A stretch of 64,000 nt of DNA from a virus, in the IMG/VR virus record IMGVR_UViG_3300034093_003283. One strand, 5' to 3'. Made by a program: the position numbers and the translations under genes. The notes beneath the pieces were generated by a model that was not told the DNA's origin, searched no databases, and was given only the letters and a program-made list of their open reading frames with translations. Numbering within the stretch: the first letter of the stretch is position 1; the number at the start of each line of letters is the position of its first letter. Shown one piece after another: positions 1 to 64,000 of this stretch.

Positions 1-1
1 A

Positions 2-1345
2 ACTGACGTAGTTAATTTAGCAACTGACACATTTACAATTGCTGGTGGTGCAGGCCTTACATCAACTGTAACAAACAATCAAGTAACTATTGATGTTGAC
101 ACTACAGTCATTCGTGCAAATACACCAAGTATGAGACAAACCATTGATGGTGACCTTATCATCAGTGGTAACGTATCCATTTTAGGTAACTCTACAGTAT
201 ACAACGTTGAAACACTTAGTGTTGAAGACTCATTGATTGCACTTGGTAAAAACAACACATCAGATGCAGTTGATATTGGTTTCTACGGTCACTACAATAA
301 TGGTGCAGACCGTCATGCAGGTTTGATGCGTAATGCTGGTGATGGTTTCTTCTATTTGTTTGACAACTATAACATAGAACCAACAGGTAACGTCATCAAC
401 GTTGCAGATGCAAGCTTCCGTCAAGCAAACTTGAAATCTAATTTAATTGCAGCATATGCCAATACAACTCAAGCAAACGTTGGAAATCTATTTGTTGCCG
501 GCACCGCACAAATTAAATCATTAACTTTAACTGATGATTTAACAGTACCTAACGGTGGTACTGGCGCAAGTACATTCACTATTGGTTCTATCCTTGTTGG
601 TGATGGCACAGATTCATTAAAAGAACTTTCTAACACAACATTTACTGCAACTGGTAGTGGTGCTCAAAATAACACCATCACTTCTGTAACTGTTGATTCA
701 TATGGTAGAACAACTGCTGCAACATTCCAAGCAATTAATGGTCTAACAGTTGGCCAAGGCGGTACAGGTAAATCTACTTTTGCTTCAGGTAAAGTTGTTA
801 TTGGTAACGGTACAGGCGCTCTAGTAGAACTTGCAAACGTTACTTACACACTTACCGGTTCATTAAGTGCAGCTAAAACAATCACATCGTTGACTGTAGA
901 TGATTATGGTCGTGTAAGTGCTGCAACAGCAGCAGACATTTCTGGTCTAACCGTTACACAAGGCGGTACCGGTGCATCCACATTAAGTGCTGGTGGTTTG
1001 TTAATTGGTAATGGAACAGGTGCAATTTCTACACTTGCAAATACCACCTACACACTAACCGGTTCATTAGGTGCTGCAAAAACAATTACATCATTGACTG
1101 TTGATGCATACGGCCGTGTAAGTGCTGCAACTGCGGCTGATATTGCAGGTCTGACTGTTGCACAAGGCGGTACTGGCGCTTCTACATTCACTTCAAAAGG
1201 TATCGTTTACGGTGACGGCACAAATGCACTAGCAGTTACCTCTGCTGCAGGCACATCGGATCAAACATGGTCTAATCAGATTCTTACAACCACAGATGCA
1301 GGTGTACCAGTTTGGTCATCCTCAATAGATGGAGGACAATTCTAA
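2..1345 (+). CDS. Tail fibre-like virion protein, 5'-truncated by the window edge
   Basis: Frame is open from base 2 (upstream of the Met at 131). Repeated 'V.QGGTG.ST...G.GT.A' and 'TVD.YGR..AA' fibre repeats. The DIGF..HYNNG..H.GL.R domain is shared with 6578 and 10418. Confidence 0.7.
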   Translation, partial: TDVVNLATDTFTIAGGAGLTSTVTNNQVTIDVDTTVIRANTPSMRQTIDGDLIISGNVSILGNSTVYNVETLSVEDSLIALGKNNTSDAVDIGFYGHYNNGADRHAGLMRNAGDGFFYLFDNYNIEPTGNVINVADASFRQANLKSNLIAAYANTTQANVGNLFVAGTAQIKSLTLTDDLTVPNGGTGASTFTIGSILVGDGTDSLKELSNTTFTATGSGAQNNTITSVTVDSYGRTTAATFQAINGLTVGQGGTGKSTFASGKVVIGNGTGALVELANVTYTLTGSLSAAKTITSLTVDDYGRVSAATAADISGLTVTQGGTGASTLSAGGLLIGNGTGAISTLANTTYTLTGSLGAAKTITSLTVDAYGRVSAATAADIAGLTVAQGGTGASTFTSKGIVYGDGTNALAVTSAAGTSDQTWSNQILTTTDAGVPVWSSSIDGGQF

Positions 1346-1393
1346 AGGCTGACTATATAATGTAATAGATTTTTTTTATGATAGGAGTTTGAA

Positions 1394-2149
1394 ATGGCAA
1401 ATGAGAAGTATTTAAATTATTATATTGAGACAATGACAAGCACATTAACAGATTGTGTGGTTCGAAATATCTCAATGCAAGCAAATGCAAAAATAACTGA
1501 TGAGGTTGTTAAAGAACAGACTGAGAAAATTGATAATTTAAAGTTGATGAATAGTGAACTACAATCTATGATTGTGGAACTAAAAGATACCAATGCATCA
1601 AGTGAAAGCACAGCTGTTCTAGAACTGAAAAATACATTGTTAGAAAGTGAAAAACTTGTAACAAAATTAAGCAACGATGTTGGTGAATTAGGTACCAAAC
1701 ATCGTGCCGAAATTGATGAATTGACAAGTAAGTTTCGTGATTATGATAGTGTTAAGAATCAAGCTGGTCATGTGGAAACATTTAAAGGTGAATTGATTAA
1801 AGCAAGAGAAGAGGTTAGTCGGGTTCGTTCAGAACTTGAAAACAAAATCAATTCTCTTACATCTGAAAATACTGGAAAAATTAATGCAATGAATGAACAG
1901 AATGAAAAAACTGTTGCATCATTATTGAAACAAAATGAAGATACTGTTAACAATTTGATTCAGAAACATGAAACTGAAAAGAGTGAATACAACAATAAGA
2001 TAGACGATCTACTTGCTAAAATTGATTACTTACAACTACCTCCTTCCAAAAGAAAAAAAATTGATGAGCTGAATAAAGAAGTGGAACCAACAACTTTAAC
2101 AAGTTTAATTGGTACCAATGGCCCAATCAAAGATGGTGGAACGTTTTAA
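1394..2149 (+). CDS. Hypothetical coiled-coil protein
   Basis: E/K/N-rich helical composition; SD AGGAG upstream; ends DGGTF, like the DGGQF end of the upstream gene. Confidence 0.6.
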   Translation: MANEKYLNYYIETMTSTLTDCVVRNISMQANAKITDEVVKEQTEKIDNLKLMNSELQSMIVELKDTNASSESTAVLELKNTLLESEKLVTKLSNDVGELGTKHRAEIDELTSKFRDYDSVKNQAGHVETFKGELIKAREEVSRVRSELENKINSLTSENTGKINAMNEQNEKTVASLLKQNEDTVNNLIQKHETEKSEYNNKIDDLLAKIDYLQLPPSKRKKIDELNKEVEPTTLTSLIGTNGPIKDGGTF

Positions 2150-2153
2150 GTAA

Positions 2154-2633
2154 ATGTCAAACACAGCAATACAGTTAAAAAAATCAGGCGCAACGGGAAA
2201 CACACCATCAGGACTATCCTATGGTGAGTTAGCACTCAACTACGCCGATGGTAAACTGTATTATAAAAATGGTTCTGGTGGTACTTCTTACATAAGTAAC
2301 CAATTCTCTTTCGATACAATCAATGCCAATAGTTCTTTAATATTGGCCACAAGTGGTTCGGACACACTGTCTTTTATTGCTGGTAATAATATAACCATCA
2401 GTACAAATACAACCACAAAAACAATCACAATCAATGCATCAGTGTCTGGAGGAAGTGATCCTGGTCCTGCGTTTGACAGGGCCAATGCAGCATATGCATC
2501 ACAAAACATCACAGCGGTGTTTGCTAATGCAGCTTTCATTCATGCCAATGCTGCCTTTGATAAGGCCAACACAGGCACGACCGCACTTGATGTAAATGCC
2601 GACATTGTTGCTTTCACTATCGCATTTAGTTGA
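2154..2633 (+). CDS. Virion fibre protein (short stalk)
   Basis: N-terminal 'IQLKKS...P..L.YGELALNYADGKLYYK' motif typical of phage fibre N-termini; AF..ANAA repeats; hydrophobic C-terminus. Confidence 0.55.
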   Translation: MSNTAIQLKKSGATGNTPSGLSYGELALNYADGKLYYKNGSGGTSYISNQFSFDTINANSSLILATSGSDTLSFIAGNNITISTNTTTKTITINASVSGGSDPGPAFDRANAAYASQNITAVFANAAFIHANAAFDKANTGTTALDVNADIVAFTIAFS

Positions 2634-2662
2634 TAAAATAAATAGAAGATAAGGAAATTTAA

Positions 2663-2989
2663 ATGGCAAATACTTTTAAAAATCAACTACAAGCAGCAGT
2701 CGGAACTTCACCTACAACCATATACACTGCTGGCGCAGGCGTATCTACCACAGTTATTGGTATGACTATTGCAAATATATTGAACACATCAATAACTGCA
2801 AATGTTATAGTAACTTCTAGTGCATCAGATTATTATATGGTTAAGATGGCTACAATTGATCCAGGTAATTCTTTAATCACCATTGGTGGTGAACAAAAAT
2901 TAGTATTGGAAGCCGGTGATATACTTAAAGTTTCAACAAGTAATGCTTCAGCAGCAGACGTTATTGTAAGTTTATTAGAAATAACGTAA
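2663..2989 (+). CDS. Small virion protein (adaptor-like; paralogue of 9155 and 12152)
   Basis: ~110 aa, beta-rich; 'T.YT......T......N...L.L..GD.L.V......LEIT' pattern shared with the two paralogues. Confidence 0.6.
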   Translation: MANTFKNQLQAAVGTSPTTIYTAGAGVSTTVIGMTIANILNTSITANVIVTSSASDYYMVKMATIDPGNSLITIGGEQKLVLEAGDILKVSTSNASAADVIVSLLEIT

Positions 2990-2990
2990 T

Positions 2991-3722
2991 ATGCAATTCA
3001 CTTACATTGGCAATCAAGGAAGTAAGGATGTAAGGTTAGCCAGTTCATTTGCCAATGGTGCATTTGTAACTGCTAACTCAGCAGCCTCTTTCGCCAATGG
3101 TGCTTTTGGTGCAGCCAATTCGGGTGCTAGTTTCGCTAATGCGGCTTTTGCTCATGCTAATGCAGCCTTTGCTGCAGCAAATACTGGAGGTGGTGGAGGA
3201 GCATTAACAGGATATGTTGATGTGTTTACTGGTGACGGTTCAACGTCAGCTTTCACATTATCAACCACACCAACAAGTGCTAATATAACTTTTGTTGCTG
3301 TACAGGGTGTCTTGCAACCTAAAGCTTCATATAGTTTAACTGGGAACTTATTAACTTTTGATTCAAATCCACCGAGCACATCATATATTGAAGTAACCAC
3401 ATTGACTGGTGCTGGTGGTGCTGGTTCATCAATCACATGGTATATTGCAAATGCAAACACTACAATGACTGTCAGTTCTGGTTACTTTGTAAATACTATG
3501 GGTGGTCCATTAACAATGACTTTACCCGTAAGTGCAACTTTAGGAGACACTATCAGACTCAATGATTTGGCCGGAACATTTAGTGCAAATAATTTAACCA
3601 TTAATAGAAATTCACACAAAATACAAGGCAATACAAACGATTTAATAGTTAACGTAGACCAAAGTAGTTTTGGTTTAGTATACAGTAATAGCACATATGG
3701 TTGGAAAGTATTGGAGTTATAA
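2991..3722 (+). CDS. Virion fibre protein
   Basis: ANxAF repeats, an 'FTGDGST.AFTL' small beta domain, and a C-terminal 'LTMTLP.SATLGD.I...D..GTF..NNLTI.RN..KIQG' fibre domain. Confidence 0.6.
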   Translation: MQFTYIGNQGSKDVRLASSFANGAFVTANSAASFANGAFGAANSGASFANAAFAHANAAFAAANTGGGGGALTGYVDVFTGDGSTSAFTLSTTPTSANITFVAVQGVLQPKASYSLTGNLLTFDSNPPSTSYIEVTTLTGAGGAGSSITWYIANANTTMTVSSGYFVNTMGGPLTMTLPVSATLGDTIRLNDLAGTFSANNLTINRNSHKIQGNTNDLIVNVDQSSFGLVYSNSTYGWKVLEL

Positions 3723-6541
3723 TGGCAACAACAAATCTAACAAACCTAAAAGCAAATGCTTTATCCAATGTTGTAAGTACAGTACTGTCTACAACAGGAG
3801 TTTCTTCTGTTCCAAAAATTACAACGATTACTTATCCTGGAGATGATACTGCCGCAAATACTGGTGGCAATCAAACGATTTCAATATCTGGAACTGGATT
3901 TAATACAGGTGCCTCTGTTATTGTTAATGGTACACCAGCAAGTGTTGTGAGTGTTGTGAGTCCTACAAGTTTGACGTTCACTGCACCTGCACAATCTTCG
4001 GGAACATACACACTTTATGTTGTGAACACAGATGGTGGTACGGCGATTGCAGTTCCTGGTATTAGTTATAGTGGCACACCAACATGGAGTACTGCTTCAG
4101 GAAGTCTTGGTACAGTATATGAAACTAACGCAGTAAGTAATACTGTAACAGCAACAGGTGATGCAACAATCGCATACAGTCTATTTTCAGGTACACTACC
4201 TACAGGTAGTACACTGAACACAGCGAACGGATTAATATCTGGAACTTCGGTGGCCACAGAAAGTCCGACAACATACAGTTTCACCATTCGTGCAACTGAC
4301 GGTCAAAATCAAGATACGGACCGTGCATTTAGTATAACAATTAGTCCTGATACGGTTACATGGAGTAGTCCAGCGGATCAATATTCAACTTCATTGGCAC
4401 AAGATACCGCAATGAGCGCATTCACTATGAGTGCAAGTAGTGCTGCAGGTAAAAGTATCACATATACTGCAAATAGTTTACCAACAGGATTAAGTATCAG
4501 TGGTGCAACTATCGTGGGTACTCCAACTGTAACGGGAACTAGTGGCAGTTTAATCACAGCAACAGCAGCCACAACAGGTCGCACTGCAACAAGGACATTT
4601 AATTGGGTAGTGAGTGTGTCAATTGATACATATTGGCCTTATACTGTTTTATTATTAAACGGCGAAGGTACTAATGCAACTGATAATGCACAAAATATTA
4701 CAGTCATAGACAGCAGTACTAATGCTTTTACAATTACTAAACAAGCTGGTACAACAAGACAAGGTACATTCAGCCCATTCAGTGCTAGGGGATGGAGTAA
4801 TTATTTTCCAGCAGGTGCATTAACTACACCCGCTTCAGCAGTACATAATTTAGGTACAGGTGACTTTACGGTGGAATTATGGTACAACCAAGTGGGTGCA
4901 GTTGGCTATGGTGGATTGTTTATGTTGGGACAATATAATACAGGCATTCATATATCCCTAAACAATTCAACTTATACTGTTTATTGTCTAACCGGTTCTG
5001 AAGCATTTAATGGGGTTAGTGGTCCAGTAGTAAATGGTGAATGGAATCACGTAGCTTTAACAAGGTCCGGTACAACCCTTACGTTGTGGCACAATGGTGT
5101 GTCGAAAGGATCCGTTTCGAGTTCAGCTACAATAAGTCCAACAGCAGGAATTACCATTGGTGCAACTGGACATAATCCAGGCAGTGAAAGGTTTAATGGT
5201 TATATTTCCAACGTTCGGTTGGTTAAAGGAACTTGTTTATACACTTCAACATTTACTCCATCAACGACAGAATTAACAGCAATAACAGGCACAACTATAT
5301 TAGCATGTCAATCAAATGGATTCAAGGACAACAGTGAAAATAATTGGACATTTACAGTATCTGGCACCGTAAGTGTAAAAAAATTCAGTCCATTCAATGG
5401 CACCGCAGAATACGGTACAACAACTCATGGTGGCAGTTTATATTTTGATGCCAGTACATATTATACATTGCCGTATAATGCAGCCTTTGGTGCAGGTACC
5501 GGCGATTTCACTTTAGAAGCCTGGGTATATCCCACATCTAGTGCTGGAAATATGGCTGTTGTTGATGGTGGGAATGGGTCTGGCGGTCGAGCCAGTACCG
5601 GGCATTTTATATATTTCCAAGATGCCATGCAAGCAACTTACTTTACAAATGGTGGTAATCAAATCACCGGAGCTGCAATAGTTGCCAATGTATGGACACA
5701 CATAGCTGTAGTTAGAAGTAGTGGTAGCACTAAAATGTATATCAATGGTACTCAATCAGGAAGTACATATACGGACAGTACAAACTATGGTACACAACAA
5801 CCATACATAGGAAGAAACAGTGATTCAAACGGAAATCTTTGGACTGGATATATTTCTGGTTTAAGATTTGTTAAAGGTACAGGAGTTTATACAACCACAT
5901 TTACTCCACCTACAGCTCCATCAACAGCGATATCAGGTACTTCATATTTACTAAATGGATCTAATGCGGGTATTATTGACCAAACTGGTATGTCTAGTTT
6001 TGTCAATCAAGGAACTACTGCAAAAATTACCACTGCTAATAAAAAATACGGTAGTGGAAGTATGTCATTTACAGCATCTAATGGAGATTACTTCACCTAT
6101 TCTCATCCGATTCCATTTCCTACTGCATTTACTATTGAGCTTTGGTTCTACCCCACTATTAGTCAATCAGACAAATATCTATTTTGTGGCCAAGCTAGTC
6201 CGATGATTAATATTAATGGTACTATGGGATTGGGATTTGCACATCAGGGTGCATTTGTGGCTTATACTTCGGCTAATTATATTACTACAAACACTTGGTA
6301 TCATCTTGCATACGTCCGTGAAGGTCTTGGAAGCAATCAAACAAAATTATATTTAAACGGCACAGTTGCTCTTATGGGAACAGAATCGGCCACCTTTGAT
6401 GGAGGTGGAATAACTGCAATAGGTGCGGGCGATAATGGTACACAAGTTTTTACCGGATATATTGATGATCTTAGAATCACTTATTATCCAAGATATACAA
6501 CAACATTTACGCCGCCATCAGCTGCATTCCTTTTGAGATGA
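3722..6541 (+). CDS. Virion protein with IPT/Ig-like and LamG/ConA-like lectin domains (putative receptor binding)
   Basis: ATG at 3722 overlaps the upstream stop. Ig-like 'LP.GL.....G.I.GTP' repeats; three 'FT.E.W.Y...W.H.A..R....GYI...R' LamG-type repeats. Confidence 0.75.
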   Translation: MATTNLTNLKANALSNVVSTVLSTTGVSSVPKITTITYPGDDTAANTGGNQTISISGTGFNTGASVIVNGTPASVVSVVSPTSLTFTAPAQSSGTYTLYVVNTDGGTAIAVPGISYSGTPTWSTASGSLGTVYETNAVSNTVTATGDATIAYSLFSGTLPTGSTLNTANGLISGTSVATESPTTYSFTIRATDGQNQDTDRAFSITISPDTVTWSSPADQYSTSLAQDTAMSAFTMSASSAAGKSITYTANSLPTGLSISGATIVGTPTVTGTSGSLITATAATTGRTATRTFNWVVSVSIDTYWPYTVLLLNGEGTNATDNAQNITVIDSSTNAFTITKQAGTTRQGTFSPFSARGWSNYFPAGALTTPASAVHNLGTGDFTVELWYNQVGAVGYGGLFMLGQYNTGIHISLNNSTYTVYCLTGSEAFNGVSGPVVNGEWNHVALTRSGTTLTLWHNGVSKGSVSSSATISPTAGITIGATGHNPGSERFNGYISNVRLVKGTCLYTSTFTPSTTELTAITGTTILACQSNGFKDNSENNWTFTVSGTVSVKKFSPFNGTAEYGTTTHGGSLYFDASTYYTLPYNAAFGAGTGDFTLEAWVYPTSSAGNMAVVDGGNGSGGRASTGHFIYFQDAMQATYFTNGGNQITGAAIVANVWTHIAVVRSSGSTKMYINGTQSGSTYTDSTNYGTQQPYIGRNSDSNGNLWTGYISGLRFVKGTGVYTTTFTPPTAPSTAISGTSYLLNGSNAGIIDQTGMSSFVNQGTTAKITTANKKYGSGSMSFTASNGDYFTYSHPIPFPTAFTIELWFYPTISQSDKYLFCGQASPMININGTMGLGFAHQGAFVAYTSANYITTNTWYHLAYVREGLGSNQTKLYLNGTVALMGTESATFDGGGITAIGAGDNGTQVFTGYIDDLRITYYPRYTTTFTPPSAAFLLR

Positions 6542-6577
6542 CTAGACTAAATATAGAATACAAACAATAAAAAGAAA

Positions 6578-9145
6578 ATGGCATTATTAAAAATAAAACC
6601 CTTTATCATAGATGAAACTAATAGTAGTTCATTTAATAAAGCCAATTCTGCTTTTGATGCAGCCAACTCTGCGGCATCTTTTGCTAATGGTGCCTTTGCA
6701 CATGCTAATGCAGCTTACAATGCAGCCAATACTGGTGCTTCTAGTACAGATGCATATGCAAGAGATACTGCCAATGCTTCTTTTGTAACAGCCAATTCAG
6801 GTGCATCGTTTGCTAATGGTGCTTTTGTTGCAGCCAACTCATCATCATCTTTTGCTAATGGCGCTTTCGATAGAGCCAATGCGGCCTATAATGCTGCGAA
6901 TACTGCAACAGATTCTTGGGTAAGAACTCAAGCAAATAATGCATATGACAAGGCAAACTCCGCCGGTTCATTTGCTAATGGTGCTTTTGATGCAGCTAAT
7001 ACGGCTGATGGTAAATCCGTTAGTTCGGGTTCTTTTGCTAATGGTGCCTTTGATAGAGCTAACGCCGCATACAATGCAGCCAATACCGCCACAGACCCAT
7101 GGGTAAGAACACAAGCAAATAATTCTTATGATACTGCAAACTCGGCTGGTTCATTTGCCAACGGAGCTTTTGTAACAGCCAACTCTGGTGCATCATTTGC
7201 TAATGGTGCTTTCACCAAGGCCAATTCTGCAAATGTATTGGCGCAGGCAGCATTCGATGTTGCCAATTCGGCAGCCAGTTTTGCCAATGGCGCTTTCACT
7301 ACAGCAAACTTAAAATTTAATACATCAGGTGGTACAATTTCTGGTGATGTTTCTATTACCGGTAACCTAAATGTGCAAGGTAATACATTTAGTACCAGTG
7401 CAACTCAAATTGTTGCTAATGATACTATGTTCATTATGGGTACAGGCAATTATTCTGGTGATGTGTTAGACATTGGATTTGCTGCACACTATAATAATGG
7501 TATTAATGCACATACTGGATTGATAAGAGATTCAGGTACCAAAGAATGGCAGTTGTTTGAAGAATATACTCCAGAAGTTGGTTCAAACAACAACATCAAC
7601 ATTGCGGATGCATCATTCAAACTTGCCACTCTAAATGCAAATGTAAAATCAACAACTATATTGATAAAAAATATAGATGTATTGCCTTATATAAACAATG
7701 CATATGCAGCTGCAAATTCTGGTGCATCGTTTGCTAATAGTGCTTTTGATGCAGCCAACTCTGCTTCTAATTATGCCAACGGAGCATTTACAGCAGCCAA
7801 TACCGCTGATGGTAAAGCAACTAGTGTCGGTCTATATGCTAATGGTGCTTTTAGTTCTTCTAACTCAGCATCTAGTTACGCTAATGGTGCTTTTGGTACG
7901 GCTAACTCAGCAGCACTGTATTCTAATGGTGCCTTTTTACAATCCAATTCATCTTTTGGTGCCGCAAATTCAGCCAGTTTGTATGCTAATGCGGCTTTCG
8001 CTGCAGCAAATTCTGGATCAAGTGCAGGGTTTGCTTTTAGTCAGGCTAATGCGGCTTTTGGTGCCGCAAACTTGGCCAGTTCATTTGCTAATAGTGCTTT
8101 CTCTCAAGCCAATTTGGCATACAATGCAATTATCACCAGTAGTAATACCGCATCATTATATTATTTAACAAGAACATTTGCTGGTGATGGTAGTACCACC
8201 GCATTTACAGTAACAGCAAACACCACATCAAACAGCATTCTTGTTTTTGATAATGGTATTACACAAAATCCAATAGTTGATTATAGTGTAAGTGGTACAA
8301 CATTAACTTTCACAACGGCACCAAGTAACGGGTCAGTAATACAAGTTCGTGAAATGTTGAGTAACGTACCAGTAGTTACAGACAACTCAAACTCAGCATT
8401 TGATAGAGCAAATGCGGCTTTTGCTGCAGCAAATACTGCCACAGATTCATGGGTAAGAACACAGGCCAATAATGCATATGATACAGCCAACTCGGCAGGT
8501 TCATTTGCTAACGGAGCTTTTGTAACTGCAAACTCTAATTCAAGTTTTGCCAATGGTGCTTTCGATAGAGCTAATGCATCATATGGCGTAGCAAATTCTG
8601 GTTCATCATTTGCTAATGGTGCTTTTACTACTGCCAATTCTGGTGCAACATTTGCTAATGCATCTTTTGATAGAGCCAACTCAGCAGCTAGCTTTGCTAA
8701 CAGTGCTTTTATAACTGCTAATGCATCCTATGCATCACAAAACACTACGGCTGGTTTTGCCAATTCGGCATATGCTCACGCTAATGCAGCTTACTTAGCA
8801 GCAAACACAAGTGGCGGTGCTGACACTTATGCCAGAGATACAGCTAACGCATCTTTCTTACAGGCTAATTCGGCAGCTAGCTTTGCTAATGGTGCCTTTA
8901 CAACAGCCAATGCATCATTTACAAAAGCAAATACAGCTACAATATATACAGCATCGTCTACTGCGCCATCATCATCAAAACCTGGAGACCATTGGTATTT
9001 AACTACAACAGATATTCTTTATGAATATATAAATGATGGCACAAGCAATAATTGGGTAGATATAACTTCACCAACAATTTCAAACGGTACAACTAGCAGT
9101 GCATCCACAGAAACAATTAGTCCATTCTTGTTAATGGGTGCATAA
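6578..9145 (+). CDS. Ala/Asn-repeat virion fibre stalk protein
   Basis: Dozens of ANSAASFANGAF / AFDRANAAY heptad-like repeats separated by small globular domains; ends in hydrophobic ISPFLLMGA. Confidence 0.65.
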   Translation: MALLKIKPFIIDETNSSSFNKANSAFDAANSAASFANGAFAHANAAYNAANTGASSTDAYARDTANASFVTANSGASFANGAFVAANSSSSFANGAFDRANAAYNAANTATDSWVRTQANNAYDKANSAGSFANGAFDAANTADGKSVSSGSFANGAFDRANAAYNAANTATDPWVRTQANNSYDTANSAGSFANGAFVTANSGASFANGAFTKANSANVLAQAAFDVANSAASFANGAFTTANLKFNTSGGTISGDVSITGNLNVQGNTFSTSATQIVANDTMFIMGTGNYSGDVLDIGFAAHYNNGINAHTGLIRDSGTKEWQLFEEYTPEVGSNNNINIADASFKLATLNANVKSTTILIKNIDVLPYINNAYAAANSGASFANSAFDAANSASNYANGAFTAANTADGKATSVGLYANGAFSSSNSASSYANGAFGTANSAALYSNGAFLQSNSSFGAANSASLYANAAFAAANSGSSAGFAFSQANAAFGAANLASSFANSAFSQANLAYNAIITSSNTASLYYLTRTFAGDGSTTAFTVTANTTSNSILVFDNGITQNPIVDYSVSGTTLTFTTAPSNGSVIQVREMLSNVPVVTDNSNSAFDRANAAFAAANTATDSWVRTQANNAYDTANSAGSFANGAFVTANSNSSFANGAFDRANASYGVANSGSSFANGAFTTANSGATFANASFDRANSAASFANSAFITANASYASQNTTAGFANSAYAHANAAYLAANTSGGADTYARDTANASFLQANSAASFANGAFTTANASFTKANTATIYTASSTAPSSSKPGDHWYLTTTDILYEYINDGTSNNWVDITSPTISNGTTSSASTETISPFLLMGA

Positions 9146-9154
9146 GGAAAAAAC

Positions 9155-9484
9155 ATGGCAACAGCATACAAAGTTTTAGGTCAATCAAATCCAGCAGCAA
9201 ACACAGCAACAACTCTTTATACTGTACCTGCGGCAACAAGTACAATTATTTCCACACTTTCTATTTGCAATCAGTCTGCAACTGGTGGCACAGTTAAAGT
9301 GGCTATTCGTCCAGCAGGAGCAACATTGGCTACACAACACTATTTGGCATTTGACGCACCTGTACCAGCAAATGATATGTTATCATTGACACTTGGTTTA
9401 ACTTTAGCAGCAACTGATGTTGTCACAGTAAATGCAAGTAGTGCATTAATAAGTTTTCATGCTTATGGTAGTGAGATAACATAA
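9155..9484 (+). CDS. Small virion protein (adaptor-like)
   Basis: MATAYKVLGQ.NP...T.LYTVP...GSEIT; paralogue of 2663 and 12152. Confidence 0.6.
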   Translation: MATAYKVLGQSNPAANTATTLYTVPAATSTIISTLSICNQSATGGTVKVAIRPAGATLATQHYLAFDAPVPANDMLSLTLGLTLAATDVVTVNASSALISFHAYGSEIT

Positions 9485-9485
9485 T

Positions 9486-10415
9486 ATGTCTGTTAAAAAA
9501 TTATCTAACAGTACATTATCCACTAAGAATACTTCTTTAAGTGGTGATTTAATAACAGTTGAGATGTTACTGGTTGGAGGAGGTGGAGGAGGTGGATCAG
9601 CAGGAGGTGGTGCTGGTGGTTATAATTATCAGAGCACATTTATTTTTAAAAAAAATGTAACCTATACAGTAATCGTTGGTAACGGTGGTGCTGGCGCCGC
9701 AGGAGTCTTCAGTGCGAGTTCTTCAAATGGAGAACGAGGTGGTGACACTTCAATCACATCAACTGGTTTTTCTTTGTATGCATATGGCGGTGGATGGGGC
9801 ATTGGAGGTTACACAGATCCAAAAAAGGCAGGAAGTGGCGCCTCAGGCGGCGGTGGAGTTAGTAGCTCCACAACAGACCACTTGGGCGGGGAACCAATCA
9901 CAGGTCAAGGAAATGCTGGAGGTGATGCATTTATATCAGGCACTGCTTTAGCAGGTGCCGGCGGTGGCGGCGCAGGTGCTGTTGGTGGAAATAGTGTAAG
10001 CGCCACAGTGGCAGGTTCAGGTGGTATTGGATTACAAAATTCCATAACAGGCACTGCAACATATTATTGCGGCGGTGGCGGTGGCGGCAGCAGCGGCGCC
10101 GGCACAGCGGGCAACGGTGGTGCAGGTGGTGGTGGTGGAGGAAGTTCAACAGCTGGAGGCACAGGAGGTTCAAACGGCGGCCAGAATGGAACAAATACAG
10201 TTGGTGGGAATGGCGGAACAAATTCCGGCGGTGGCGGTGGTGGTATGAAAAACTCCGCCGGCACTAATGCAGGTAACGGTGGTTCAGGTATTGCAGTCAT
10301 CAAGTACCCAACCGGTTACGCAGCAGCCACAACAACAGGTACAGTTACATATTCAATACTATCTGGTTTTAGAATATATACCTTTACAGGTTCAGGAACA
10401 ATTAAATTTAATTAA
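9486..10415 (+). CDS. Glycine-rich virion protein (putative adhesin)
   Basis: 'VEMLLVGGGGGG...AGGGAGG' start, polyglycine runs, 'GGSGI.VIKY' and 'YTFTGSGTI.F' end. Confidence 0.65.
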   Translation: MSVKKLSNSTLSTKNTSLSGDLITVEMLLVGGGGGGGSAGGGAGGYNYQSTFIFKKNVTYTVIVGNGGAGAAGVFSASSSNGERGGDTSITSTGFSLYAYGGGWGIGGYTDPKKAGSGASGGGGVSSSTTDHLGGEPITGQGNAGGDAFISGTALAGAGGGGAGAVGGNSVSATVAGSGGIGLQNSITGTATYYCGGGGGGSSGAGTAGNGGAGGGGGGSSTAGGTGGSNGGQNGTNTVGGNGGTNSGGGGGGMKNSAGTNAGNGGSGIAVIKYPTGYAAATTTGTVTYSILSGFRIYTFTGSGTIKFN

Positions 10416-10417
10416 AA

Positions 10418-12142
10418 ATGGCATTTCCAATATCACCAACCAACGGCCAAACGGCCACAGTAAACGGTATAACATATACCTACAGTGACACTTATGGCAC
10501 ATGGACAAGGTTGCGTACGGATGCTAACGTAATAACATCTTTGGCGAACGCAGCATTTGATAGAGCAAATGCGGCCTATAATGCTGCAAATACTGCCACA
10601 GATCCATGGGTAAGAACACAAGCTAATAATGCATATGATAAAGCCAATTCAGGTGCAACATTTGCTAATGGTGCTTTTGTAACTGCTAATGCGGCATTTA
10701 CATCACAAAATACAACAGCTGATTTTGCCAACGGTGCATTTGTAGCAGCCAACTCTGGTGCATCTTTTGCTAATGCAGCTTTCTTAACAGCCAACTCAGC
10801 AGCCAGTTTTGCTAACGGTGCATTTACCACAGCAAACTTAAAATTCAACACTTCAGGTGGTACAATTTCTGGCGATGTTAATATTACAGGCAATCTTTCC
10901 ATAACAGGAAACACATTCAGCACCAGTGCCACACAGATTGTTGCTAATGATACTCTGTTCATCATGGGTACCGGAAACTATTCAGGTGATGTACTTGATA
11001 TTGGTTTTGCGGCACACTATAATAATGGTATCAATGCACACACAGGTTTGATACGTGATGCTGGTACTAAAGAATGGCAGTTGTTTGAAGAATATACTCC
11101 AGAAGTTGGTTCAAACAATAACATCATTATAACAGATGGTTCATTTAAGATTGCAACATTAAATGCAAATCTAAAATCTACATCAATTACAATCAAGGGC
11201 ATAGATTTATTGCCATATGTGAATAATGCTTTTGATAAGGCAAATTCTGGTGCATCGTTTGCTAATGGTGCTTTTGATGCAGCCAACTCTGCGGCATCTT
11301 TTGCTAATGCAGCATTTGGTTCATCCAATTCAGCCAGTTTGTATGCCAATGGTGCATTCACGGCAGCCAATACTGCCGATGGTAAAGCCACAAGTGCTGG
11401 TCTGTATGCCAATGCAGCTTTTGCTGCAGCCAATACTGGTGCTTCTTCAACAGATTCCTATGCAAGAAGTACCGCAAATGCAGCTTTTGTTCAAGCTAAT
11501 GCTGCATTTAATCAAGCAAATACTGGTGGTACAGATACATGGGTAAGAACACAAGCTAATAATGCATATGACAAAGCTAATTCTGGTGCATCTTTCGCTA
11601 ATGGAGCTTTCACCACAGCCAATTCTGGTGCAATATTTGCAAATGCAGCCTTTGATAGAGCCAATGCTGCTTATGCTCAGGCAAATACAGGTAGCGCCGG
11701 ATCAGGAACACCAGTAGTAATTTATTCTGATAGATTCACCGCAAGCGGCGCAACAACAACATTCACTTTAAGCACATCACCAACAAGTGAAAATTATATA
11801 ATTGTTGTTGTTGACGGTATCACACAACTCAGAGACACATATAGTGTTTCTGGTAATGTGGTAACATTTGATACTACATTTGAAAATGGTGCGAATGTTG
11901 AAGTCACTGCAATAACTGGTGGCGGCAGTCTCGACCCTTATGCCGCAAACACAGCAAACTTGGCATACACACAAGCTAATGCGGCCTTTGCTGCAGCTAA
12001 TAGTGCTGGCGGTGCGGATACATATGCTAGAACAACCGCAAATGCAGCATTCATTACAGCCAACGCAGCATTCATCCAAGCAAATACAGGTGGTACATCA
12101 TTATCAAAGGCGATTGCAATGTCAATTGTTTTTGGATTCTAA
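10418..12142 (+). CDS. Ala/Asn-repeat virion fibre stalk protein
   Basis: 'MAFP.SPTNGQ....NGITYTY....W' N-terminus; ANxAF repeats; central domain nearly identical to 6578; ends KAIAMSIVFGF. Confidence 0.65.
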   Translation: MAFPISPTNGQTATVNGITYTYSDTYGTWTRLRTDANVITSLANAAFDRANAAYNAANTATDPWVRTQANNAYDKANSGATFANGAFVTANAAFTSQNTTADFANGAFVAANSGASFANAAFLTANSAASFANGAFTTANLKFNTSGGTISGDVNITGNLSITGNTFSTSATQIVANDTLFIMGTGNYSGDVLDIGFAAHYNNGINAHTGLIRDAGTKEWQLFEEYTPEVGSNNNIIITDGSFKIATLNANLKSTSITIKGIDLLPYVNNAFDKANSGASFANGAFDAANSAASFANAAFGSSNSASLYANGAFTAANTADGKATSAGLYANAAFAAANTGASSTDSYARSTANAAFVQANAAFNQANTGGTDTWVRTQANNAYDKANSGASFANGAFTTANSGAIFANAAFDRANAAYAQANTGSAGSGTPVVIYSDRFTASGATTTFTLSTSPTSENYIIVVVDGITQLRDTYSVSGNVVTFDTTFENGANVEVTAITGGGSLDPYAANTANLAYTQANAAFAAANSAGGADTYARTTANAAFITANAAFIQANTGGTSLSKAIAMSIVFGF

Positions 12143-12151
12143 GGATTTAAA

Positions 12152-12511
12152 ATGGCAAACCCAAACATAGCAGCACTAACAACAATTAATGGAAATACAC
12201 AGGTACAAGCAGTCACCACATCGGCTGCAGCTATTGCAGTCAATCCATCATCTAGTGGTATGATATTGAAAATCAACTCATTGATTATTTCCAATATTCA
12301 TGCAACGAATGCACAAGATATAACAGTTGATTTGTTTAGAAGTGCAACAGCCTATAAAATAATTAGCACAGTTTCGGTGGCCGCAGACACTTCGTTTACA
12401 GCCATTGATAAAACACTTTCCATTTATTTGTTAGAAGGTGATACTTTGAGATTGACAGCCAGCAACAACAGCACACTACAAGCAATCTGTTCGTTTGAGG
12501 AGATCAGTTAA
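12152..12511 (+). CDS. Small virion protein (adaptor-like)
   Basis: MANPNI...I.G....YL.EGD.L......SFEEIS; paralogue of 2663 and 9155. Confidence 0.6.
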   Translation: MANPNIAALTTINGNTQVQAVTTSAAAIAVNPSSSGMILKINSLIISNIHATNAQDITVDLFRSATAYKIISTVSVAADTSFTAIDKTLSIYLLEGDTLRLTASNNSTLQAICSFEEIS

Positions 12512-15500
12512 TGTTTAATGCCGGTGTTAGAGGCAAAAGATCAAAAGACACAACAGGTATTATTACAGTTGGTGAACATTTTAACCAACAAAATTTCCTA
12601 GTACCTACTGTTACCCGGTTTGCGGTAACTGATGGATCTTATGTTGACACAAATGATGCCGCAGCAGACACAGCAGGCAGTCAAACCATCGTCTTATATG
12701 GGTCAGGTTTCGCACCTGGTGCGACCGTTTTGGTTGGGTCTACTACGATAGGTGCAGTAACATTCCTGGATTCTGGACGCCTGGCATTTAGTTCTCCTGC
12801 ATTAGGTTCTGGTAGTTATACCATTTTCGTTACCAATGCAAATGGTGGTACTGGTATTCTTGTACCAGGTTTGGTATATTCTGGTGTACCAACATTCACA
12901 ACGTCAGCTGGTTCATTGGGTTCTGTATATGAAACAACTGCAATCAGTACAACAGTTGTTGCAACAGGCGATGCACCAATTACATATGCAATATCTTCTG
13001 GTTCTTTACCAACAGGTTCAACACTAAGTTCTAGTGGTACAATTTCAGGTACTGCACCTGTGGATGGTTCAAGTACAACATATTCATTTACTGTACAAGC
13101 CACGGATGCAGATAATCAGGACTCAGTTCGTTCTTTTTCACTTACAATTAATACAGATGTTGTTTCATTCTCATCACCAGCAAACAACACAACAACTACT
13201 GTAACACAAAATTCACCAATATCAAATGTGACACCTGCTGCAACTTCTGCGGCCGGTTATGGTGTACTGTATACTTCTAGTGGATTGCCAACTGGTCTAT
13301 CAATGAATACCTCCACAGGTATAATTTCTGGTACACCAACTGTTGTTGCAAGTAACACATCAATCATAACTGCAACTGCAAATACAACAAGTAGAACTGC
13401 GGCACTATATTTGAACTGGACAATCAATCTTCCTGGTGACTTGTTCTGGAAGTATGCATCATTATTAATGAGTGCAAATTCTGCGCCAAACGGAAACACA
13501 TTCAACACAGATGCAAGTACAATCAATAATGAAATTGTGGTTGTTGCAGATACAAAGCCAAATGAGTTCCATCCTTTTAAAGAAGGTTATTACAGCAACT
13601 TCTTTGATGGTACGGGGGATTATTTGGCCATATTGACCAGTTCCGCTTTCAACATTGCTACCAATAGTTTTACGGTAGAAGCATGGATCAATACCAGTTC
13701 AGCAACACAACAAACAATTTTTAACATTTCAGATACCGCCAGTTCAGGGTATGGAGCTGTTCGTGTTCAAGTATTAGCCGATAAAACTGTACAATGGTTA
13801 ATGGGTCCAGGTGGTTCTTGGGGTGTGGCAGTAACCGCAGGATCAATTGTTTTGGGAGCATGGAACCACATCGCAATTACTCGCAACGGATCATCTGTAT
13901 ATTTCTTTGTTAATGGATTGCAAGTGGGTACAACACAAACTTATGCAACTTCTTTAACAACGGGTGGCACAACATACATTGGCTACAATAGCGGCACAGC
14001 ATATGGATTTAACGGTTATATTTCCAATCTTAGATTTGTAAATGGCACCGCATTATATACCGCAAATACAACTTTATCAACTGCACCACTAACATATGTG
14101 GCCAACACATCTTTGTTGACATGTCAATCTAATAGACTGATTGACAATTCAAATAATAACTTTACAATCGTAAAGGGTGGTGATACAAGAGTTAATCCAT
14201 TTAGCCCATTCAATGGCACACCAACAACAGTCACTGTGCCTGGTGCAAATAATTACAGTGTATATTTTGATGGTACTGGAGATTATTTGACTACCGCAGC
14301 AACTTCGGTTTGGGCAAATTTATGGTTTGGTGATGTAACAGTAGAATGTTGGGTATATTTTAATTCTGTTGCAAGCACGCCGCACATTTGGTCATTTAGT
14401 GAATCATCATCTATAAGAGTAACTTTGTATGTAGATTCTTCTGTGTTTAAATTATATACTACAGTAAGCACAGGTAGTGTTATTATTACCTCAGCTACAA
14501 CACTTACTACTGGTCGTTGGTATCATGTAGCTATAACTAAAAATAGTGGTACTTGGACAATGTGGTTAAATGGTGTATCTCAAGGTACATCTACGAGTAC
14601 GAATAGACCATATGGTGTAAATGAAATGTTAGCAGTAGGAACTCAAAACTATTCACCCGGCGCAGGTGATTATTTAAACGGTTATATTTCCAATTTTCGT
14701 GCAGTATCTAATACCGCAGTATACACCTCAGCCTTTACACCAAGTACAACACCACTCACCGCAATTGCCAACACCAGTTTGTTAACAGCACAAGCAAACA
14801 CTATAATTGACAATTCTAGTAATGCACTTACTATTACCACAAATGGTAATGCAGGTCCAGCAAGAAACGGACCTTTTGCAAACACAACAACAGTTACTTT
14901 AATTGGCAATGAAGGATCAGCATATTTTGATGGTACTGGTGATCTTTTAACAATACCAAATCATCCCTCACATGCTGCATTGGGAACATCAAATTTCACT
15001 TTAGAGTTATGGTTTAATCAAACTGTTTTAAATGCTCGTGACAATTACCTTATTTCCCATCGTGTAGGTGGTTATGCACCATTTTTATTCTGGATCAACA
15101 GTTCGGGTTCATTAAGATCGTATGCAAGTACCAGTTTAGGTAGTTGGGATACAATGAATGATACCGCTTTGGCTACAATATCTCTTAATACATGGTATCA
15201 TCTTGCATACACTCGGAGTGGATCTACATTTAAAATATTTTTAAATGGTGCTCAAGTACATTCATTTACATCATCTGCAACATTTACCACAGCAACTACT
15301 GCACTTAACATAGGTGGTCAAGTTGGAGGCACTGATAACTTTACTGGATATGTTTCTAATGCTCGGTTTGTCAAAGGCACCGCATTATACACCAGTGCAT
15401 TCGTTCCTTCTTTTGCACCACTAACACCTGTGGCCAATACAGTATTGTTGACAGCACAAACAAACCTATCTTCAAATACAAAAGTGATAGTTGATGAAAG

Positions 15501-18500
15501 TAATTTAAACAATATAGTTTCAGGATTTGGAAACTCAAACTTAGGCACATTCAGCCCATTTGGCAGTTCACGGAGTGTATATTTTGATGGTACTGGTGAT
15601 TATTTGGACGTACCTAGTAACGCTGTTTTTACATTGGGTACAGGTGATTTCACAATTGAAGGTTGGATGTATATGAATTCGGTGACAACCGGCACATTAT
15701 ATGATAGTAGAACCGGTGTATCTTCTGTATCTCCTGTAATTTATTTAACTAGCGGAGTGTTAGTATATTATGTTGCTGGATCAAATGTAATAACTGGACC
15801 AACATTATTAACAGGTCAATGGTATCATATCGCAGTAGTTAGAAATTCTGGTTCTACTAAAATGTATTTAAATGGTACTCAAACTGGATCAACTTACACA
15901 GATAGTAACAATTATGTAATTGGAGGACCTAAAATAGGTGCAGGTTACAGTAATGTAAATTTATTAACTGGTTACATTTCTAACCTTCGTGTTGTTAAAG
16001 GAACCGCAGTTTACACCGCAAATACAACTGCGCCAACCACACCATTAGTATCAGTAGCTAACACAGTATTACTAACTTGTAACTCAAATCAATTTGTTGA
16101 TTATGCTGCGGCCAATAATGTTATCACAAGAAACGGTGATGCTGTTGTGTCTGAATTCAGCCCATTCAGTACAGTCACAGTAACGCCTGCAAGTTATAGT
16201 GGTTACTTTGATGGTAATGGAGATTATTTGAGTGTACCCACTAATGCTGCATTTTCTATTGGTACTGGTGATTATACAGTTGAAACATGGTTATACTTAA
16301 CTGGAAGTGCCGCAAACATGACATTTTTTGCTGGAGGTGTTACTGGCACACCCGTATTTAATATTGGATTAACACGAACTACTATAAGTATTAATCCGTA
16401 CGGCTCAGGGCCGGTTAATGAAACACAAGGATGTGTTCAGTATTTTAATTTTAATTTAAATACATGGTATCATGTGGCAATTACTAGAGCAAGTGGCACC
16501 ACTAAAATATTTTTGAACGGAACGCAACTTGGTACAAATGTAAATGATCCATATGGTTATGTACAAGGTGCAATGGGTATCGGTGCAACTCAAGATAATG
16601 TTCAACCTTTTACTGGTTATATCTCAAACCTTAGATACGTGAAAGGCACCGCATTATACACTTCAAACTTCACACCATCCACAACACCACTAACAGCCGT
16701 TGCAAACACCAGTTTGTTAGCTTGCCAGTCTACAACATTTGTTGACACCAGTAATAATGCATTTGCAATCACAGTCAACGGTAATGCAAAGCCAGTGATA
16801 CAAAATCCGTTTACTGATACTGTTAGTACTGCATCAAATTATTCTGCAAACACTTTTGGTAACAGCGTGTACTTTGATGGCACTGGAGATTATGCAAGCT
16901 ACACTGCATCATTATTAATTCCAGGTCCATTTACTGCGGAGTGTTGGTTCTACAATACAAGTACTTCGGGCGCACAACAAACACTTTTTGCATTTAATTC
17001 TACTTCTGGTGCATATGCATCAGTTAGAGTTGACTGTGATGGAAGTAACGCTTCAAATCAGATGCAAGCTCTTTTAAGTACCAGCGGTTCTGCATGGACC
17101 ACAAACATAGGAGTGACTAGTGCTTATGTAAAGGGTGTTTGGAACCATATAGCTGTTACCCGTGACAGTTCAAATTTAGTTAGATTTTTTGTGAATGGTG
17201 TGGTGATCGGCACCGCAACACAAACGGGAACGTTATATAACACATCAACCATTCACGGAATTGGTACGGCAAGCTTGCCCGGTGCTATAAGCGGTCCATT
17301 CCAAGGGTATATTTCAAACCTCAGAATGATTAATGGTCAAGCACTATACACCGGACCATTTATACCTTCTGGTCAACCATTACCAGTAACATCAAACACA
17401 ACATTGTTGCTTGCAAGCACAGTAGGTCCATCAACAGCAGATGCAACAAGAAACCACAATATAGAAACTTTTGGTACTGCAAGACAAGTGGCCAACAATT
17501 CACCATACTATGATACATACAGTGCATACTTTAAGGGTAGCTCGGATTTGCTGTCAATACCGGGAAATTCAGCATTTGCATTTGGTACAGGAGATTTTAC
17601 TGTTGAATTTTGGTTATATAATAATGTTTCATGGGCTTCACAAACTAATCCGGGTGTTGTTGGACAAAAACAGGATGATGGAACAGCCGGTTGGCAAATC
17701 TATAGAAACGGCGGTTCAAATGATATGTATGTTAGAATCGTTAACACCAATGATTATGGTTCCGGAGTAACTCCAGCAACACAGGTTTGGGAACATTGGG
17801 CTTTAGTTAGATCCGGTAGCAATTTAACTTGGTATAGAAATGGTACTGCTACTTATACACATACTGGATTTAGCCAGAATATAACTGATACAGCAGGTTT
17901 ATTGTATATTGGATATACGCAAACATGGGGTGGATATCTCAATGCAATAATTTCAAATTTACGTATTGTAAAGGGTACCGCAGTATACACCTCAAATTTT
18001 ACACCAAGTACCACACCACTAACCGCAATAGCAAACACAGTATTATTAACATGCCAATCAAATAGATTCATTGATGGATCCACGAATGCATTTACTATTA
18101 CCAAAGCAGGTGACGCAAAGATAACCGCATTTGTACCTTTTGCGAACAGCAATAACTCAAGATTTAATTCTGTGTATTTCCCAACCAAAACAGATTATCT
18201 TGGTATAAGACCACAACCAAATGTTATAACATTTCCAGGTGACTTCACATTCGAATGCTGGGTGTATCCAACAGACACTACACTAAGTTCTACTTGGGGT
18301 ATTTGGGATTCCAGACAAGCTGGCGGAACTGCAAACCCAATGATATTCTTTTTGACGGCTTTAGCATCACCAGTTACCGGTTCATGGAGATTGTCTTATT
18401 ATAATGGAACACAATATTATGGTACAGGAACAGTTTTATGGAATCAATGGACACATGTGGCTTGGGCTCGTAGTGGTACGACAATGACTTTCTATGTCAA

Positions 18501-18693
18501 TGGTGTTGCAGGTGGAACAGCAACAATTTCTGGAACACAAACTGGCAATGCAACTACTGCTCCAATATACATTGGTTCAAAAGACAGTGGAACAAGTGGT
18601 TACGGAACAATTGGATACATTGCAGATTTGAGAGTCACAAATGGTGATGCAAGAACCATAATTTTACCAACAGCCCCATACGATATCAAATAA
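12511..18693 (+). CDS. Large (2060 aa) Ig-like plus multi-LamG/ConA lectin virion protein
   Basis: N-terminus paralogous to 3722; about 8 tandem 'S.YFDGTGDYL...FT.E.W...W.H.A..R...GYISN.R' repeats. Confidence 0.75.
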   Translation: MFNAGVRGKRSKDTTGIITVGEHFNQQNFLVPTVTRFAVTDGSYVDTNDAAADTAGSQTIVLYGSGFAPGATVLVGSTTIGAVTFLDSGRLAFSSPALGSGSYTIFVTNANGGTGILVPGLVYSGVPTFTTSAGSLGSVYETTAISTTVVATGDAPITYAISSGSLPTGSTLSSSGTISGTAPVDGSSTTYSFTVQATDADNQDSVRSFSLTINTDVVSFSSPANNTTTTVTQNSPISNVTPAATSAAGYGVLYTSSGLPTGLSMNTSTGIISGTPTVVASNTSIITATANTTSRTAALYLNWTINLPGDLFWKYASLLMSANSAPNGNTFNTDASTINNEIVVVADTKPNEFHPFKEGYYSNFFDGTGDYLAILTSSAFNIATNSFTVEAWINTSSATQQTIFNISDTASSGYGAVRVQVLADKTVQWLMGPGGSWGVAVTAGSIVLGAWNHIAITRNGSSVYFFVNGLQVGTTQTYATSLTTGGTTYIGYNSGTAYGFNGYISNLRFVNGTALYTANTTLSTAPLTYVANTSLLTCQSNRLIDNSNNNFTIVKGGDTRVNPFSPFNGTPTTVTVPGANNYSVYFDGTGDYLTTAATSVWANLWFGDVTVECWVYFNSVASTPHIWSFSESSSIRVTLYVDSSVFKLYTTVSTGSVIITSATTLTTGRWYHVAITKNSGTWTMWLNGVSQGTSTSTNRPYGVNEMLAVGTQNYSPGAGDYLNGYISNFRAVSNTAVYTSAFTPSTTPLTAIANTSLLTAQANTIIDNSSNALTITTNGNAGPARNGPFANTTTVTLIGNEGSAYFDGTGDLLTIPNHPSHAALGTSNFTLELWFNQTVLNARDNYLISHRVGGYAPFLFWINSSGSLRSYASTSLGSWDTMNDTALATISLNTWYHLAYTRSGSTFKIFLNGAQVHSFTSSATFTTATTALNIGGQVGGTDNFTGYVSNARFVKGTALYTSAFVPSFAPLTPVANTVLLTAQTNLSSNTKVIVDESNLNNIVSGFGNSNLGTFSPFGSSRSVYFDGTGDYLDVPSNAVFTLGTGDFTIEGWMYMNSVTTGTLYDSRTGVSSVSPVIYLTSGVLVYYVAGSNVITGPTLLTGQWYHIAVVRNSGSTKMYLNGTQTGSTYTDSNNYVIGGPKIGAGYSNVNLLTGYISNLRVVKGTAVYTANTTAPTTPLVSVANTVLLTCNSNQFVDYAAANNVITRNGDAVVSEFSPFSTVTVTPASYSGYFDGNGDYLSVPTNAAFSIGTGDYTVETWLYLTGSAANMTFFAGGVTGTPVFNIGLTRTTISINPYGSGPVNETQGCVQYFNFNLNTWYHVAITRASGTTKIFLNGTQLGTNVNDPYGYVQGAMGIGATQDNVQPFTGYISNLRYVKGTALYTSNFTPSTTPLTAVANTSLLACQSTTFVDTSNNAFAITVNGNAKPVIQNPFTDTVSTASNYSANTFGNSVYFDGTGDYASYTASLLIPGPFTAECWFYNTSTSGAQQTLFAFNSTSGAYASVRVDCDGSNASNQMQALLSTSGSAWTTNIGVTSAYVKGVWNHIAVTRDSSNLVRFFVNGVVIGTATQTGTLYNTSTIHGIGTASLPGAISGPFQGYISNLRMINGQALYTGPFIPSGQPLPVTSNTTLLLASTVGPSTADATRNHNIETFGTARQVANNSPYYDTYSAYFKGSSDLLSIPGNSAFAFGTGDFTVEFWLYNNVSWASQTNPGVVGQKQDDGTAGWQIYRNGGSNDMYVRIVNTNDYGSGVTPATQVWEHWALVRSGSNLTWYRNGTATYTHTGFSQNITDTAGLLYIGYTQTWGGYLNAIISNLRIVKGTAVYTSNFTPSTTPLTAIANTVLLTCQSNRFIDGSTNAFTITKAGDAKITAFVPFANSNNSRFNSVYFPTKTDYLGIRPQPNVITFPGDFTFECWVYPTDTTLSSTWGIWDSRQAGGTANPMIFFLTALASPVTGSWRLSYYNGTQYYGTGTVLWNQWTHVAWARSGTTMTFYVNGVAGGTATISGTQTGNATTAPIYIGSKDSGTSGYGTIGYIADLRVTNGDARTIILPTAPYDIK

Positions 18694-18716
18694 ATAGTAT
18701 GAAAAGGCTATAACTA

Positions 18717-19994
18717 ATGTCAACACAAGTACCTCCATCAAGATTAGATTCAACCAAAGATTTTTCATCTTTGGTACCCTCTGCATTTGGCCGAGCAAAT
18801 CTTGCTTTTGCACAAGCTAATGCTGCGTTTGCACAAGCAAATACTGGCGGTTCTGGTGCAGATGCATATGCAAGAGATACGGCCAATGCGGGATTCATTA
18901 CTGCAAACTCAGCGTCAGTATTTGCGAATGGTGCATTTGATAGAGCCAATGCATCTTATGGTGTTGCAAATTCCGGTTCATCATTTGCAAATAGTTCTTT
19001 TGACCGTGCTAATGCAGCATACAATGCAGCTAATACAGCAACAGATTCATGGGTAAGAACTCAGGCAAACAATGCTTATGATAAAGCAAATTCGGCTGGT
19101 TCTTTTGCAAACGGTGCTTTTGATAGAGCTAATGCATCTTATGCATCACAAAACACTACGGCGGGTTTTGCCAATTCGGCATTTGCACACGCAAATGCGG
19201 CCTTTGCATCTGCTAATATAGCTAGTGGAAGTAATAACACAATATCGATTCAAACGGATAAATTTGTAGCAAATGGATCAACAACAACATTTAATTTAAG
19301 TGTAACACCTTTAAGTGAAGATTTTGTTACGGCAGTTGTTGAGGGTGCTGTTCAACTGAGAGACACATATACAGTATCAAGCAATGTGATATATTTTGAT
19401 TCAACATTCGAAAACGGTGCAAATATTGAAGTAACCATTTTGTCCGGAAATTCTTATTTGAGTGTATCAAGCACGGATACATATGCTAGAGGTACAGCAA
19501 ATGCAGCATTTGCAAAAGCAAATAATAATCTAACAGCCGCAACAGCTCAATCAGGCAGCGGAACAGCTGTAGACTTTACTAGTATTCCAAGTTGGGTTAA
19601 AAGAATAACTCTAATGTTTGCATTAGTTAGTACCAACGGAAATTCATTTCCTTTGGTTCAATTGGGAAATGGTGGATCAGCAACCACTTCGGGATACAAC
19701 TCAGTAGGCACAGCACTAACGGCTAGTGCCACAGGTGTATCAACAAGCACCGCTGGATTTATTATAAGAAACACTGGACAGTCAACTAGTTCTATGCATG
19801 GAAGTGTAGTTTTTAGTAATATAAATGGCAACCGTTGGGTGGCTTCCGGAACTTTTATAGATACTCAAGACAGTAGAACAATGTGGTGTGTTGGCCAAGT
19901 GGATTTGGGTGGCACTCTTGATATGCTCAGAGTTACCACAGTTAACGGATCAGACTCATATGATACCGGTACCATTAACATATTATATGAGTAA
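18717..19994 (+). CDS. Ala/Asn-repeat virion fibre protein
   Basis: PSRLDSTKDFSSLVPSAF N-terminus shared with 20003; ANxAF repeats; C-terminal 'VDFTSIPSWVKRIT...GTINILYE' globular domain. Confidence 0.6.
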   Translation: MSTQVPPSRLDSTKDFSSLVPSAFGRANLAFAQANAAFAQANTGGSGADAYARDTANAGFITANSASVFANGAFDRANASYGVANSGSSFANSSFDRANAAYNAANTATDSWVRTQANNAYDKANSAGSFANGAFDRANASYASQNTTAGFANSAFAHANAAFASANIASGSNNTISIQTDKFVANGSTTTFNLSVTPLSEDFVTAVVEGAVQLRDTYTVSSNVIYFDSTFENGANIEVTILSGNSYLSVSSTDTYARGTANAAFAKANNNLTAATAQSGSGTAVDFTSIPSWVKRITLMFALVSTNGNSFPLVQLGNGGSATTSGYNSVGTALTASATGVSTSTAGFIIRNTGQSTSSMHGSVVFSNINGNRWVASGTFIDTQDSRTMWCVGQVDLGGTLDMLRVTTVNGSDSYDTGTINILYE

Positions 19995-20002
19995 ACAATA
20001 AA

Positions 20003-21751
20003 ATGCCAACAAAATTAAGTCCGTCAAGATTAGATTCAACCAAAGATTTTTCATCGTTGGTGCCTTCTGCCTTTGACCAAGCCAACTCTGCCGCTTCATT
20101 TGCAAACGGTGCTTTTACGGCAGCTAATACATCGGACTCAAAAGCTACAAGTGCTGGTGTATTTGCCAATAACGCATTTGATAGAGCTAATTCTGCCTAT
20201 GAAACGGCTAATGCAAGTTCTGGTACCTATGCAACGGCAGCTTTTGGTCAAGCCAATTCGGCAGCCAGTTTTGCTAATGGTGCTTTTACAACAGCCAATT
20301 CTAGTGCATCTTTTGCCAACGGAGCCTTTACTAAAGCAAACAATGCACTTGCAAATACCAGTGGTGCCACATTTAATGGAATTTTAAATGTTACAGGAAC
20401 ACTTAGAGCTCTATCTCAAGGTGGAGATGAAGGTGGTGAAATATTCTTAGACAAAGCCTCAACCAATACAACTTTGTCAGCTGGTGTAACAATTGACATT
20501 TATCAAAATAAACTTAGAATTTTTGAAACTGGTGGTTCTGTACGTGGTGCATTCATTGACATGTCTGCTGCAGGTGCAGGTGTTAGTAGTGATTTGTTAT
20601 CTGGTGGCGGAGGTGGTACAGTAGACACTACTGCTAGAGCTTCGGCGGCCACAGCAGATGCAAAAGCAGTCTCAGCAGCAGAATTTGCCAATGGTGCATT
20701 TGATAGAGCCAATGCTGCATATAATACTGCAAATAATGCAACAGATTCATGGGTGAGAAATCAGGCTAACAATGCCTATGATACAGCCAACTCGGCAGGT
20801 TCATATGCCAACGGAGCATTTACAACCGCAAACTCAGCCGCATCGTTTGCTAACGGAGCTTTCACGGCAGCCAATACGGCTGATGATAAAGCCACAAGTG
20901 CTGGTTCATTTGCTAATGGTGCTTTTGTAACTGCTAATAGTGGCGCAACATTTGCCAATGCAGCCTTTGATAGAGCCAATGCAGCATATGCACAGGCAAA
21001 TACAGGTGGTGGCGGTGGCGCTGATGCTTATGCCAGAGATACAGCAAACGCAGCTTTCTTGCAAGCCAACTCGGCAGCCAGTTTTGCTAATGGTGCTTTC
21101 GTAACAGCCAATGCATCCTATGCATCACAAAACACCACAGCATCTTTTGCAAACGGAGCATTTACAGCAGCCAATACGGCTGATGATAAAGCCGTTAGTG
21201 CTGGTTCATTTGCTAATGGTGCTTTTGATAGAGCCAACGCATCATATACTGCACAGAATACGACAGCAGGATTTGCCAACTCGGCATATGCACACGCCAA
21301 CGCAGCTTACTTAGCAGCAAATACAGGTGGTGGAGGTGGCGGCGGTGCTGATGCTTATGCCAGAGATACAGCAAATGCGGCTTTCTTAAAAGCAAATACA
21401 AATGTACTTATTGTTTCAATTGTAGAAGATTCAACATTTGTCACAGTAGGATCAGCTAAAGCAACATTTAGAGCACCATATGCCATGACATTGACAGGTT
21501 TACCTAGAGCTACATTAAATGTGGCATCAACTAGCGGAGTTGTTAACGTTGATGTTAAGTTAAGTGGCACAACAATATTAGGTGCAAATAAATTAACACT
21601 TGATGCAACAGAAAAAACAAGTACAACTGCGGCCGCAGCAACAAGTTATGTAACCACATCTATTGCTGACGATGCAGAAATTTCAATAGATGTTTTTTCT
21701 GCTGGTGTAAATGCTAAAGGATTAAAAGTAATTTTTTATTATACAAGTTAA
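20003..21751 (+). CDS. Ala/Asn-repeat virion fibre protein
   Basis: ANxAF repeats; C-terminal 'K.TFR.PYAMTL...KGLKV' domain shared with 24266. Confidence 0.6.
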   Translation: MPTKLSPSRLDSTKDFSSLVPSAFDQANSAASFANGAFTAANTSDSKATSAGVFANNAFDRANSAYETANASSGTYATAAFGQANSAASFANGAFTTANSSASFANGAFTKANNALANTSGATFNGILNVTGTLRALSQGGDEGGEIFLDKASTNTTLSAGVTIDIYQNKLRIFETGGSVRGAFIDMSAAGAGVSSDLLSGGGGGTVDTTARASAATADAKAVSAAEFANGAFDRANAAYNTANNATDSWVRNQANNAYDTANSAGSYANGAFTTANSAASFANGAFTAANTADDKATSAGSFANGAFVTANSGATFANAAFDRANAAYAQANTGGGGGADAYARDTANAAFLQANSAASFANGAFVTANASYASQNTTASFANGAFTAANTADDKAVSAGSFANGAFDRANASYTAQNTTAGFANSAYAHANAAYLAANTGGGGGGGADAYARDTANAAFLKANTNVLIVSIVEDSTFVTVGSAKATFRAPYAMTLTGLPRATLNVASTSGVVNVDVKLSGTTILGANKLTLDATEKTSTTAAAATSYVTTSIADDAEISIDVFSAGVNAKGLKVIFYYTS

Positions 21752-21753
21752 TT

Positions 21754-23805
21754 ATGACTATAACATATATTAATCAAGCAATCAGATATGTTCCACCTTC
21801 AGGTGAACAAGATTTCACCTCATTTGCTGGAGCTATTGATTGGATAGTGCCAAGAGGAGTCCACACAATTTCTGTTTTTGTCTGTGGTGGAGGCGGCGGA
21901 GGAGCTTGTTCTAGTACCAATGCTGCAACAGGTGGTGGTGGAGGAGATACAGCTTGGGGTAACAACATAAATGTAACTCCAGGTGAAGTTTTGTATGTAC
22001 AGATAGGTGCCGGCGGTGGCCAAGGTTCTGGTTCTGGTTCCGCTGGTGGTGCTGGCGGCGAATCATTTATTTCAAGAGATGGTATTAGATTAATAAGTGC
22101 AGCCGGCGGAGGCGGAGGCGTGATTGGACCAAGTGGATGTACATCTCCAAGCGGCACAACATCAACTTATAGTTTACCTTCGTCTGATTATGGATTAGGT
22201 GGTTATTCAGCTTCTACAGCAAGCGCAGCAAGTGAAAGAAGCACTGGCGGCGGAGGCGCAGGCGGATATGAAAGCACTTATCGTGGCGGTAGCGCTGTTG
22301 GTACAACAACTTATGCTTCGGGCGGTGGCGCTGGCGGCGCTGGGCGTTCCCAAGGCGGCGGTGGAGGTGTTGGTCCTTGGGGCCAAGGTAGCAGTGGAGC
22401 CGCAGGAGCATCTGGAAATGCCAACGGAAATGGAGGATCAGGAGGATCTCCAGTAACAAGTTATATCACATCAGTAGGTAACGTTGGAGCCACCGCATGG
22501 TCACCACATGGATGGTGTCTACATGGAGCATTATTTGGTGGCGGAGGAGGAGGAGGTCAAGGGGAAAACTCTGGCACTAGAGGTGGTATTGGTGCTAGAG
22601 GTTGTGTGAGAATTATTTGGGGAGAAAATAGAAGTTATCCAAGCACTAACACAGGACCCCAATATAATGGTATATCAGGATCAACAGGTGGTGCAGGATT
22701 TACTGGACCCGGCACTACTTCTTGGACTGTTCCTGATGGTATATCAACTTTTTCTGTATGTTGTATTGGTGGCGGCGGTGCAGGAATGCAAGGGACTTCA
22801 ACAACAGGTAAAGGATCAGGAGCTGGAGGAGGTTTAGGTTGGGCTTTTTTTAATTGTATTCCAGGAGAAACATTTACGGTTGTCGTTGGTGCCGGAGGAC
22901 AATCTACAGCAGTAAATACTGTTACGCAAGGCAGTTCCAGTTCTATAACACGCAACGTACAGTTTAAAGGATTTATTACAGGAACAACACTACACGTAGT
23001 TGAAATGATTTCAGGATTAATTACAACAGGTCAAACAATAACAGCTGCAGCAGGCGTAACTGCATGTGGTATAGATCAATTTATATCAGGTGCCCAAACA
23101 ACATATAAGTATGGTGGAGTGGGTGCATACACAGTTGGTGTATCACAAACTGTAGGTTCATTCACAAATTTAACCACATTCAATGCAACTGACATATTGT
23201 TGACAGCAACTGCTGGAGAATCTGCCAGAGCTGTTAGTGGCGGCAACCCAGTTGGAGGATCATATTCAGTAAGTGGCCGGGCTTTAGGTAGCGGTGGAGG
23301 TAATGGTGGAATCGGCGGAATAAGCAGTTCATCAACCACAGCTCGAGGCGGCGGCGGCGGTGGCGCCGGTGGGTACAATGGTACCGGCGGAAATGGAAGA
23401 GGTGCATCTGCAACGACGGCGGGAGGGAATTGGCCTGTATCAGCAGGCAATCCAACAACCACTCTTAGTGGTGCAGCTACCGGCGGCGCAACTGGGGCCA
23501 CGGCGCTTAGTGCTGGCGCAGGCGGCGGCGGAACTGGTTTTGGTGGACAAGGACCCGACGGTAATGCGTACTCCGGAACAGGTAGTTATTATTCATCTGC
23601 GTCACAACCATCAGTAATAGCGGGTCTCCCTGGTAGTTTTGGATCATATGGAGCAACTAGAGCAGGCAGTGCTGCAGGTGGTAATTACGGCGGCGGCGCA
23701 GGTGGTGCAGGAGGTGGTTTTTCAAGTGGAAGATGTAATGGTGGTGAAGGCGCTGTAGGTATCTTTTATGGTGCAAGACAACCGTATCCAGATCCTGGGT
23801 TATAA
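21754..23805 (+). CDS. Glycine-rich virion protein (two tandem Gly-rich modules)
   Basis: Two 'W.VP.G....SV...GGGG.G' modules with polyglycine tracts. Confidence 0.6.
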   Translation: MTITYINQAIRYVPPSGEQDFTSFAGAIDWIVPRGVHTISVFVCGGGGGGACSSTNAATGGGGGDTAWGNNINVTPGEVLYVQIGAGGGQGSGSGSAGGAGGESFISRDGIRLISAAGGGGGVIGPSGCTSPSGTTSTYSLPSSDYGLGGYSASTASAASERSTGGGGAGGYESTYRGGSAVGTTTYASGGGAGGAGRSQGGGGGVGPWGQGSSGAAGASGNANGNGGSGGSPVTSYITSVGNVGATAWSPHGWCLHGALFGGGGGGGQGENSGTRGGIGARGCVRIIWGENRSYPSTNTGPQYNGISGSTGGAGFTGPGTTSWTVPDGISTFSVCCIGGGGAGMQGTSTTGKGSGAGGGLGWAFFNCIPGETFTVVVGAGGQSTAVNTVTQGSSSSITRNVQFKGFITGTTLHVVEMISGLITTGQTITAAAGVTACGIDQFISGAQTTYKYGGVGAYTVGVSQTVGSFTNLTTFNATDILLTATAGESARAVSGGNPVGGSYSVSGRALGSGGGNGGIGGISSSSTTARGGGGGGAGGYNGTGGNGRGASATTAGGNWPVSAGNPTTTLSGAATGGATGATALSAGAGGGGTGFGGQGPDGNAYSGTGSYYSSASQPSVIAGLPGSFGSYGATRAGSAAGGNYGGGAGGAGGGFSSGRCNGGEGAVGIFYGARQPYPDPGL

Positions 23806-23822
23806 AATTGTAAGGAGAAAAT

Positions 23823-24263
23823 ATGATTAGTAATTTTAATTTATACATAGAAATTAAAGATGGAGAACCAATTGGGCATCCATATTTAAAATCAAATTTG
23901 GAAGAATTTAATCCAAACTTTCTTGATCCGAATGCAGAAAGAAAGTTTTGTCAATTTGTGAGGGTACCAAAGCCTCTTCCACAAAAATGGGATGAAATTG
24001 TATTAGACAGTGTGGAGTATAAAATTATTGACGGCATTTGTTATGATGTTTGGACTATTCGTGATTTAACATCAGAAGAAAGACAAGAAAGATTAGATAA
24101 CTTAGCCGCATCCAATCCTTATTCATCTTGGACTGTAGATGAAGTAAATTATGATTTAATTCCACCAACACCAAGGCCTAGTGAAGGTTCATGGGAATGG
24201 AATGAAGAATCGTTAAGTTGGATTCCTTATGTTGAACCAGAAGAACCCGAAACAACAGAATAA
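23823..24263 (+). CDS. Hypothetical protein, possible fibre-associated chaperone
   Basis: 'PY.SW....PPTPRP....W.W.E....W' C-terminus, directly after a Gly-rich gene; SD AGGAG. Confidence 0.45.
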   Translation: MISNFNLYIEIKDGEPIGHPYLKSNLEEFNPNFLDPNAERKFCQFVRVPKPLPQKWDEIVLDSVEYKIIDGICYDVWTIRDLTSEERQERLDNLAASNPYSSWTVDEVNYDLIPPTPRPSEGSWEWNEESLSWIPYVEPEEPETTE

Positions 24264-24265
24264 AA

Positions 24266-24754
24266 ATGACAACACAAATAAAGTTACCTAATATAGACTC
24301 CTCGATTGATTATTCATCGTTGGTTGGTTCAGCATATGTTAAAGCAAACTCTGGTGCAACATTTGCTAATGCGGCTTTTACAACAGCAAATTCATCCGCA
24401 AACCTTTCAATGACGGTAGCTTTGAGTGATGAAACAACGGCGATAACTACGGGTACTGCCAAGGTAACTTTTAGAGTTCCATATGCAATGACGTTGTATC
24501 AACTACCAAGAGCATCATTGGCTACTGCAAGTACATCAGGTAATCCTACAGTTGATATAGATAAAAATGGAGTGTCGATTTTTAGTACACTTTTAAGTAT
24601 AGATGCAAATGAAAAAACAAGCGTAACTGCTGCAACGCCAGCTGTTTTGTCTACAACTACTTTTGCAGATGATGATGAAATAACTATGGATATTTCTACA
24701 GCTGGAACGGCCGCAAAAGGATTAAAAGTTACTCTTTATTATAGAAGAACATGA
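24266..24754 (+). CDS. Short virion fibre/adaptor protein
   Basis: One ANxAF repeat plus a C-terminal domain paralogous to that of 20003. Confidence 0.55.
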   Translation: MTTQIKLPNIDSSIDYSSLVGSAYVKANSGATFANAAFTTANSSANLSMTVALSDETTAITTGTAKVTFRVPYAMTLYQLPRASLATASTSGNPTVDIDKNGVSIFSTLLSIDANEKTSVTAATPAVLSTTTFADDDEITMDISTAGTAAKGLKVTLYYRRT

Positions 24755-25830
24755 GTTATCTTGTAAATTCTTACATTCTTGGACCAACCGGTATTGCTCC
24801 AGGGCAACAAGAATATACTACACCGGGCACATATTCATGGGTTGCACCTGAAGGTGTTACAAGTGTGAGTGTGGTTACAATTGGTGGTGGCGGTGCAGGT
24901 GGAGCTATGTGTCAAAATCAAACTTTACCATTCAGAATGGCCGGTGGCGGTGGCGGCGGCACAGGATGGAAAAATAATATTCCAGTTACGCCAGGAGTAT
25001 CGTATACTGTAGTTGTTGGTGCAGGACAATCAAGTGTATCAGCCAACGTTACAATTAATGTATATCCAGGAAGACACACAACAGGTAATAGTTATTTTAT
25101 TGATTTGTCTACAGTAGCCGGTTTCGGTGGATCAGGACCAACAAGTGCTGCAAGTGCCAATTCAGTTGGTGGCATCTTTGTTGGTGATGGTGGTGGTAAT
25201 GGTGGTGGTGCAAGTTCAACTAATTCACCATCTAGTGCCAACTCTGGTGTTTGGGGTGGTGGCGGTGCTGGCGGCATGATTTCTACTGGAGGAGCTCCAG
25301 GTGTACAAGGTAGATCATGGCCAAGTCCTGGTGGCGGAACATTTGGTGGTTCTGCCGGTGGGCAATCTGATGCATCAGGACCCACTGTCACCGATGGTGT
25401 AACATATGGCGGCGCAGCTGGTGGTGGAGGATCCTCAGGTGTGGAAAACGGACCTTCATCAAGAGGTGGTGGCGGCGGCGGTCAAAGTCTAAACCGAATA
25501 GTGAGTGGCAGTGGTGGCGCTGCAATATACACCATTAGTGGCGTCAAAACTGGTACCATTTCGTATGGTGGTGCAACCAGCGGCACTTCAACCGGAAGTG
25601 GATCTACCAATGGTGATAATGGTACCACAAATGCATTTACAGCTGCTGGTGGATATGGTGGAAATTATGGTGGCGGCGGCGCAGCAGTGCGTAAAGGTCC
25701 CGGTGTGGTTGGTGGATTACCTGTGGTTAGTGGGTATGGCGCTGGAGGTGCAGTAAGAATTATCTGGGCAGGCACAAGACCAGGTGATGTGTCTCGTTCT
25801 TTCCCAGAAACAAATCTTAGCAATTTATAA
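24751..25830 (+). CDS. Glycine-rich virion protein
   Basis: 'YTTPGTYSWVAPEGVTSVSVV.IGGGG.GG...GAVRIIW'; paralogous to 21754. Confidence 0.6.
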   Translation: MSYLVNSYILGPTGIAPGQQEYTTPGTYSWVAPEGVTSVSVVTIGGGGAGGAMCQNQTLPFRMAGGGGGGTGWKNNIPVTPGVSYTVVVGAGQSSVSANVTINVYPGRHTTGNSYFIDLSTVAGFGGSGPTSAASANSVGGIFVGDGGGNGGGASSTNSPSSANSGVWGGGGAGGMISTGGAPGVQGRSWPSPGGGTFGGSAGGQSDASGPTVTDGVTYGGAAGGGGSSGVENGPSSRGGGGGGQSLNRIVSGSGGAAIYTISGVKTGTISYGGATSGTSTGSGSTNGDNGTTNAFTAAGGYGGNYGGGGAAVRKGPGVVGGLPVVSGYGAGGAVRIIWAGTRPGDVSRSFPETNLSNL

Positions 25831-25848
25831 AACGCAAGTGGAACGAAA

Positions 25849-25856
25849 CATAAATA
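25849..25856 (+). promoter_or_regulatory. T4-type late promoter (CATAAATA)
   Basis: One mismatch to TATAAATA; intergenic, upstream of gp13. Confidence 0.55.
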
Positions 25857-25875
25857 TCCTTATTAGGGGGATATA

Positions 25876-26652
25876 ATGGCAAAAACAATCATAACAAGAA
25901 CGGCATTCAAAGATTATTGCTTGCGTAGGTTAGGATTTCCAGTAATCGAAATCAACGTTGATGATGACCAGGTAGAAGACCGTATTGATGATGCACTTCA
26001 ATACTGGCAGGATTACCATTTTGATGGTCTACAAAAAGTATATTATATTAAAAAAATTGACCAAACAGATATAGACAATAGATACTTGAACATATCTCAG
26101 GCCAAAGATTCATCAAACAATGCATTACAGATTGCTGGTATAACCAGAATATTTCCTATTTCCGATTCACTATCTCAGGTCAATATGTTTGATTTGAGGT
26201 ATCAACTACGTTTAAATGAATTGTATGATTTCACCTCAGCATCATACATCAACTATACAATGACATTGCAACATCTACGTATGTTGGAACAATTGTTCTC
26301 CGGTGAGGTTCCTATTAGATTCCAAAGACATATGCAAAGACTGTATATTGATTGGAGTTGGGGTCGCAGTGAGGCACCAATTGGTACAACAGTCATTGCA
26401 GAGTGTTATGCAGTGATTGATCCAGAAGTGTACACACAGGCTTGGAACGACCGTTGGTTGAAAGAGTATGCAACAGCACTTATCAAACGTTCATGGGGCA
26501 ACAACCTTAAAAAGTTTAGTGGCATTCAATTGCCCGGTGGTGTTATGTTGAATGGTGATAAGATTTACGAAGAAGCCAAATCAGAGATTGATGCACTACA
26601 TGCAGAAATTGGTGACAAATATGGTGCACCATTAGAATTTATGATGAACTAA
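25876..26652 (+). CDS. gp13: Neck protein gp13
   Basis: 'YCLRRLG.PVIEINVDDDQ..DRIDDALQ' and 'WG.NL.KF.G.QLPGGV.LNG'; T4 gene order. Confidence 0.92.
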   Translation: MAKTIITRTAFKDYCLRRLGFPVIEINVDDDQVEDRIDDALQYWQDYHFDGLQKVYYIKKIDQTDIDNRYLNISQAKDSSNNALQIAGITRIFPISDSLSQVNMFDLRYQLRLNELYDFTSASYINYTMTLQHLRMLEQLFSGEVPIRFQRHMQRLYIDWSWGRSEAPIGTTVIAECYAVIDPEVYTQAWNDRWLKEYATALIKRSWGNNLKKFSGIQLPGGVMLNGDKIYEEAKSEIDALHAEIGDKYGAPLEFMMN

Positions 26653-26653
26653 T

Positions 26654-27535
26654 ATGGCAACCAGTGTATACTTCAATAACTACAACTCTCTTGCTGAACA
26701 GAGGGTAATTGAAGACTTGATTGTTGAATCAATCAAGATTATGGGTTTTGACGCATACTATTTACCTATTGAGAATGAGGAAGATAGAGACATTCTTTAT
26801 GGTGAAGATCCAATTAAGAAATTTAGTTCTGCATTTCCAATTGAATTCTATCTATCCAGTTCAATGGAATACGGTGGTGAAAAAGAATTCTTCTCAAAAT
26901 TTGGGCTCGAGATTAAAAACAATATTAATATTATATTGTCAAAGCGTTCTTTCTCTCAAAGAGTACCACAAGACAGATTCAATAGACCCCGTGAAGGTGA
27001 TTTGGTCTATGTACCATTTTTAAATGGCACTGGTGAATTGTTTGAGATTAAATTTACTAATCAAACTAAAGATTTCTTTATGTTAGGCCGCAAGATTCCA
27101 TATTTCTATGAATTGGAACTAGAGAAATTCAAGTACTCACAAGAAGTTATCGACACTGGTGTGGAAGATATTGATGATGTGATGATTCAATCAAGTTACA
27201 CAATTGACCTGAATACTGGCACTGGCACAGGAACATATGTTCCTAGAGAAATTGTATTTCAATCTACTGACCGCACACAAGCAAACGCATCTGTGGTTGC
27301 AATAGTACAAGACTGGAACACTGTTAATGATATATTGAAAGTAACAAATGTTGCTGGTGAATTTGCCAATAACGTTGCAATCATTGGTGCAACAAGCAAT
27401 GCACAATACTATCTATCATCATACAATCCATTAAAAGATAGTACAAGAAATGAAGCCTATGATAATGAATATCTGTTTGATAATGCAAATAATATTATAG
27501 ATTTCACAGAAACTAATCCGTTTGGAAAAATATAA
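26654..27535 (+). CDS. gp14: Neck protein gp14
   Basis: 'EDL..ESI...G....YLP', 'FFSKFG', 'RP.EGDL.Y.P', ends 'DF.E.NPFG'. Confidence 0.92.
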   Translation: MATSVYFNNYNSLAEQRVIEDLIVESIKIMGFDAYYLPIENEEDRDILYGEDPIKKFSSAFPIEFYLSSSMEYGGEKEFFSKFGLEIKNNINIILSKRSFSQRVPQDRFNRPREGDLVYVPFLNGTGELFEIKFTNQTKDFFMLGRKIPYFYELELEKFKYSQEVIDTGVEDIDDVMIQSSYTIDLNTGTGTGTYVPREIVFQSTDRTQANASVVAIVQDWNTVNDILKVTNVAGEFANNVAIIGATSNAQYYLSSYNPLKDSTRNEAYDNEYLFDNANNIIDFTETNPFGKI

Positions 27536-28554
27536 TGTCAACATATAATCGTGTCATCAGAAAATTAGTTGTTGGATTTGGTAATCTTTTTGACAACATA
27601 ACACTATACAGATTCAAAATAGATGAGACCGAATCTGAGAGGTTCATTGTTCCTATTACATATGCAACCAAAGAACGTTATGTTATGAGACTTGAAGCGG
27701 ATTCAGAACTAGACAAAAAGGTACAAATAACTCTACCAAGAATGTCATTTGAAATGGCCGGGCTTACATATGATGCTAGTAGAAAACAAAATACCAACAT
27801 CAAAAATTTTAAAGGAACAAATTCTGCAACCGGAGTTATTGCACAATACAATCCTGTACCATATAATTTTGATTTTAATCTATACATCTATGTAAGAAAT
27901 ATTGAAGACGGTACACAAATTATCGAACACATACTACCATTCTTTACACCAGACTACACAATCAAATTAAATTTGATTCCTGAAATGGGTATTGTTAAAG
28001 AAGTACCAATAATTTTGAATTCAACTTCACATGATATTATTTACGAAGGCGGTAGAGAAAATGAAACCAGAATGATAATCTGGACATTAAACTTTACAGT
28101 CAAAGGTTTTGTATTTGGTAAGACCACCGAAACTGGTGTTATTAATCGTGCATTTGTTTCGGTGTACAATCTAATTACCGAAGAAGATGTTGTTGAATTT
28201 AATTTGAATTTAGATTCTGGTTTTGGTACATACAAAGTTGGTGAAAAAGTATATCAAGGATATACATCAGATGATGTATCAGCAACAGGAATTGTTGTGC
28301 AATTTAAAGACAACCTACTTAGATTAAAAGCACTAACAGGAAACTTTGTATCCGATAAACCTATATACGGTATTAATACTTTGGCAAACTATAAATTCAC
28401 CACATACAATCTGAACCCATTGAAATTTGTTGAAGTGGATGCTGTTGGTAGAGTATCTACAGATATCGACTTTATGACTGTTGATAAAGTTGACGCTAAG
28501 GTTGACAACACACTAAATGAAGTCTTGACAATTAACAAGGCTGCAAACCAATAA
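27535..28554 (+). CDS. gp15: Tail sheath stabiliser/terminator gp15
   Basis: 'RK.VV.FG.LF', 'LPRMSFEM..L.YD..RK', 'PVPYN..F.L', 'QI.E.ILPFF.P'. Confidence 0.92.
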   Translation: MSTYNRVIRKLVVGFGNLFDNITLYRFKIDETESERFIVPITYATKERYVMRLEADSELDKKVQITLPRMSFEMAGLTYDASRKQNTNIKNFKGTNSATGVIAQYNPVPYNFDFNLYIYVRNIEDGTQIIEHILPFFTPDYTIKLNLIPEMGIVKEVPIILNSTSHDIIYEGGRENETRMIIWTLNFTVKGFVFGKTTETGVINRAFVSVYNLITEEDVVEFNLNLDSGFGTYKVGEKVYQGYTSDDVSATGIVVQFKDNLLRLKALTGNFVSDKPIYGINTLANYKFTTYNLNPLKFVEVDAVGRVSTDIDFMTVDKVDAKVDNTLNEVLTINKAANQ

Positions 28555-28574
28555 ACATCAAATGAGAGAAATAA

Positions 28575-30302
28575 ATGGCTAAACAAACAATCAATATTGG
28601 TATTAGAGCAAATGATGGTAAAGGCGATACACTAAGAACCGCATTTGTTAAATCAAATGACAACTTTACTGAGTTGTATACCAACGTTTCCAATAATGCC
28701 AATACCTCAAACTCATTATCAGCAAACAATGCCGCTACAGCACAAGGGGCTTTCAACAAAGCCAATTCTGTTTTCTTAGGTGATATCAGTTTTACCGATA
28801 CCATAATGTATAGTAATACAAAAGTGGAAATTGGTAATGATCGCCACAACGAAAAAGCTTGGGGTTTATTGTATGGCCAATTAACAACTCAAGCAGCAAA
28901 TACATATGGGCACAGTGTTGCATACGATTCAGCCAATAACATTTATGTTGCACTGACAACACAGAATCTATCTACAGGTTTCCCGCAATCAACAATTGTG
29001 AAATTTGATGCAACAGGTGAAATATTCTGGTCACGTTCTGTGCCAGCAAACACCTCATATGGCAGTTTTGCCGAATCATTAGACATTGATGCAAACAACA
29101 ATGTTTATTTGTTAACAAATATTCCAGGTAATTTTTCAACTTTAGTTACCAAATTTAATTATCTTGGCCAAAATGTTTGGAGTTCCATGGTTGAAGATGC
29201 CATGGGTTCTGTGGACATTACTGTTGATGACCAAGGATTTCCATACTTTGTTGGTGAACATAACCTGTTAACTGGTCTTGATAATACAGGTGAACTATTG
29301 TTTACCTACTTTACCTCACAAACAGAATCCACAAATGCATTTTGTTGTTTAGCATTACCAAATGAATATGGTGTTTTAGTTGGTTCTGCAAATGGAAAAG
29401 TTCATAAGTTTGATACAGAAGGTGTTTATATTTGGACAAACAATGTTGATGTAAATGGCAATACAATTATAAGTTTGACTTCTGATACATCAAATAATTG
29501 GTACGCAGCATCAAATACTAACATTTATAAATTTAGATCCAATAATCAATTGTTATGGGAAAAAAGTATAACTGGTATCACAACACCAAAAATAAATTGG
29601 ATCAAACATAAAGACGATTATCTATATGTGAATGGTGCAACAGTAGATGCAAACAATCAGGCAGCATTCATTACTTACAAAATTGATGCAAATGGTGCAT
29701 TGGTTTGGGCCAAGGCATTAGAAATTGCAAATGCAAATCAAACAATTAGATTTGGACACAGACAACTAGATGTTTCTGGTGATTATTTTGTTGGTATTGG
29801 TTATAACAAATCATCAAGTGTCGCAAACACAAATGCAGTTGTTTATCAATTACCTGTAGATGGTTCTCTATCGGGCACATACCTTGGTGCAAATGGTAGT
29901 TCTTGGGGTGATTTTACATATGTCGGTATACCCGAAGCAAACACGGCAACAAGTACAACTGTTGGTAGTGGCAACACAACCGTAACGATTGCAGAAAATA
30001 CAGACTATACAGAAACAATGAATGTAATTGTCTATACAAGTCCTGATGGACGATATGGAAAATCTGTAACGCAGCTGAAACAAAAATGGCAATTCAATTC
30101 TAATGGTAAAATAATACTACCGTCTTCTGGTGATCCAACAGGCGTAGATTTGAGCGGTAAAAATATTGTAAATACAGGAAATGTTATATTTACAAATGGC
30201 ACAACACAAAGAGCTGCAGCACTACCTCTTGCAAACTTGAAAGTAATTGTTGCTGCATCATCCAGTTTTGCCGATTTTCAGAGTAGAATTGCAGCATTAT
30301 AA
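28575..30302 (+). CDS. Virion protein with baseplate gp9/gp10-like N-terminus and beta-propeller-like repeats
   Basis: 'INIG..ANDG.GD.LR.AF.K.N.NF.ELY' N-terminus; repeated 'D..NN.Y' and 'KFD..G...W' blades. Confidence 0.6.
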   Translation: MAKQTINIGIRANDGKGDTLRTAFVKSNDNFTELYTNVSNNANTSNSLSANNAATAQGAFNKANSVFLGDISFTDTIMYSNTKVEIGNDRHNEKAWGLLYGQLTTQAANTYGHSVAYDSANNIYVALTTQNLSTGFPQSTIVKFDATGEIFWSRSVPANTSYGSFAESLDIDANNNVYLLTNIPGNFSTLVTKFNYLGQNVWSSMVEDAMGSVDITVDDQGFPYFVGEHNLLTGLDNTGELLFTYFTSQTESTNAFCCLALPNEYGVLVGSANGKVHKFDTEGVYIWTNNVDVNGNTIISLTSDTSNNWYAASNTNIYKFRSNNQLLWEKSITGITTPKINWIKHKDDYLYVNGATVDANNQAAFITYKIDANGALVWAKALEIANANQTIRFGHRQLDVSGDYFVGIGYNKSSSVANTNAVVYQLPVDGSLSGTYLGANGSSWGDFTYVGIPEANTATSTTVGSGNTTVTIAENTDYTETMNVIVYTSPDGRYGKSVTQLKQKWQFNSNGKIILPSSGDPTGVDLSGKNIVNTGNVIFTNGTTQRAAALPLANLKVIVAASSSFADFQSRIAAL

Positions 30303-30316
30303 TTAATTTAAAAACT

Positions 30317-30730
30317 ATGAATACATTTGACAAGAACATGGAAAAATTATTTGATGTAACACCGGTAGAACAAAAAGAAAAACCTTTGTTGCCGGTGGTT
30401 ACAAAATCTGAAAACGGTCCAGATTTAAAAAATGATTTGGAAGATGCATATAACCAAACAAAAGATAATCTACAGGAATTAATTGACCAAGGCAAAGAAG
30501 CCATGGAAGAAATACTCAACATTGCGAAAGCAGGACAACATCCTAGGGCATTTGAGGTATATGGTACACTGTTGAAAAATGTGGTAGATGCAAATAAGGA
30601 ACTACTTGCAGTACAAAAACAAATGCGTACAATGGATGGTAAACCAAAAGAAGGTGATACCAAGATTGACAAAGCCATCTTTGTTGGTTCAACCGCAGAA
30701 CTGAACAAGTTACTTAAAGGTAAAGAATGA
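30317..30730 (+). CDS. gp16: Terminase small subunit gp16
   Basis: 'HPRAFEV...L.K' and 'FVGSTAEL.K.L'; immediately upstream of gp17. Confidence 0.9.
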   Translation: MNTFDKNMEKLFDVTPVEQKEKPLLPVVTKSENGPDLKNDLEDAYNQTKDNLQELIDQGKEAMEEILNIAKAGQHPRAFEVYGTLLKNVVDANKELLAVQKQMRTMDGKPKEGDTKIDKAIFVGSTAELNKLLKGKE

Positions 30731-32418
30731 GTGGTGATTTAAGATTTGGTGAAGCGTATAGAGATAATCCTTTACTTAAAAAAGCTGGCGTCAAGGTAGA
30801 ATATACTCAAGAACAAGTTGATGAATACATTAAGTGTAAAAACGACCCAATCTATTTTGCAAAAAATTATATCAAAATTGTGAACGTTGATGAGGGTTTG
30901 ATTAATTTTAGTATGTGGCCGTTTCAAGAGGAAATGCTTAAATTATTTGCAAGCAATCGTTTTGTTATTACCAAATGTCCCCGTCAGGTTGGTAAGACAA
31001 CCACAACTGTTGCATATATGTTGTGGGAAACTATCTTCAAAGATACACAAAACTGTGCAGTATTGGCCAACAAAGGTTCTTTGGCAAGAGATATTTTGGC
31101 CAAGTATCAACTTGCATATGAAAATCTACCTATGTGGTTGCAACAAGGTGTGGTTACCTGGAACAAAGGTAACGTAGAACTAGAGAATGGTTCTAAGATT
31201 ATTGCTGCATCCACATCAAGTTCCGCCATTCGTGGTGGTGCATTTAACATTGTATTCTTGGACGAATTTGCTTTCGTTCCAACAAATATTGCGGAAGAAT
31301 TCTTTAACTCTGTTTACCCTGTAATTTCATCAGGTAAAAAGACAAAAATTATTATTGTGTCTACACCTAATGGTATGAATCTATTCTACAAACTGTGGAT
31401 GGATTCAATCAACAAGAAGAATGATTATAAACCATTTGAAATTCACTGGTCTATGGTACCAGGTCGTGACGAAAAATGGAAAGAAGAAACAATCCGAAAC
31501 ACCTCAGAGAGACAATTCAAACAAGAGTTTGAAACCGAGTTCTTGGGTTCTTCTAACACATTGGTTTCGGGTTACAAGTTGCAACAATTGGTCTATGTAG
31601 ATCCAGTTGCCAACCACGATTTGTTAAAAATCTATGAACATCCAGTCAAAGAAGGTGTCAACGAATCTAAATCCGACCACCTATATTGTATAACAGTGGA
31701 TGTATCTGAGGGTAAGAACCTAGACAGTTCAGCGTTTTCTGTTATTGACATTTCGCAGACACCATACAAACAGGTGGCCACATATAAGAGTTCGTCTATC
31801 ACACCAATATTGTTTCCTACGGTCATCTACAATACAGCCAGATACTACAACGATGCATATATTCTGGTAGAAATTAATAACAATCCACAAGTGGCAGACT
31901 CTTTACACTCGGATTTTGAATATGAGAATCTGTGGAAAATATTTACAGGCAACAAGAAACCCCAACAATTGTCTGCTGGTTTTGCTCGGGGCATTCAAAT
32001 GGGTCTAAAAATGTCACCACAAGTCAAGGCAATTGGTTGTTCCAACCTAAAAACTTTGATTGAAGGTGACAAACTATTGATAAATGACTTTGATACCTAT
32101 TCGGAATTAACAACTTTTGTTCAACAAAAGAATTCTTTTTCTGCGGAAGAAGGTGCAAATGATGACATGGTAATGTCTTTAGTTATTTTTTCATGGGTAA
32201 CAACTCAACAATACTTTAAAGAAATTGTCAACCACGACATTCGCAAACAAATTCAACTGGAAAATATGAACCAGATGGACGATGATGTTCTACCCGCACC
32301 AATTATTGAAGATGGTTTAGAACATGATTTTGAGATAGTGGGTGGAGACCTGTGGGAAGTTGCAGACGGTTCAGAAGTATATTCAAACTTTACAAAAAAG
32401 ATGATGGATCGGTTGTAA
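30727..32418 (+). CDS. gp17: Terminase large subunit gp17
   Basis: Walker A PRQVGKT, Walker B IVFLDEFAF, STPNG, C-terminal nuclease DD.VM.L. Confidence 0.97.
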   Translation: MSGDLRFGEAYRDNPLLKKAGVKVEYTQEQVDEYIKCKNDPIYFAKNYIKIVNVDEGLINFSMWPFQEEMLKLFASNRFVITKCPRQVGKTTTTVAYMLWETIFKDTQNCAVLANKGSLARDILAKYQLAYENLPMWLQQGVVTWNKGNVELENGSKIIAASTSSSAIRGGAFNIVFLDEFAFVPTNIAEEFFNSVYPVISSGKKTKIIIVSTPNGMNLFYKLWMDSINKKNDYKPFEIHWSMVPGRDEKWKEETIRNTSERQFKQEFETEFLGSSNTLVSGYKLQQLVYVDPVANHDLLKIYEHPVKEGVNESKSDHLYCITVDVSEGKNLDSSAFSVIDISQTPYKQVATYKSSSITPILFPTVIYNTARYYNDAYILVEINNNPQVADSLHSDFEYENLWKIFTGNKKPQQLSAGFARGIQMGLKMSPQVKAIGCSNLKTLIEGDKLLINDFDTYSELTTFVQQKNSFSAEEGANDDMVMSLVIFSWVTTQQYFKEIVNHDIRKQIQLENMNQMDDDVLPAPIIEDGLEHDFEIVGGDLWEVADGSEVYSNFTKKMMDRL

Positions 32419-32429
32419 ATCCGGCCTTT

Positions 32430-32437
32430 CATAAATA
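32430..32437 (+). promoter_or_regulatory. T4-type late promoter (CATAAATA)
   Basis: Intergenic, upstream of gp18. Confidence 0.55.
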
Positions 32438-32485
32438 CACATATGGTATTTTGCCAAAAGAACATAATAATTCAAGGAGAATAAA

Positions 32486-34171
32486 ATGGCATTTCAAATC
32501 TCTCCAGGCGTAAATGTATCTGAGATCGACCTAACTACAGTCGTTCCATCAGTACAAACTACGACCGGTGCATTTGCTGGAACATTTCAATGGGGTCCAG
32601 CAAATAAAATCAAATTGATTGGTGACGAAATAACACTAGCTAGCACATTCGGTAAACCAGACTCAACTACATCAACATCGTTTTTTACTTGTTCCAATTT
32701 CTTGGCTTACGGCAACAGTTTAAATGTTGTCAGAGCTGTTGGTGATGCATCGTATAACGCATCAAGCGCTTCAGCTATATTAATAAAAAATGAAGATATT
32801 TATGAAATTACATATTTGTTGTCAGGTAACTCCAATACATACGGATCTTTCGTTGCAAGATATCCAGGTGCACTAGGTAATTCTTTGAAAGTTTCTGTTT
32901 GTGCTAAAGCAAGTCTTTTCTCAGGTTGGACATATGCTTCATATTTTACATCTGCACCAGGCACATCAGAATATGCAACGTCTGTAGGTGGTTCTCTTGA
33001 TGAAATGCACATTGTTGTTATTGATGAAGATGGCTTTTTCACTGGTGTTAAAGGAACAGTTTTGGAAACATATGGTTTCCTTTCAGCCGCATCTGACGCA
33101 GTAATTAATGGTGTTTCAAATTACTACAAACAAGTTATTTTTAATAACTCAAAATATGTTTATGCAATGGATCCAGTTTCTTATTCTGATACAAATAGTA
33201 CATGGGGCACAAGTGCAATCAATACTGTTTTTGTACAACCAACAGTAATTGCAAATATAAGTTTAAGTTCTGGTGTTACCAACGCACCATCAGATGGTAA
33301 TATATCAAGTGCATATGACTTATTTGTTAACAAAGAAGCTGTTGACATTTCATTAGTATTGACTGGTGCTCATAGTGTTACAGTTCAACAATATGTAATC
33401 GACAATGTTGCCATCACTAGAGCAGATTGTGTGGCGTTTGTTTCTCCAAGATACTCAGACGTTGTTAACCAAGCTGGAAGTGAATCTACTAATATCACAA
33501 ACTGGTTAGGTTCATTATCAAGAGCATCTTCATATGTTGTTGCAGATTCTGGATGGAAGTATCAACTAGACAAATACAACAACGTTTATCGTTGGATGCC
33601 ATTGAATGCTGACATTGCAGGTTTGTGTGTTAACACAGATACAGTAAGAGATCCATGGTTCTCACCTGCTGGTCTGAATCGTGGTGCGATCAAGAACTGT
33701 GTTAAATTGGCATGGAATCCAACCAAAACATTCCGTGATGCGTTGTATAAACAAGGTGTAAACCCTGTTGTTTCATTTCCAGGCCAAGGCACATTGTTGT
33801 TTGGTGATAAAACATTGTTGGCCAAACCATCTGCATTTGACAGAATCAATGTCCGTAGATTGTTTATTGTCTTGGAAAAAGCAATTGCACAAGCCGCAAA
33901 ATATTCATTGTTTGAATTGAACGATGAGTTTACCCGTGCTCAGTTTGTTGCTTTAGTAGTTCCGTTCTTGCGTGACATTCAAGGTCGCCGTGGTATTACT
34001 GATTTCAAAGTTGTTTGTGATTCAACAAACAATACAGCACAAGTAATTGACAGCAATCAATTTGTTGGTGATATCTACATCAAACCTGCTCGTTCAATTA
34101 ACTACATTCAGTTGAACTTTGTTGCTGTTGGAACTGGTGTTGACTTCACTACAGTTGTTGGCGCAGCCTAA
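32486..34171 (+). CDS. gp18: Tail sheath protein gp18
   Basis: 'SPGV...EIDLT', 'PWFSPAG.NRG', 'FDRINVRRLF', 'IKPARSIN.I.LNFVA'. Confidence 0.97.
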   Translation: MAFQISPGVNVSEIDLTTVVPSVQTTTGAFAGTFQWGPANKIKLIGDEITLASTFGKPDSTTSTSFFTCSNFLAYGNSLNVVRAVGDASYNASSASAILIKNEDIYEITYLLSGNSNTYGSFVARYPGALGNSLKVSVCAKASLFSGWTYASYFTSAPGTSEYATSVGGSLDEMHIVVIDEDGFFTGVKGTVLETYGFLSAASDAVINGVSNYYKQVIFNNSKYVYAMDPVSYSDTNSTWGTSAINTVFVQPTVIANISLSSGVTNAPSDGNISSAYDLFVNKEAVDISLVLTGAHSVTVQQYVIDNVAITRADCVAFVSPRYSDVVNQAGSESTNITNWLGSLSRASSYVVADSGWKYQLDKYNNVYRWMPLNADIAGLCVNTDTVRDPWFSPAGLNRGAIKNCVKLAWNPTKTFRDALYKQGVNPVVSFPGQGTLLFGDKTLLAKPSAFDRINVRRLFIVLEKAIAQAAKYSLFELNDEFTRAQFVALVVPFLRDIQGRRGITDFKVVCDSTNNTAQVIDSNQFVGDIYIKPARSINYIQLNFVAVGTGVDFTTVVGAA

Positions 34172-34198
34172 TAAATAAAACGACAATAGGAGAATACA

Positions 34199-34741
34199 AT
34201 GGCATTCAACGTAGCAGAATTTAGAGCGAATATGATTGGTGACGGAGCCCGTCCTAATCTGTTCTCAGTCTCTTTAGTTTTTCCAACACTAGCCGTAAAC
34301 GGCGCACTAGCTGGTCAGAAAGTTAATTTCATGGCCAAAGCTGCACAACTACCAGGTTCAACAATTGGTACTGTACCAGTTTTTTACTTTGGTCGTGAGA
34401 TGAAGTTTCCTGGTAACAGAACTTTTGCCGACTGGACATTGACAATCATCAACGATGAAGATTTCGCAATACGAAATTCTTTAGAATCTTGGATGAATGC
34501 AATCAACAGCCATGCAACTAATGTCCGTTCTGGTGCTGCAATTGGTTCAACAGGTTACTCTGTAGATGCAAGTGTGACACAATACGGCAAGACAGGAAAT
34601 GAGCTTAAGAAATACAACTTTGTTGGTATGTTCCCACTAGACTTGGCACCAATTGATTTGGATTGGGGTTCAAATGATGCAATTGAAGAATACACTTGTA
34701 CGTTTGCTTACCAATTCTGGGAAACAAATACAACAACTTGA
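34199..34741 (+). CDS. gp19: Tail tube protein gp19
   Basis: 'GARPNLF.V', 'G.RTF.DWT.TIINDEDF.IR...E.W'. Confidence 0.95.
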   Translation: MAFNVAEFRANMIGDGARPNLFSVSLVFPTLAVNGALAGQKVNFMAKAAQLPGSTIGTVPVFYFGREMKFPGNRTFADWTLTIINDEDFAIRNSLESWMNAINSHATNVRSGAAIGSTGYSVDASVTQYGKTGNELKKYNFVGMFPLDLAPIDLDWGSNDAIEEYTCTFAYQFWETNTTT

Positions 34742-34748
34742 TATATGC

Positions 34749-34777
34749 GGAGGGCCTTGGGCCCTCCATGTTTTTTT
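34749..34777 (+). terminator. Intrinsic terminator after gp19
   Basis: GGAGGGC-CTTGG-GCCCTCC stem followed by a T7 run. Confidence 0.75.
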
Positions 34778-34800
34778 GATTTTATAATTACACACAAAAT

Positions 34801-36531
34801 ATGGCAAATACAAACAAGTTCTCACTGTTCGGTTTTACAATTTCTCGTCAACAAGATGAGGATGATAAAGTCGTTCAACAATCTTTTGCGCCACCAACTT
34901 CGGATGACGGCGCATTAACTATTACATCTGCCGCTTACTACGGTACATATGTTGACTTAGATGGCACCGCAAAGAATGAGGTAGAACTTATTTCTCGTTA
35001 CCGTGAAATGGCAATGCAACCAGAAATTGAATCTGCGATAGATGACATAGTTAATGAAGCTATTGTACAAAATGATGATGGCAAAATTACTGAAATTGTT
35101 TTAGATGATTTAAAACAACCAGATAAAATTAAGAAGGCCATTAAAGAAGAATTCAATACCATTCTTCGTTTGTTTAATTATCAAAATATGGCACAAGATA
35201 TTTTCCGCCGTTATTATGTTGACGGCAGAATGTATTATCACCTTATTATTGATCGTGAGAACCCACAAGAAGGTATTAAAGAGTTAAGATATATTGATCC
35301 ACGTAGATTGCGTAAAGTGCGTGAGATTAAGAAACAAAAAGATGAACGCACAGGTGTGGAGATTATGAACCCTGTAAATGAGTACTACATCTACAATGAC
35401 AAGGTAGTCTCAGGATCAGCCTCAAACTTTGGACCAGTCGGTACACGCATCACAACAGATTCGATCATCTCGGTGGTTTCTGGCCTTATGGATTCACGTA
35501 GGGCAGTTGTGTTGTCATATCTACACAAGGCAATCAAGCCATTGAATCAATTAAGGATGATTGAAGATGCAACAGTTATCTATAGGATTTCACGTGCTCC
35601 TGAACGCCGTATCTTTTATATTGACGTTGGCAATCTTCCTAAGTTAAAAGCGGAACAATACCTCCGTGACATTATGGTCAAGTATAAGAACAAACTTGTC
35701 TATGATGCAAACACAGGTGAAGTCCGTGATGACCGCAAGTTTATGTCCATGATGGAAGACTTTTGGTTACCACGTAGAGAAGGTGGCAAAGGTACAGAGA
35801 TTACTACACTACCAGGTGGACAAAACCTAGGTGAGTTGGAAGATGTTAAGTACTTTCAAAAGAAATTATACGGTGCATTGTGTGTACCAGTTTCTAGATT
35901 AGAACCGAATCAAAGTTTTTCTCTTGGTCGTACCTCAGAGATTACTAGAGATGAATTGAAGTTCTCCAAATTTGTTGATAGACTACGTAACAAATTTTCG
36001 GATGTTTTTGACCAGGCTCTTCGTGTACAGTGTGTACTTAAAGGCATATGTACCAATGAAGAATGGAACTTGTTTAAAGAACACATTCACTATGATTTTA
36101 TCAGAGATAATAATTTCTCCGAATTAAAAGAATCGGAATTAATTAATCAAAGATTGTCTTTGTTGGGTGCAGTCGATCCTTATACGGGCCGGTATTTTTC
36201 ACAAAAGTGGATACAACAAAATGTGTTGCGTTTATCGGATGATGAGATTGAAGAAATGCAGGAACAAATTGACAAAGAAAAAGAAATGGGTCTTGGTTTG
36301 CCAGTTGCAGTAACTAACGATGTTGCACAACAACAAATGATGGGTCAGGTTCAAACTGACCAAATGGTACAACAGGCAAAGTTGATGCCCGATCAAGGTC
36401 AAGCTGATGGAGGTTCTGGTGGTTCTACATCAGCCAGCCCAAAAGCAAAGAGTTCTAGTGGTTCGAAGCCAGTTAAAGGTGATTTGAGTTTAGAAGATAC
36501 TACCTTCACTAGATTAAAACGCATATTATAA
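34801..36531 (+). CDS. gp20: Portal protein gp20
   Basis: 'IYRISRAPERRIFYIDVGNLPK.KAEQYL' and 'EDFWLPRREGGKGTEITTLPGGQNLGE'. Confidence 0.98.
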   Translation: MANTNKFSLFGFTISRQQDEDDKVVQQSFAPPTSDDGALTITSAAYYGTYVDLDGTAKNEVELISRYREMAMQPEIESAIDDIVNEAIVQNDDGKITEIVLDDLKQPDKIKKAIKEEFNTILRLFNYQNMAQDIFRRYYVDGRMYYHLIIDRENPQEGIKELRYIDPRRLRKVREIKKQKDERTGVEIMNPVNEYYIYNDKVVSGSASNFGPVGTRITTDSIISVVSGLMDSRRAVVLSYLHKAIKPLNQLRMIEDATVIYRISRAPERRIFYIDVGNLPKLKAEQYLRDIMVKYKNKLVYDANTGEVRDDRKFMSMMEDFWLPRREGGKGTEITTLPGGQNLGELEDVKYFQKKLYGALCVPVSRLEPNQSFSLGRTSEITRDELKFSKFVDRLRNKFSDVFDQALRVQCVLKGICTNEEWNLFKEHIHYDFIRDNNFSELKESELINQRLSLLGAVDPYTGRYFSQKWIQQNVLRLSDDEIEEMQEQIDKEKEMGLGLPVAVTNDVAQQQMMGQVQTDQMVQQAKLMPDQGQADGGSGGSTSASPKAKSSSGSKPVKGDLSLEDTTFTRLKRIL

Positions 36532-36544
36532 TTAGGAGATAAAC

Positions 36545-36736
36545 ATGGCAACAGCAAGAGAAATAGTAGACTATGCAGAACAAGATAACGCAAAAGAAAT
36601 GCGGGATGCTTTGTATTCTGCATTGCAAGACAAGGTAATGGCGCACATTGAAGCACACAAACAAGTGGTTGCACAGAACATAATGAACCCACCAGAAGCA
36701 GCTGTTGAAGATGAAGCGATTCAAGCATCAGCTTAA
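36545..36736 (+). CDS. Small prohead core protein (gp67-like, by position)
   Basis: 63 aa, acidic; SD AGGAG; directly after the portal gene. Confidence 0.5.
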   Translation: MATAREIVDYAEQDNAKEMRDALYSALQDKVMAHIEAHKQVVAQNIMNPPEAAVEDEAIQASA

Positions 36737-36750
36737 TTTTGTCATATTGG

Positions 36751-36758
36751 TATAAATA
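36751..36758 (+). promoter_or_regulatory. T4 late promoter TATAAATA
   Basis: Exact gp55 consensus; intergenic. Confidence 0.7.
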
Positions 36759-36785
36759 TTATTCAAACAATAACAGGGATTTCAA

Positions 36786-37307
36786 ATGGCAAATGCATTT
36801 TCATATCAAGTCATTAAAGACACAACAGAACATGCCGTTATTAAGTTAACAGGCAAGTTTGATGGTACAGGACAAGAAGATAATCACTTTAGAATTACAG
36901 CTAATACGTTGTCGGGTGCATTAGATAGTTCCAAAGCAAATTTACTTTCATCAACCGCAAACACAGGACCATTGGCATTTTATGGTTTGTCATTAAATCG
37001 TATGTGGTATGATTGTTCAACTGATGGTGATGTACAATTATTCTGGCACGCCGATACAGCTGTAACATTAATGATATTGAACGGTAACGGTGAATATGAC
37101 GGTGCCGGCAACTGGACAACAATTCCAAACAATGCAAAAGGTACCGCTGGTTGCAAAGGCGACATTGGTATACAAACCCGTGGTATGGTTGCAAACAGTT
37201 CTTATACAATTGTACTAGAATTACGTAAAGACAATGAACACTACCAACGTGGACAGTTCAACGATCCTGCTGCCTTCAATTATGGTAGTTACGGAATAAG
37301 ACCATAA
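36786..37307 (+). CDS. Hypothetical protein in the head gene cluster
   Basis: Clean ORF between the gp67-like gene and gp21, behind a late promoter; no motif recognised. Confidence 0.55.
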   Translation: MANAFSYQVIKDTTEHAVIKLTGKFDGTGQEDNHFRITANTLSGALDSSKANLLSSTANTGPLAFYGLSLNRMWYDCSTDGDVQLFWHADTAVTLMILNGNGEYDGAGNWTTIPNNAKGTAGCKGDIGIQTRGMVANSSYTIVLELRKDNEHYQRGQFNDPAAFNYGSYGIRP

Positions 37308-37315
37308 GGACCAAC

Positions 37316-37960
37316 ATGAAACTCATTAAAGAAATTACCGAATCAGTAAACTATTTGGTGGAAGAAAATGATGGAAAGAAAACTCTTTTCATTGAAGGTC
37401 CATTTTTAGTTTCTGAGAAGGTTAACAAAAACGGCCGCATGTATAAAGAAGAAACCATGCGTAAAGAAGTTGGTCGTTATGTAACCGAGTATGTTGATAA
37501 AAATCGTGCCTTTGGTGAACTGGGACATCCAGACACCCCATCTATCAATCTGGATCGTGTGTCTCACATTATTGTGGGATTACGTCAAGAAGGAACTGCT
37601 TGGATAGGCAAAGCTAAAATTCTTGAAACACCAATGGGTAACATTGCAAGAAGTCTTATCGAAGGTGGCGCACAACTAGGTGTGTCTTCCCGTGGTATGG
37701 GTTCTCTCAAAGCTATCAACGGCGTTAACATAGTTCAAGATGACTTTCATCTGGCCACAGCGGCAGATATTGTAGCAGACCCTTCTGCGCCTGGTGCTTT
37801 TGTACAAGGTATTATGGAAGGTAAAGAGTGGATGATGGTAAACGGATCATGGACTGAGGTTCAGTACGAAGAAGCTAAGAGAGAAATCAAACAAGCTTCT
37901 AGTAAAGACATTGAACGTGTAAGTTTAAAAATATTCGAAAACTTCATCAAAAAACTTTAA
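37316..37960 (+). CDS. gp21: Prohead protease gp21
   Basis: 'N.NGR.Y', 'A.GELGHP', 'LGVSSRGMGSL', 'DIVADPSAP.A'. Confidence 0.96.
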   Translation: MKLIKEITESVNYLVEENDGKKTLFIEGPFLVSEKVNKNGRMYKEETMRKEVGRYVTEYVDKNRAFGELGHPDTPSINLDRVSHIIVGLRQEGTAWIGKAKILETPMGNIARSLIEGGAQLGVSSRGMGSLKAINGVNIVQDDFHLATAADIVADPSAPGAFVQGIMEGKEWMMVNGSWTEVQYEEAKREIKQASSKDIERVSLKIFENFIKKL

Positions 37961-37961
37961 T

Positions 37962-37969
37962 TATAAATA
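37962..37969 (+). promoter_or_regulatory. T4 late promoter TATAAATA
   Basis: Exact consensus upstream of gp22. Confidence 0.7.
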
Positions 37970-37998
37970 TCCAATATAAAATCAAGGAGATTCTCAAA

Positions 37999-39246
37999 AT
38001 GGGAAAATTTAATCTGACAGACGCCGCTAAATCAATTCTTACAGAAGGCGCAAAGGAAAACTTTGAAGCTTCTGTAGCTCGTGGCCACAAAGAAGGTTCA
38101 TCTAAACTACCTACATCTGTTGCTTATGGCATGAAAGATGCTGGCGAAGTTGCTGGTGAAATCAAGAAACAAGATGACGAAACTGGTGATTACACCAAAG
38201 GTGTTCCAACAGCTACACCTCCTGGCGCAACACCACCTGTCGGTTCACAACCTGGCAGCAAACTATCTGGTCCTGCCGATTCACAAGGTGCTGAACACAA
38301 AGCTGTTCAAGCAGCTGCAACAGACTATTCTGCCATTCGTGACAGAATTAAAGCTAAACTTGCACCACAAATGATGCAAGCAAATCCAGGTGCAACATTC
38401 CAATCTTATGCTGAAGAAACAGAAGAAGAAGTTGTTGCTGAAGAAAGCCACGAAGATGCTGGTGAGGACAAAGCAATGATTAAGAAAATGATGAAGAAAC
38501 AAAAAATGAAAGAACAGATGGACCAAGATGTTGGTGCATTACTTTCTGGTGAAGAATTGTCCGAAGAATTCAAAACAAAAGCAACCACAATTTTTGAAGC
38601 AGCCGTTATTGCTCGTTCACAAGCCATTTTGGAAGAAGTTGAAGAAGCAATGTACGAAGAATTCGAAGCTTCAGTTGAAGAGGTTAAGGAAGAATTGTCT
38701 AAGAAATTGGATGACTACATTAACTACATGTCAGAAGAATGGTTCAAAGAAAACCAATTGGCAATCGAAAAAGGACTACGTGCCGAAATCGTTGAAGATT
38801 TCATCCGTGGTATGAAAACTTTGTTCGAAGACCACTACATTGACATTCCAGAAGAAAAAGTAAACGTTGTCGAAGAATTGACAGACAAGGTTGAAGAATT
38901 GGAAGACTCATTAAACGAACAGATTCAGACTGCCGTTCAAATGAAGAAACAAATTAACGAATACAAAAAAACAGAGGCTATACATGCAGTATGTGAAGGC
39001 CTAACGCAGACTCAAGTGGAGAAATTGAAATCACTCGCAGAGAGTGTTGATTTTACCACAGAAGAGGAATTTGGTCGTAAATTGGAAACATTGGTAGATT
39101 CATACTTCCAGTCTCCAATTAAAGCGATTGAAAGTTCTGTATTGCACGAAGCAGTGGAAGTTGAGGAAGACAAGAAGCCATCGGCATCTGTTGATCCTGA
39201 AATTGCACAGTACGCACAAACAATCTCTAAATCATTGGTTAAATAA
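37999..39246 (+). CDS. gp22: Prohead scaffold protein gp22
   Basis: Acidic coiled coil with 'LSEEFK.KA.TIFEAAV' and 'W..EN.LAIE.G'; between gp21 and gp23. Confidence 0.92.
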   Translation: MGKFNLTDAAKSILTEGAKENFEASVARGHKEGSSKLPTSVAYGMKDAGEVAGEIKKQDDETGDYTKGVPTATPPGATPPVGSQPGSKLSGPADSQGAEHKAVQAAATDYSAIRDRIKAKLAPQMMQANPGATFQSYAEETEEEVVAEESHEDAGEDKAMIKKMMKKQKMKEQMDQDVGALLSGEELSEEFKTKATTIFEAAVIARSQAILEEVEEAMYEEFEASVEEVKEELSKKLDDYINYMSEEWFKENQLAIEKGLRAEIVEDFIRGMKTLFEDHYIDIPEEKVNVVEELTDKVEELEDSLNEQIQTAVQMKKQINEYKKTEAIHAVCEGLTQTQVEKLKSLAESVDFTTEEEFGRKLETLVDSYFQSPIKAIESSVLHEAVEVEEDKKPSASVDPEIAQYAQTISKSLVK

Positions 39247-39288
39247 ATAAACTTTACCAATAAAAGATACTCATAAGGAGAACACTAA

Positions 39289-40626
39289 ATGTATCTAACC
39301 GAAGAACTACAAAAAAAATGGGCACCTGTGCTTGAGCACGAAGGTCTAGAGTCCATCAAAGACCCATACAAGAAAGCTGTTACAGCGCTTGTTTTGGAAA
39401 ACCAACAACGTGAGATGGCTTCTGCTCAATCTCAGTTGAATGAGACCACATATTCTGCAGCTCCAACAAACGCTACAGGTTCTGGCATTTCTAACTACGA
39501 TCCAATCTTGATTAGTTTGGTTCGCCGTGCATTGCCTAACTTGATTGCATATGATGTTGCAGGCGTTCAGCCAATGACAGGCCCAACCGGCTTGATCTTT
39601 GCAATGCGTGCTCGTTATAACAACCAAAGCGGTGCAACTGGTAACGCTAATGAAGCATTCTTCAATGAAGCAAATACCATATTCACTGGTAATAGTTCCG
39701 ATGCAAACCCATACGGTTTCAAAGGTAACGTTACAACTGACTCAGCAAGCGGATTTGGTTTTGCAAATACTTCAACTGGTATTGGCATGCCAACAACTAA
39801 AGCTGAAAGCCTTGGTGCTGATGATTCAACAGGTGTATTCAATCAAATGGCATTCACCATTGAGAAAGTTACTGTAACTGCTCAAAGCCGTGCGTTGAAA
39901 GCTGAATACTCACTAGAACTTGCACAAGACTTGAAAGCAATCCATGGTTTGGATGCTGAAACAGAATTGAGCAACATTCTTTCTACTGAGATTCTTGCTG
40001 AAATCAACCGTGAAGTTATCCGTACAATCTATACATGCGCTGTTGCAGGTGCTCAGTATGGTACTACAACTGCTGGTTCTTTCGACTTGGACACAGACTC
40101 TAACGGTCGTTGGTCAGTTGAACGTTTCAAAGGTTTGATTTTCCAAATTGAACGTGATGCTAACGTAATTGCTAAGCAAACTCGTCGTGGCAAAGGTAAC
40201 GTGATGATTGTATCGTCTGACGTTGCTTCCGCAATGGCAATGGCTGGTGTGTTGCAATACACTCCTAACCTATCTGCTGACCTACAAGTTGATGACACAG
40301 GCAATACATTTGCTGGTTTGTTGCACGGTCGTATCAAAGTTTACATTGATCCATATTTTGGTGGTTACACAAGCAACCAAGAATTGGTTACAGTTGGTTA
40401 CAAAGGTACTTCACCTTATGATGCTGGATTGTTCTATTGCCCATACGTTCCTTTGCAAATGGTTCGTGCAATTGACCAGTTCACATTCCAACCAAAAATT
40501 GGATTCAAAACACGTTACGGCATGGTTGCAAACCCATTCGCAACTGGTTTGACAACTGGCAGCGGTGCATTAGACAGACGTAGCAACGTTTACTATCGTA
40601 TCTTCACAGTTAAAAACTTGATGTAA
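39289..40626 (+). CDS. gp23: Major capsid protein gp23
   Basis: 'GVQPMTGPTGLIFAMR', 'SRALKAEYS.ELAQDLKAIHGLDAE.EL', 'FQPKIGFKTRYG'. Confidence 0.98.
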   Translation: MYLTEELQKKWAPVLEHEGLESIKDPYKKAVTALVLENQQREMASAQSQLNETTYSAAPTNATGSGISNYDPILISLVRRALPNLIAYDVAGVQPMTGPTGLIFAMRARYNNQSGATGNANEAFFNEANTIFTGNSSDANPYGFKGNVTTDSASGFGFANTSTGIGMPTTKAESLGADDSTGVFNQMAFTIEKVTVTAQSRALKAEYSLELAQDLKAIHGLDAETELSNILSTEILAEINREVIRTIYTCAVAGAQYGTTTAGSFDLDTDSNGRWSVERFKGLIFQIERDANVIAKQTRRGKGNVMIVSSDVASAMAMAGVLQYTPNLSADLQVDDTGNTFAGLLHGRIKVYIDPYFGGYTSNQELVTVGYKGTSPYDAGLFYCPYVPLQMVRAIDQFTFQPKIGFKTRYGMVANPFATGLTTGSGALDRRSNVYYRIFTVKNLM

Positions 40627-40673
40627 TCCCAGGGTACCAGGGATGGGAAGAGTCACCACTAAGAGTGACATTT

Positions 40674-40703
40674 AAAGACCACCTTCGGGTGGTCTTTTTT
40701 TTT
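40674..40703 (+). terminator. Intrinsic terminator after gp23
   Basis: AAAGACCACC-TTCG-GGTGGTCTTT (cUUCGg loop) plus a T run. Confidence 0.9.
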
Positions 40704-40732
40704 GGCTCCTAAATACTGATAGAGGAGATAAC

Positions 40733-41245
40733 ATGACTGCAATAACTAGATCACCAGAAAATACCAATTTACTTCAACCCACAAAATTTTTATTGTCATT
40801 CGATAGAATTAGGGCCACACAGTATTTTTGTCAGTCGGTTAATCTACCGGGCGTTTCTTTGGGTGAGGTTAATAGAGCCACTCCATTCTTAGACATGTAT
40901 TCACCTGGTACCAAACTAACGTATTCTCCACTTGATGTTGAATTTTTGGTTGATGAAGAATTACAATCATGGAAAAACATATATGATTGGTTCACCTCAA
41001 TTGCTGATCCAGATGGTTTTGAAAAACGCAACGGTAGTAAAGAACTACAAAACAACAAACATTTTTCAGACGCAACATTAACTATTCTAAGTGGATTAAA
41101 CAATCCAATTCTAAGAATACAATATACAAATTTATTCCCGTTGAGTATAAATGATATTCAATTTGATACTACACAATCCGCAGACACCATTATAACCGCA
41201 AGCGCAACATTCAGGTATCAATCATACAAATACTTGACAGTTTAA
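40733..41245 (+). CDS. gp3: Tail completion / tube terminator gp3
   Basis: 'N.LQPT.F', 'FCQ.VNLPG', 'F.VDE.L..W..I..W', 'SDATLTIL'. Confidence 0.88.
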   Translation: MTAITRSPENTNLLQPTKFLLSFDRIRATQYFCQSVNLPGVSLGEVNRATPFLDMYSPGTKLTYSPLDVEFLVDEELQSWKNIYDWFTSIADPDGFEKRNGSKELQNNKHFSDATLTILSGLNNPILRIQYTNLFPLSINDIQFDTTQSADTIITASATFRYQSYKYLTV

Positions 41246-41262
41246 TACTTTTGTGATATAAT
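41234..41262 (+). promoter_or_regulatory. Sigma70-type promoter upstream of uvsY (a late-type TATAAATA also lies at 41280-41287)
   Basis: TTGACA-17 nt-TATAAT with TG extension. Confidence 0.8.
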
Positions 41263-41290
41263 GTTTTGATTATGGCAATTATAAATAACT

Positions 41291-41725
41291 ATGGAAACAC
41301 TTGAAATAATATTAAAAATGTGGGAATCGGATGCAGTCATCGACCAAACCGAACCCAGCAAAGAACTATTAAAGATACCTGTATATCACAGTAAATATCT
41401 TGGCATTCTGACCAAACATAAAATCGCATCAAAGAAAGCTCATTTTGATTACCTACGTATGCGTAAGGTAAAGTGGGAATACTTTACTGGCAAAATGTCA
41501 CAAGATGAATTGACTGAATATGGTTGGGAACCTTTTCAGTTTGCATTGAAGTCTGACATTAATACTTACTTGGAAGCAGACAAAGACCTTATCAAATTAT
41601 TGGAGAAAAAGGTCTACCATGAGGAAGTCGTTTCAGTTATTGAATCTATTATGGCCGAATTGAAACAAAGAACATGGCAACTGCGAGACTTTATATCATG
41701 GGAGAAATTCGTTGGTGGACAGTAA
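41291..41725 (+). CDS. uvsY: Recombination mediator UvsY
   Basis: 'W..D..ID', 'IP..HSKYL', 'YL.AD..L'; between gp3 and uvsW. Confidence 0.88.
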   Translation: METLEIILKMWESDAVIDQTEPSKELLKIPVYHSKYLGILTKHKIASKKAHFDYLRMRKVKWEYFTGKMSQDELTEYGWEPFQFALKSDINTYLEADKDLIKLLEKKVYHEEVVSVIESIMAELKQRTWQLRDFISWEKFVGGQ

Positions 41726-41936
41726 AACGTTAAAAAATAGAGAACGTAAAGCTCGTAGAAATCATAGAGACAGACAAAATACCAGAATGAATTTTGGTAA
41801 ATATAAAGGTTTCTATTTCAAAGATGTTCCCACCGATTATTTGGAATGGGCAGCCAAACATTGGGTTGAACCACAATATAGACCCATATTAATATTAGTA
41901 GTTGAAGAAATTGAATACAGACATTTTAATAACTAA
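41712..41936 (+). CDS. Small protein with MxFGKYKG motif (DUF3820 / exonuclease X C-terminal-like)
   Basis: 'MNFGKYKG....DVP.DYL.W'; overlaps both uvsY and uvsW; true start may be GTG at 41715. Confidence 0.6.
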   Translation: MVDSKTLKNRERKARRNHRDRQNTRMNFGKYKGFYFKDVPTDYLEWAAKHWVEPQYRPILILVVEEIEYRHFNN

Positions 41937-43398
41937 ACGGAATGAAGTATACGCCAAAGTGACCTGTGAGAAGCACGTTGCAAAGGAATTATCTGAGTAC
42001 TTCACGTTCTTTGTGCCTGGTTACCAGTTCGTTCCAGCCTATCGGAATCGCATATGGGACGGTAAGATCCGTCTATTCAATCTACAGAGCAGTCAATTAT
42101 ATCTTGGTTTGATTCCATATCTTAAAGAGTTTTGTGAAGAACGTGAGTATGCATATTCACATGACATTATTGAAGATGAATATTCAGTCTATCATGCACA
42201 AAAATTCTTTGACATATTGAATCTACATTCACAAGGTAAACAAATTGGTGTAAGAGAACACCAACAAAATGCATTTATTGAGGCCATGCAAAAACGGAGA
42301 GTCTTACTGTTATCTCCCACTGCATCAGGCAAATCACTTATCATATATTTGTTGTTCAGACAGTTGTTGCAGTATCAACAGTTAAAAGGTTTAATCATTG
42401 TTCCAACAACAACATTGGTTGAACAGTTGTATTCAGACTTTGCAGACTATTCATCCGTTAACGGATTCAATGTGGAAGAAAATGTACACAGAATCTATCA
42501 AGGTAAAGATAAACTAACGGACAAGAATTTAACAATCTCCACATGGCAGTCACTCTACAAGTTACCACCAGAATACTTCCATCAATTCCAATATGTCATT
42601 GGTGATGAGGCACACCTATTCAAGGCACAATCATTAACATCAATACTAACATCTTGTGTTAATTCAAAGTATAGAATTGGATTGACTGGTACATTAGATG
42701 GCACAAAAACACACAAATTGGTATTAGAAGGTTTGTTTGGACCAACGAAAAAGGTCATATCAACTAAAGAGTTGATTGACAAGAATCAATTATCAGCATT
42801 CAACATAAAGTGTCTGATACTGAAACATTCGGATGAAGTATGCAAAGAAATGAAAGATGCAACATATCCAGATGAGTTGAAGTATTTGATTGAGTCTGAA
42901 AATAGAAATCGTTTCATTCGTAATTTGGCAATCAGTCTGGAGAAAAATACATTGGTTCTTTTTCAGATGAAGAAACATGGTCGTGCATTATACGAAATGA
43001 TTAAACAGAAGGCAAATGGTCGTAGTGTTTATTTTATTGATGGTGATGTAGACACTGTTGTCAGAGAAGAAGTTAGAAAGATTATGGAAATAGAAAACGA
43101 TGCAATCACTGTGGCCAGTTTTGGTACCTTTTCTACTGGTACAAACATTAGAAATTTACATAACATCATATTTGCAAGCCCAAGTAAATCAAGAATTAGA
43201 AACCTACAATCTATAGGTCGTGGTTTAAGGCAAAATGAAGGTAAGGAAATGGCCACATTATATGATGTTGCTGATGATCTTAGAATTAAAAAACACACAA
43301 ACTTCACATTACAACACTTCATCGAAAGAGTGAAGATATATAATGAGGAGAAGTTTCCTTTTAAAATTTACAATATAGGACTTAAAAATGGCCATTAA
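41902..43398 (+). CDS. uvsW: RNA-DNA/DNA helicase UvsW
   Basis: 'WDGKIRLF', SPTASGKS, DEAH, TGT, QSIGRGLR; exact start codon uncertain. Confidence 0.95.
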   Translation: MKKLNTDILITKRNEVYAKVTCEKHVAKELSEYFTFFVPGYQFVPAYRNRIWDGKIRLFNLQSSQLYLGLIPYLKEFCEEREYAYSHDIIEDEYSVYHAQKFFDILNLHSQGKQIGVREHQQNAFIEAMQKRRVLLLSPTASGKSLIIYLLFRQLLQYQQLKGLIIVPTTTLVEQLYSDFADYSSVNGFNVEENVHRIYQGKDKLTDKNLTISTWQSLYKLPPEYFHQFQYVIGDEAHLFKAQSLTSILTSCVNSKYRIGLTGTLDGTKTHKLVLEGLFGPTKKVISTKELIDKNQLSAFNIKCLILKHSDEVCKEMKDATYPDELKYLIESENRNRFIRNLAISLEKNTLVLFQMKKHGRALYEMIKQKANGRSVYFIDGDVDTVVREEVRKIMEIENDAITVASFGTFSTGTNIRNLHNIIFASPSKSRIRNLQSIGRGLRQNEGKEMATLYDVADDLRIKKHTNFTLQHFIERVKIYNEEKFPFKIYNIGLKNGH

Positions 43399-43741
43399 AA
43401 TAGTAAGATTTAAAGACGGTCTAGATGTAATCTGTGACTGTGTGTATACCTCAGATGACATGGTGGAAATTACTGATCCAATGTTGTTTGAATTAAGAGG
43501 TACCAATTTAATGTTACAGTGTTGGTTGCCTATGGCAGTAATCAAAGAGAACAAGGTACAGATTGATGTGGAAACCATTTTGTGTTTGATGGATCCAACC
43601 GAAGACTTTGAAGAATATTACCTTAATGCATCAACAAAATTAAACGAATCAACTAAAAAAGAAAGAGAAGTGGTACTTACAGATGAGGTACTCTCCGCTT
43701 TTGAGGAAAAGGAATCTAGTAAGAATTCCTTAATACATTAA
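43388..43741 (+). CDS. Hypothetical protein (between uvsW and gp55)
   Basis: Clean ORF, translationally coupled to uvsW. Confidence 0.55.
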   Translation: MAIKIVRFKDGLDVICDCVYTSDDMVEITDPMLFELRGTNLMLQCWLPMAVIKENKVQIDVETILCLMDPTEDFEEYYLNASTKLNESTKKEREVVLTDEVLSAFEEKESSKNSLIH

Positions 43742-43842
43742 TAAGCTAATAAAAAAATTAATATATTAATATCATCCGGGGTACACCGTGGACTTTAACA
43801 CATGTCAAGCCCTTTGTCAACAACTTTTTATGGTACATTTGA

Positions 43843-44388
43843 ATGAGTAAACAGAAACATTATATAAACAATCAAGACTTCCTAAAGGCACTTGTCGATT
43901 ACAAAGCCCGTTGCGTAGAAGCCGAACAATGTGGTAAACCTAAACCAATCATTCCAAATTACATTGGTGAGTGTTGGATGAAAATTGCCGAAGGCCTATC
44001 ACACAAACCAAACTTCATTAACTACACATACCGAGATGAAATGGTTTCCGATGGTATTGAAAATTGTTTGATGTACTTTGAAAACTTTGATCCAACAAAG
44101 TCTTCCAATCCATTTGCATACTTTACTCAAATCATTTACTTTGCCTTCCTAAGACGCATACAGAAGGAAAAGAAACAGCTGTATGTCAAGTATAAAGCCA
44201 CAGAGATGTATGGTATTTTGGATGAGTTTGAAATGTTAGAAGGTGAAGATGGTTCAAGTAGACAATTTGAACTGTATGACAACATAGCTGAATTTATTGG
44301 TAACTATGAGGACTCTAAGAAGGCAAAGAAAGCCGAAAAAGATGCGGCAAAGAAACCAAAAGGGCTTGAAAAATTTATTGAGGAGTGA
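43843..44388 (+). CDS. gp55: Late-transcription sigma factor gp55
   Basis: 'HY.NN..FL.AL', 'NF.NY.YRDEM.SDGIENC', 'NPFAYFTQI.YFAFLRRI.KEK'. Confidence 0.95.
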   Translation: MSKQKHYINNQDFLKALVDYKARCVEAEQCGKPKPIIPNYIGECWMKIAEGLSHKPNFINYTYRDEMVSDGIENCLMYFENFDPTKSSNPFAYFTQIIYFAFLRRIQKEKKQLYVKYKATEMYGILDEFEMLEGEDGSSRQFELYDNIAEFIGNYEDSKKAKKAEKDAAKKPKGLEKFIEE

Positions 44389-44392
44389 TATA

Positions 44393-44854
44393 ATGAAAAC
44401 TTATGGTGAACTTTTACCTGGTTTAAAAGTGATTGTGCATAAAAAACACACTGATGACCGTGGTGATTTCTGTGAACTTTGGAAAATAAATGATGATGGT
44501 ATGAGAGGTAACTTTCGGCAAGTCAATATAGCAACATCAGTTTTTAATGTGTTGCGTGGTATGCATAGGCAAAATCAAACTAAACTTGTTATGCCTTTGA
44601 GTGGCAGAATATTTGATGTTGCATTGGAACCAGAAACTGGTAAATGGTTTGGTATTGAGTTGGATGAAAGTAATGCACTATTCATACCAGCACAATACGC
44701 CCACGGTTATTTGGTTTTATCTGAGAACTCAATAGTACAATATTTCGTTGACGCACCATATAACAAACCAGAAGAAGAAAATTTCAAATGGAATGATTAT
44801 AACATAGAGTGGCCAATCACAGTGCCACCAATATTATCTGCAAAGGATTTATAA
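44393..44854 (+). CDS. rmlC: dTDP-4-dehydrorhamnose 3,5-epimerase-like cupin
   Basis: 'D.RG.F.E', 'NVLRGMH.Q.Q.KL', 'IP..YAHG..VLS', 'I.WP...LS.KD'; ATG at 44393. Confidence 0.85.
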   Translation: MKTYGELLPGLKVIVHKKHTDDRGDFCELWKINDDGMRGNFRQVNIATSVFNVLRGMHRQNQTKLVMPLSGRIFDVALEPETGKWFGIELDESNALFIPAQYAHGYLVLSENSIVQYFVDAPYNKPEEENFKWNDYNIEWPITVPPILSAKDL

Positions 44855-45318
44855 TGAAAAAAATTGGATTTAATTGTAGTACTTTGGATTTGTTTCATGC
44901 TGGCCATGTCACGATGTTGAAAATTGAAAAACAATATTGTGACTATTTGATTGTGGCAGTACAATCCGACCCAACTATTGATAGACCAGATACCAAAAAC
45001 AAACCAGTACAGTCTTTGTATGAAAGGTTTGTTCAAGTGTCATCCTGTAAATATGTTGATGAGGTGTTGGTATATGAAACCGAAGAAGATTTGGAAAATA
45101 TTTTTAAGACACAAATAATTCATATACGTTTCTTGGGTGATGAGTATAAATCAAAACCATTTACAGGAAAACAATATTGTCTTGATACTGGTATAGAATT
45201 GTTTTTCCATGATAGACAACATCCATATAGTAGTTCTAAATTGAGACAAAGAGTATATGATGCTGAGGTTGAACGAATGAAAAAATTAAATGTGGAATAT
45301 AATGAATGTCAAAAGTAG
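44854..45318 (+). CDS. Cytidylyltransferase (TagD-like, HxGH family)
   Basis: 'DLFHAGH', 'DYLIVAV', 'KYVDEV', 'R.H.YSSS.LR'. Confidence 0.85.
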   Translation: MKKIGFNCSTLDLFHAGHVTMLKIEKQYCDYLIVAVQSDPTIDRPDTKNKPVQSLYERFVQVSSCKYVDEVLVYETEEDLENIFKTQIIHIRFLGDEYKSKPFTGKQYCLDTGIELFFHDRQHPYSSSKLRQRVYDAEVERMKKLNVEYNECQK

Positions 45319-46376
45319 CAATAATAACTGACCAACACTTTGGTGCAAGAAATGATTCCACACTTTTCTTAGATTTCTATGAGAAGTTTTATAAAGAAAC
45401 ATTCTTTCCGACACTGATAAAGGAAAAGATCGAAACACTATTGATTCTTGGTGATACCTTTGATCGTAGAAAGTACATCAATTTCTTTTCGTTGAAACGC
45501 ACCAAAGAAATGTTCTTTGATCCACTATCTGAAATGGGTATACAGGTGCATATGTTGGCCGGTAACCACGATACTTACTTTAAGAATACCAATGATGTTA
45601 ATTCATCCGACTTACTTCTTGGTGAGTATGGTATCACATTAAATGTTATTGACCATCCAGCCGAAATATATGTTGGACCACATAAGATTTGTATGATGCC
45701 TTGGATTTGTGCAGAAAATTATGAAGATTCTTTACAGACATTAAAGGGCACCGATGCAAAGTTTTGTATGGGCCATTTTGAAATTGCGGGCTTTGCCATG
45801 TATCGTGGCATGCCATCTGAAGGAGGGTTAGATCGTGGAATTTTTAGGAAGTTTAGTCACACTTTTAGTGGTCATTACCATCACAAATCTTCTAGTGATG
45901 ATATCTACTATTTGGGAAATCCGTACGAACTTACTTGGCAAGATTATAATGACCCTCGGGGTTTTCATTTGTTTGATTTGGATACTCACCAACTTGAATT
46001 CATAGAGAATCCAAACAAGATGTTTCATCGTATTATGTACGATGACAAAGTGAATACCATTAAAGAACTTGATGGTATGGATTTCAAACCATATACAAAC
46101 ACCTATGTGAAAGTGGTTGTAATAAACAAAACCAATCCGTATTTGTTTGACAAGTTCATGAATAACCTGTATAATGTGAACCCAGCAGACATTACAATTG
46201 CTGAAGATTTTACAGACTTGGAAGATGGTGATGAAGTGGTTGATGAAGCGGAAGACACACTCACCATATTAAACAAGTATGTTGATGGCATTACAGAAGA
46301 AAGTATTGACAACGACCGGTTAAAAACATTATTGAAAGAACTCTACGTAGAGGCACTGAATACTGAACAAGCATGA
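45306..46376 (+). CDS. gp47: Recombination endonuclease subunit gp47 (Mre11/SbcD-like)
   Basis: D.HFG, GD.FD, GNHD and SGHYH metallophosphoesterase motifs. Confidence 0.95.
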   Translation: MSKVAIITDQHFGARNDSTLFLDFYEKFYKETFFPTLIKEKIETLLILGDTFDRRKYINFFSLKRTKEMFFDPLSEMGIQVHMLAGNHDTYFKNTNDVNSSDLLLGEYGITLNVIDHPAEIYVGPHKICMMPWICAENYEDSLQTLKGTDAKFCMGHFEIAGFAMYRGMPSEGGLDRGIFRKFSHTFSGHYHHKSSSDDIYYLGNPYELTWQDYNDPRGFHLFDLDTHQLEFIENPNKMFHRIMYDDKVNTIKELDGMDFKPYTNTYVKVVVINKTNPYLFDKFMNNLYNVNPADITIAEDFTDLEDGDEVVDEAEDTLTILNKYVDGITEESIDNDRLKTLLKELYVEALNTEQA

Positions 46377-48091
46377 TTTTATTTCAAAAGATTAAGTGGA
46401 AGAATTTACTTTCTACTGGAGCTCATTTTACTGAGATTGATTTTACCAAGTCTAATAATACATTGATTATTGGCCACAATGGTGCAGGTAAATCCACAAT
46501 TTTGGATGCACTGTGTTTTGGATTGTTTGGTAAACCTTTTCGTAAAATCAACAAACCACAATTACTAAATTCCGTTAATAATAAAGAAGCTGTTATTGAA
46601 GTACATTTCAATATTGGCCAAAAGAAATACAAGGTCATTCGTGGTATTAAACCAAACGTATTTGAAATTTATCTGAATGATGTATTGCTGAACCAAGATG
46701 CAGCTGCAAAAGACTATCAAGAGATACTAGAGAATAATATTCTCAAATTAAATTACAAGTCTTTTACGCAGGTTGTCATTCTTGGTTCAGCATCCTTTGT
46801 TCCATTCATGCAATTATCAGCATCAGACCGCAGAGCAATCATTGAAGACCTATTAGATATTCAAATCTTTTCTTCAATGAACAATGTTATCAAAGAGAAG
46901 AATTCGGCCATCAAAGATGATTTAAGTAAATCTAAGTATGCCATTTCTCTTACGGAAGAAAAGATAACATTACAAAAACAAAACATTGAAGAACACAAAA
47001 AGAACCATGATGCAGATATCAACCGCAAACGGGAAGAAATTGGAAAATCAAAGATGCAAATGGGCAAATTGCAAAATGATATTCAATTGATTAACAAACA
47101 TATTGCAGTACTACAGAATAAGGTTGGTGATAAGAAAGAGAAACTGGATAAAAAATCCAAAGGCTTATTTCAAATTAAAGGTAAAGTACAAACTAATATT
47201 GACCGAAATCAAAAAGAGATTGACTTTTATGAAACCAACCACGATTGTCCAACATGTAAACAATCCATTACACCTGAGTGGAAAGATTCTCAGGTACAAG
47301 AAAAATCACAAAAAATTACCACACAAAAAACTGGCTTGGTTGAGATTGAGCAGGAGTTAAACAAAGTAACTACTGAAATGAAATCTATTACGGATATCAT
47401 TACACACATTAGTGAACACAGTGGTGAAATTATTAAACACACTTCTACTATATCGGCAATAAGCAATTACATCACTAAATTAAACAATGAGATAGATGAG
47501 TTGACCAACAAACAGACTGGCACGGAAGGCGGTGACCAGAAGTTAATTGAGTTGAATGCCGCATTGAATGAGTATAAGACAAACTATGAAAGTGTTTTGA
47601 TAGAAAAACATTATCATGAATTTGCAGGTAGTTTATTGAAAGATGGTGGCATTAAGACACGGATCATTAAACAATACTTACCAATCATGAATAAGTTGAT
47701 TAACAAGTACTTGTCTGCAATGGACTTCTTTGTTAACTTCAACATCAATGAAAACTTTGAAGAAACAATTAAGAGTAGGCACCGTGATGAATTCTCTTAT
47801 GCCAATTTCTCCGAAGGTGAGAAAATGCGTATTGACTTGGCCCTATTGTTTACTTGGCGACAGATTGCCAAACTAAAAAATAGTACCAATACTAATTTGT
47901 TGATACTTGATGAGGTATTTGATTCTAGCCTTGATACAGTAGGCACAGAAGAATTTCTAAAGTTGATACATGAAATGGGAACAGACACCAACGTGTTTGT
48001 TATCTCTCACAAAGGTGACCAGTTATTTGACAAGTTCCGTTCGGTTATTAAGTTTGAGAAAAAAGGAAACTTTTCAAGGATTGCAAAATGA
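46373..48091 (+). CDS. gp46: Recombination ATPase gp46 (Rad50/SbcC-like)
   Basis: GHNGAGKST, CPTC zinc hook, FSEGEK signature, LDEVFD. Confidence 0.96.
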   Translation: MILFQKIKWKNLLSTGAHFTEIDFTKSNNTLIIGHNGAGKSTILDALCFGLFGKPFRKINKPQLLNSVNNKEAVIEVHFNIGQKKYKVIRGIKPNVFEIYLNDVLLNQDAAAKDYQEILENNILKLNYKSFTQVVILGSASFVPFMQLSASDRRAIIEDLLDIQIFSSMNNVIKEKNSAIKDDLSKSKYAISLTEEKITLQKQNIEEHKKNHDADINRKREEIGKSKMQMGKLQNDIQLINKHIAVLQNKVGDKKEKLDKKSKGLFQIKGKVQTNIDRNQKEIDFYETNHDCPTCKQSITPEWKDSQVQEKSQKITTQKTGLVEIEQELNKVTTEMKSITDIITHISEHSGEIIKHTSTISAISNYITKLNNEIDELTNKQTGTEGGDQKLIELNAALNEYKTNYESVLIEKHYHEFAGSLLKDGGIKTRIIKQYLPIMNKLINKYLSAMDFFVNFNINENFEETIKSRHRDEFSYANFSEGEKMRIDLALLFTWRQIAKLKNSTNTNLLILDEVFDSSLDTVGTEEFLKLIHEMGTDTNVFVISHKGDQLFDKFRSVIKFEKKGNFSRIAK

Positions 48092-48864
48092 ATTTCAATG
48101 AATATCTGTCCCATCAAAGAAATGTGGTGGACAAAGAGGTACAAGGCTGGTTTTATCCAATTGATATTGTTCTTATGTATGGCATATTACAAGGTATGCA
48201 ATTCAATTTGGATGGTGATATTTGTGAGATTGGTGTTGCAAATGGCCGAAGTGCCATTAATATTTGTAATTTTAAAAACACCAAAGATAATTTCTATCTA
48301 TATGATATCTTTTCCGAAGAACAAAGAGTTATAGCAGATAACAATATTAAAAAGTTTAGTAAAGGTGAAAACCTAATTTGGAAATTAAATGACACAATGG
48401 AATTATTCCCAGATGATTTGATATTCAAAGATCAATTAAAGTTTTTACATATTGATGGATGCCATGAACATCCTGTGGTACTAAATGATTTAATTTTATT
48501 TGCAGACAAAATGAAAGATTACGGAGTTATTGCTGTAGATGATTTCAATGACTGGGAGTATCCTGGTGTGAACAGTGCTGTGTGTGAATTTATAATGTCG
48601 AAATACAATTATAAAAATTGGAGAATATTTACTATTGGTAATAATAAAGCCTTTCTATGTCAAAGGAAATTTCACCAACAGTATCAAGAAAAATTGTTAT
48701 CTTTCATAAAGAAAGCAATGGCAGAGATGAACATGTTGTCGTTCAGTGGTTTAACTATTAGGCCAGTATACGATGAAAATGTTTTGTTGTGTGATTCCCG
48801 ATCCAAAGTGGTTGATGTGGATGAACTGTACAAAAAATTGTTTGATAAACCAACCATAGGATAA
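48088..48864 (+). CDS. Class I SAM-dependent methyltransferase
   Basis: 'EIGV..GRS', 'HIDG.H', 'G.I.VDD'. Confidence 0.75.
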   Translation: MNFNEYLSHQRNVVDKEVQGWFYPIDIVLMYGILQGMQFNLDGDICEIGVANGRSAINICNFKNTKDNFYLYDIFSEEQRVIADNNIKKFSKGENLIWKLNDTMELFPDDLIFKDQLKFLHIDGCHEHPVVLNDLILFADKMKDYGVIAVDDFNDWEYPGVNSAVCEFIMSKYNYKNWRIFTIGNNKAFLCQRKFHQQYQEKLLSFIKKAMAEMNMLSFSGLTIRPVYDENVLLCDSRSKVVDVDELYKKLFDKPTIG

Positions 48865-48867
48865 ATT

Positions 48868-49473
48868 ATGAACACAGAAGATATTATTTTATATGACACA
48901 GAAGAAACGATTAAGGTTGCACCAGCAACTGAAAAGGTTGAAACATTTGATTTAGTGGCACCAGACCATCCAGCTCTATACAAAGTTTTACCTGAATTTA
49001 ATTTTGAAAATGTACCAATCAATCCAAATAGTTTTGCATCCACTTTGGTTGAAACTTGTAAGAAGTATAATGGTATTGGTCTTTCTGCTAATCAGTGTGG
49101 TTTTGAATACCGTGTATTTGTTATGGGTTCAGGTGAAGAATATGTGGCATATTTCAATCCAAGAATTATTTCATCAAAAGGTGAAACACACATGGAAGAA
49201 GGTTGCCTTTCTTTTCCCTTTCTAAATTTGAGAATCACCAGGCCTGCCGAAGTGGAAGTAGAATATCAAGACTTTACCGGTATTACTCGTACCAAAACAT
49301 TTACTGGTATAACTGCTCGTTGTTTTCTCCATGAGCTTGACCACATGAACGGAATAGTGTATACTAGTAGAGTGAAACCACTGGCGTTACAATTTGGTTT
49401 GAAGAAACTGGATAAGATTAGACGCAAGTATTTTAATCCTAAAAATATGAAACAACTGCAAGCAAGAACTTAA
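48868..49473 (+). CDS. def: Peptide deformylase
   Basis: All three PDF motifs: GIGLSANQ, EGCLS, HELDH. Confidence 0.93.
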   Translation: MNTEDIILYDTEETIKVAPATEKVETFDLVAPDHPALYKVLPEFNFENVPINPNSFASTLVETCKKYNGIGLSANQCGFEYRVFVMGSGEEYVAYFNPRIISSKGETHMEEGCLSFPFLNLRITRPAEVEVEYQDFTGITRTKTFTGITARCFLHELDHMNGIVYTSRVKPLALQFGLKKLDKIRRKYFNPKNMKQLQART

Positions 49474-50738
49474 TGGCAACACCTATAGATTATGTTGATG
49501 CTCAATGGGATGTGTGGTCGAGAACCAATGATGCATCCAGATTTGAACATATTGACACAGAGTTATTAAAAGAAACTCTCATTCAAAATTTGACATATGC
49601 ATCCAAAATGGATGTGCGTGAGTATACCTTATATCAGAAATGGTGTGAGGTACAGGAGAAGTATCCAACACGTACAATTACCACACTGTTTGGTGATGAT
49701 AAACAGTTGATTGATATAACACAAAAGAATTTGGTTGAGAAGGTTAAAAAGAATTTCTGGATGCCAGAAAGTCCAGATGATTATGAAAAGTTAAGACCTA
49801 TTCTACAAATATCAAATGGTACTGGTGCAGAAACCTGGAACACTATTCGTACATTCTCATCTACAATGAAAAACAATAGTAACATTGGCCGCAATCTGTT
49901 TTACACAGTAATTGATGGTCAATCAGGAAAATACCTTGGTGTTATTTGTATATCGTCCGACTTCTTGGATTTAACTCCAAGAGATTCTGCAATTGGTTGG
50001 CCAAGAGATGTTAAGACGCAACAAGGAATGATTAATCACACGGCCATAGGTTCAACAATTGTACCACTACAGCCGTTAGGATTTAATTATATGGGTGGCA
50101 AATTGTTGGCATTATTATGTCTATCTGATACAGTACAAAATGATTGGAAGGTTCGTTATGGAGATACACTGGTTGGCGTCACTACAACCTCTTTATATGG
50201 TAATACCAAGTCTAATGGTCTATCTCAATATGATGGCCTGGAACATTGGAACAAAATGGGATTCTCTAGTGGCTCGGTTGCTTTCGAACCCACTAGGAAG
50301 ACTATGAAGATGATCTTTGATTGGATCAAAGAAAATCACACTCGTAAATATTTCGAATGGTGGGAAGCCAAGAATCAAAATGGTTTGCCACTTAAACGTG
50401 ACCATAAGAATCGGTCACTAAACTTTGCATATTCTAAATTAGGAATACCAAAAGAATTGATTCGCACTGAGCATCAGAGAGGTATCTATTTTTCACCTCT
50501 CTACAATAACACCAATGAATTTCTCAGGAAAGAAATTGGTGATAAAGAACTGGTCAAATCATTTGATACCAGTACTGAAACTTTGGCAAACATTTGGAAA
50601 ACCAAATATGCCAAAGGACGTATATCAATGTTGAAGAAAAAGAACAATGTATCTTATGAATCATTGTTCTATGATGACTTGATATACCTGTCTTGGGAAG
50701 AAACCAAGGCAAAATATCTACCACAAGTTGGTAGATAA
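49473..50738 (+). CDS. DUF4338 / Druantia DruA-like protein
   Basis: 'GRNL...V.D...GKYLG......D.....RD..IGW', 'GGKLLA', 'TTTSLYG', which I recognise as DUF4338-type motifs. Confidence 0.65.
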   Translation: MATPIDYVDAQWDVWSRTNDASRFEHIDTELLKETLIQNLTYASKMDVREYTLYQKWCEVQEKYPTRTITTLFGDDKQLIDITQKNLVEKVKKNFWMPESPDDYEKLRPILQISNGTGAETWNTIRTFSSTMKNNSNIGRNLFYTVIDGQSGKYLGVICISSDFLDLTPRDSAIGWPRDVKTQQGMINHTAIGSTIVPLQPLGFNYMGGKLLALLCLSDTVQNDWKVRYGDTLVGVTTTSLYGNTKSNGLSQYDGLEHWNKMGFSSGSVAFEPTRKTMKMIFDWIKENHTRKYFEWWEAKNQNGLPLKRDHKNRSLNFAYSKLGIPKELIRTEHQRGIYFSPLYNNTNEFLRKEIGDKELVKSFDTSTETLANIWKTKYAKGRISMLKKKNNVSYESLFYDDLIYLSWEETKAKYLPQVGR

Positions 50739-50759
50739 ACAAGTATACCGCAAATATAC

Positions 50760-50788
50760 TTGACACACACACTAAGTAATAGTATAAT
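50760..50788 (+). promoter_or_regulatory. Sigma70-type promoter
   Basis: TTGACA-17 nt-TATAAT. Confidence 0.8.
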
Positions 50789-50844
50789 GTGAATTCTTGC
50801 ACAACGCAAGTACTTTGTTTAACTTTGTCATTAGGAGATTTATC

Positions 50845-51114
50845 TTGACTAAACTATCCGCAAAAACCCGCATCCTTAATTTCTTGAACAAGAAAGAGGG
50901 ATACAACACACTTTCGACCGCACAGGCTCGTGCTCGTTTCGGCATCCAAAACGTTGCCGCACGTATTGACGAACTCCGTCAAGAAGGTCATGTAATTTAC
51001 ACCAACACCAAATCCCGTGGTGATGGTAGCAAAGTTGCCGTGTATCGTATGGGCACACCAACCAAATCTATGGTTCGTGCTGCTATCAAAGCTGGTTACA
51101 GCTTCACTGCCTAA
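50845..51114 (+). CDS. Small winged helix-turn-helix DNA-binding protein
   Basis: TTG start after SD AGGAGA; 'A..RFGI.N..ARI.ELR..G..I' HTH pattern; has its own promoter and terminator. Confidence 0.7.
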   Translation: MTKLSAKTRILNFLNKKEGYNTLSTAQARARFGIQNVAARIDELRQEGHVIYTNTKSRGDGSKVAVYRMGTPTKSMVRAAIKAGYSFTA

Positions 51115-51127
51115 TTAGGTGAATTGT

Positions 51128-51164
51128 GGGGAGACCACTTCTAGTGGTACTCCCCTTTTTTTTT
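51128..51164 (+). terminator. Intrinsic terminator
   Basis: GGGGAG-ACCACT / AGTGGT-(A)-CTCCCC stem plus a T9 run. Confidence 0.85.
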
Positions 51165-51179
51165 ATTTTTGGAGAGTAA

Positions 51180-51998
51180 ATGGAAATTTCAATTAAAAAA
51201 GAGGAACTTCAAAAGAAAAGTATTTTTGTTGCGACACCAATGTATGGCGGCATGAATCATGGACTGTATGCGAAAGCTTGTCTTGATTTACAAGCCGTTT
51301 GTATGCAATATGGTGTGAGTGTGAAATTTTCATATCTTTTCAATGAGTCCCTAATCACTAGAGCAAGAAATTATCTCGTAGATGAATTTCTAAATCGTTC
51401 AGATTGTACACACATGTTGTTCATTGACGCTGACATTCATTTTGATCCTAAAGATGTTATTGCACTTCTGGCTTTGGATAAAGATGTTATTGGTGGACCT
51501 TATCCTAAGAAAGCCATTAAATGGTCTTCTGTTAAGAAAGCTATGACTAAAAATCCAGATATGGATGCTGGAAACTTGGACAAAGTTACAGGTGATTATG
51601 TATTTAATCCTGTACGTGGTACTGATAAGTTCTCTGTTTCTGAACCACTTGAGGTTATGGAAATTGGAACTGGTTTTATGATGGTTAAACGTGAAGTGTT
51701 TCCTAAATTTGCGGAATCATTCCCACAGTTGCGTTACAAACCAGATCATGTTGGCCAAGCTCACTTTGATGGTTCACGATACATTCATGCTTACTTTGAT
51801 ACAATGATCGACACCGTAGATTCTGCAACAGGTGGTGGTTCTGACCGTTACCTATCAGAAGATTATATGTTCTGTCAGCTATGGCGCAAGACAGGCGGTT
51901 CGATTTGGTTGTGCCCTTGGATGCGTTTGGATCACATTGGAACATATCACTTCAAGGGAGATATGCCTGCCGTAGCAAACTTTGTTGGAGAAATGTGA
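51180..51998 (+). CDS. GT-A-type glycosyltransferase-like protein
   Basis: 'ESLITRARN', 'FIDAD' (DxD), 'GTGFM', 'YLSEDY.FC', 'H.G'. Confidence 0.75.
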   Translation: MEISIKKEELQKKSIFVATPMYGGMNHGLYAKACLDLQAVCMQYGVSVKFSYLFNESLITRARNYLVDEFLNRSDCTHMLFIDADIHFDPKDVIALLALDKDVIGGPYPKKAIKWSSVKKAMTKNPDMDAGNLDKVTGDYVFNPVRGTDKFSVSEPLEVMEIGTGFMMVKREVFPKFAESFPQLRYKPDHVGQAHFDGSRYIHAYFDTMIDTVDSATGGGSDRYLSEDYMFCQLWRKTGGSIWLCPWMRLDHIGTYHFKGDMPAVANFVGEM

Positions 51999-52651
51999 TG
52001 ATTGTCGGCCTCGTAGGTTTCATTGGTTGCGGTAAAGGTACCGCTGGTGATATTTTAAAAGATGTTGGTTTTAAACAACTTAGTTTTGCCGGTGGTGTCA
52101 AAGATATTGCGGCAGTTATGTTTGATTGGCCAAGAGAGTACCTAGAGGGCGACACAAGCACATCCAGAGAGTGGCGGGAACAACCAGATAAATTCTGGTC
52201 TAAAAAATTTGGCAAGGATTTTACACCACGATTAGCCCTACAGTTACTTGGTACTGAGGTTGGTCGTGGTATTTTCCATGAAAATTTTTGGGTCGATAGG
52301 TTAGAAAGACTTATTGATAGAGAGAAAAATTATGTCATTACCGATGTACGATTTCAAAATGAAATTGATTTTGTGCATAAGAACGGTGGTGTTGTGGTTG
52401 AAGTCCAGCGTGGTATTACACCACACTGGTATGAAATTGCATCACAAGCAAATAGGGGTTCACATAAAGCCGAAAGTTTTATGTATGAAAATGGTCCACA
52501 TGAATCTGAATGGAGATGGATAGGTGGTCATATTGACCACACCATTGACAATGATGGTACTGTGGAAGACTTGAAAAATAATTTAATAAAGTGCTTGACT
52601 CGTTCTTACGGATCGAATACAATAAGTGAATTGACTGAAGGAGTATCGTAA
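51998..52651 (+). CDS. gp1: Deoxynucleoside monophosphate kinase gp1
   Basis: P-loop GFIGCGKGT, 'PR..LQ.LGTE', 'ITDVRF.NE', 'H.SE'; ATG at 51998 overlaps the upstream stop. Confidence 0.9.
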   Translation: MIVGLVGFIGCGKGTAGDILKDVGFKQLSFAGGVKDIAAVMFDWPREYLEGDTSTSREWREQPDKFWSKKFGKDFTPRLALQLLGTEVGRGIFHENFWVDRLERLIDREKNYVITDVRFQNEIDFVHKNGGVVVEVQRGITPHWYEIASQANRGSHKAESFMYENGPHESEWRWIGGHIDHTIDNDGTVEDLKNNLIKCLTRSYGSNTISELTEGVS

Positions 52652-53328
52652 TGAAATTATCGAATGAGACCTTAACGGTTCTTAAAAACTTTGCCAACAT
52701 TAATCCTGGCATTGAGTTTAAGACTGGTAAGAAATTGACAACCATTTCTGCAACCAAGACTGTCTTGGCAAAAGCCGGAATTAAAGATGACTTTCCACAA
52801 GACTTTTGTATCTATGATTTGAACCAATTTTTGTCGGTTCAATCCTTGTACAAAGACGGTGAAATTGATTTCGATAACGAACATGTTATCTTCAAGGTTG
52901 GTCGTAAGAAACTAAACTATCGCAAGACTGCAAAGAGCATGATTGTAACTCCACCAGATAAAGATTTAACTCTTCCTTCTATAGATGTTTCTTTCACACT
53001 AAAAGAAGATGAATTGGCTTCTGTTCTTAAAACTGCAAGCATTCTACAATCACCAAATATTGCCATCACATCTGATGGTGAAAAGATTTACATTACAACT
53101 TGTGATTCGAAAGACAATTCTGCACATACCGATTCAACAGAAATTGCTGATGGTAATGGCAAAAAGTTTAAGGCATTATTCTTAACTGAAAACTTTAAGA
53201 TGATCGCCGGTACCTATGAGGTACAAATTTCTTCAAAAGGATTATCCTATTTTAGAAATTCAAAAGAAGATATGCAATACTGGATTGCTATCGAAGCTAA
53301 AGAATCTGATCTAACTTTTGGAGAATAA
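52651..53328 (+). CDS. gp45: Sliding clamp gp45
   Basis: 'MKLS..TL..LKNF..IN', 'F.IYDL..FL', 'YWIA.E'. Confidence 0.93.
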   Translation: MKLSNETLTVLKNFANINPGIEFKTGKKLTTISATKTVLAKAGIKDDFPQDFCIYDLNQFLSVQSLYKDGEIDFDNEHVIFKVGRKKLNYRKTAKSMIVTPPDKDLTLPSIDVSFTLKEDELASVLKTASILQSPNIAITSDGEKIYITTCDSKDNSAHTDSTEIADGNGKKFKALFLTENFKMIAGTYEVQISSKGLSYFRNSKEDMQYWIAIEAKESDLTFGE

Positions 53329-53329
53329 T

Positions 53330-53512
53330 ATGATTTGGATTACAGAATCAGCAAGCGGCAACAAGATTGCCGTTAATCCCACATACATTGTGGCCGTGTT
53401 CACCATTTCCGAAGGTGACCAAAAAGGTAAAACAGCAATCAATTTAACCAATGGTAATGTTGTTGTTGATGAATCTGATTATGATGTTATCGGAATGATT
53501 GTTGCAAAATGA
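53330..53512 (+). CDS. Small hypothetical protein
   Basis: SD GGAG then ATG at 53330; coupled to the next gene. Confidence 0.5.
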   Translation: MIWITESASGNKIAVNPTYIVAVFTISEGDQKGKTAINLTNGNVVVDESDYDVIGMIVAK

Positions 53513-53784
53513 CTAAAGTTAATACACTATTCGGTTCCTTTGATGATGAAGCATTGAAGAAACTCAAAGGTTATGTGGATGAAGCAGTTCACCACATGCA
53601 CAAGAACGATTCAAACAGTGCTGCAATCAAAGACATTATTGACCTTGCATATGATGAGTTGAAGATTCCTAAAAAGATTCTTAAACGCATGGCAAAAACA
53701 CAACACAAGAATTCATTCCAAACTGAGGTTGCGGAATCTAAAGAATTTGAAGCACTATACGAAAGTATGGTTGAGGTGAAGTAA
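53509..53784 (+). CDS. Double-stranded DNA-binding protein (T4 DsbA-like)
   Basis: 'IKDI...A..EL.I..K.....A...HK....E..E..E.E.LYE' pattern and ~90-aa size. Confidence 0.6.
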   Translation: MTKVNTLFGSFDDEALKKLKGYVDEAVHHMHKNDSNSAAIKDIIDLAYDELKIPKKILKRMAKTQHKNSFQTEVAESKEFEALYESMVEVK

Positions 53785-54122
53785 TGCAACAGTTGGAGAT
53801 TCAATTCTTTTATCCATTGACGGATCAAAAGACATTGGATTTGGATTTTACTCCAAGTGAACAATGGAATGTTGAACACCGAAAGAAATTGAATATTACT
53901 TATGGTGGCAATTTTTTGATTGGTAGTGGTGGCACTGGTCTTACTATATCATCGTCATCACCAACGGCAGGTTCTTTTGTTATAAGACCACCTTCTGTGA
54001 AAAATGTTGGTAAGTGGGAAATCACAGATTCTGTGTTTGTGTATAGACCCACTAAGCCAAATGCAGTCGTAAGATTTTTTGCCAAGTTACTGCTTGGCTT
54101 TAAATGGCATGACGAAATTTAA
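53784..54122 (+). CDS. Hypothetical protein
   Basis: Translationally coupled ORF; no motif recognised. Confidence 0.5.
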   Translation: MQQLEIQFFYPLTDQKTLDLDFTPSEQWNVEHRKKLNITYGGNFLIGSGGTGLTISSSSPTAGSFVIRPPSVKNVGKWEITDSVFVYRPTKPNAVVRFFAKLLLGFKWHDEI

Positions 54123-54142
54123 TTATATTATGGAGAATTTGA

Positions 54143-55078
54143 ATGTCGCAACACATTTTGTGGGTGGAGAAGTATCGTCCTAAAACCATTGAAGATTGTA
54201 TTCTTCCTGATGGTATCAAGTCAACATTTCAGGAGTATGTAAACCGTAAAGAGATTCCCAATCTCTTGTTGGCGGGTTCTGCTGGTGTCGGTAAAACTAC
54301 AATTGCAAAGGCTCTCTGTGAAGAAGTCGGTTGTGATTATATTATGATTAACGGTTCAGATGAATCGGGTATCGATGTTCTACGGAACAAAATCAAAAAC
54401 TACGCATCATCCATGTCCTTGTCAGGCGGCCGCAAGGTTGTCATCATTGACGAAGCGGACTATCTAAATCCAAATTCAACTCAACCTGCCATGCGTGGTG
54501 CGATTGAGGAGTTTGCATCCAACTGTTCTTTCATCTTCACATGTAACTTTAAGAACAGAATCATTGATCCAATCCATTCTCGTTGTACTGTTGTTGACTT
54601 CAAAATCAATGGCAGTAAACAAAAGATGGCTGCGGCTTTCTTTAAACGTGCTGAGTGGATTCTGGAACAAGAAGGTATAACCTACGACAAAGCCGTGGTC
54701 GCTGCCGTTATCACCAAACACTTTCCTGACAACCGCCGTGTTCTTAATGAATTGCAGCGTTACAGTGTTAGTGGTACAATCGACAAAGGCATTCTTGCAT
54801 CGGTTTCTGATGTGCAGATGAATGAGCTGGTGTCTTCTATTATGAACAAGGACTTTGCTTCTTGTCGAAAATGGGTTACAAACAACCTCGACAATGACGT
54901 TACCAGAATATTTAGAAACATCTATGATTCATTGTATGACAAATTAAAACCAAACTCTGTACCACAAATGGTTCTGATATTGGCCAAGTATCAATATCAA
55001 TCGGCCTTTGTTGCAGACCATGAAATCAATTTGATTGCTTGTTTGACGGAACTTATGGTTGAATGTGAATTCAAATGA
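54143..55078 (+). CDS. gp44: Clamp loader large subunit gp44
   Basis: WVEKYRP, GSAGVGKTT, IIDEAD, SRC. Confidence 0.96.
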   Translation: MSQHILWVEKYRPKTIEDCILPDGIKSTFQEYVNRKEIPNLLLAGSAGVGKTTIAKALCEEVGCDYIMINGSDESGIDVLRNKIKNYASSMSLSGGRKVVIIDEADYLNPNSTQPAMRGAIEEFASNCSFIFTCNFKNRIIDPIHSRCTVVDFKINGSKQKMAAAFFKRAEWILEQEGITYDKAVVAAVITKHFPDNRRVLNELQRYSVSGTIDKGILASVSDVQMNELVSSIMNKDFASCRKWVTNNLDNDVTRIFRNIYDSLYDKLKPNSVPQMVLILAKYQYQSAFVADHEINLIACLTELMVECEFK

Positions 55079-55464
55079 GTCCGTTCGACTATGCTGATTT
55101 CATCCTAAGAAAAAAGACACCAGAAGGTGACTTAGATTTCAAGGATTATGCTCCATTTCTAATCAACAGGTCTTTATCTAATCACCTGGATTGCGTGTTG
55201 TTTGTTAACGAAATCAACATGTGGCCTGGTCTGGACAAGGACATGCAATACCAGTATCTTCTAAATAGTATCAGGCCCATGAAACGGAAGTTTGTTCCGT
55301 GGCAAAAAGCCGATTCTGATAGGAATATTGAGTGTGTGAAAATCTATTTTGGTTATTCAAACGCCAAGGCTAAAGAAGCCCTTCGTATTCTTACTGATGA
55401 ACAAATCGCTGATATAAAAACAAAAATAGATACAGGCGGAGTGAAGAATAATGATAGACATTAA
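55075..55464 (+). CDS. gp62: Clamp loader small subunit gp62
   Basis: 'Y.PF.INR.LS...D', 'Y.GYS..KA.E.L..L'; follows gp44. Confidence 0.9.
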   Translation: MSPFDYADFILRKKTPEGDLDFKDYAPFLINRSLSNHLDCVLFVNEINMWPGLDKDMQYQYLLNSIRPMKRKFVPWQKADSDRNIECVKIYFGYSNAKAKEALRILTDEQIADIKTKIDTGGVKNNDRH

Positions 55465-55858
55465 AGACCTAGTTGAAGTGACATTGGATGAAAAAGATGA
55501 TTTTTTAAAAGTTCGTGAAACACTGACACGGATCGGTGTTGCGTCCAAGAAGGACAAGACACTATATCAATCTTGCCACATACTCCACAAACGTGGTCAA
55601 TACTATGTGGTACATTTCAAAGAGTTGTTTGCCCTAGATGGTAAACCAACCGACATTACCGAAAATGATCTATCACGTAGGAATGCTATTGCAAACCTAT
55701 TGGAAGATTGGGGTCTAGTAAAGATTGTCAACAAGAAACAGACCGAGGTACCTGCACCTATCTTTCTTTCACAGGTAAAGATTCTTTCTCATAAAGAGAA
55801 GAATGAGTGGCAATTAACTCCAAAGTACAATATTGGTAAAAAACCACAACCAGCTTGA
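55451..55858 (+). CDS. regA: Translational repressor RegA
   Basis: 'DDFLKVRETLTRIG.AS.K...LYQSCHILHK.G.YY.VHFKELF.LDG'. Confidence 0.96.
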   Translation: MIDIKDLVEVTLDEKDDFLKVRETLTRIGVASKKDKTLYQSCHILHKRGQYYVVHFKELFALDGKPTDITENDLSRRNAIANLLEDWGLVKIVNKKQTEVPAPIFLSQVKILSHKEKNEWQLTPKYNIGKKPQPA

Positions 55859-55883
55859 CAACCTGTATAAATAATACTATAAT
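55855..55883 (+). promoter_or_regulatory. Sigma70 promoter with an embedded late promoter, upstream of hsp20
   Basis: TTGACA-17 nt-TATAAT; TATAAATA at 55866-55873 lies within the spacer. Confidence 0.75.
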
Positions 55884-55888
55884 AATGG

Positions 55889-55945
55889 TGCCGTGCTCTT
55901 TGAGGCGGCAATTTTTTAATCTTGCTTTTTAAGGAGAAAACTATG
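55889..55945 (+). promoter_or_regulatory. ROSE-like RNA thermometer in the hsp20 5' UTR
   Basis: TCTT(G)CTT pairs with the SD AAGGAGA with a bulged G (UUGCU motif); preceded by a TGCCG/CGGCA hairpin. Confidence 0.65.
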
Positions 55946-56383
55946 ACAGGATTACTGTTTCCAAAATTCGACCAACTGTACCCAAACATGATTGGTCTAG
56001 ACCAGATTACCGATATGTTGCAAGCTGCAACCAAAGATATTGCGAAATCTGTACCAACTTATCCCCCATACAATATCAAACAAATCAAAGACAACAAGTT
56101 CGTCATCGAAATGGCTGTTGCTGGATTTGGAAAATCTGATATTGAAATTACCATGGAAGGTAATAAGTTGGCCATCAAAGGTGCCTCTAAAGAGGATGAT
56201 AACCAGGACTATCTCTACAAAGGTATTGCCAACCGTGCATTTGAACGCACCTTCACATTGAAGGATACGATTGAAATTAAAAATGCTGAATTGGTTAATG
56301 GTATGCTTAAGGTGTGGTTGGAAAATATGGTGAAGGCTCAAGACGCCATCAAGAAAATTTCCATTCAAACAAAGGAAGACTAA
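55943..56383 (+). CDS. Small heat-shock protein (Hsp20, IbpA-like)
   Basis: 'YPPYNI', 'IEMAVAGF', 'YL.KGIA.R.F.R.F.L', 'A.L.NGML', C-terminal I-x-I. Confidence 0.93.
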   Translation: MTGLLFPKFDQLYPNMIGLDQITDMLQAATKDIAKSVPTYPPYNIKQIKDNKFVIEMAVAGFGKSDIEITMEGNKLAIKGASKEDDNQDYLYKGIANRAFERTFTLKDTIEIKNAELVNGMLKVWLENMVKAQDAIKKISIQTKED

Positions 56384-56469
56384 TGTTTAAAAAACTATTT
56401 TCAAGTATATTGGAAGCCATAGAGGCTATCAAGAAACACAGGTCAGACCGTACCTTAAAAGGTAGATAA
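56383..56469 (+). CDS. 28-aa peptide coupled to hsp20 (MFKKLFSSILEAIEAIKKHRSDRTLKGR)
   Basis: ATG overlaps the hsp20 stop (TAATG); ends just before the terminator; amphipathic N-terminus. Confidence 0.4.
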   Translation: MFKKLFSSILEAIEAIKKHRSDRTLKGR

Positions 56470-56473
56470 CCAT

Positions 56474-56500
56474 AAGGGGTCTTGACAGACCCCTTTTTTT
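56474..56500 (+). terminator. Intrinsic terminator overlapping a sigma70 promoter
   Basis: AAGGGGTCT-TGAC-AGACCCCTT plus T run; TTGACA (56482)-17 nt-TATAAT (56505) overlaps it. Confidence 0.8.
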
Positions 56501-56519
56501 GTTGTATAATGGTGTCATT

Positions 56520-56714
56520 ATGAAAACTGTTAAAACTTCCATTCGCAAATTACGCAACCGCTTGAACCCAAGTGAAATCTATTTTACTCAATCTGATTGG
56601 GATCCCAAAGAGATTGATGGTGTACTATTTCTGCCTGTGGCGGAACAGATACCTATTCCTAGAGGCCGCATGTTAAAATGGATGCGTAAAGATTCTTTAG
56701 AATATGTTAAATAA
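56520..56714 (+). CDS. Small hypothetical protein, probably leaderless
   Basis: ATG 9 nt after the -10 box; no SD. Confidence 0.5.
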   Translation: MKTVKTSIRKLRNRLNPSEIYFTQSDWDPKEIDGVLFLPVAEQIPIPRGRMLKWMRKDSLEYVK

Positions 56715-56715
56715 C

Positions 56716-56790
56716 GCCCATATAGCTTAATGGTAAAGCAGGGAACTCATAATTCCTTGAGTGGGGGTTCAATTCCCTCTGTGGGCACCA
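56716..56790 (+). tRNA. tRNA with CAT anticodon (elongator Met or lysidine-type Ile2)
   Basis: GCCCATA/TGTGGGC acceptor stem, CT-CAT-AA loop, TTCAATT T-loop, CCA. Confidence 0.88.
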
Positions 56791-56804
56791 ATTGAAAGTG
56801 ATAT

Positions 56805-57323
56805 GTGAAACAAAAATTTCGTGATGCTTATATGAAGGTGGCAGAGACTTTTGCAGAACTGTCTTCCGCCAGACGCCTTCATGTTGGCGCAATTATAGTG
56901 AAAGATGATAGAATTATATCTATTGGATACAATGGTATGCCATCTGGTTGGGATAACAACTGTGAAGATAAAGAATACATGGACCAAACGGCGGGTGGTT
57001 GGTTGTCACCTGAAGAAATTGAAGAACAGTGGCCATGGAGTGAACAACAGTTACCAAAAACTGAAGACCTTCCATGGCTTCGTTATAAGTTAAAAACAAA
57101 ACCGGAGGTTCTTCATGCAGAAACTAATGCAATCGCTAAGCTGGCAAGATCGAATGAATCTGGCCTTGGGGCTCATCTCTTTGTTACTCATGCACCTTGT
57201 TTGGACTGTGCCAAGCTTGTTTACCAATCTGGTATCAATAGTGTTTATTATCGCAATAGTTATCGTATCCAAGATGGCTTACAATTCTTGGATAAAGCAG
57301 GAGTGAAAGTGGAAAAGATGTGA
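56805..57323 (+). CDS. cd: dCMP deaminase
   Basis: 'VGA.IVK..RIIS.GYNG', HAE, PCLDC zinc motifs. Confidence 0.92.
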   Translation: MKQKFRDAYMKVAETFAELSSARRLHVGAIIVKDDRIISIGYNGMPSGWDNNCEDKEYMDQTAGGWLSPEEIEEQWPWSEQQLPKTEDLPWLRYKLKTKPEVLHAETNAIAKLARSNESGLGAHLFVTHAPCLDCAKLVYQSGINSVYYRNSYRIQDGLQFLDKAGVKVEKM

Positions 57324-57366
57324 ATCTCTAAATAAGCCTGGGACATTATTGTCCAAAGGAGTTCCC

Positions 57367-57879
57367 ATGCGTGTTAGGGTAGTGAATTGTCCAGACAAAG
57401 ACTTCAAGCCTTTTGTAGAAAGAGCTGCCCAATTCTACGCCAAAGAACTTGTGCCTAACACCAGAATACGAAACAACTGTTTTACTGAAATTAAATTTGA
57501 TGAATCCATACAAGAATATGGGTTTGCAAGTGTTAAAGAATACAATACAAGAAACAAACCAAGACAATTTTTGATAGAGATTCATCCAGGCATTGGGTCC
57601 AGAAGAATACTAGAAACACTGGCCCATGAAATGGTTCATGTCAAACAGTACATTCAAAATGAAACCAACGACCAGCTGACCAAGTGGCGGGGTAAAAGGA
57701 TCAATTCTGACAAAGTGGACTATTGGGTGCAACCATGGGAAATAGATGCATATGGCCGTGAGACTGGACTACTAACAAAGTTTGCAATTTCAGAACATCT
57801 CTGGGAAATATTTGAAGATTTTGTTAACCCTGGAGAACCAATAGTTAAACAATCAATCCGTTGGAAAATAAAATCTTAA
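57367..57879 (+). CDS. Putative zinc metallopeptidase (HExxH)
   Basis: 'TLAHEMVHVKQ' and 'Y...PWE..A'. Confidence 0.7.
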   Translation: MRVRVVNCPDKDFKPFVERAAQFYAKELVPNTRIRNNCFTEIKFDESIQEYGFASVKEYNTRNKPRQFLIEIHPGIGSRRILETLAHEMVHVKQYIQNETNDQLTKWRGKRINSDKVDYWVQPWEIDAYGRETGLLTKFAISEHLWEIFEDFVNPGEPIVKQSIRWKIKS

Positions 57880-57899
57880 AAATATTTTTAAAAAACCGC

Positions 57900-57928
57900 T
57901 TGCCAAGGCTCAAAGTTTACTATATAAT
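57900..57928 (+). promoter_or_regulatory. Sigma70 promoter P1 of the tRNA-array leader
   Basis: TTGCCA-17 nt-TATAAT, with an A/T-rich tract upstream. Confidence 0.8.
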
Positions 57929-57960
57929 ACAAACATATTTAATTTTTTAGAAAGAAAAAA

Positions 57961-58080
57961 GTGTCTCTCATATCCCATAAGCCCTTTACGTTACAACTAG
58001 AGTATCGCACAATGAATTGCGCCGATAGCTCATGGGCGATTACAACCGGGTTTTGTGTAGATGAGGGATGGGACGGATAA
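57961..58080 (+). CDS. Putative attenuator leader peptide, 39 aa (MSLISHKPFTLQLEYRTMNCADSSWAITTGFCVDEGWDG)
   Basis: GTG start after purine-rich AGAAAG; lies between promoter and terminator; all 20 amino acids; 33 distinct codons in 39. Confidence 0.65.
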   Translation: MSLISHKPFTLQLEYRTMNCADSSWAITTGFCVDEGWDG

Positions 58081-58110
58081 AAAAGTTCTAAAAAAGACTC
58101 CAAACACAAG

Positions 58111-58140
58111 ACCCTAGACCTAAAAAATCTAGGGTTTTTT
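58111..58140 (+). terminator. Intrinsic terminator (putative attenuator) ahead of the tRNA array
   Basis: ACCCTAGA-9 nt-TCTAGGGT plus T run; its 5' arm can alternatively pair with 58048-58058. Confidence 0.8.
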
Positions 58141-58143
58141 GTT

Positions 58144-58195
58144 TGTTGTTTCAATACAACACAGTGGTTGCCAGAATCTTTGGTTCTGATACAAT
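58144..58195 (+). promoter_or_regulatory. Palindromic site plus sigma70 promoter P2 of the tRNA array
   Basis: TGTTGT-N6-ACAACA (58144-58161), then TTGCCA-16 nt-TACAAT with TG extension. Confidence 0.7.
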
Positions 58196-58202
58196 ACACA
58201 CT

Positions 58203-58227
58203 TGTTCTTTAAAAATTTGTTGTAGTT
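58203..58227 (+). promoter_or_regulatory. boxA-like antitermination element, copy 1
   Basis: TGTTCTTTAAAA resembles rrn boxA TGCTCTTTAACA; 24 nt are identical to 58931-58954. Confidence 0.7.
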
Positions 58228-58230
58228 TAT

Positions 58231-58304
58231 TCCCGAATGGTGTAGTGGCAGCACAGCAGACTTTGACTCTGTTAGTATAAGTTCGATTCTTATTTCGGGT
58301 GCCA
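58231..58304 (+). tRNA. tRNA-Gln(TTG)
   Basis: Cloverleaf; CT-TTG-AC loop; CCA. Confidence 0.9.
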
Positions 58305-58398
58305 TATTCAAACACATTATAGTGACGCATGAGCAGGTCACCAACTTCCGCTGGTTACGACAATCGTAAGTGAGTGAAGATAGTGTGTTTCAATATGG
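58302..58398 (+). ncRNA. Structured spacer RNA closed by a long stem
   Basis: CCATATT-C-AAACACATTAT pairs with ATAGTGTGTTT-C-AATATGG. Confidence 0.5.
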
Positions 58399-58489
58399 AA
58401 GATAATGCAGGTGGGATGGTCCGCCGACTAGCCTTGAAAACTAGGTTCTCTCAAAAAGGGATGGGGTTCGACTCCTCTGTCTTCCGCCA
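58397..58489 (+). tRNA. tRNA-Ser(TGA), atypical 8/4 fold
   Basis: GGAAGATA/TGTCTTCC 8-bp acceptor, 4-bp T stem, long variable arm, G73, CCA. Confidence 0.8.
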
Positions 58490-58497
58490 AATTTTAA

Positions 58498-58571
58498 CTG
58501 GGTATATGATAGTGGCAGTCGCCGAGGTTTGGAACCTTGTAGTGCAAGTTCGATTCTTGCTACCCAGACCA
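58498..58571 (+). tRNA. tRNA-Pro(TGG)
   Basis: CTGGGTA/TACCCAG; TT-TGG-AA loop; CCA. Confidence 0.88.
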
Positions 58572-58576
58572 AAAAC

Positions 58577-58666
58577 GGAGAGTGGGCAGGATGGTAATGC
58601 AGCGGATTGCTAATCCGTAGGCTCATGAAAGTGGGCCACAGGGTTCGACTCCCTGACTCTCCACCA
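58577..58666 (+). tRNA. tRNA-Ser(GCT)
   Basis: GGAGAGT/ACTCTCC; long variable arm; CCA. Confidence 0.9.
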
Positions 58667-58668
58667 AT

Positions 58669-58760
58669 GCCAGCGAGACTTGGTAGTCAGAGAGGTCTTA
58701 TACACCTTTTAGCGCCAGATTAGCGTTCTTGATAGGGTTCGATTCCCTACGCTGGTACCA
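58669..58760 (+). tRNA. Atypical tRNA with TAT anticodon (Ile-UAU-like)
   Basis: GCCAGCG/CGCTGGT acceptor, very small D arm, 6-bp anticodon stem with CT-TAT-AC loop, long variable region, canonical T arm, CCA. Confidence 0.65.
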
Positions 58761-58768
58761 GATTTTAT

Positions 58769-58844
58769 GTTGGTGTGACCCGAATGGCTAGGGAGCAGAT
58801 TGCAAATCTGTTATATGCAGGTTCAAATCCTGTCACCAACTCCA
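58769..58844 (+). tRNA. tRNA-Cys(GCA)
   Basis: GTTGGTG/CACCAAC; U73; CCA. Confidence 0.9.
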
Positions 58845-58848
58845 AACA

Positions 58849-58901
58849 TGTTGTAGAAATACAACAGTGCTGGTTGACAAAAGATGTGGTTGTGTTATAC
58901 T
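58849..58901 (+). promoter_or_regulatory. Palindromic site plus sigma70 promoter P3, internal to the array
   Basis: TGTTGT-N6-ACAACA (58849-58866), then TTGACA-16 nt-TATACT with TG extension. Confidence 0.75.
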
Positions 58902-58930
58902 TCATACATGAATTGAGAAATCAATCAAAC

Positions 58931-58954
58931 GTTCTTTAAAAATTTGTTGTAGTT
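58931..58954 (+). promoter_or_regulatory. boxA-like antitermination element, copy 2
   Basis: GTTCTTTAAAAATTTGTTGTAGTT, identical to 58204-58227. Confidence 0.7.
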
Positions 58955-58958
58955 AATT

Positions 58959-59033
58959 GCACCTATCGTCTATCGGTTAGGACGCTGCCCTTTCAAGGCG
59001 GAAAGAGGAGTTCGATTCTCCTTAGGTGTACCA
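58959..59033 (+). tRNA. tRNA-Glu(TTC)
   Basis: Cloverleaf; CT-TTC-AA loop; CCA. Confidence 0.9.
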
Positions 59034-59156
59034 TTTGTTTTGCTGATGTAAGCCATGAGGTAAACGTCAACCTTGAGTAACTCTGTATAGAAACGGTAAT
59101 TGCTGCAGCTAATTCCGTTGAGCATAGCAAATAGTGCGTCAGCAAAACAAATGGTA
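59029..59156 (+). ncRNA. Structured spacer RNA closed by a 22-bp stem
   Basis: TACCATTTGTTTTGCTGATGTA pairs with TGCGTCAGCAAAACAAATGGTA (20 Watson-Crick pairs plus 2 GU). Confidence 0.55.
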
Positions 59157-59162
59157 GTTTAT

Positions 59163-59237
59163 GGAGGTATAACTTAACGGCGAAAGTAGCTGGCTTTTAA
59201 CCAGTAAATCAGAGTTCGATTCTCTGTGCCTCTACCA
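59163..59237 (+). tRNA. tRNA-Lys(TTT)
   Basis: Cloverleaf; CT-TTT-AA loop; CCA. Confidence 0.9.
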
Positions 59238-59317
59238 TATAAAAACACATTTCAATAGTTTCGACTGTGATGGATAGTTTCTGTTTAGTACAGTATCCGA
59301 AGTGTGTTTCTATATGG
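59235..59317 (+). ncRNA. Structured spacer RNA, closing stem related to 58302-58398
   Basis: CCATATA-A-AAACACATTTC pairs with GAAGTGTGTTT-C-TATATGG. Confidence 0.5.
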
Positions 59318-59408
59318 AGCAATTGATGCTATGGCGTGTGCATCGGCGGACTGTAAATCCGTCCCCTCCGGGTAAACAATCTTGGTTCGACTCCAAGTTG
59401 CTCCACCA
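59316..59408 (+). tRNA. tRNA-Tyr(GTA)
   Basis: GGAGCAA/TTGCTCC; extended D stem; long variable arm; CCA. Confidence 0.85.
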
Positions 59409-59410
59409 AA

Positions 59411-59592
59411 TCCCGGTACTACTTCCGTTAAAGTAGCGTTTGATTAGCGATAGAGATCCGGTGGCAGAAGACCGTTAGCGGAGTAATCCTGAATCTGATA
59501 GGCAGAATCTCACTGCACACAGACTCCGAATAAATGAGATGGACAGAGTAACTGCTCAATTAAGGGCTGGCGTGGAACCCAGTAGCTTATAC
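59411..59592 (+). ncRNA. Unidentified multi-hairpin RNA (~180 nt)
   Basis: Non-coding gap between tRNAs with consecutive hairpins (CTACTT/AAGTAG, CGGT/ACCG, GGA-GTAA-TCC, ATCTCA/TGAGAT, CTGG/CCAG). Confidence 0.55.
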
Positions 59593-59598
59593 TAATTT

Positions 59599-59673
59599 GG
59601 TCTCAAAGTGTTCATGGACGCACGTATGCCTGTCACGCATAAAGAAGGGGATCGTTACCCCTTGGGACCGCCA
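59599..59673 (+). tRNA. tRNA-Asp(GTC)
   Basis: CT-GTC-AC loop; G73; CCA; T-loop reads ATCGTTA. Confidence 0.88.
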
Positions 59674-59681
59674 AGTTTTAT

Positions 59682-59757
59682 TCCGCAGTAGCTCAGTCGG
59701 TAGAGTAGATGACTGTTAATCATTTGGTCGGTGGTTCGAGCCCACCCTGTGGAGCCA
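59682..59757 (+). tRNA. tRNA-Asn(GTT)
   Basis: Canonical cloverleaf; CCA. Confidence 0.93.
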
Positions 59758-59765
59758 ATTTTTTC

Positions 59766-59842
59766 CCGTGTGTAGCTCAGCTAGGTAGAGCTCTTGGTTT
59801 GGGACCAAGTGGTCGCATGTTCGAATCGTGTCACACGGACCA
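59766..59842 (+). tRNA. tRNA-Pro(TGG), second divergent copy
   Basis: CCGTGTG/CACACGG; TT-TGG-GA loop; CCA. Confidence 0.92.
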
Positions 59843-59895
59843 ATTTCGCCTTTGTTGACGGCGTATAATAGGATAAGTTGTCAACAACAAATTTT

Positions 59896-59970
59896 GGGCT
59901 GGTAGTGATAATGGGAGCACAGGGGCTTTGCAAGCCTTTAGTCGGGGTTCGATCCCCCGCCGGTCCACCA
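59896..59970 (+). tRNA. tRNA-Ala(TGC)
   Basis: G3-U70 identity pair; TT-TGC-AA loop; CCA. Confidence 0.9.
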
Positions 59971-59975
59971 AATTC

Positions 59976-60050
59976 GGTTCAGTAGCACAGTGGTAGTGCA
60001 ACTCCTTCATACGGAGTAGGTCGTTGGCTCGTATCCAACCTGAACCACCA
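59976..60050 (+). tRNA. tRNA with CAT anticodon (elongator Met or Ile2)
   Basis: GGTTCAG/CTGAACC; TT-CAT-AC loop; CCA; T-loop reads CTCGTAT. Confidence 0.85.
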
Positions 60051-60054
60051 GTAT

Positions 60055-60130
60055 GGGTCTTTAACTCAGTGAACAGAGTACTTGGCTACGAACCAAGAAG
60101 TCGTAGGTTTGAATCCTACAAGACCCTCCA
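60055..60130 (+). tRNA. tRNA-Arg(ACG)
   Basis: GGGTCTT/AAGACCC; CT-ACG-AA loop; CCA. Confidence 0.88.
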
Positions 60131-60131
60131 A

Positions 60132-60352
60132 GCCGTTCCGCTTTGTTAGCGGATACTGTGACCCACAGGATAGAAGTGAGGTGACTCTCACGGGTGGTAG
60201 TCTTTAAACCGAAAGGCCGCTGGCAGTGCGATAACGGTCCTGGTCGGGAAGCGGGTGGAGGGTGTGTGTTACAAGGCGTTGAACCAAACGGGGAGCCAAG
60301 TAACAACGGTGCGAGCTGACACACTAAATTACCGCCGCAGGACGCAGAGCAT
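60132..60352 (+). ncRNA. Unidentified GC-rich structured RNA (~220 nt)
   Basis: Nested stems (GTCCTG/CAGGAC, GCGG/CCGC, GTGTGT/ACACAC, TGTTAC/GTAACA) and GNRA loops (GAAA, GCGA). Confidence 0.6.
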
Positions 60353-60356
60353 TTAT

Positions 60357-60430
60357 ACCCCGTTAGCTCAAAGGTAGAGCACCCGGCTGATAACCGGGAG
60401 ACAGAGGATCGTTACCTCTACAGGGTACCA
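60357..60430 (+). tRNA. tRNA-Ile(GAT)
   Basis: CT-GAT-AA loop; CCA; T-loop reads ATCGTTA. Confidence 0.9.
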
Positions 60431-60436
60431 AATTTT

Positions 60437-60510
60437 TTCTCGCTGGTGTAATGGCAGCATAGCGGTCTCCAAAACCGTTGGTTGGGGTTCGAGTCCCTAG
60501 CGGGAAGCCA
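60437..60510 (+). tRNA. tRNA-Trp(CCA)
   Basis: CT-CCA-AA loop; G73; CCA. Confidence 0.9.
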
Positions 60511-60531
60511 ATTTTTATAAAGGTGATTGAT

Positions 60532-61020
60532 ATGAAAAAGTTCGACATAGAAGAAGTCAAAACATTCCTTGCAAAACAAGGACAAGATACCAAAGTGTAC
60601 CTTGGTGCTGACTCTGAAAGAATTAGAGTTAACGGTGTTTGGTATGCTGATTATGCTTTGGCTGTCGTAGTTCATATTGATGGCCGCCACGGTTGTAAGA
60701 TATTTGGTTATGTAGATAGAGAAATGGATTATGACCATAAGAAAAGTAAACCTGCTATGCGTCTGATGACAGAAGTATACAAGGTTTCAGAATTGTTCCA
60801 AAACTTGGCTGACGTATTAGAAGATTTTCATGTTGAAGTTCATTTGGACTTGAACAAATCTGATGAATTCGGAAGTTCATGTGTTGTGCAACAAGCAATA
60901 GGTTATATCAAAGGTACATGTAACATGACACCGATGGTTAAACCAGATGCACCTGCTGCTAGTTTCTGTGCCGATAGATTGAAAAGAATCTTGGCCGAAC
61001 AAGAAGCAGTGCATGTCTAA
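60532..61020 (+). CDS. RNase H-like YkuK/DUF458 family protein
   Basis: 'Y.G.DS', 'RL..EV', 'EVHLD.N', 'VKP.A.AAS..AD'; ATG at 60532 after AAGGTG. Confidence 0.75.
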   Translation: MKKFDIEEVKTFLAKQGQDTKVYLGADSERIRVNGVWYADYALAVVVHIDGRHGCKIFGYVDREMDYDHKKSKPAMRLMTEVYKVSELFQNLADVLEDFHVEVHLDLNKSDEFGSSCVVQQAIGYIKGTCNMTPMVKPDAPAASFCADRLKRILAEQEAVHV

Positions 61021-61051
61021 CAGACCTCCAAAGTAATTAAGTTTACTTTGG

Positions 61052-61127
61052 GCAGTGCTTAGTGTAGTGGTCTGCACCTCTCGCTGTGACCGAGATAGTA
61101 TGAGTTCGATCCTCATAGTGCTGCCCA
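61052..61127 (+). tRNA. tRNA-His(GTG)
   Basis: G-1:C73 pair; CT-GTG-AC loop; CCA. Confidence 0.9.
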
Positions 61128-61137
61128 AAGTAAATTT

Positions 61138-61212
61138 GCCTTGTTAACTCAGCGGTAGAGTGTCTCCCTTACAAGGAGAAGGTCGGCGGTTCGATCCCGT
61201 CACAAGGTACCA
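61138..61212 (+). tRNA. tRNA-Val(TAC)
   Basis: Canonical cloverleaf; CCA. Confidence 0.93.
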
Positions 61213-61216
61213 ACAT

Positions 61217-61292
61217 GCTGCTTTAGCTGATGTGGTCATAGCGCTGGTTTGAAGAACCAGTGAAAGAGGTTCGATCCCTCTAGGCAGCACCA
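61217..61292 (+). tRNA. tRNA-Phe(GAA)
   Basis: TT-GAA-GA loop; CCA. Confidence 0.88.
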
Positions 61293-61300
61293 ATTATTAT

Positions 61301-61377
61301 ACCCAAGTGACGAAATTGGCAAACGTGTCTCTCTCAAAAGGAGAATTTTGTGGGTTCGAATCCCATCTTGGGTACCA
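61301..61377 (+). tRNA. tRNA-Leu(CAA), short variable loop
   Basis: ACCCAAG/CTTGGGT; CT-CAA-AA loop; CCA. Confidence 0.88.
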
Positions 61378-61378
61378 T

Positions 61379-61452
61379 GCTCTCATAGTATAATGGCATT
61401 ACACATCCTTGGTAAGGATGAAAACCAAGTTCAATCCTTGGTGGGAGCACCA
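61379..61452 (+). tRNA. tRNA-Thr(GGT)
   Basis: TT-GGT-AA loop; CCA. Confidence 0.9.
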
Positions 61453-61601
61453 ATATTTTTTATTTCATCCAGTACAAAAAGCTGTTGCCTTGTTTCAAAG
61501 GATGGTGTAAAATCATTGCTGTTGGTGAATGATTTTGTTTCTTGATATGATTCCAATTTATTGGCCATATCGTATAAATCTTTAACATAATTTTTTTCCA
61601 T
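61431..61601 (-). CDS. Small antisense hypothetical protein (56 aa) inside the tRNA array
   Basis: Fills the Thr-Leu gap; ATG at 61601 lies just downstream of a minus-strand AATAAATA late-promoter-like box. Confidence 0.4.
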   Translation of the reverse strand: MEKNYVKDLYDMANKLESYQETKSFTNSNDFTPSFETRQQLFVLDEIKNIGAPTKD

Positions 61602-61614
61602 AGAAGTATTTATT

Positions 61615-61691
61615 GCCCCGGTGACGGAATTGGTATACGTGTTGGTCTTAGAAGCCAAATTTTGAGAGTTCGAGTCTCTCCTGGGGCACCA
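61615..61691 (+). tRNA. tRNA-Leu(TAG), short variable loop
   Basis: GCCCCGG/CTGGGGC; CT-TAG-AA loop; CCA. Confidence 0.9.
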
Positions 61692-61698
61692 AGTTTTT

Positions 61699-61768
61699 AG
61701 TTACAGTCAGTACTGTGGGAAGTACAGGTGGACAACACCAGGACAAGGTTCGAATCCAAACTGTAATT
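61699..61768 (+). pseudogene. tRNA-like cloverleaf without CCA (pseudo-tRNA or mimic)
   Basis: TTACAGT/ACTGTAA closing stem, GTACT/AGTAC arm, GGTG-GACAA-CACC arm, GG-TTCGAAT-CC T-loop. Confidence 0.45.
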
Positions 61769-61771
61769 TTT

Positions 61772-61846
61772 CTGGCGTTAGTATAATGGACAATACAGTA
61801 GGCTTCTACCCTTCTAATGGGAGTTCGATTCTCTCACGCCGGACCA
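61772..61846 (+). tRNA. tRNA-Arg(TCT)
   Basis: CT-TCT-AC loop; CCA. Confidence 0.87.
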
Positions 61847-61850
61847 GATT

Positions 61851-61933
61851 GCGAGTATGGTGGAATAGGTAGACACAAGAGACTTAAAATCTCTCGCTTC
61901 GGCGTACCGGTTCGATTCCGGTTACTCGTACCA
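61851..61933 (+). tRNA. tRNA-Leu(TAA)
   Basis: CT-TAA-AA loop; variable arm CGC-TTCG-GCG; CCA. Confidence 0.92.
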
Positions 61934-61951
61934 AGTATACCAAAATATTGG

Positions 61952-61980
61952 TTGACAGTTGAATAGAAAGCATATATAAT
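61952..61980 (+). promoter_or_regulatory. Sigma70 promoter for tRNA-Gly(GCC) and tRNA-Thr(TGT)
   Basis: TTGACA-17 nt-TATAAT. Confidence 0.8.
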
Positions 61981-61989
61981 AACTCTATT

Positions 61990-62064
61990 GCGGGTATGGT
62001 GCTAGTGGTAACACAAGACCTTGCCAAGGTTTAGTTGTGAGTTCGATTCTCACTACCCGCTCCA
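61990..62064 (+). tRNA. tRNA-Gly(GCC)
   Basis: GCGGGTA/TACCCGC; U73; CCA. Confidence 0.92.
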
Positions 62065-62069
62065 GATTC

Positions 62070-62143
62070 GCCCTATTAGTATAATGGTATTACACCTGTT
62101 TTGTAATCAGGTTACGGCAGTTCGATTCTGTCATGGGGCACCA
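62070..62143 (+). tRNA. tRNA-Thr(TGT)
   Basis: TT-TGT-AA loop; CCA. Confidence 0.9.
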
Positions 62144-62151
62144 AATAAGTA

Positions 62152-62180
62152 TTGACTACAACAGATTTTTAGTGTATAAT
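62152..62180 (+). promoter_or_regulatory. Sigma70 promoter for tRNA-Gly(TCC)
   Basis: TTGACT-17 nt-TATAAT. Confidence 0.75.
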
Positions 62181-62189
62181 AGTTTATGT

Positions 62190-62263
62190 GCGGGATTAGT
62201 TTAATGGTAAAACAGCAGATTTCCAATCTTCGGTCATCAGTTCGATTCTGATATCCCGCTCCA
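62190..62263 (+). tRNA. tRNA-Gly(TCC)
   Basis: GCGGGAT/ATCCCGC; U73; CCA. Confidence 0.92.
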
Positions 62264-62269
62264 TTTAAT

Positions 62270-62336
62270 GCGGTCGTTATAGAACAGTTTAGGTGTCCAA
62301 CTTAAGCAGTATGTGCGAATCATACAGGCCGCTCCA
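62270..62336 (+). ncRNA. D-arm-less tRNA-Gly(TCC)-like RNA (67 nt)
   Basis: GCGGTC/GGCCGC acceptor with T-CCA end, 7-bp stem with TG-TCC-AA loop, GTATG-TGCGAAT-CATAC T arm, no D stem. Confidence 0.6.
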
Positions 62337-62354
62337 TTTATTTTTGAGGTCATT

Positions 62355-62600
62355 ATGAACATCACACCACTTGCAAATAAAATTGTTATTAAACGAATCG
62401 AAGGTTCTAAGCAAACAGAATCAGGCATCATTCTACAGAGAACAGATGAACCTGATAGAGCAGAAGTTATGGCCATCGGTCCTGATGTTGATGAAGTTTC
62501 TGTTGGTGATATTGTTCTTTTGGATTGGAATGCTGCAATGAAATCCGGCGACTACTATGTTGCCAAAATTGATGGCGTAGTTTTCGTATACGGAGAATAA
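62355..62600 (+). CDS. groES: GroES-like co-chaperonin
   Basis: 'I.PL..KIVIKR......T.SGIIL......A.V.AIG......V.VGD.VL'. Confidence 0.85.
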   Translation: MNITPLANKIVIKRIEGSKQTESGIILQRTDEPDRAEVMAIGPDVDEVSVGDIVLLDWNAAMKSGDYYVAKIDGVVFVYGE

Positions 62601-62601
62601 A

Positions 62602-62823
62602 ATGTCTGATGGTGGTAAAGGTTCTAACCCAAGACCATTTAGTGTTTCACAGGAAACATTTGGTGATAACTTTGATGCAATCTTTCGTAAGCCATCACCA
62701 AAAGAAATAGAAGATGCTAAAGCCGAACAAGAAGAATTCGATAGAATCTTAGAAGATAATCTTAAACGCACTAGGCATGAATTCGATAAAAACGTTATTA
62801 TGAAACCTGAATTTTTCGAATAA
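62602..62823 (+). CDS. Small hypothetical phage protein
   Basis: SD GGAG; 'GGKGS.PRP.SV....F..N.D.IF' N-terminus. Confidence 0.6.
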   Translation: MSDGGKGSNPRPFSVSQETFGDNFDAIFRKPSPKEIEDAKAEQEEFDRILEDNLKRTRHEFDKNVIMKPEFFE

Positions 62824-62830
62824 ATATTAT

Positions 62831-62903
62831 AGCGGGTTGGTGAAACAGTATCACAGTGGGCTCATAATCCTCAGTTCCGGTGCAAATCCGTGACCCGCAA
62901 CCA
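62831..62903 (+). tRNA. Initiator tRNA-fMet(CAT)-like
   Basis: 1:72 mismatch (A/A), GGG at the base of the anticodon stem, CAT, CCA; weak T stem. Confidence 0.8.
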
Positions 62904-62904
62904 A

Positions 62905-63678
62905 TTACTCTCTATACATATTAGATAAGAATTCTGCCTCAGGAATTCTAGTTCTTGTATTCTTACTACCAAGAACAACAACAATCCTATTCCCAATATT
63001 AGTGTCCAAGAATAATGTTATGCATCCACCAGATGCACTAATGTATCCTGTTTTACTGACAACAATATTTTGGTGAGTGCCAATCAATGGATTGGTATTA
63101 CGAAAAACAAACCACTTATTTTTAATTTGTATTTTTATTTCAGACTTACGGCTAGCGTATCTGATGTTGCCATAGAAACTCGCTTCTCTTGTAAGTTTAA
63201 TTAATTGTCTTGCAGTACTAACATTTCGTGCATCTAATCCAGTTGGTTCATACACAACCGTATTTGTCATTTCCAAACTTCTAATTTTTTGGTTCATTGC
63301 TTGTACACATTCGACCAATCCACCAGGATAATGTTCACAAAGAGTTAGTGCAGCTCTATTGTCACTGGCTGTTATTGTTAGGTTTATTAATTCCAACCTA
63401 GTTAATTTTTGATTGTTTCTTGGTAACTTGTCGGCCAATTTTGTTGTCATTGTTATTTTTTCATCAACATTTTGGTTTGCATCTAAGACAACCATAACAG
63501 TCAACAGTTTTGTTATACTAGCAATTGGCCGGACCACATCAATATTTTCACCATCAATAATATTACCACGTATATCCGATATCAACCAGGATTTTGCGGT
63601 GATGGGTTTTGCTGAGACAACTTGTTGATTAAAAAGTATGGTGAAAAATAGCAAATAAGTAAAAATTTTGTATAACAA
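62905..63678 (-). CDS. D-Ala-D-Ala carboxy/endopeptidase (peptidase S11, PbpG/DacA-like)
   Basis: Signal-peptide-like N-terminus; SxxK (ASITK), SxN (SDN) and KTG motifs. Confidence 0.88.
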   Translation of the reverse strand: MLYKIFTYLLFFTILFNQQVVSAKPITAKSWLISDIRGNIIDGENIDVVRPIASITKLLTVMVVLDANQNVDEKITMTTKLADKLPRNNQKLTRLELINLTITASDNRAALTLCEHYPGGLVECVQAMNQKIRSLEMTNTVVYEPTGLDARNVSTARQLIKLTREASFYGNIRYASRKSEIKIQIKNKWFVFRNTNPLIGTHQNIVVSKTGYISASGGCITLFLDTNIGNRIVVVLGSKNTRTRIPEAEFLSNMYRE

Positions 63679-63703
63679 TCAAACACCTCATCAAAGTTTT
63701 GAA

Positions 63704-63994
63704 TCATGGTGATTCAATTTGTGGTTTACAAGCTCTAGCATTATTAAATGAGGTTGTGTATATGGATTTCTTTTCACCTTTTTGACTGGTGGTAACCAAA
63801 CATTTGTATTCACAGACTTGTAATCCTTTTTCATTCGTAAAACTCTTTTCCAATTGACAATAGTTCTTATCGTTAATTGAAGATGCTTTTGTATATATGA
63901 TAGCATCCGGCATAAAATTTATATTGATGGTCGGATGAGTAACCATCAACGTTGCACTGGTTGTCAACAATGTAAAAAGTAATTTATTTTTCAT
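63704..63994 (-). CDS. Small secreted or membrane hypothetical protein with 4 Cys
   Basis: Hydrophobic N-terminus; co-oriented with the peptidase gene. Confidence 0.5.
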   Translation of the reverse strand: MKNKLLFTLLTTSATLMVTHPTININFMPDAIIYTKASSINDKNYCQLEKSFTNEKGLQVCEYKCLVTTSQKGEKKSIYTTSFNNARACKPQIESP

Positions 63995-64000
63995 CTATAG

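Follow-up and report, generated by a model that had tools for sequence, protein, structure and literature searches.

The window analysed here is a 64,000-nucleotide stretch of DNA from an uncultured T4-like phage, whose clamp-loader protein is ~60% identical to its cyanophage and Methylophilales phage counterparts. GenBank phages hold no DNA-level match to the leader region. The region of interest lies on the plus strand and consists of a promoter (P1), a short open reading frame (ORF) termed the leader, an intrinsic terminator, a second promoter (P2), and a large array of tRNA genes. P1 (57900-57928, plus strand) reads TTGCCA-17-TATAAT and, as the earlier note on this DNA had proposed, resembles a sigma70 promoter, matching the consensus at 11 of 12 positions. 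The promoter is conserved in relatives as TTGCCA/TTGACA-17-(C)TATATAAT, and its inferred transcription start is at ~57935.

The leader ORF (57961-58080, plus strand) begins with GTG and contains 39 codons followed by a stop codon. A recount agrees with the earlier description of an ORF that encodes all 20 amino acids with 33 distinct codons among 39. A weak Shine-Dalgarno-like sequence, AGAAAG (57949-57954, plus strand), is found 6 nt upstream of the GTG start. Upstream of P1, at 57349-57879, is a gene for a 176-aa HExxH protein with weak SprT/WLM-like matches and matches to PHROGs of unknown function; in every relative retrieved, this gene is conserved next to the leader on its upstream side. 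Further upstream, within 56474-56716, a perfect consensus promoter (56482-56510) shares sequence with a terminator hairpin. Next comes a 71-aa ORF (56499-56714), which ends 1 base before a tRNA-Met (56716).

The tRNA array (58231-62263, plus strand) contains 27 called tRNAs, and one tRNA-Met lies upstream of the leader. A probable tRNA-Ser(UGA) with an unusual D arm is located at 58401-58485 on the plus strand, within the interval 58397-58485. It is detected by ARAGORN at a lower threshold only and gives a weak tRNA-Sec-like match in Rfam (33.7 bits). Together, the called tRNAs and the probable tRNA-Ser cover all 20 amino acids, in keeping with the earlier count of about 29 tRNAs; the tRNA-Ser(UGA) would bring the number to 29 and supply a TCN decoder. 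Inside the array are also a 180-aa ORF (60478-61020) and, at 60131-60356, a GC-rich gap of ~220 nt in which no tRNA is called.

Relatives of the Leader Unit

Relatives were retrieved through the upstream 176-aa HExxH protein, which yielded 80 IMG/VR loci. A leader-peptide profile finds the ORF in 43 of the 80, and six more diverged versions are seen by eye. The unit of promoter, ORF, and terminator stands directly before a tRNA array in at least 49 of the 80 loci. Scanning for the hairpin-core pattern of the leader (see below) adds 54 further loci with a terminator and a downstream tRNA, and the ORF is present in 17 of the 18 new distinct leaders found in this way. The distinct leader homologues number ~61 in total, all from uncultured T4-like phages. 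Every relative with downstream sequence has a tRNA, usually tRNA-Gln, within ~120 nt of the leader unit, and complete arrays hold 23-29 tRNAs in most lineages. Three distant relatives of the 176-aa gene are without the leader ORF (L044:4700-4850, L046:4550-4640, and L058:4680-4760). In these, a different conserved structured element (ATGCGG...CCGCTCCA) lies between a promoter and a tRNA-Gly.

The leader is nearly absent from annotated databases. Pfam and PHROG profiles contain no family for the leader peptide at E <= 1. A search of 5.8 billion proteins with the stop-to-stop translation of the leader returns one near-identical gene call, and gene callers almost never report the ORF. Among the Rfam leader models, only Thr_leader matches, scoring 23.5 bits where the threshold is 55 (E = 0.45); this match covers the terminator alone and is at chance level. 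The Rfam T-box model has no match at E <= 1 across 56300-62600. GenBank phages reached through the 176-aa protein offered nothing useful: distant homologues of this protein occur in Caulobacter phage Cr30 and Stenotrophomonas phage DLP6, and neither has annotated tRNA genes within 3.5 kb on either side of the homologue. A literature search turned up no publication that describes such an element or deals with attenuation of tRNA genes in phages.

Translation of the Leader

Several signatures indicate that the leader ORF is translated. The pN/pS ratio in frame is 0.475 (pS 0.272, pN 0.129), compared with 1.275 in both shifted frames of the same alignment. Stops interrupt the two other frames in 39 and 43 of 43 leaders, respectively. 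Length differences inspected by eye are multiples of three, and in-frame insertions of 6 and 9 nt lengthen the central hairpin in relatives. The short ORF, whose conservation had been put forward as a check of the earlier claim, is kept in frame in the ~61 distinct relatives with these coding signatures.

The start codons follow the rules of translation initiation. In 28 distinct leaders, which are leaderless forms in the sense that the mRNA has no 5' untranslated region, the start is 3-7 nt past the -10 box, and in 23 of them it is at exactly 6 nt. This position coincides with the expected transcription start. Leaderless initiation requires ATG, and all 28 begin with ATG. The 33 leadered forms use ATG (13), GTG (16), or TTG (4), and all except one have a Shine-Dalgarno-like motif of the GGAG, GGAA, or GAAAG type upstream of the start (32/33). 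An alignment that seemed to show deletion of the ORF start had raised the possibility of a non-coding RNA. This candidate was rejected, as the shorter relatives have an in-frame ATG at the transcription start.

The peptide had been expected to diverge freely, and in this respect the expectation failed. The overall pN/pS of 0.48 is accompanied by a conserved peptide core, EYRT..C.D.SW..G.CV. The core is conserved in part because the same codons form the conserved central hairpin. Lineages differ in the frame in which the C-terminal part is read; the openness of the ORF is kept there and the peptide sequence is not. In leaders of the window type, the C-terminal extension (codons 34-38, 58060-58074) is complementary to the start-codon region (57961-57971). 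Pairing of the extension with the start region could prevent renewed initiation once the first ribosome has gone by.

Amino-Acid and Codon Diversity

The window leader is diverse by each measure used. It alone contains 20 amino-acid types among the 273 small ORFs (30-44 aa) of the window, and 39-residue windows of the phage's own long ORFs contain 20 types with P = 0.0036. Its first repeated codon is codon 28. The 33 distinct codons compare with 24.0 +/- 2.6 in 39-residue windows of the phage's own proteins (P(>=33) = 0.0004). With decoding classes assigned by simple wobble rules made for this analysis, the leader uses 24 of the 27 classes of the window tRNA set, compared with 18.1 +/- 2.4 in the null (P = 0.0024). 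The earlier claim of unusual codon diversity relied on a statistic that is post hoc for the window alone, yet the property recurs in independent relatives.

Leaders of 31-43 codons mostly contain 19-20 amino-acid types and exceed every null tested. Several leaders of 31-32 residues contain all 20 types, for which the chance is ~2e-4 in protein windows of equal length. Twelve divergent representatives sharing <50% identity all exceed composition-matched shuffles, by ~1.5 to 2.6 SD; the combined Fisher value of 3e-9 assumes independence, and the representatives are not fully independent. Some of the amino-acid diversity comes with the conserved core by inheritance. When the conserved residues are fixed and the rest are redrawn from the family's own variable-position pool, the summed number of distinct types is 209 compared with 189 +/- 3.8, and none of 5000 simulations is as high. 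In this core-fixed simulation, the variable positions complement the conserved core and raise diversity beyond chance. The codon diversity sought in homologues is high, and high diversity of both amino acids and codons is a property of the whole family.

A cluster of regulatory codons is not seen in the leaders. By eye, the leaders listed contain no codon or amino-acid run beyond doublets, and it is diversity that is maximised. Gly and Val occur in the window leader only within or after segment B, the strand of the antiterminator described below, and therefore would not be sensed in this leader. Small-array lineages (6-13 tRNAs), which comprise few independent lineages, have shorter leaders with fewer amino-acid types (16-18). 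Examples are L016, L023, L033, and L073, with arrays read in L209, L215, L223, and L257. The amino acids absent from the small-array leaders (Ala, Gln, Ile) tend to be absent from the array too. With so few independent small arrays, a match between the amino-acid content of leader and array amounts to no more than a hint.

Terminator and Antiterminator

The intrinsic terminator, previously placed at 58111-58140, extends over 58108-58140 on the plus strand according to folding and relatives. Its stem pairs 58108-58118 with 58128-58138, and the T-run occupies 58135-58140. A simple terminator scanner lists it on the minus strand only, probably because the loop of the plus-strand hairpin is 9 nt. 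All relatives have a hairpin and T-run, and the stem sequences change with matching arms.

The 5' strand of the putative antiterminator is segment B (GGGTTTTGTGT, 58048-58058, plus strand), which coincides with codons 30-33 of the ORF. Its partner is segment A' (ACACAAGACCC, 58104-58114, plus strand), the 3' strand, which overlaps the 5' arm of the terminator. The 11-pair helix of B with A' that had been described as exclusive with the terminator is upheld, with a calculated energy of -18.0 kcal/mol. The extended terminator hairpin is calculated at -19.8 kcal/mol. Across all 48 distinct leaders compared, the best partner of the region of the terminator 5' arm is the 3' end of the ORF. These duplexes range from -13 to -23 kcal/mol, each with p <= 0.05 against dinucleotide shuffles. 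Segment B ends <=18 nt before the stop codon in these 48 leaders, and occasionally it reaches a few nt into or past the stop. The stop codon is 0-5 nt after B in about half of the members. It is 18 nt past B in the window type, where B would lie outside the footprint of a ribosome paused at the stop.

The sequences of the two strands vary by lineage while remaining complementary. The window pair GGGTTTTGTGT/ACACAAGACCC is replaced in other lineages by GGGTTCGT/ACGAACCC, AGAGGTTA/TAACCTCT, GGGGTTTGTA/TACAAACCCC, or GGGGGTAGTGGAA/TTTCACAACCCTC. Covariation was measured on a MAFFT alignment of 36 sequences that was not fitted to structure. On this alignment the 11 window B:A' pairs are formed in 78% of cells, and six of the 11 show double changes. 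The B:A' covariation score is 0.164 compared with 0.119 +/- 0.012 for shuffles, none of which is as high (0/500). The terminator on the identical alignment has 76% pairing and a score of 0.161, so B:A' covaries as strongly as the terminator itself. The covariation anticipated for a terminator and a mutually exclusive antiterminator is therefore present in both helices.

Folding calculations suggest how the two helices compete. The full-length RNA adopts the terminator fold at equilibrium in 96% of leaders, and this fold keeps its advantage in 87% when a ribosome is placed upstream of B. When the footprint is at the stop codon, the terminator forms in 98%. In nascent RNA without the 3' arm of the terminator, B:A' is the minimum free energy (MFE) structure in 81% of leaders. 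The nascent RNA of the window, when transcribed to 58125, folds B:A' with or without a ribosome at codon 12. It loses B:A' when the ribosome covers B; folding with B blocked had been put forward as a check in the earlier note. With a ribosome stalled upstream, the antiterminator is predicted in the nascent RNA but not at equilibrium, where the terminator wins. Since the terminator is favoured at equilibrium even with the upstream stall, any switch must be kinetic. The calculations indicate that the antiterminator is a kinetic alternative, like that of classical attenuators.

Central Hairpin, Segment A, and Spacer

At z = -3.7, the leader RNA counts as well folded. Within the ORF, codons 13-25 (57997-58035, plus strand) are predicted to form a central hairpin with the core ATCGC...GCGAT, and a central hairpin is also predicted in nearly all relatives. 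The core is near-invariant, reading TATCGC...GCGATA, or TATCAC...GTGATA with a G-U intermediate, and near-invariance holds even at third codon positions. The conserved peptide core is largely explained by this hairpin, because it pairs Tyr TAT with Asp GAT. The apical stem varies in length, and by eye it changes with matching arms and in-frame insertions. From its predicted fold, the central hairpin may serve as a pause site for RNA polymerase or a speed bump for the ribosome.

Segment A (CATAAGCCC, codons 6-8, 57976-57984, plus strand) is a possible anti-antiterminator partner of B in both the MFE structure and the RNAalifold consensus. The energy of the A:B helix, -9.6 kcal/mol in the window, is no better than that of shuffles, and the helix was dropped as an element defined by energy. 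It is kept only as a weak element supported by position: in 13 of 18 clusters, B's partner has its centre within codons 4-9 (p = 1.6e-5, for a range of codons chosen post hoc). Any role of segment A in the switch is thus presumptive, and an untranslated leader may either terminate, as in trp, or read through by default. The Trp codon was also considered as a stall site and rejected, as it is by eye only 6-12 nt before B and part of B would lie under the stalled ribosome. Relatives share a near-invariant spacer, AAGTTCTAAAAAAGAC (58083-58098, plus strand), between the stop codon and A'. In the window type its pairing partner is the 5' UTR (TTTTTTAGAA), and in the leaderless type it is a local AGAAC.

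Promoter P2 and Access to the tRNA Array

A second promoter, P2 (58168-58195, plus strand), is matched as TTGCCA-16-TACAAT downstream of the terminator. It is directly followed by a boxA-like motif, TGTTCTTTAAAAATTTGT (58203-58227, plus strand), that is near-invariant in relatives; the strict pattern used in this analysis finds this one copy only. P2 and the boxA-like motif follow the terminator in the window and in most relatives. Where P2 is downstream of the terminator, as in most members, read-through from P1 would only add to P2, and the attenuator could do no more than modulate expression. Eight loci, which come from at least two lineages, have their first tRNA 3-15 nt after the T-run and no second promoter. 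L020 has a boxA-like motif after the terminator and no promoter between them. The eight loci have no room for a promoter, so their first tRNAs are reachable only from upstream through the terminator. This arrangement argues that termination is conditional. The earlier caveat that P2 reduces the attenuator to a booster of expression thus applies to the window and most members and does not extend to the eight relatives without P2.

Proposed Mechanism and Alternatives

The explanation we favour, with confidence somewhat better than even, is that the leader is a ribosome-mediated (leader-peptide) transcription attenuator that would gate read-through from P1 into the phage tRNA array. RNA polymerase would start at ~57935 and transcribe the short translated ORF. 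The last codons of the ORF contain B, which could pair with the stretch leading up to and into the terminator 5' arm. If B is uncovered when A' emerges, B:A' would form first, block the terminator, and let transcription continue into the tRNA genes. If a fast ribosome is on or just past B, A' would remain free, the terminator would form, and transcription would stop at 58140. Termination would thus depend on translation of the leader. A shortage of almost any charged tRNA, as in starvation or under attack by host anticodon nucleases, would slow the ribosome and yield more phage tRNA, making the circuit a negative feedback on tRNA supply.

What the attenuator would respond to is suggested by its codons. 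As the leader contains one of nearly each amino acid and no single-codon run, the most likely signal is overall elongation speed. The leader is probably a translation-speed sensor that raises tRNA output when protein synthesis falters. A stricter version is that the leader senses all aminoacyl-tRNAs by drawing on nearly every amino acid and tRNA species once, such that a shortage of any single charged tRNA stalls the pioneer ribosome, traps the antiterminator, and de-represses the replacement tRNAs. We hold this version tentatively, at a little under an even chance. The translated ORF, the intrinsic terminator, and the mutually exclusive antiterminator expected of a leader-peptide attenuator were all found. 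The classical cluster of regulatory codons was not, and for want of that cluster the leader is placed outside every described leader family.

Other readings account for part of the same evidence. The leader could be an attenuator with a specific signal, in which the nascent peptide core or the central hairpin stalls the ribosome in answer to one factor, be it a metabolite, one particular tRNA, or a protein of the phage or host. On this view the amino-acid diversity would be secondary, and TnaC, SpeFL, and the Erm leaders would be the nearest parallels. The conserved peptide core (pN/pS 0.48), a Trp in almost every leader listed, and the near-invariance of the hairpin core down to third codon positions are all in its favour. 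Yet the conserved residues coincide with the hairpin stem, where an RNA constraint can explain them, and the C-terminal part is in different frames across lineages. The variable positions also complement the core to give diversity beyond chance, and we consider a specific signal unlikely. The leader could instead be an ordinary small protein gene that has its own promoter and a constitutive terminator, the array being driven by P2 and internal promoters and the B:A' pairing being incidental or mRNA-stabilising. We regard this as quite unlikely, given that B:A' covaries as strongly as the terminator, that in eight relatives no promoter separates the terminator from the first tRNA, and that the unit invariably heads a tRNA array. 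Moreover, the ORF keeps its openness and not its C-terminal peptide, and it belongs to no Pfam or PHROG family. These points are weighed against a coding ORF under some purifying selection (pN/pS 0.48), for which a peptide function of its own is possible, against the presence of P2 after the terminator in most members, and against the one gene call in the protein database searched.

A switch that operates independently of translation is very unlikely in our estimation. Here A:B and the central hairpin, as an RNA switch or stable small RNA, would bind a ligand, protein, or tRNA and set the fate of B, with the reading frame being tolerated. Such an RNA should be well folded and conserved at the nucleotide level, as the leader (z = -3.7), its hairpin core, and its spacer are. 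It does not explain the frame-specific excess of synonymous change or start codons that obey the rules of leaderless and leadered initiation, and no Rfam model matches, T-box included.

Significance and Comparison with Known Systems

Phage tRNA arrays are discussed as matching codon usage or as replacing host tRNAs destroyed by infection or defence nucleases. To our knowledge, the regulation of large phage tRNA arrays is essentially unknown. A conserved attenuator before such arrays would show that phages gauge how well translation performs and set their tRNA supply to match. If the leader senses all aminoacyl-tRNAs, it would form a homeostatic circuit for translation capacity that has no described counterpart. 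The leader is also a compact genetic part of ~200 nt with a sigma70 promoter, and it could report global elongation stress.

Aspects of the phage element resemble several regulators of translation-related genes. The T-box (RF00230) likewise links tRNA charging to the choice between terminator and antiterminator before translation-related genes. Unlike the phage leader, it binds uncharged tRNA directly, needs no ORF, and contains Stem I, a specifier, and the T-box motif, all absent from the phage leader. As in rrn-type P1/P2 operons, the phage locus combines tandem promoters with a boxA-like motif downstream of P2 (58203-58227); we know of no translated leader attenuator between P1 and P2 in rRNA or tRNA operons. 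Leaders of the ermC, cat, bmrCD, and vmlR type respond to antibiotics through specific arrest peptides. They share with the phage leader the principle that a slowed ribosome on a short ORF remodels the downstream RNA and switches on genes that bring relief. The phage leader differs from them in its cargo of a tRNA set, its location in a phage genome, and the absence of a known arrest motif.

The closest likeness is to the leaders of amino-acid operons, such as trpL, hisL, pheL, leuL, thrL, and ilvL (RF00513, RF00514, RF00512, RF00506). Both have a promoter-proximal short translated ORF and a terminator with a mutually exclusive antiterminator. In the phage leader, too, ribosome position would choose the fold, and a hairpin within the leader may provide the pause. 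The phage leader departs from these in holding nearly one of each amino acid with no regulatory codon run, and in having an ORF that runs through the antiterminator strand, whereas theirs ends before it. It is also phage-borne, would regulate tRNA genes, and matches no leader model in Rfam. Multivalent attenuators are known, with thr responding to Thr and Ile and ilvGMEDA to Ile, Leu, and Val, that is, to two or three amino acids through clustered codons, and attenuation of pheST controls a gene of the translation apparatus. The phage leader is like these in that more than one amino acid and translation genes are involved, and unlike them in presenting up to 20 types about once each and in controlling tRNA genes. 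It would thereby extend leader-peptide attenuation from single amino acids to the whole amino-acid set.
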